A program made the position numbers and the translations under genes. The notes under the pieces were generated by a model. That model was not told the origin of the DNA. It searched no databases and worked only from the letters and a program-made list of their open reading frames with translations. A stretch of 24,000 nt of DNA from an uncultured Gammaproteobacteria bacterium (GTDB lineage: Bacteria > Pseudomonadota > Gammaproteobacteria > Methylococcales > Methylomonadaceae): contig CAWDOO010000012.1 in the NCBI GenBank assembly GCA_963804035.1, positions 303,477 through 327,476 of the forward strand. Reading direction: 5' to 3'. Every line of letters begins with the position of its first letter. The stretch's first letter is position 1. Shown piece after piece: positions 1 through 24,000 of the stretch.

Positions 1-840
1 AATAAAAATTCGCTGCTTTCTACTTTTGGTTTTGCAGACCGTCCTTATGTCGGTGTATATAAAAGCGCAAAATGCGATGGTTTTTTTTCGGATTTTGAAA
101 ATAAGCCCGCCAGCGTTGCAATTACACCTTTAAATCGGCGCGGCAAATATTTAGGTGCTTTAAATTTGGGTAGTTACCAAGCCAATCGCTTCGCGGACAC
201 TATGGCAACCGATTTTGTTGAACACCTTGCTTCCATCGTCGGTATCTGCCTGGAAAACAACCTTAACTTCGAAACAATTAGGCGACACAGTTTTATTGAT
301 GGATTGACCGGAGTCAATAACAGACGTTTTTTTGAGCAGCGGTTAGGTGAGGAATTAGATCGTAGCAGAAGAAATTCCGAACCTATCTCCTGTCTTTTTT
401 TGGACATTGACTTATTCAAAGTCGTTAATGACAAGCAGGGTCACCAAGCGGGCGATAAAGTCTTATATGAAGTAGCCAGTACTATCAAGACCCAATTGCG
501 CAACAATGATGTGCTGGCTCGTTATGGCGGAGAGGAATTCGTTATCTTACTATCCAATATTAATGATGTGATGGCTTTGGAGATTGCTGAACGGATACGT
601 AAAACTATCCAGTTTTTGAAAGTTAAATTGGATGAAGGTTCTATTTCTGTGACTGTTTCAATTGGTTCATCAACTTACTTACCCGCTCCGGTTTCATTTT
701 CAATTGAAAACGATATTTCTAGAAGGCTCATCAAAATAGCAGATGCTGCTTTGTATCAAGCGAAACGCAGTGGTCGTAATCGCGTCGAAAATGGCGGTGT
801 GATTTCAGACAAACTGATAGTTGATAACATAGATGATTGA
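1..840 (+). CDS. Diguanylate cyclase, GGDEF domain; 5' end lies outside the window, and the upstream part looks like the end of a GAF-type sensor domain
   Basis: Frame 1 is open from nt 1 to the ORF-track start at 166, so the CDS is truncated by the window edge. It has the GGEEF active site (RYGGEEFVILL), an RxxD I-site (RNND) five residues upstream, and the linker motif DGLTGVNNRRFF. Confidence 0.9.
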   Translation, partial: NKNSLLSTFGFADRPYVGVYKSAKCDGFFSDFENKPASVAITPLNRRGKYLGALNLGSYQANRFADTMATDFVEHLASIVGICLENNLNFETIRRHSFIDGLTGVNNRRFFEQRLGEELDRSRRNSEPISCLFLDIDLFKVVNDKQGHQAGDKVLYEVASTIKTQLRNNDVLARYGGEEFVILLSNINDVMALEIAERIRKTIQFLKVKLDEGSISVTVSIGSSTYLPAPVSFSIENDISRRLIKIADAALYQAKRSGRNRVENGGVISDKLIVDNIDD

Positions 841-1039
841 TAAAATACCAGTCGTCAAGTATTAGCATATCGTGTATGTTCTTATACCGACCGCCCCTTA
901 TCTCTCGTTATGACGGATTAGCACAATTACTTCAACTAACCAATTATACTCAGGAGTATTGACAATGTTGAATACTATGAATTATTTCTATGCTAGCTTT
1001 GATACAAACATTGCAGTCTATACTGAGGTTATTGAAGCA

Positions 1040-1116
1040 CTTATTTAGAGGTTTATTTGGTATGCTATCTATCGAGGTTCTCTATGGGTGATTTTTTTTA
1101 CCGCTTCCCAGAGAAT
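1040..1116. repeat. 77-bp direct repeat, left copy, abutting the IS3 left end
   Basis: This segment (cttatttagaggttt...ccgcttcccagagaat) is identical base for base to 6217-6293, including the T8 run. Confidence 0.9.
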
Positions 1117-1179
1117 TGATCTTGCCCCACTCTAGAGGACACTTGGCTAAGAGAGTAGTCTCTGAAACCGAGGTCAATC

Positions 1180-1451
1180 ATGAAAAGCAAGAAAGAAGAA
1201 GCATCAACACGAACTGTCCGCAGCAAATATACGGCATCGTTTAAAGAACAGGCATTGGAACGGGCTGAAAAAGATGGCATCCCCAAGGTGGTGCAGGATT
1301 TAGGGTTTGCAGAGGCGACCTTGTACGCCTGGCGGGCAAAGCGTCGGCAAACAGGGCAACCCTTTGAAGACCAAAAGCTCCAGCAAGCTGAAATGGCCAG
1401 GCTCAAACGAGAAAATGCTCGCCTGGAAGAGGAAGTGGCCTTCCTAAAAAA
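1180..1451 (+). pseudogene. IS3 orfA (HTH transposase subunit), 5' portion cut by the IS110 insertion
   Basis: The product MKSKKEEASTRTVRSKYTASFKEQALERAEKDG...LKRENARLEEEVAFLK has the typical IS3 OrfA HTH plus leucine zipper. The ORF-track tail after nt 1451 (NRLPGKPAPYAKKLLPLD) is read-through into IS110 sequence. The natural continuation KAAAYFAKQPK* resumes at 3029-3064. Confidence 0.85.
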
Positions 1452-1677
1452 CCGCCTCCCTGGCAAACCAGCCCCCTATGCAAAGAAACTTTTGCCCTTA
1501 GACTGATTTAGCGTGCGGACACTGGCCGACCGCTTTTTGGAGGTTAATATCCCCGTCAAAAAACCTGGCCTGTGGGAAGCTGCGGACCAACTGTGGTGGC
1601 GCTAAACGTGACCCCGTTTAGGAAGGTGAACACATCCGAGTCCCTGTCCGACGCATTCAATCCTACAGGAGACGGAC
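1452..1677 (+). ncRNA. Candidate IS110 bridge (guide) RNA region in the 5' non-coding left end
   Basis: nt 1617-1626 (tttaggaagg) is a perfect reverse complement of the left target flank 1439-1448 (ccttcctaaa). IS110-subgroup elements are known to encode a bridge RNA upstream of the recombinase. Secondary structure and transcript ends were not determined here. Confidence 0.35.
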
Positions 1678-3027
1678 ATGTCGAAAGCGATTAACCCAAT
1701 GAACGGTTTACCAGTTATTCATGAACGTGCTGCCGGTATTGATATTGGCTCACGTTTTCACGTTGTTGCAGTGCCCACTGCCCTGACAGTTGAACCCGTG
1801 CAGACATTCCAAGCGTTTACCGCTGATATCCAGCGCATGGCCGATTGGCTAAAAAGCGTCGGCGTTGAGACGGTCGTCATGGAGTCGACCGGGGTTTATT
1901 CGGTGCCGGTCTTTGAAGTCCTGGAAAGCGCCGGGCTAGACGTTATGGTCGCCAATGCCAGAGAGACCCGGTCTGTCCCTGGACGTAAGAGTGACGTCAA
2001 CGATGCGCAATGGCTGCAACGTCTTCATGCCTGCGGGCTGTTGCGTGCGAGTTTTCGTCCCGGACGCGATATTGCGGCGTTAAGGGCTTATCTTCGGCAT
2101 CGGGAACGGCTGTTGGATTATTCGGCAGCCCATGTCCAGCATATGCAAAAAGCATTAACCTATATGAACTTACAGTTGCACCATGTCGTTTCAGACATCA
2201 CAGGGATGACGGGCATAAAGATCATCCGCGCCATAGTGGGTGGTGAACGCAACCCTGAAGAATTAACCAAATTCCGGCATATTTGCTGCAAGGCGAGCGA
2301 AGAGACCATTCGCAACGCCCTAATTGGTAATTATCAGCCAGAACATGTGTTTGCGTTATCGCAGTCCCTGGCATTGTATGATTTTTACCAACTACGGGTC
2401 GATGAATGTGACAAACAAATCGAACAGGCATTGGCCGTCCTGAATGCGGGCAAGCCAGAACCCAACCAACCGATACCCAAAACTCGACAACGCACCAAAC
2501 AGGCCAACGCCGTAAACTTTGACGTGCGGTCAGCCCTCTATCAGTTGGTTGGCACCGATTTAACGCAGATCCATGGAATTGGGCCGTTTTTGGCATTGCG
2601 CCTGATCGCAGAATGCGGCACTGATTTGAGCAAGTGGCGAACCGCCAAGCACTTCACCTCATGGCTTACGCTTTCACCGGGGTGTAAAATCAGCGGTGGC
2701 AAGGTATTGTCTGCCCATTCGCGTAAATCAACAAACCGGCTGACCGCACACCTTCGGCTAGCCGCCGTGACCGTTGGCAAAACCAACACGGCATTGGGAG
2801 CATTTTATCGCCGATTAGCGGCACGGATCGGGAAGGCCAAGGCTGTCACGGCGACTGCACGCAAAATCGCTATTTTGTTTTATAACGCCATGCGCTTTGG
2901 CATGAACTATAGTGACCCGGGCGCTGACCAGTATGAACAAAAATATCGTGAACGCGTCATCAAACAATTACATCGCCGAGCTGCAGAATTTGGATTTGAA
3001 TTGCAAGCAGTTGAGTGTGTTTCTTAG
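1678..3027 (+). CDS. IS110-family transposase/recombinase (DEDD RuvC-like N-domain plus Tnp_20-type C-domain), intact
   Basis: This is a 449-aa intact ORF. N-terminal motifs are AAGIDIGSRFHVVAV, VVMESTGVYS and GRKSDVNDAQ. The C-terminal region IHGIGPFLALRLIAECG...FTSWLTLSPGCKISGGK is typical of IS110/IS1111 transposases. An SD-like acaggagacggacATG precedes the start. Confidence 0.9.
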   Translation: MSKAINPMNGLPVIHERAAGIDIGSRFHVVAVPTALTVEPVQTFQAFTADIQRMADWLKSVGVETVVMESTGVYSVPVFEVLESAGLDVMVANARETRSVPGRKSDVNDAQWLQRLHACGLLRASFRPGRDIAALRAYLRHRERLLDYSAAHVQHMQKALTYMNLQLHHVVSDITGMTGIKIIRAIVGGERNPEELTKFRHICCKASEETIRNALIGNYQPEHVFALSQSLALYDFYQLRVDECDKQIEQALAVLNAGKPEPNQPIPKTRQRTKQANAVNFDVRSALYQLVGTDLTQIHGIGPFLALRLIAECGTDLSKWRTAKHFTSWLTLSPGCKISGGKVLSAHSRKSTNRLTAHLRLAAVTVGKTNTALGAFYRRLAARIGKAKAVTATARKIAILFYNAMRFGMNYSDPGADQYEQKYRERVIKQLHRRAAEFGFELQAVECVS

Positions 3028-3028
3028 G

Positions 3029-3458
3029 AAGGCGGCGGCGTACTTCGCGAAACAGCCCAAGTGAAGTACGCCATGATTAAATCCAATGAAAACCAATTCC
3101 GCATCGGCCTGATGTTCGGTATCGCGCAGCGGTTATTACAGTTGGAAACAGCGCCCACCTTCAGATAGGGATCGGGCCAACCAACTGCTGACGGACGAAA
3201 TCAAACGGGTGTTTGACGACGAAAAAGGACGGTCTGGCGCACCCAGGATAGCCAAGCGTCTCCAAGACGAAGGTAAGGCGGCAGGCCGCCACCGTATAGC
3301 CAGGATTATGAAGGACAATGGCTGGCGGGCGAAGGCGGCCAGGAAATACAATGCGACCACCAACAGCAAGCACGCATTGCCAGTCGCCCCTAACCTGTTG
3401 GAACAGGATTTCAGTGCAGACAAGCCCGACCAAAAGTGGGTATCGGATATCACCTATA
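3029..3458 (+). pseudogene. IS3 orfA tail (to the stop at 3062-3064) and N-terminal half of orfB up to the intron insertion site; contains an extra frame change
   Basis: The -1 frame from 3031 reads GGGVLRETAQVKYAMIKSNENQFRIGLM and hits a stop at 3166. The homologous reading continues in another frame from about 3128: SGYYSWKQRPPSDRDRANQLLTDEIKRVFDDEKGRSGAPRIAKRL...DKPDQKWVSDITY. DITY is the first DDE aspartate region. Confidence 0.75.
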
Positions 3459-4117
3459 GTGCGCCCAGCCTTTGGAGGTGTTATGGATAGACACTAACAA
3501 AGCTTGAGCATGTTTGGAATGCGTTTGTCTTGAATGCGGATGCAATTGAGCAAATGCCCACTTTCTGCTACGGGAAAGTGAGAGCCGAAGCGGCGGTGAT
3601 CTGCTGTACACTGGCAGAGTGACGTAGCCCGTGGGAAAAGGGGTGTGAGGCGAAACCGTTACGCCAAAATGCACCTCTAGGCTGAGTATTGGAAGGCTGA
3701 GGAACACGAACCGATTAATCCGTATCTATGGGCTGAAATGTCGCCTCCACCTACACGGTTTAATAGGTGGAATACAGATAAGAAAAGTTGACAGGTAACT
3801 TATTTCTTCACTTTCTATTGCATATGTAGGGCAATAGAAATGGGCTTTGAGAAGGGCGTAGTTAAATCAAAGAATCTGTATCAACTTGCAGCAAGCAAGG
3901 CTAAAGACTGCGATCGGCAGCCTACCCAATACGTTTGAGTCCGGCATGTGGAATGGGGAAGGTCTATTTAGATGATAAGGGAGTGTGACCCCAATGATAA
4001 ATAGATTGGCGGAGTTTCCATAGTAGTCTGAGATGGGGAAAACCTATTACCTGGCGAAGGGAAACAGTTTAAGAAATTTGCTTGGCAAATTACCTGACTC
4101 TAGTGAGGTGAAGACCT

Positions 4118-5644
4118 TTGATAATCAGTGAAATGCAAAACAAAATTGCAATGTGGGCCGAGGCGGATGGTCAACGCAAATTTGATCGGCTGTTACGGCT
4201 TATTACTAATCGGTCTTGGTTGCATGAAGCCGCCCGTATTACTCTGGCATCCAGTGGTGCCAATACAGCGGGTATTGATGGCGTAAACAAGGCCATGCTG
4301 GAAGGTCACCTTGGTTCGCAGTTGGAACAAATTCGGTTACGGCTGCTAACGGGAAATTACAAACCTTTACCGGCAAGGCGTGTTTATATTCCTAAGGCGA
4401 ATGGTAAACAAAGACCTTTAGGTATTCCGACATTAACTGACCGCATTGTGCAAAGAGCCATGCTGATGGCTATGGAGCCCATATGGGAAAGCGACTTTCA
4501 TCGATTATCCTATGGATTCAGGCCGGAACGTAGTGTCCATCACGCTGTTAGGACAGTGAAACTTCAGTTGCAAGATAGTGCACACACATCAGGCCGATGG
4601 GTCATCGAAGGTGATCTGACGAGCTATTTTGATACAGTGCATCATAAATTATTACTGAAATATGTACGGAAAAGAATTTGCGATCAACGATTCCTAGCCC
4701 TGCTTTGGCAGTTCATTAAAGCTGGCCATGTTGATCAAGGTCTCTTTTGCGCTTCAAGTGAAGGGGTTCCGCAAGGGGGTGTGATATCACCGTTGCTATC
4801 CAATATTATGCTCAACGAGTTTGATCAATGGTTGGATGCAAAATACCTAAACAATAAAGCGCGGAAAGACCGATGGTCTTGGAATCACAGTATTGATAGT
4901 AAGCGGCCTATTGCGATGCAAGAAAACAGGCAATGGCGTCCCGCCATTAGTTATTGCCGCTACGCAGATGACTTTGTTGTTATTGTTAAAGGCACAAAAG
5001 CCCAAGCGGAAGCCATGCGTGAAGAATGCCGAAGCTTTCTGGAAGATGAACTGAAGTTAACACTTAATATGGATAAAACCCATGTGACGCATGTTAACGA
5101 CGGCTTTACTTTTCTTGGACACAGGATTATTCGTAAGCGTGGCTCGCTCGGCAATTGGCGTGTAGTAACAACAATACCTAAGGATAAATTCAAAAGTTTT
5201 GCCGCAAAATTGGTGAATGAATTATCCAGTAATTATAGTGAGAACAAGATAGACCTGATAGCCAGCCTAAACCGAAAGATAACGGGATGGGCAAACTTCT
5301 ATCAATTTACAGACTATACAGCAGTCATGTTTGGAAAACTGGATCAAATATTGTTCTGGAAAACCGGACACTGGCTGGCAAGGAAATTCAACGTTTCAAT
5401 TAAGTCATTAATAAAGCAATGGTTTCGGCGACCCAAGATAGGTCAAGCTAAAACATGGGTTCTGTATGGTCGAAATAGTCGGGGTAATCTTGAGGGTATA
5501 GCGCTAAAACGGCTAGTTACCAGCCGGAAAAGCCAGTTTCGGTGGCGTAATCCAGAAATGAATCCGTACATTTTACGTGATGAAGACAGGAATACCGTTA
5601 CCTCTCACTATGTCGAAATTGCAATAGCTATGAGCTATTCTTAA
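4118..5644 (+). CDS. Group II intron reverse transcriptase/maturase (no recognisable HNH endonuclease domain)
   Basis: RT blocks are present: RRVYIPKANGKQRPLGIPTLTDRIVQRAM, SYGFRPERSVHHA, EGDLTSYFDTVHH, GVPQGGVISPLLSNI and the YADD catalytic box (RYADDFVVIV). A maturase/X region follows (LNRKITGWANFYQF). No CxxC/HNH motifs occur at the C-terminus. A TTG start at 4118 lies 8 nt after GAGGTG; an ATG at 4133 is the alternative start. Confidence 0.9.
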   Translation: MIISEMQNKIAMWAEADGQRKFDRLLRLITNRSWLHEAARITLASSGANTAGIDGVNKAMLEGHLGSQLEQIRLRLLTGNYKPLPARRVYIPKANGKQRPLGIPTLTDRIVQRAMLMAMEPIWESDFHRLSYGFRPERSVHHAVRTVKLQLQDSAHTSGRWVIEGDLTSYFDTVHHKLLLKYVRKRICDQRFLALLWQFIKAGHVDQGLFCASSEGVPQGGVISPLLSNIMLNEFDQWLDAKYLNNKARKDRWSWNHSIDSKRPIAMQENRQWRPAISYCRYADDFVVIVKGTKAQAEAMREECRSFLEDELKLTLNMDKTHVTHVNDGFTFLGHRIIRKRGSLGNWRVVTTIPKDKFKSFAAKLVNELSSNYSENKIDLIASLNRKITGWANFYQFTDYTAVMFGKLDQILFWKTGHWLARKFNVSIKSLIKQWFRRPKIGQAKTWVLYGRNSRGNLEGIALKRLVTSRKSQFRWRNPEMNPYILRDEDRNTVTSHYVEIAIAMSYS

Positions 5645-5649
5645 ATGGA

Positions 5650-5683
5650 GAGCTGTATGCGCTGAAAGGTGCCTGTGCAGTTC
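5650..5683 (+). ncRNA. Group II intron domain V
   Basis: The 34-nt sequence gagctgtatgcgctgaaaggtgcctgtgcagttc matches the DV consensus shape: GAGC...GTAT start with an AGC triad, a terminal tetraloop-type region, and a ...GTTC end. It lies immediately after the IEP stop. Confidence 0.7.
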
Positions 5684-5734
5684 GGTGAGGAGAAGCAGGG
5701 AAATAGTTCGACTACGCCCTGCTTCTTACTCTAC

Positions 5735-6186
5735 TCTGGACGGACGAAGGCTGGCTGTACTTGGCGGTCGTGCTGGAGCTTTATTCACGGCGGGTCATTG
5801 GCTGGGCAATCTCAGAACGTATGGCGGCAACGCTAGTCTGCGATGCCCTCACCATGGCGTTATGGAATCGAAAAATGCCAAAGAGTGTGGTAATCCACTC
5901 TGACCGGGGCAGCCAATATTGTTCAGCCGTTTACCAGAAGCTGTTCAGAAAACACCGGCTGATTTGCAGCATGAGCAAGAAGGGCGACTGTTATGACAAC
6001 GCCGACAAGGAAAGCTGGAACCATAGCTTCAAGGTCGAAGCGGTGCATGGTGAACGCTTTAAAACCCGTTCGGAGGCTAAATACCAAGTGTTCGAATATA
6101 TCGAAGTGTATTACAATCGCAAACGGCTTCATTCAAAACTGGGCTATCTTAGCCCGGAAGCATTTGAAGCTAAAAAAGTCGCTTAG
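5735..6186 (+). pseudogene. IS3 orfB C-terminal part (rve/DDE integrase core)
   Basis: The product reads [30 protein letters not shown]...[12 protein letters not shown]...[17 protein letters not shown]...[20 protein letters not shown]. It carries the second D (HSDRG) and the E (DKES) of the DDE triad. Confidence 0.85.
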
Positions 6187-6216
6187 TGGAGTGTCCGTGA
6201 AATCAGGGCAAGATCA

Positions 6217-6293
6217 CTTATTTAGAGGTTTATTTGGTATGCTATCTATCGAGGTTCTCTATGGGTGATTTTTTTTACCGCTTCCCAGAGAAT
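6217..6293. repeat. 77-bp direct repeat, right copy, abutting the IS3 right end
   Basis: It is identical to 1040-1116. It contains the last 48 nt and stop of the minus-strand CDS 6246-7232, so that gene stays intact. Confidence 0.9.
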
Positions 6294-7232
6294 TGGGGGT
6301 ACGAACATTTTCATAAATTGTTTAGTTTGAGTAAAGGGCGTGGACTCATTAGGAAATATCAAAAGTTCTGGTGACAAATACTGGTTTAATACTCGTTGTT
6401 CGCGCATTTCTCTAGCTAATGGGTTAGTGTAGTAATAAGATGCCACTGATCGTCTGGCATATTCGGGCGGACAATTTAAGGGTGTAGGATGGCCATGAAA
6501 GTTAGTTTTTCCATTTCGCATGAGAATTGAGCGGCCAAATTCGGGAACGACTTTTCTAACACAATGTTTGGATTCTGAATCCCACAATTCTAAAGCGCCA
6601 GCCCAAGATGGATCCCAATTTTTATTGAGATAGGTTATGAATACCATCTCATTGCGTAGACCGTTGTTAATATGGCATGTGAAATCCGTATGCACACCAA
6701 AACCACCGCCTCTTCTAGTTTCATGCAGTCCGCCACCGTATAGCATAGGATCAGGAAGCAAGTCGCTGACTTTGGTGATTTGTGACAGAAGCGCCAAGAA
6801 CCAGCCTGAATTGACAAGGTTAAAATACAAAGTTGAAGCAGCACCCAGTATTGGGTTGGGTTGAGATCGGTAAGAATGTTGGTAAGCGTAATAAACTTTT
6901 CTCCAACCGCCGTGTTCAATTAGATCAAATTCTTCGTGTATCAATTCAAGAAGGGTAGGGTTGAACCAATCTTGGGTAACGATATGTTGATAGGGTTTAG
7001 CACTATGCATTTGTTTTTGTAATGCTTTTACGAAGTTTCTATCATATAGCTGAGTATTGACCAAATCATCCAGATTAATGCGCTTACCACGGATATAGAT
7101 TAAGTTTCCAGAGCCTGGTTCGGTGGCGAAACTTTCACTATCATTACTGATCATCCAGTCCACCAATACATTCTTTTGAAAAGAATGAATATTACCTCCC
7201 CTCATAAAGTCATTGACTTTCAATCCACGCAT
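6246..7232 (-). CDS. 2OG-Fe(II) oxygenase superfamily protein (prolyl-hydroxylase-like fold)
   Basis: A candidate HxD...H iron triad is present (GVHTDF ... TNFHGH), and RRSVASYYY is a possible 2OG-binding R/S. The start was chosen at MRGLKV (ATG 7232) because of the AAGGG 7 nt upstream. The ORF-track start at 7295 has no SD. Confidence 0.65.
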   Translation of the reverse strand: MRGLKVNDFMRGGNIHSFQKNVLVDWMISNDSESFATEPGSGNLIYIRGKRINLDDLVNTQLYDRNFVKALQKQMHSAKPYQHIVTQDWFNPTLLELIHEEFDLIEHGGWRKVYYAYQHSYRSQPNPILGAASTLYFNLVNSGWFLALLSQITKVSDLLPDPMLYGGGLHETRRGGGFGVHTDFTCHINNGLRNEMVFITYLNKNWDPSWAGALELWDSESKHCVRKVVPEFGRSILMRNGKTNFHGHPTPLNCPPEYARRSVASYYYTNPLAREMREQRVLNQYLSPELLIFPNESTPFTQTKQFMKMFVPPILWEAVKKITHREPR

Positions 7233-7510
7233 TAGACACCCTTCACAAAATTTAAAGTATAGACAAATCGTCGTGTTTAACCGGATAAAAATCACTATAT
7301 TTCATCCTTGGTTTGTACTGTTTAAGGATATATTTTACATATCCTCAGCATTGTATTTTCTGAACAATGTTTGAATGCATATCCAACTATTTTTATTAAA
7401 TAGTTGCGCTATATTAAGCGGGCTAACTTAAAAAAGACTTACTTTGAAAGCACTGTGGCTGGACAAAATCTTAATTTCTGAATAGGCCGTATAATTTATG
7501 TAGATTTTTC

Positions 7511-8392
7511 TTAATTGACTTCGTTCAACAAGTTAACAATCATGTTTTCTGCTTGTTTTTGGTAGCCACTTCCGAACAAATTGAGGTGATTGAGGATATG
7601 GTAAAGGTTATAAAGTGATTTTCTAACTGTATAGCCTTGATCTATTGGATAAGTCTCCCGATAAGCTGCATAAAAATCTTGGCTAAAGCCACCGAATAAT
7701 TCGGTCATGGCGAGATCGGCTTCTCGGTCGCCGTAGTAACATGCTGGATCAAACATGACCGGATTGCCGTGTTTGTCGGTAGCAGCGTTGCCGCCCCATA
7801 AATCACCATGCAGCAAGGAAGATTGGGGATTATAACCATCAAAAAAACGGGCAATTTTTTCGCAGAGTTGTGCGCCGTTGGTTTGTAAATGTCCGCAATA
7901 GCCTTTGGCTGCGGCTAAATTTAGTTGGTGTTGCAAACGTTGAGTACGCCAGAATACTATCCAATCATCATGGCGTACGTTAGGTTGTGGTGTGCTGCCG
8001 ATAGTATTTTCCTGATGCCAACCAAAATAAGGTTGTTGTAGTTGATGCAATAAGGCAAGTTGTTGTCCGAACAAACGGTCTGTGGCTTTGCTGGAGATGC
8101 CAAATTCAATATATTCCACTACTAAAAACGCATGATCCGTTGCCTTGCCATAAACTACAGGGTAGGGGACGCGTACGGTGTGCGTGGTTGCCAATTCCTT
8201 CAATCCCGTCGCTTCGGCTGCAAACATGCCAAGTGTTTCAGCTCGGTTTAGTTTTACGAAATAGGATTTATCGATGCCTTGTAAACAATAAGCAGAATTG
8301 ATGTCACCACCCGCAAGGGAGCGAACGGTTATCAGTTTAAACACCGAACCTGTTGTGCTTTCAATCTGTTCTACAATACTTTGCCAATTCAT
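7511..8392 (-). CDS. Fructosamine/ketosamine-3-kinase family protein (YniA-like)
   Basis: It has the family-typical N-terminus MNWQSIVEQIE...GGDINSAY, the motif LLHGDLWGGN, and DPACYYGDREADLAMTELFGGF. The start was set at MNWQ by analogy with the family N-terminus. Confidence 0.85.
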   Translation of the reverse strand: MNWQSIVEQIESTTGSVFKLITVRSLAGGDINSAYCLQGIDKSYFVKLNRAETLGMFAAEATGLKELATTHTVRVPYPVVYGKATDHAFLVVEYIEFGISSKATDRLFGQQLALLHQLQQPYFGWHQENTIGSTPQPNVRHDDWIVFWRTQRLQHQLNLAAAKGYCGHLQTNGAQLCEKIARFFDGYNPQSSLLHGDLWGGNAATDKHGNPVMFDPACYYGDREADLAMTELFGGFSQDFYAAYRETYPIDQGYTVRKSLYNLYHILNHLNLFGSGYQKQAENMIVNLLNEVN

Positions 8393-8504
8393 AAGCCAAA
8401 ACTTATCACAAACCATGTTTTAGCTGCAATCAAGCAGCAGATACTTTAGTATAAGGGCATCTCAATATTTGAATTAAGCAAAAAATCGAGCTTGCAGAGG
8501 GGCT

Positions 8505-9533
8505 ATGAAGACTGAACAACCTATTGGTCCAGTTATGTTGGATGTGGCCGGATTAACATTAACCGATCATGAAAAAGATGTAATAAATCACCCTAATACA
8601 GGTGCGGTGATCCTGTTTGCCCGTAATTATCATGATCCTGAACAGGTAACCCAACTTAATAATGAGATTCGTAAAGCCCGAAATGGACAGATTTTGATTG
8701 CTGTAGACCAAGAAGGTGGAAGGGTGCAACGTTTTCAAAATGGGTTTACGCGCTTACCGCCAGCTCGTTCTTACGCTGAAGTGCGTGATACACCCGAATT
8801 GGCAGAAACGGCAGGTTGGTTGATGGCAGCAGAATTACTTGCAGTCGGTGTGGATTTCAGTTTTGCGCCGGTGCTGGATATTGACTGCGGTATTAGTGAA
8901 GTAATCGGCAATCGGTCATTTTCCACCGAATGCGAACGGACAACCGAACTGGCTAGGGCATTTAGAAAAGGCATGAATACGGCAGGGATGGCGGCTACGG
9001 GCAAGCATTTTCCCGGTCATGGAGCGGTGGCGGCGGACTCTCATCATGCTTTGCCTGTAGACGAGCGGGATTTAGATAGCATTCGTGCAAAGGATTTAGT
9101 GCCGTTTAAGGCATTAATCAATGAAGGCTTGGAAGCGGTGATGCCAGCCCATGTCGTCTATAAAAATATTGACCCTAATCCCGCCGGATTTTCGCCTTTT
9201 TGGATACAGCAAATCTTACGCGGTGAATTAGGCTTTAAAGGTGTGGTATTCAGTGACGATTTAAGCATGGAAGGGGCGGCTTTTGCTGGAGGCTATCCAG
9301 AACGGGCAAAGCGCGCGCAGGAAGCCGGTTGCGATATGCTGTTGGTGTGCAATAATCCGCCCGCTGCGGAAGCCGTATTGGATGCCTTGCCCATTATAAA
9401 AGATACCATAAGAGAGCGGCGCCTGGTAGCCATGCGCGGCAAACCTGGAATGAATCTGGAGCAGTTGATGCAGATTGAAAAATGGCAGCAGGCTTCAACT
9501 CGGATCAAGGAGTTAGTAGCCAGCTATGCTTAA
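8505..9533 (+). CDS. nagZ: Beta-N-acetylhexosaminidase NagZ (GH3, peptidoglycan recycling)
   Basis: It has GPVMLDVAGLTLT, VDQEGGRVQRF and KHFPGHG motifs, is 342 aa long, and is preceded by an SD (gagggg). Confidence 0.9.
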   Translation: MKTEQPIGPVMLDVAGLTLTDHEKDVINHPNTGAVILFARNYHDPEQVTQLNNEIRKARNGQILIAVDQEGGRVQRFQNGFTRLPPARSYAEVRDTPELAETAGWLMAAELLAVGVDFSFAPVLDIDCGISEVIGNRSFSTECERTTELARAFRKGMNTAGMAATGKHFPGHGAVAADSHHALPVDERDLDSIRAKDLVPFKALINEGLEAVMPAHVVYKNIDPNPAGFSPFWIQQILRGELGFKGVVFSDDLSMEGAAFAGGYPERAKRAQEAGCDMLLVCNNPPAAEAVLDALPIIKDTIRERRLVAMRGKPGMNLEQLMQIEKWQQASTRIKELVASYA

Positions 9534-10071
9534 AGAAATTCAACACATCCAGGCGACAGCCGATTTACTGTACAGTGAACGGCAAGTGGAAGCGGCGCTT
9601 GACAACATGGCGGCTGCAATTAGCGCAGAATTGGCAAACAGCAACCCCTTGGTGTTATGTGTATTGAACGGCGGCATTGTTGTCGCTGGTAAGCTACTGA
9701 CACGGCTGGATTTTCCGCTTAACATTGATTCCATTAATGCAACCCGCTATCAAAACCAGACTTCTGGTGGCACAATCGAATGGCAGTTAAAGCCAGGAAC
9801 GCCACTAAAGGGCAGGGCAGTCCTGATTATTGATGATATTCTGGATGAAGGCATTACGCTTTCGGCAATCAAAGATTATTGCTTGGAACAAGGTGCAGTT
9901 GCTGTTTTTACTGCCGTACTGGTTGATAAGGATCTCGGTCGTGAAAAGCCTTTACATGCAGATTTTGTCGGTTTACAAACCGAAAACCGTTACCTATTCG
10001 GTTACGGCATGGACTACAAAGGCTATTTACGAAATGCAGCGGGCATTTACGCCTGTAATGGGGTGGTGTGA
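9526..10071 (+). CDS. Purine (hypoxanthine/guanine-type) phosphoribosyltransferase
   Basis: It has the PRPP-binding motif VLIIDDILDEGITL and is 181 aa long. Its start overlaps the nagZ stop (ATGCTTAA), so it is operonic. Confidence 0.8.
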   Translation: MLKEIQHIQATADLLYSERQVEAALDNMAAAISAELANSNPLVLCVLNGGIVVAGKLLTRLDFPLNIDSINATRYQNQTSGGTIEWQLKPGTPLKGRAVLIIDDILDEGITLSAIKDYCLEQGAVAVFTAVLVDKDLGREKPLHADFVGLQTENRYLFGYGMDYKGYLRNAAGIYACNGVV

Positions 10072-10811
10072 TGGGTCGTTTGGCTATTATTGGCGGCACG
10101 GGCTTATCTCAACTTGCCGATTTTAAAATCATTAAAAGCGAAACACTCACAACGCCTTATGGCAAACCGTCGGCGGACTTCACCATCGGGGAATTAAATC
10201 ATAAAGAAGTCATTTTTCTTGCCAGACATGGTAATCCCCATGCTATTGCTCCGCATAAAATCAATTATTGCGCTAACATCTGGGGGCTAAAACAGCTCGG
10301 TGTCGAAAACATTATTGCTGTTGCCGCAGTTGGTGGTATTACGTCGGAAATGGTGCCCGCCCACATTGCCATCCCCGATCAAATCATCGACTACAGCTAC
10401 GGACGTAAACACACTTTTTTTGAGGACGGAAACGATCCGGTCACGCATATAGACTTTAGCTTTCCGTATAGCCAAGCGCTTCGTTCTCGACTAATACAAG
10501 CCGCCAAGAAAGCAGGGATACGAATAAGCCCGATTGGCACTTACGGTTGTACGCAAGGCCCAAGATTGGAAACGGCAGCGGAAATCAAACGTATGGAAAA
10601 CGATGGCTGCGATTTGGTGGGTATGACCGGTATGCCTGAAGCGGGCTTGGCGCGGGAGCTGGGTATCAATTATGTAGCTTTGGCGGTGATCGCTAATTGG
10701 GCGGCGGGGAAGATGGAAGGCGAGATTACCATGGCAGAAATTGAGCAGAATTTGCACAAAGGCATGGCAAATGCAGCCGAATTGTTAAAAATATTTGTCC
10801 AAACGCATTAA
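10068..10811 (+). CDS. MTAP-family purine nucleoside phosphorylase (S-methyl-5'-thioadenosine or -thioinosine phosphorylase)
   Basis: It reads RLAIIGGTGL...ARHG..H.I.PH.INY.ANIWGLK and CTQGPRLETAAEIKRMENDGCDLVGMTGMPEAGLAREL. An ATGA start/stop overlap joins it to the upstream PRTase. Confidence 0.85.
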   Translation: MMGRLAIIGGTGLSQLADFKIIKSETLTTPYGKPSADFTIGELNHKEVIFLARHGNPHAIAPHKINYCANIWGLKQLGVENIIAVAAVGGITSEMVPAHIAIPDQIIDYSYGRKHTFFEDGNDPVTHIDFSFPYSQALRSRLIQAAKKAGIRISPIGTYGCTQGPRLETAAEIKRMENDGCDLVGMTGMPEAGLARELGINYVALAVIANWAAGKMEGEITMAEIEQNLHKGMANAAELLKIFVQTH

Positions 10812-10845
10812 AAGACCGCGATCTGGTTTCCGCCAACCGCGGTTA
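10812..10845 (-). terminator. Possible rho-independent terminator between convergent genes
   Basis: The GC stem accgcg (10815-10820) / cgcggt (10838-10843) is followed on the minus strand by CUUUUAA. The loop is long (17 nt), so confidence is low. Confidence 0.35.
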
Positions 10846-10855
10846 GAAATTCCTA

Positions 10856-12229
10856 TCACGATTTCTTTTTGACAGTTTTTTTGCTTTTAGTAGCGCTTTT
10901 TGCGACCGTTTTGCTTGCACTAGCAGGCTTGAAATAACCTTTGCTTTTGCTTTTGGATGATGTGCTTGTTTGTTTGGTTTTACTTTCAGGTGTGTAATAA
11001 CCCTTACCATGCGTACTAGCTTTAGCGACTTGGATAACTTTTTCTGATTTTTTGCTCTTACTTGTTGTTGATGCTGCTTTTTTACTGGATTTACCCGATG
11101 TAAGCACAACTTTGGCTTTACTGTTCGTGTTGTGCGGCTTCTTACTTGAATATGCGATATGCTGAGCCTGGGGGACGTGCTTTACGATAGTCTTAGTTTT
11201 TCCGGCTATCTTGATTTTTGTAAGCACTTTCGGGGTTACGTCCCTATTATGTAGAGCAAGATGGCTTATGGATGAGTGTTTTCTCACGTAGCGTATATGG
11301 TGGTCATCGTCATCTTCATTGTGCCGGGATGCGTAATGCGATGAAGGCCGATGTCCACACGTAAGCTGATAAGGCGGCACGCCAACCGAATTTTTGCTCA
11401 TCGAATTGATGTTTTTTGAGTGATAAGAGCCGTATTCATTCGAATAACCGATATCCATCATGGTAAACATATGTTGATAGCGTTCCCCACTGGTCATTCC
11501 ACCTAACACGACACCGATCAGGCGTTTTCCATACTGGTTAGCAGAAGCAACCAGATTGTAGCCGGAACCGCAGGTATAGCCAGTTTTCATGCCTTCTGCA
11601 CCAGGATAATTGGCGACAAACTTGTTAGTGCTGCGTAAATATCTCCCGTTGTAATAGAGGCTGTCGACAGCAAAATAAGGGTAATATTGGGGAAAGTTCT
11701 TCTGTATTTTTAATGCCAGCAGCGCCATATCGTGGGCTGTTGTGGATTGCCAGTCGTGCGGCAATCCAGTCGCATTCATAAAATGGCTACCGTACATTCC
11801 GATACTATGTGCAGTGGAAGTCATTTTTATCGCAAACTGTTGCTCACTGCCGGCTATTTTTTCTGCCAGCACGACCGCTGCATCATTAGCGGAACGGGTG
11901 ATGACTGCAAGTATTGCATCCTCAACGGAGATGGAATCCCACGCCCTTAAACCTAGCTTACTGGTCGGTTGATGGGCAGCATGGCTGGAGATGTTCATCC
12001 GGTCACTTAAGCGTAGCCGCCCGGATTCCAAGGCGGAAAACGCCATATATAGCGTCATCAATTTTGTCAGGGAAGCCGGATACCAGGATTGATTGGCTTC
12101 CATTTCATACAACACATCGCCGTTTTCAGCATCAATCAAAAGTGCGGCGTGGCGACCATAACTTAACTGTGAAACCAGCATCAGTCCTGTTGCTGTCAAG
12201 ATGAGTAGGATATGTTTCACAATCTTCAT
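10856..12229 (-). CDS. Serine-type D-Ala-D-Ala carboxypeptidase (peptidase S11, PBP5/6 class) with a long K/S/T-rich C-terminal tail
   Basis: It has a signal peptide, SxxK (ASLTKLMT), SxN (RSANDAA) and KTG (MKTGYT). From about residue 290 the sequence becomes low-complexity and basic (..SKSKKSEKV..SKSKSKGYFKPASASKTVAKSATKSKKTVKKKS). Confidence 0.85.
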   Translation of the reverse strand: MKIVKHILLILTATGLMLVSQLSYGRHAALLIDAENGDVLYEMEANQSWYPASLTKLMTLYMAFSALESGRLRLSDRMNISSHAAHQPTSKLGLRAWDSISVEDAILAVITRSANDAAVVLAEKIAGSEQQFAIKMTSTAHSIGMYGSHFMNATGLPHDWQSTTAHDMALLALKIQKNFPQYYPYFAVDSLYYNGRYLRSTNKFVANYPGAEGMKTGYTCGSGYNLVASANQYGKRLIGVVLGGMTSGERYQHMFTMMDIGYSNEYGSYHSKNINSMSKNSVGVPPYQLTCGHRPSSHYASRHNEDDDDHHIRYVRKHSSISHLALHNRDVTPKVLTKIKIAGKTKTIVKHVPQAQHIAYSSKKPHNTNSKAKVVLTSGKSSKKAASTTSKSKKSEKVIQVAKASTHGKGYYTPESKTKQTSTSSKSKSKGYFKPASASKTVAKSATKSKKTVKKKS

Positions 12230-12385
12230 TTACCGTAGTTCTCAAATAGAGGTGTTAAAAAATTAATAACGCTGACTGACAACAGTTGCCGTACAAAAAA
12301 CGCTAACTATAGTCGAAATTCAATTTAAAAAGTAAACAGTACTGGCTTTTTTATAACTATTTATGTTGAACAGATTGATTTTATA

Positions 12386-12565
12386 GATTCGGCCTAGTGA
12401 AGTTTTAACTCCCGTTCGCCTTGAGTATGTCAAAAGGCTTGTGTGCTTCGACAAGCTCAGCACGAACGGTTCAAACATTAAAAGGCCGAATCAATAATCT
12501 TAGTTAGGCAAGGTCATCACGAACGTAATAACAGCTTATCGTTCGTCCTAAGTCTGTCGAAAGTT
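12386..12565. repeat. REP/MITE-like palindromic elements of the ccgttcg...cgaacgg type
   Basis: A 107-bp unit (12386-12492) is bounded by the 9-bp inverted repeat gattcggcc/ggccgaatc. It has internal inverted arms at 12412-12437 and 12445-12469. A second hairpin, cgaacg...cgttcg, lies at 12520-12545, followed by a related arm at 12541-12564. Confidence 0.7.
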
Positions 12566-12608
12566 CTGTTCAGCGGGTTTTTGTACAAAAAACTCGGTTG
12601 TTACTGGA

Positions 12609-13613
12609 TTATTTAAACTCTTTTACGCACGTATAAGGCGGTTCGCCTTCACAGATTCCCCAGTGAGCGCCAAAACTCCCTTCATCAGTTGGTTTCCATT
12701 TCTCTGAAAAGGCTTCAAATACATTGCCCCCCCAGTTCTTTGTCGCCAGCTTTTTCAAGGTAGATTTAATGACGGTGATCTGGTTTTTCTGACCGGCGAT
12801 ACCACATTTTTGACCCGTACGGGTATTGGTTTCCGTGCCGCCTTCAGGTCCATTAGGCCAACCAAATTCCGTAAGAGTCAGCTCTTTGTCAGGATAAGTG
12901 CGGCTAATATCTTCAAGCCTGGCAATGTGGAAATCAGCCGCTTGTTCTGCGGTTGTGCAGGTATGTACGCCGGCATGTTTATTTTCCCACCAAGGAAAAA
13001 TATTGACTCCGATCCAATCCACTTTTGCTTCAAAGCCCGTTTTTTGGCAAGGCGTTGCCCGGTTACACCACTCCCACCAAGTATCAATGGTGGTGATAGG
13101 TTGCTTCACACCGGCTTTACGCAGGCCATCAATGCATTTGACAATCTCGCCATCGAAAACGTTGCCATGCCGTGTCCTAACTTCAGAGCCGCAGCTTAGT
13201 TTGACAATTGTTTTGGGGAAAGCCTTGGCAACTTCAATGCCACTGGCGATAGATTGGTCATTGACTGCGATTTCCTTATCCAGCCAGATAATCGCAATGA
13301 CCTTAAGTTTTCGGGCTTCCGCCGCCGCAAACGTATAGTCCAATCCATTCATCACGCCATACGTCATAATGCAGCGAAAACGGGTTTCTTTCACTAGCTT
13401 ATCTAACAATGTGTCGATCAACTCATGGGAAGGTTGTGGTCCATAATTTGGGTTAATATCGCCTACATAAGGGCTAAAAGCCACACATTGCATGGCTTTG
13501 TTTTCGCTAGATTGTACGGGTTTCTTATGCTGTTTAGTGTGTTGAGCGGCAAAAACGCCGTCCATTTGTAAGGCCAGGAAGAAAATACTTACCAATAGCA
13601 GTAATTGTTTCAT
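12609..13613 (-). CDS. Secreted glycoside hydrolase family 17 (beta-1,3-glucanase/transglycosylase-like)
   Basis: It has the signal peptide MKQLLLLVSIFFLALQMDGVFA and a GH17-like nucleophile region LTLTEFGWPNG. The layout is (beta/alpha)8-type (CVAFSPY..., RCIMTYG). The start was set at MKQLL (ATG 13613). Confidence 0.7.
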   Translation of the reverse strand: MKQLLLLVSIFFLALQMDGVFAAQHTKQHKKPVQSSENKAMQCVAFSPYVGDINPNYGPQPSHELIDTLLDKLVKETRFRCIMTYGVMNGLDYTFAAAEARKLKVIAIIWLDKEIAVNDQSIASGIEVAKAFPKTIVKLSCGSEVRTRHGNVFDGEIVKCIDGLRKAGVKQPITTIDTWWEWCNRATPCQKTGFEAKVDWIGVNIFPWWENKHAGVHTCTTAEQAADFHIARLEDISRTYPDKELTLTEFGWPNGPEGGTETNTRTGQKCGIAGQKNQITVIKSTLKKLATKNWGGNVFEAFSEKWKPTDEGSFGAHWGICEGEPPYTCVKEFK

Positions 13614-13921
13614 GAGGATTTCCAGATTAAAAAATGAAATGAATAAGGCCAAACGCGATCTTATCTTGATCATTATCATTTTTTAAGATGAACCTTGTGT
13701 GAATTTAGGAGCGGGTAAGTGCTGAAGCCAAAAACTTTAACGCATATGATAAGTCATTTAGAAAGTTGGGGCGTTAAAGATTAAGAATTGCCAATCCCTA
13801 CAAATAGATTGCTTAAATTAATAGGTGGGATAGGCTGAGTTAAAGGCATTAATGTCATTGTTAATTGTCTTACGTTTGAAGCCGCGTATTTCCGGCAACG
13901 GTTAGCATTGAGGAAAACACT

Positions 13922-14164
13922 ATGAATCAACTATTTGAAGGCATTTATCGCTTAATAAAAAGCGATCAACACGAAAATGTGGTCGATCCTTCTGAGCATA
14001 CTATCAGCACAGCCGCCCACCCCGCTCCTGAAGAAGCGGAGGTACTTCATCCTGGAAAAAGGCGGATAAAAGAAAACTACACCAGCCACTGGGATTTGGA
14101 TTATTTGCCCAGGGCAGAAGTCGATAAAATTTTGGGTGGAATTGAGCAAGATAAGTTGGGTTGA
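13922..14164 (+). CDS. Hypothetical small protein (80 aa)
   Basis: A good SD (GAGGAA) lies 9 nt upstream of the ATG. No recognisable motif was found. Confidence 0.45.
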   Translation: MNQLFEGIYRLIKSDQHENVVDPSEHTISTAAHPAPEEAEVLHPGKRRIKENYTSHWDLDYLPRAEVDKILGGIEQDKLG

Positions 14165-14206
14165 CTTTAGCGTTTCAATGTAAATAATGCTGTTGTTTAA
14201 TAATAC

Positions 14207-14290
14207 CAATCCCAATAAGTTCTCATTGAAACCTTCTCCAGAGGGAGAAGGCCAGGATGAGGGGATTCATATAGCAACTTATTGGGATTG
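14207..14290. repeat. 84-bp MITE-like palindromic element
   Basis: It has perfect 15-bp terminal inverted repeats: caatcccaataagtt (14207-14221) and aacttattgggattg (14276-14290). They enclose the hairpin ccttctcc-agag-ggagaagg plus ccaggatgaggggat. The same module occurs in the opposite orientation at 14874-14907. Confidence 0.75.
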
Positions 14291-14366
14291 TTATAATTAT
14301 ATCGTTTCCATTCCGGAGCGTTGGAACGATGTGTAAAATAGATCTTAAATTTATCAGCGGAGGTGG

Positions 14367-14645
14367 ATGATGTTGACTATAAAATCTAAAAAAATGGCAT
14401 TGCTGTTAAGCGTTTGCCTGGTTTCTGGCTTAGTTTTACCAGAGCTAACCTTAGCCGAGAGTGTAAATTCGTGGGGAGGGGATTCCGGTAGCATAGATGC
14501 CGGAAAGGCAGCGACGCAAAGGGCCGCGATAGCAAAAAGGAAAGAGAGAATAAAACATCAGAAAGAGGCTGAAGCTAAAAAGGCGGCTGAAGCCCAGCAA
14601 GGTCAACCGGTTGAGGAAAAAAAGGAAACACCTGCTACCCAATAA
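14367..14645 (+). CDS. Hypothetical secreted small protein, K/A/E-rich (92 aa)
   Basis: It has a strong SD (GGAGGTGG) directly upstream and an N-terminal signal peptide (KKMALLLSVCLVSGLVLPELTLA). The C-terminal half is charged and low-complexity. Confidence 0.6.
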   Translation: MMLTIKSKKMALLLSVCLVSGLVLPELTLAESVNSWGGDSGSIDAGKAATQRAAIAKRKERIKHQKEAEAKKAAEAQQGQPVEEKKETPATQ

Positions 14646-14691
14646 CAACCTCTGCTTGGGAACGATTAATTGTCCCCTCTCCTGCTGGATG

Positions 14692-14909
14692 CCTCCATGG
14701 ATGTAGGTAGTAGGTGGAAAAATGCTCCTGCACAACCACATTCACCACGTCCATGTGGCTTGGCAACGCAGGACAACAAACTACTCCTGCGTTTGCTGCA
14801 TTCAGTACGTCCTGTACTTCAGCAGTTGCCGAGAGGGCTGGGGTGAGAGCAATAAAATCAACTGGTTATATCCCCCTCATCCCGACCTTCTCCCTCGAGG
14901 GAGAAGGAG
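14692..14909 (+). repeat. Copy A of a structured 170-220 bp intergenic repeat
   Basis: 14696-14775 is near-identical to the reverse complement of 18330-18409 apart from a 5-6 nt patch. It then carries an extra ~51-nt hairpin segment. It resumes similarity (gttgccgagagggctggggtgag...) and ends in the hairpin ccttctccc-tcga-gggagaagg. Confidence 0.8.
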
Positions 14910-14994
14910 TTTTACACATCGTTTCCATACCGGAGCGAGGGAATCTCTGTACATGGCAAAAACTATCCAGTGTCATTTCGAACGCTAATATACG

Positions 14995-15067
14995 TTGTCA
15001 TTTCGACCAACGGGAGAAATCTTAATCCACTGAGATTTAAGATTTCTCCCGTTGGTCGAAATGACAA
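14995..15067. repeat. Perfect 31-bp-stem inverted repeat (hairpin) with an 11-nt loop
   Basis: The arm ttgtcatttcgaccaacgggagaaatcttaa (14995-15025) has an exact reverse complement at 15037-15067, with the loop tccactgagat between them. A partial arm copy, gtcatttcgaacgc, lies just upstream at about 14972-14985. Confidence 0.85.
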
Positions 15068-15163
15068 AAAGTTAACCGATACAATGTTTATTGATTTTTT
15101 GTCGTGTAAAAAATGTGGGAACGAAAAAAACTTTAGAACACGATAAGGTTGTTTTCTCAGTAT

Positions 15164-15242
15164 GTAGGGTACGCACCGCGTCCACAACAAGGCTTTCCTA
15201 ACGCAGCAAACTCTTCCTAAAGGTACGCGATGCGTACCCTAC
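15164..15242. repeat. Inverted repeat gtagggtacgca / tgcgtaccctac immediately downstream of the RM pseudogene stop; the inner hairpin may act as its terminator
   Basis: Perfect 12-bp arms lie at 15164-15175 and 15231-15242, 55 nt apart. An inner 7-bp stem, ggtacgc-gat-gcgtacc, sits at about 15222-15238 and is followed on the minus strand by a short T-rich stretch. Confidence 0.5.
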
Positions 15243-18183
15243 TTATAGAGCAAGCTGTTCTTGATAACGCTCAAACAAAAACGCGACGCGGGCGGCATCG
15301 TCTTTGCTGCTTTTGTAGTTGTAAGCGGCATCGACGGCCTTATCGAGTTGGCTGTGGGCTTTGCGTAAGGCTTCGGGCATGTTGTTGGGAGCGTATAGTT
15401 GGGCTAAGGAACAGCGTTGATCTTGTTCGGCACAGCGGGTTTCTTCGGCGGTGCGAGCATCCAGTATGGCTTGGGCGGCGGTTTCGATTTTTTGTTGCTG
15501 CTCGGGTTTGACGGTTTGCGGGAAGGGGAAATTGTTGTAGACGATGGTGTTGGAGTAGCTGTAATCGCTTTTTAATCGTCCGCAAACAGTTCGCATCCAG
15601 GCGTTGTGCATGTGGCTGGTTAGAATGCCAAAATGAAATAAGGTGGCGTTCGGTATAAAAATAACTTATCGCCGCAAATGACCTTGGCATCCAGATAGCC
15701 AATCGGTACGTAAAATCGGTTTTCAGACGATACTTTGGGAATGGCGAGATATTTGGATGCAGACATACGAATTTCCCCAAACAAATAAGGTGTTTCAGCC
15801 AGTTTTTGCGTGGCTGCTTTGGTGCTGGCTAAACGCATTTGTTTTACGTGTTCAATCCGTTTTTTAATTTCAGGAGATTTAACGCGGTCGCTTGATGTAC
15901 TGTCTTTCAGCCACAAACAATACCGAGGTATGTTGTTTATAAATTCATCACCCATCAAAAAGGGACGGATATATTTGGCGGCAATCGGGTCATTTTGCCG
16001 AATGCTATCTGCTTCGGATTGCGATAAAAGTAAATTACCGCCTTCGGTCGGTTTACCTCCATTCAACATTTCTGGCGTGCCTACATTTAATGGCTTACTA
16101 CGCTTATTAATCAGTACGGTTGGCGCATCGACCAGATACGGATTGATCTGTTTGGCGGGGATTTCTGTCGGTATGCCTTTGATATTGTCGCCGTAGTAGT
16201 GGGTTAAACCTGTGTTTTTGATGAACTTGTTGGCTTCATACCCGCGAGTCGCGTGTATTTTGGAGTGACAAACCTAGGTTTGTCACTCCGCCCACTAACG
16301 TCGCCGTAATCAAACAATCGGCAGGGTGTAAGGAAGAAAGATTTTTCACCCTTGTCGCAGAAAAATCCCATGATGACGCAATGCACGGCGGCAATACCTT
16401 TGCCTTCGTTACTCCATTGGAAGGTGCGGTGGGCAAAATGCAGTTTGATGTTGAGCTTCAAGAGTTCTGCCCACAATAAGGCAACTTGACCACCTTGGGT
16501 AAGACTGTTGGTGGACACAAACGCCACCGGAATAGCCGTATTAGCTTGGATATAACGCGCCGCCTTAACATGCCACGAGGCAACCAAATCCAATACGCCA
16601 GAGCCTTCCATACCTTTAAACACGTCGGCACAATCTGCTTTTTGCTCTTTGGTTTGATAGGTGCTGCCCACAAACGGCGGATTACCCATGATGTAACTGC
16701 ATTGCTCCGGTGCTATTACGTCTGCCCAGTCAATCCTTAAGGCATTGGCGCAAACGATGTTGGCTTTTTTCTTGAGCGGAAGGCGGTGGTAATACAAGCC
16801 GAGGCTTTTTACTTTCAAATTCATTTGATGGTCGGTCAACCACAACGCCAAGGTTGCTATTTGCGCGGCGCTTGGGTCGATCTCTATGCCGTGGAACTGG
16901 TGGACGTTGCAACGGATCAAGGTTTCCACATCCAGTTGGGCGGTCAGGTTATTACCCCATATTTTCTGGATGACCTCCAATTCCAGCAAGCGCAGCTCTC
17001 GGTAAGCAATCACCAAAAAATTGCCGCAGCCGCAGGCTGGGTCAAAAAAGTTAAGGCTGGCGAGCCGGTCGTGAAACGCATTCAGCTTTTGTTTGTTGTT
17101 GCCGCATTTGCCCAATTCCTTACGTAAGTCGTCCATAAACAGCGGGTTGATGACTTTCAGGATGTTTTCTTCGCTGGTGTAATGTGCGCCCAGTTCGCGG
17201 CGTTTTTTGGTCTTGGCGGTGGCTGCTTCATCATCAAAGTGCATGATCGCCTGAAATAACGAGCCGAAAATGGCGGGGCTGATCTCGCTCCAATCCAGGC
17301 GTGAGCATTCGATCAGCGTGTTCCGTGCGGTTTCGTCGAATTCGCAATGGCCAAGGCCGCCATCAAATAATGCCCCGTTGACGTACGGAAAACGGGCGCG
17401 GTGTTCCGGCAAATTTGCCAAGCGTTTCTGCCCCTTATAATCGGGGTGCGCCCGTAAATAGCTTTCATCCGGTCGATTGAGCGTATCAAACAGCGCGGCC
17501 AATTCGCCATGCAGGTCGGAGCCGTCTTTTTCGGTATGGTTAATCAGGTAATCGAGGAATACGCCGTTCTCATTAAATAAGCCCGTGTCTTCGGCAAACA
17601 GGCAGAACAGCAAACGCACCAGATAAGTTTCCAAATCTTTGCCGGTGTAGCCGGTGGCTTTCAGCGCATCGTGCAGTTGCGCTATTTTCTCGGCGGCTTC
17701 TTTGTTGATGTGGGCTTGTTGTTCAAGGGCGATGGTTTCATAGCCCGCGATAAACTTAAAGTTTTCGATGTGATCCGGCAGATCGGTCAATTTGATCCTA
17801 AGCGGCGGCGCTTTGGTTTCCAGGTTATGCAAATGCAGGTTGGCAAAGTCGCTGACTAAGACGCAGCGGGGTATTTCCTCGTCTTTCAGGCCAGGAAAAT
17901 AGCCAGTGGCCTGGATATAAGCCTTATCAAGGTCTTCGCCTATCGATTTCATTTCAACCAAAAGCAGTCCGGGAAAAAAGCCGTCTATCCGCCCGCTTTT
18001 ACCACCCAATTTCTTTACCCGGTCTTCAAACCGGACTGCGCGGCGGTGGTTTAACTCAAAAATATGGCATAAGCCGCGAATAAAATCCTGCGCCTCTCCC
18101 ATCTCGTAAGTCGATTTTGAGAATTCTTTGGCAAACGCAGCGGCGCGTTGGCGAAGGGTGTTGACATCAAGGGTTACGGTCAT
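15243..18183 (-). pseudogene. MmeI-family Type IIL (IIG) bifunctional restriction endonuclease / N6-adenine DNA methyltransferase, disrupted
   Basis: Three consecutive ORFs (16204-18183, 15620-16069, 15243-15611) are collinear with one MmeI-like protein. The motifs are the N-terminal nuclease D...EMK (DGFFPGLLLVEMKS), YLVRLLFCLFAEDTG, SPAIFGSLFQ, MTase motif I FFDPACGCGNFL and motif IV GNPPFVG. The C-terminal region reads GGKPTEGGNLLL...YCLWL...SSENRFYVPIGY...MHNAWMRTVCGRLKSDYSYS...LDKAVD. The breaks are a 113-bp insertion at 16196-16308 and a 1-nt frame change near 15660. Confidence 0.85.
16196..16299. mobile_element. 104-bp MITE inserted in the RM gene, with a 9-bp target-site duplication
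   Basis: The direct repeat GTCGCCGTA occurs at 16187-16195 and 16300-16308. Imperfect terminal inverted repeats are GTAGTGGG (left) and GTTAGTGGG (right, reverse complement). There is an internal 28-bp perfect palindrome, ggagtgacaaacctaggtttgtcactcc (16262-16289). Deleting 113 bp restores the frame to ...LFDYGDNIKGIPTEIPAKQINPYL..., matching the MmeI-family linker length. Confidence 0.8.
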
Positions 18184-18241
18184 ATAGAAGTGCTATAATA
18201 CAGTAATGGTTAATCCTAACAATCTAGGGGATCTCTAAATA

Positions 18242-18409
18242 TCCCCTCTCCCTTTGGGAGAGGGCTAGGGTGAGGGGTGTAACTGGCTGATTTTAATGCC
18301 CTCATCCCAACCTTCTCGGCAATAGCTCCTGCATTGCCAAGCCACATGGACGTGGTGAATGTGGAAAATGCAGGAGCATTTTTCCACCTACTACCTACAT
18401 CCATGTAGG
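18242..18409 (-). repeat. Copy B of the structured intergenic repeat, inverted relative to copy A
   Basis: The reverse complement reads catggatgtaggtagtaggtggaaaaatgctcctgca...cacattcaccacgtccatgtggcttggcaatgcagga...ttgccgagaaggttgggatgag... It ends in the hairpin ccctctccc-aaa-gggagaggg (18243-18264 on the + strand). Confidence 0.8.
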
Positions 18410-18557
18410 TATCCCAAAGGGAGAAGGGTTTTTGAGTTTTTAAAGATTCCCTCTAGGTTAATACAGGGTAATAATAGTTGTTCTACACCTTTTTTGCCGA
18501 TATGGCTTATCTTTTACATGGTTACATCTTGCTTCTTCTCGCATCGGATAAGGGCTT

Positions 18558-19391
18558 ATGACCGAAAAATACGATCTTCATTGCCATTCTAATGTTTCTG
18601 ACGGTGTGCTGTCGCCAACCGAATTGGTGCGTCGGGCGCATGGACAAGGCGTGACTGCATTGGCCTTAACAGATCACGATACGACGGCGGGCCTTGATGA
18701 GGCGAAAACGGCTGCAACTGAAGCTGGCGTTAAGCTGATTGCGGGGATAGAGCTGTCTGCAAGCTGGAAGGATAAGACTTTTCATATTGTGGGTTTAGGT
18801 ATCAATCCTGATTATCCACCGCTGTTTGAAGCGACCCGCCAGCTACAATTGGTTCGCTTTGAACGTGCTGAACAAATTGCCGCCAAGTTGGAAAAAAAAC
18901 GCATTCCTGGCGCTTTGGAAGCAGTAACTAAGGCCGCAGGGGACAGCATGATTACCCGTACACATTTTGCCGATTTTCTGGTGTCGCACTTTCATGTGTC
19001 TAGCCAACAGGATGCTTTTGACCGTTATCTCGCCAAGGGCAAACCCGCTTATGTGGCGACGGCTTGGGCAGAAATGGAGTTGGCGGTTAGCTGGATTACC
19101 CAATCGGGCGGCGTAGCGGTTATGGCACATCCATTGCGCTACCGATTGACCGCGAGTTGGATGAAACGTCTGCTGACTGCATTCAAACAGGCCGGGGGGC
19201 AGGGCATAGAGGTGGTGACTGGCCGGTGCAATGCCGATGAAATCAAAATGGTGGCTAAATACGCGAATGATTTTGAATTGGTGGGTTCTGTCGGTTCCGA
19301 TTTTCACAGTCCGGCAAACCAATGGGTCGAATTAGGTAGGCTTGCGCCGTTGCCTGCAAATGTTAAGCCGGTGTGGGAGTTGTTTGGCTAG
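18558..19391 (+). CDS. trpH: PHP-domain phosphoesterase (TrpH/YciV family; 3',5'-bisphosphate nucleotidase / RNase AM type)
   Basis: It reads YDLHCHSNVSDGVLSPTELVRRAHGQGVTALALTDHDTTAGL and later MAHP and GSDFHSP metal-binding motifs. It is 277 aa long. Confidence 0.8.
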   Translation: MTEKYDLHCHSNVSDGVLSPTELVRRAHGQGVTALALTDHDTTAGLDEAKTAATEAGVKLIAGIELSASWKDKTFHIVGLGINPDYPPLFEATRQLQLVRFERAEQIAAKLEKKRIPGALEAVTKAAGDSMITRTHFADFLVSHFHVSSQQDAFDRYLAKGKPAYVATAWAEMELAVSWITQSGGVAVMAHPLRYRLTASWMKRLLTAFKQAGGQGIEVVTGRCNADEIKMVAKYANDFELVGSVGSDFHSPANQWVELGRLAPLPANVKPVWELFG

Positions 19392-19474
19392 AAAGCCAGT
19401 TTCATTTAGCCGCTATTCATAATCACTATGTTACGCTATTGCAAGTATCAACAATGGGGATGGGGACGTAATCA

Positions 19475-20113
19475 ATGGGTGCACTCGATCAAATAACGGC
19501 AACTTTGGCGTTAACTATGGGCTTGGCTTGGGCTAGTGGCATTAACCTGTACGCTACTTTGCTGACCTTGGGTTTTCTTGCTAACAGCGGCAATATCGAT
19601 TTGCCAACGGATTTGCAGATTGTGGCAAACCCGTTGGTTATGGGCGCTGCGGGCATCATGTATTTTGTTGAATTCTTTGTTGATAAAACGCCAGGTGCAG
19701 ATTCCGGCTGGGATGCCATCCACACGTTTATCCGCATTCCCGCTGGGGCAATGCTGGCTGCTGGTGCGGTGGGAGATCTGAATCCTGCTGTCGAAATTGC
19801 CGCTGCTTTATTGGGTGGTAGTCTTGCGGCGGGAACACATGCCACCAAAGCCGGTTCACGCCTTATGATTAATACCTCACCTGAACCCGTTAGCAATTGG
19901 GTTGCATCAATTGGGGAAGATGTTGCCGTTGTTACGGGCGTTTGGGCGAGCATCAACCATCCGGTTTCATTCTTGATCGCACTCGTGTTGTTCGTGATAT
20001 TGATGATCTGGCTTTTGCCCAAAATTTGGGTGAGTGTAAAAAAAGTTTTTCGTTTTATTCTGAGTTGGTTTAGAAAAGAAGACAGTCCACCGGATTTTAA
20101 TCTACCGCAGTAA
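19475..20113 (+). CDS. Multi-pass inner-membrane protein, DUF4126-like
   Basis: It has several hydrophobic helices. Recalled family-like segments are GLAWASGINLYATLLTLGFLA and FVDKTPGADSGWD. The family assignment is from memory only. Confidence 0.5.
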   Translation: MGALDQITATLALTMGLAWASGINLYATLLTLGFLANSGNIDLPTDLQIVANPLVMGAAGIMYFVEFFVDKTPGADSGWDAIHTFIRIPAGAMLAAGAVGDLNPAVEIAAALLGGSLAAGTHATKAGSRLMINTSPEPVSNWVASIGEDVAVVTGVWASINHPVSFLIALVLFVILMIWLLPKIWVSVKKVFRFILSWFRKEDSPPDFNLPQ

Positions 20114-20124
20114 CGAATTCCCTA

Positions 20125-20153
20125 TTGACTGTAAGGGCGTAATCGCGTCTAAT
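20125..20153 (+). promoter_or_regulatory. Putative sigma70 promoter for the tRNA-Phe pair
   Basis: TTGACT (20125-20130), a 17-nt spacer, then TCTAAT (20148-20153). A GC-rich discriminator, ggcgc, follows. The mature tRNA 5' end is 19 nt further on. Confidence 0.5.
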
Positions 20154-20172
20154 GGCGCTCTTTTGTATGACC

Positions 20173-20248
<76 letters not shown>

Positions 20249-20295
20249 TTCAATTCGGCTTGAATCAGTTAAGCCAGCGCAACACCATCTCAAAT

Positions 20296-20371
<76 letters not shown>

Positions 20372-20586
20372 TCTTTATCCCCGTTTCTTAAAGCATTGTA
20401 CTTTTTCACCTGTAGTCTTTTTTGGATTATTTCGTTAGGAAAAATGCAAAAATGCCCCGCAAAGTGATTAACGTAAAGTATCATTCTTACCATACAGCGA
20501 TAATTCCGATTGGCGATTTCACGTAAATGGCGACATGGGTATAGCTAAGTAATAATATTTATAGAAAATTGTTTGGGGATTGCAGT

Positions 20587-20847
20587 ATGAAAATTATTTA
20601 TTTGATGAGCCTACTATTTTTGGCTGGTTGTACACAAGATCAGCAAAATCAACTTTCCAGGAAAGTAGTTGAAATATTGGATAGCGATTATCTGGTTACC
20701 TATGCCAATGGTACGACGACCAAAACCTGGACGATTAAGAACGGTAAGGTAACATCAAGTGATAAAGGCTATTATTACTTTTGGGACGACAAAAAACATT
20801 ATGTCCAAGTGCCCATTGTGAATACGATTGTCGAAGAAGTTGATTAA
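20587..20847 (+). CDS. Small lipoprotein, hypothetical (86 aa)
   Basis: It has the signal peptide and lipobox MKIIYLMSLLFLAGC. The start was set at ATG 20587 rather than the TTG given in the ORF track. Confidence 0.6.
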   Translation: MKIIYLMSLLFLAGCTQDQQNQLSRKVVEILDSDYLVTYANGTTTKTWTIKNGKVTSSDKGYYYFWDDKKHYVQVPIVNTIVEEVD

Positions 20848-20887
20848 TGGGTCGATTGTAAAACTGCCTGATTCATAAGGGATCTCG

Positions 20888-21496
20888 ATGCCAAGTATAT
20901 ACGCTATAAAACCCGCCTTTCAAAACCTGTTGCGACCTGTAACCAAGAAGCTTGCCAGCTTTGGCGTAACGGCTAATCAAGTTACGTTGGCAGCCTTGGT
21001 ATTATCCTTAATAACAGGGCTTCTATTGATATTCGGGGGTAAACAAACGGGCATTTTTTTGTTAGTGCCAATGGTATTGTTCGTACGTATGGCTCTTAAC
21101 GCCATCGATGGTATGTTAGCTCGTGAACACGACATGAAAAGCCCATTAGGTGCCATTTTAAATGAGTTGTGCGATGTCATCTCAGACGTTGCCTTGTACC
21201 TGCCTTTTGCCCTTTTGCCTGAAATATCTCTGTGGATTATCGTGTTATTGGTGATTGCCGCCATCATTAGCGAAATGACAGGCGTGATTGCCATACAAAT
21301 CGGGGCATCTCGCCGTTACGACGGGCCGATGGGGAAAAGCGACCGGGCTTTTGTCTTTGGTGCGATAGCTCTCGCCTTGGGCTTAGGTATGCCGTCAGGT
21401 TACTGGTTAAACGAGTTGTTCGGGCTGGTTTTAATATTGACGTTAGCGACGGTTGTTAACCGTGCCCGTCACGCCCTCGACGAAATCAAGCCATGA
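20888..21496 (+). CDS. CDP-alcohol phosphatidyltransferase family membrane protein (YnbA-like)
   Basis: The motif region DGMLAREHDMKSPLGAILNELCDVISD is a variant of the DG(x2)AR...G...D(x3)D motif. It is 202 aa long and polytopic. Confidence 0.75.
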   Translation: MPSIYAIKPAFQNLLRPVTKKLASFGVTANQVTLAALVLSLITGLLLIFGGKQTGIFLLVPMVLFVRMALNAIDGMLAREHDMKSPLGAILNELCDVISDVALYLPFALLPEISLWIIVLLVIAAIISEMTGVIAIQIGASRRYDGPMGKSDRAFVFGAIALALGLGMPSGYWLNELFGLVLILTLATVVNRARHALDEIKP

Positions 21497-22434
21497 ACTG
21501 GCGCACTTTTCCAACCAGTGTGCAGATTGCCTTTCTGGTAATGGGCGGCTTGTTAGTCATCGCCAGTCTGGTTTCGATTAGCTTAGTCAAGTCTCGTCCT
21601 GATCGTGACTATCGGGAGCTACGCCTACGCATCAAAACCTGGTGGTGGATAGTTGCCGTTTTTGCGCTTGCTGTACTGTTCAATAAGACGGTTTCGGTCG
21701 TTGTTTTCGGTTTTATCAGTTTCCTGGCGTTTAAAGAATACTTATCGCTAATTCCCACCCGCCGTGCCGATCATCGGGTGTTATTTTGGGCTTATCTTGC
21801 GATTCCTGTTCAGTATTATTGGGTATGGATGGCCTGGTATGGCACGTTTATCATTTTTATCCCAGTCTATATGCTGCTGTTACTACCGATGCGGATGGTA
21901 CTGATCGGTGAAACGCAAGGTTTTCTCCGTGCTATCGGCACCTTGCATTGGGGTCTGATGATTACCGTGTTCAGTTTGAGCCACATGGCCTATCTGTTGG
22001 TCTTGCCGGAAGCGAATAATCCCGCCGGTGGTGTGGTTGGCTTACTGATTTACTTGGTATTTTTAACCGAGATTAATGATGTTAGTCAGTACATATGGGG
22101 TAAAAGCTTTGGCAAACGCAAGATCATCCCCAAAGTCAGTCCGGGTAAAACAGTCGCCGGTTTTTTGGGTGGAGTGACTACGACGACGATTCTTGCCGCT
22201 GTCGTTGCACCTTATCTAACGCCATTAACATTATATGAAGCGATAGGTGCAGGGGCATTAATCGGAGTTGCTGGGTTCATCGGTGATGTGACGATTTCTG
22301 CACTCAAGCGGGATTTAGGCGTAAAAGACAGCGGTAGTATTCTACCGGGGCACGGCGGCATTCTTGACCGATTAGATAGCTTAACCTATACCGCGCCGCT
22401 GTTATTTCATTACGTCTATTTTCTGCATTATTAA
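21493..22434 (+). CDS. Phosphatidate cytidylyltransferase family protein (CdsA paralogue, YnbB-like)
   Basis: It carries the CdsA signature SALKRDLGVKDSGSILPGHGGILDRLDS and SPGKTVAGFLGG. An ATGA overlap joins it to the upstream gene. Confidence 0.85.
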   Translation: MNWRTFPTSVQIAFLVMGGLLVIASLVSISLVKSRPDRDYRELRLRIKTWWWIVAVFALAVLFNKTVSVVVFGFISFLAFKEYLSLIPTRRADHRVLFWAYLAIPVQYYWVWMAWYGTFIIFIPVYMLLLLPMRMVLIGETQGFLRAIGTLHWGLMITVFSLSHMAYLLVLPEANNPAGGVVGLLIYLVFLTEINDVSQYIWGKSFGKRKIIPKVSPGKTVAGFLGGVTTTTILAAVVAPYLTPLTLYEAIGAGALIGVAGFIGDVTISALKRDLGVKDSGSILPGHGGILDRLDSLTYTAPLLFHYVYFLHY

Positions 22435-22438
22435 TGCC

Positions 22439-23076
22439 ATGTTGCGACATTTGTTTTACTTGATTATAGTCAAGCCACTTGTGCTGTTCATTTTGGGGAT
22501 AAATGCCAGAAACCGTGAGTTTTTACCGGTGCAAGGCTCGCCATTATCGTTGCCAATCATAATAGTCATTTGGATGCCTTGGCATTGATGTCCCTGTTTC
22601 CGTTAAAAGTAATTCCTTACGTCCAGCCCGTGGCGGCGGCCGATTATTTTCTCAAAAATCGCTGGCTCAAATGGTTTGCCTTGGATGTGATCGGCATTAT
22701 ACCTATCGAACGAAAAGTCACGGCTGGGCAGGATGTTCTAGCACCTGTGATTGAGGCGCTTGACCGAAAGGCGATTTTAATTCTTTTTCCGGAAGGTTCG
22801 CGTGGTGAACCTGAAAACATGGGCAAGCTGAAAAATGGCATCGGCCATATTCTTAGCGAACGCCCGGAAATTCCGGTTATTCCGGTATTTTTTTATGGTT
22901 TAGGGAAAAGTTTGCCAAAAGGCGAGGTCATTTTAATACCATTTTTTATCGACGCGTTTATTGGCGAACCGCTCATGTGGTTAGGCAACCGAAAGGTTTT
23001 CATGGCTGAGTTATCAGAAAAAATGACTAGCCTTCAAGCGAAAGCCATCAGGCTTACTACTGATAAATACGATTGA
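22439..23076 (+). pseudogene. Lysophospholipid (PlsC-type) acyltransferase with an apparent 1-nt frameshift
   Basis: From ATG 22439 the product reads MLRHLFYLIIVKPLVLFILGINARNREFLPVQGS, then changes frame near 22540-22543. The other frame continues (I)IVANHNSHLDALALMSLFP...FPEGSRG. The HX4D catalytic motif (HNSHLD) lies just after the shift, and the first frame stops at 22586-22588. Confidence 0.7.
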
Positions 23077-23176
23077 GACTATAGGTTTCACCAGCGTTAA
23101 TATTCCGGCATCCCTTTCGGCTTTAGTTTAAAATTGCCGTCTTTATGAGTCCGAATTTACCTGTTTTTATCGAATA

Positions 23177-24000
23177 ATGAACACACCTTCAAACGAGGCT
23201 TTGTCGTCTTTAACTACCCTGCGGGACTATATTCGTTGGGGTGCAAGCCGGTTTGCTGAAGCTAAACTCAATTTTGGTCATGGTACCGTAACCGCGCTAG
23301 ATGAAGCCGCTGCGCTGGTGCTGCACACCTTACATCTACCTTATAACTTAAGCGAATTTTACTTGCAGTCTGCTTTAACGCCAGAAGAAAGGCACGCGAT
23401 TGTTACTATTTTCGAAAAACGCATCAATGAACGAAAGCCCGCCGCTTACCTAACGCAAGAAGCTATTTTTGCTGGCTTGTCTTTCTATGTGGATGAACGG
23501 GTGTTAGTGCCTAGATCACCCATTGCGGAACTCATTGAACAGCGATTTGCTCCTTGGGTGGAAGAAGATCAGGTCGGACGAATTTTGGACTTATGCACTG
23601 GCAGTGGATGTATAGCTATTGCCTGTGCTTATGCATTTCGGGAAGCGGTGGTGGATGCAGTGGACTTATCGGCTGACGCATTGGCTGTTGCCGAAATCAA
23701 TGTCGATAAACATCAAATCGGCAATGAAGTTATGTTGTATCAGTCTGATTTGTTCGATGCTTTGCCCGATGCCCAATACGATATTATCGTCAGCAACCCG
23801 CCATATGTGGCGATTGCGGAATGGCAGCAACTTACCCGAGAATTTCATGCCGAACCGGAAATAGGTTTTGTCGCCGGAGATTCTGGCCTTGATATTGTCA
23901 TCCGCATCTTGGCGAAAGCCGATAATTACTTAACGCCGCAAGGGATATTGGTCGTGGAAGTCGGCAGCAGTGCCGAAACCCTACAAGAAACTTTTCCGAA
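23177..24000 (+). CDS. prmB: Ribosomal protein uL3 glutamine N5-methyltransferase PrmB (3' end outside the window)
   Basis: The frame is open from ATG 23177 to the window end. It is absent from the ORF track because there is no stop in the window. It has SAM motif I LDLCTGSGCIAIA, the NPPY motif (IVSNPPYV) and the PrmB-type N-terminus TLRDYIRWGASRFAEA. Confidence 0.85.
   Translation, partial: MNTPSNEALSSLTTLRDYIRWGASRFAEAKLNFGHGTVTALDEAAALVLHTLHLPYNLSEFYLQSALTPEERHAIVTIFEKRINERKPAAYLTQEAIFAGLSFYVDERVLVPRSPIAELIEQRFAPWVEEDQVGRILDLCTGSGCIAIACAYAFREAVVDAVDLSADALAVAEINVDKHQIGNEVMLYQSDLFDALPDAQYDIIVSNPPYVAIAEWQQLTREFHAEPEIGFVAGDSGLDIVIRILAKADNYLTPQGILVVEVGSSAETLQETFP

Follow-up and report, generated by a model that had tools for sequence, protein, structure and literature searches.

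Does a perfect 10-nt match between the left end of a mobile element and the flank of its insertion site reveal the guide that led the element to its target? In the window, by which we mean the whole stretch of 24,000 nucleotides analysed here, tttaggaagg (1617-1626) and ccttcctaaa (1439-1448) are perfect reverse complements of each other. The preliminary description took the former, located in the left end of an IS110 element, for the target guide of a candidate bridge RNA, pairing antisense with the left flank. Both this complement and the recurrence of ttaggaagg at 3024-3032, on the + strand, are confirmed on the sequence; the 9-mer occurs three times in the window against 0.16 expected, and none of 100 shuffles reaches three. 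The target 10-mer, described as lying immediately left of the insertion, stops 3 nt before the crossover. The accompanying chance estimate (below 1 in 1000) is misleading, because TTTAG/CTAAA and TTAGGAA are fixed by the conserved target and right end of the family.

Homologues of the recombinase number in the thousands, at 61-98% identity. Our comparison set (about 160 insertions) draws 80 loci from genomes and 80 from metagenomes, to which close copies and copies on plasmids were added. We regard it as likely that 1511-1654 encodes a two-arm bridge (seek) RNA, that its IS110-family element occupies the A AAA AAG/L-K-K site of an IS3-family orfA, and that the 10-mer reads the donor end.

An IS110-family insertion in an IS3 transposase gene

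Table 1. Features of the insertion, in positions of the window.
Feature	Positions	Strand	Description
5' part of IS3-family orfA (left target)	1180-1451	+	HTH_Tnp_1 domain
IS110-family element	1452-3030	+	Left end CCGCCTCC..., right end ...GTTTCTTAGG, core copy AA 3029-3030
Small conserved hairpin near left end	1459-1471	+	RNAalifold pairs 1459-1463/1467-1471
AGAAAC motif	1484-1489	+	94-99% conserved per position; upstream of folded domain
Folded domain (predicted bridge RNA)	1511-1654	+	Closing helix 1511-1520/1646-1654, two arms inside
Predicted target-binding arm	1522-1571	+	Basal helix 1522-1528/1566-1571, apical stem 1539-1543/1551-1554, internal loop between
Predicted right-target guide CCGCUUUUU	1530-1538	+	Antisense to top-strand AAAA-GGCGG
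Predicted left-target guide UCAAAAAACC	1556-1565	+	Sense to CTAAAA + AA core + CC
Predicted donor-binding arm	1573-1645	+	Helices 1573-1577/1641-1645 and 1580-1586/1635-1640, apical hairpin 1594-1602/1608-1616, internal loop between
Flagged 10-mer, predicted left-donor guide	1617-1626	+	UUAGGAA 1618-1624 is a sense copy of right end TTAGG + AA core
Recombinase gene, 449 aa	1678-3027	+	Pfam DEDD_Tnp_IS110 + Transposase_20
Right end GTTTCTTAGG + AA core	3019-3030	+	Kept at nearly all relatives' right ends
Rest of IS3 orfA (right target)	3031-3061	+	GGC GGC GGC... read as (K)AAAYFAKQPK, then stop

The recombinase combines an N-terminal DEDD RuvC-like domain (PF01548, E=1.9e-17) with a C-terminal Tnp domain carrying the catalytic serine (PF02371, E=8e-12), as expected of the IS110 family. 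Its match to IS621 (8wt6) is weak, at E=1e-5, with the mEsTG, SDvnDA and SG serine motifs aligned. As no IS1111-type reference protein was matched, it is placed in neither the IS110 nor the IS1111 phylogenetic group. With both domains present in this ORF, the 226-nt non-coding stretch upstream of an IS110 recombinase (1452-1677), already noted in the preliminary description, is borne out. The stop codon TAG falls within the right end TTAGG, in the last 6 nt of the element.

The left flank, ...GCC TTC CTA AAA AA, gives way to CCGCCTCC, the first element base being C1452; the left target (LT) extends up to 1449 and is followed by the first AA core copy at 1450-1451. On the right, ...GTTTCTTAGG AA is followed by GGC GGC GGC GTA, and the core is duplicated at 3029-3030. 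Joining 1451 to 3031 restores the orfA frame (...EEVAFLKKAAAYFAKQPK, then stop), and orfB is reached by a -1 frame from the right target (RT). The insertion interrupts the L-K-K codons of orfA at CTA AAA AAG, a site holding the A AAA AAG heptamer, known as the frameshift signal of the IS3 family, from where the -1 frame leads into orfB. The element is in keeping with the IS110 family: insertion is site-specific, with a short shared core, no longer duplication and no terminal inverted repeats. The only inverted motif between the two ends is AGAAAC with its reverse complement GTTTCT (3019-3024), present in 120/126 loci. Almost every relative has kept this pair, whose two members stand clear of the folded RNA domain and at unequal distances from the element ends, +33 and -12.

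Both junction features, the A-run followed by C on the left and the right end GTTTCTTAGGAA, are kept across the roughly 160 loci, while the outer flanks are unrelated. The sampled relatives share the right end GTTTCTTAGG+AA with few variants, of 1-2 bases (L064, L065, L070/L071, L087, L163 and L169). We reconstructed 114 distinct targets: 77 encode xLKKAxxYF of an IS3 orfA, 98 contain an A6G, A7G or A8G run, and the remainder are mostly other transposase-like L/Q-K-K sites. The earlier suggestion that the element is programmed against another transposon has held up. Sub-lineages (L056, L058, L064, L066, L068; L044, L047, L049; L039, L041, L042) occupy other K-K sites, IIEVQKK/LSEILG, ANELLKK/ELGINQQ and LLVLSKK/VAAIFNKGEDE (slashes mark junctions), which are probably further transposase genes. 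Some relatives have chimeric flanks (L159, L009, L060; L079): the left one encodes an IS3-type ERDILKK, the right one is unrelated to it. The right flank of L079 is the start of its own left end, which implies a tandem copy. Copies may thus have recombined with each other, or a donor junction may have served as insertion site.

The IS3 element of the window has suffered other events. A group II intron at 3459-5734, starting with GTGCG at 3459, interrupts its orfB (...VSDITY/I WTDEGWLY...); it carries an RT/maturase ORF at 4118-5644 (RVT_1 + GIIM) and an Rfam domain V/VI match at 5648-5734. A single IS3 copy therefore holds two different retro/mobile insertions. The orfB frame also shifts by one base at about 3105-3125, between ...FRIGLM and SRSGYYSWKQ, so this copy has decayed independently of both. 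The whole IS3 composite, with inverted repeats at 1114-1154 and 6179-6219, is bracketed by a perfect 81-bp direct repeat (1038-1118 and 6215-6295). IS3-family target duplications are 3-4 bp, far shorter than this repeat, which could be a pre-existing duplication that served as insertion site, or a product of recombination or of assembly. Further along the window are two identical tRNA-Phe (GAA) genes, at 20173-20248 and 20296-20371, 123 bp apart from start to start.

A predicted, covarying two-arm RNA in the left end

The left ends of the relatives fold into one shared structure, a closed domain with two arms (Table 1), on which RNAalifold on 123 distinct left ends, a second alifold run and an explicit pair count on 121 distinct sequences agree. 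In the pair count, 91.5% of cells are paired and 21/38 pairs show compensatory changes; doubly changed cells number 257 against 80 in shuffles, with 0/500 shuffles reaching the observed value, and slid controls are merely 33-54% paired. Pairs 1524/1570 and 1525/1569 of the first arm covary (GC, AU, GU), and compensatory changes in the second affect 1599/1612, 1601/1609, 1602/1608, 1576/1642 and 1585/1636. The small hairpin nearer the left end has its 1460/1470 pair as GC, AU or CG in the RNAalifold result. A covariance model of the family (R1) scores the window at 148.5 bits and plasmid relatives at 84-147 bits.

Single-sequence folding of 1450-1690 and 1509-1656 does no better than shuffles (z = 0.02 and -0.92), so the comparison by itself carries the structure. 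Rfam returned no bridge-RNA family in 1300-3300, at gathering thresholds or at E up to 10, the one match there being a chance hit to Mu-gpT-DE. A sigma-70 scan called no promoter; TAGACT (1499-1504), in which the third base varies while the other five are 83-97% conserved, is a possible -10 element.

A structured RNA with conserved helices, predicted from a long non-coding end, is what bridge RNAs and seekRNAs lead one to expect. The two-loop architecture anticipated in the preliminary description is present, each arm having an internal loop with a predicted guide, and the 10-mer belongs to one of these loops, directly 3' of the donor-arm hairpin, so that it is not part of a helix. Given the two-arm covarying fold across some 160 insertions and the location of 1617-1626 in an internal loop, the idea of a bridge-type RNA encoded in the left end therefore holds, as far as sequence comparison can carry it.

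A predicted guide to the donor end

Which DNA does the 10-mer read? Across 144 aligned left ends, and independently of the flank, each position of GUUUAGGAA (1616-1624) shows a conservation of 91-100%, with 97-100% at 1618-1624 and 91% at T1617. The two following positions vary, 1625 being A in 113, G in 27 and T in 4, and 1626 being G in 80 and T in 61. The match that accompanies this conservation is one in sense to the right junction of the same element, with a run of 7 nt or more in 86/93 loci. Changes are shared by both places: in relative L065, and likewise in L163 from a Citrobacter plasmid, a T->C change gives TCAGG in the guide and at the right end alike. Since a sense match pairs with the bottom strand under the IS621 rule, UUAGGAA corresponds to the left-donor (LD) guide. 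It would read the element's own right end, which would make the 9-mer identity with the right junction the functional match.

The variable base 1625 follows the first base of the right flank, RT+1. All 22 distinct insertions with G at 1625 have G at RT+1, against 19/89 of those with A; the association is strong (Fisher 2.6e-12, MI z=20.6, kinship being ignored in both) and one-sided, as A tolerates G. This association suggests a handshake-like role for G1625, and perhaps for G1626 too, in matching the start of the right flank. The 10-mer, then, is by prediction a donor-end guide followed by a handshake base, and no target guide.

The donor loop is half explained: an LD guide is found at 1618-1624, covarying in L065, L163 and L169, but no guide for the element's left end, the right donor (RD), was found in it. 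Three candidates were rejected. GUGGUGGCGC (1593-1602), considered for the element's left end or the right flank, is the 5' strand of the covarying hairpin, and what links it to RD+4 goes back to one event in one clade; pairing of the Shine-Dalgarno GGAG with CCGCC shows no covariation, nor does GGCCG/GCGG.

Predicted guides for the two target strands

The target guides would lie 60-90 nt upstream of the 10-mer, in the first arm, where two loop segments, 1530-1538 and 1556-1563, are complementary to the two target strands, overlap at the core and covary with the flanks. In CCGCUUUUU, U1535-U1536 stand opposite the core and U1534 would wobble with the G at RT+1, giving 7 pairs with AA/GGCGG in the window, one of them the G-U wobble. 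A register test across loci finds U1534/RT+1 paired in 96% (Watson-Crick or G-U), C1533/RT+2 in 84% and G1532/RT+3 in 82%, followed by decay. Several of the loci inspected combine 1532 G->A with RT+3 C->T (L041/L042, L057, L066/L068, L072/L074).

The left-target guide covaries with the flank as well: L057 has GCAGGGAAAC in both guide and flank, L043 has GAGCAAAC against GGCAAAC, and A7 and A6 runs in guide and flank track each other. The last two bases of UCAAAAAACC match the first two bases of the element itself (RD+1,2) in a handshake-like manner, and G at 1565 always goes with G at RD+2 (12/12 loci). In the sub-lineages at other K-K sites the target guides are adjusted, with an A7 run and, in several, 1532 G->A; L056, L058, L064 and L039 retain the G.

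We infer that the RNA is transcribed, as well as its ends, its pairing with DNA and the order of strand exchange. The mechanism that we propose builds on the closing helix and its two arms, whose internal loops hold the predicted guides. Within the target loop, 1530-1538 would pair with the top strand across the core and 3-5 bases into the right flank, and C1564-C1565 correspond to the first two bases of the element itself. In the donor loop, G1625 and perhaps G1626 would read the first base or bases of the right flank, mirroring the handshake guides of IS621, which read non-cognate DNA beside the core.

A relative with another target and another core

L169, an element on Cupriavidus pBB1 with 48% amino acid identity, has a different target and the core AG instead of AA. 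Its left-target guide GCTTTGGAGCATGG (segment CUUUGG/AG/CA) stands against the left junction CTTTGG/AG/CAT, and its donor guide GTTCAGGAGAT (loop GUUCAGG/AG) against the right end TCTCAGG/AG, so that TCAGG/AG is found in both donor loop and right end. Both sense guides and the core have changed in concert. The family covariance model puts both guides at the same loop positions, in what is a weak match (12.8 bits, E about 0.08); a right-target guide is not recognisable in L169.

In the family of the window, the left flank CCTAAAA approximates the reverse complement of the right end TTAGG, and reverse-complementing the left end CCGCC gives exactly the right flank GGCGG. The donor of the main family thus resembles a permuted reverse complement of its target; as the relation is missing in L169, it may be a coincidence of this particular target.

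Other readings of the 10-mer

The antisense match to the left flank could still have a role if the donor guide also paired transiently with the displaced top strand of TCCTAAA left flanks, which would favour such IS3 variants, that of the window included, as targets. The near-complementarity of LT and LD (CCTAAAA, TTAGG) and of RD and RT (CCGCC, GGCGG) in the main family speaks for such a double use, as does the distribution of antisense runs between 10-mer and own left flank: among 98 distinct guide/flank pairs, 13 reach 7 nt, and runs of 8, 9 and 10 nt occur once each, the window being the extreme. In 82 pairs, however, the run is 0-5 nt, so that the complement is missing from most insertions; L169 does not show the relation, and the codons for I/F-L-K account for TCCTAAA. 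We know of no IS110 mechanism in which a donor guide contacts the displaced left-flank strand, and we consider this reading unlikely.

Alternatively, TTAGGAA in the left end might directly repeat the right end at the DNA level, as a binding site of the recombinase, with no RNA guide involved. The same 7-mer does stand at both places in nearly all relatives, and AGAAAC/GTTTCT offers a second conserved motif pair between the ends. Yet the 7-mer lies in the loop of a strongly covarying RNA structure, in an arrangement that parallels the LDG of IS621, and the base next to it varies with the flanking target, a behaviour for which a protein site within the element offers no explanation. This makes a mere DNA repeat very unlikely.

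The initial reading, in which 1617-1626 pairs antisense with the left flank as a target guide, has in its favour the perfect complement in the window, the position of the segment in an internal loop, and a 97%-identical copy (L161) with the same IS3 flank. L161 most likely shares the IS3 lineage of the window, however, and is therefore no independent event. The flank covariation that was to be sought in homologues is not seen, GUUUAGGAA being nearly invariant among the 144 relatives while left flanks vary. Eleven distinct insertions, the window included, have an identical TTTAGGAAGG; in the ten others the antisense runs are 4, 4, 5, 5, 4, 4, 5, 7, 5 and 2 nt, beside flanks such as ATTTTAAAAAA, CTATTAAAAAA and ACATCCTAAAAAA that are complementary over just 2-7 nt, an outcome that the preliminary description had itself named as speaking against its reading. 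In a 91%-identical copy, L162, the flank GATCTACTAAAAAA is complementary over 5 nt. With a complement that ends 3 nt short of the core, a separate covarying guide for the left flank at 1556-1565, and a motif that in L169 tracks the right end and not the left flank, this reading is hardly tenable.

For the reading that we prefer, with the 10-mer as donor-end guide, the 10-nt antisense match is best explained as a coincidence or by-product. Its pieces have separate sources: CTAAA is required by the target, TCC is common before it because the preceding codons encode I/F-L, and CCT is particular to the IS3 copy of the window. Many targets contain TCCTAAA, codons I/F-L-K, and the IS3 copy of the window happens to have CCT ahead of it.

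Comparison with known guide RNA systems

The rules for the LTG, RTG, LDG, RDG and handshake guides have been established for IS621 (Durrant et al. 2024, PMC11208160; Hiraizumi et al. 2024, PMC11208158), in whose loops the bottom-strand-pairing guides come 5' and the top-strand-pairing guides 3', followed by handshake dinucleotides that read non-cognate DNA (PMC11208160, PMC11208158). Later work on IS621 found that handshake guides modulate insertion and excision alike. The element of the window resembles IS621 in several respects: a non-coding RNA, in the window a predicted one, whose source is the long left end ahead of the gene for a DEDD/serine recombinase; separate internal loops for target and donor; sense and antisense guides that converge on a dinucleotide core, both predicted in our target loop and the sense one in our donor loop; a core duplication not exceeding 2 nt; a short right-target guide; and two-base extensions that would read the non-cognate partner beside the core.

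The strand order, however, is reversed. The antisense segment 1530-1538, predicted to pair with the top strand, precedes the sense segment 1556-1565, predicted to pair with the bottom strand, and the handshake-like 2-nt extensions come after the bottom-strand-pairing, sense guides. The logic of IS621 is thereby mirrored, CC of the target loop equalling RD+1,2 and G or A of the donor loop equalling RT+1. In further contrast to IS621, a common closing helix joins the two arms, AA takes the place of CT as core, the recombinase has 449 aa against 326-328 aa and matches at just E=1e-5, and no guide for the left end was found.

The order of a top-strand complement 5' of a bottom-strand complement is that of the IS1111-type seekRNAs of ISEc11, ISPa11 and ISKpn4, whose guide order is reversed with respect to IS621 (Siddiquee et al. 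2024, PMC11187229). Those elements nevertheless have their non-coding region downstream of the transposase gene and subterminal inverted repeats near both ends; here the 226-nt region precedes the gene, the stop codon is followed by just 3 nt of the element, and repeats of that kind are not seen. The IS110-type ISEc21 (Siddiquee et al. 2024) shares with our element the upstream non-coding region and a natural target in a conserved coding stretch of IS3-family transposons, but it has the guide order of IS621, and the A6G/A7G L-K-K site of orfA is a different site.

On IS110 elements at IS3 frameshift sites, our literature search found nothing beyond ISEc21, and in the searchable papers we met with neither a mirrored polarity in an element with an upstream non-coding region nor a target at the A AAA AAG frameshift heptamer. 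We tentatively propose, at somewhat less than even odds in our judgement, a large, widespread IS110-family lineage that combines an upstream bridge RNA with IS1111-type polarity and bottom-strand handshakes, and is dedicated to the A AAA AAG of IS3-family and a few other transposase genes; its copies number in the hundreds and are spread over Beta-, Gamma- and Alphaproteobacteria, Acidobacteria and further groups.

Implications

The comparison corrects the roles assigned to bases in a natural guide RNA, the 10-mer being by prediction a donor-end guide with a handshake base. It also provides about 160 natural insertions in which target guides, donor guide, core and handshake positions can all be read. 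The layout of IS621 would not be the sole one among elements with an upstream non-coding region, and this variety matters for the prediction or reprogramming of guides in other bridge recombinases. After ISEc21, the element would be the second natural case of an RNA-guided element aimed at IS3-family transposons, here at the presumed frameshift site. If the proposed lineage is real, it represents a transposon that parasitises other transposons and inactivates them at their most constrained nucleotides.
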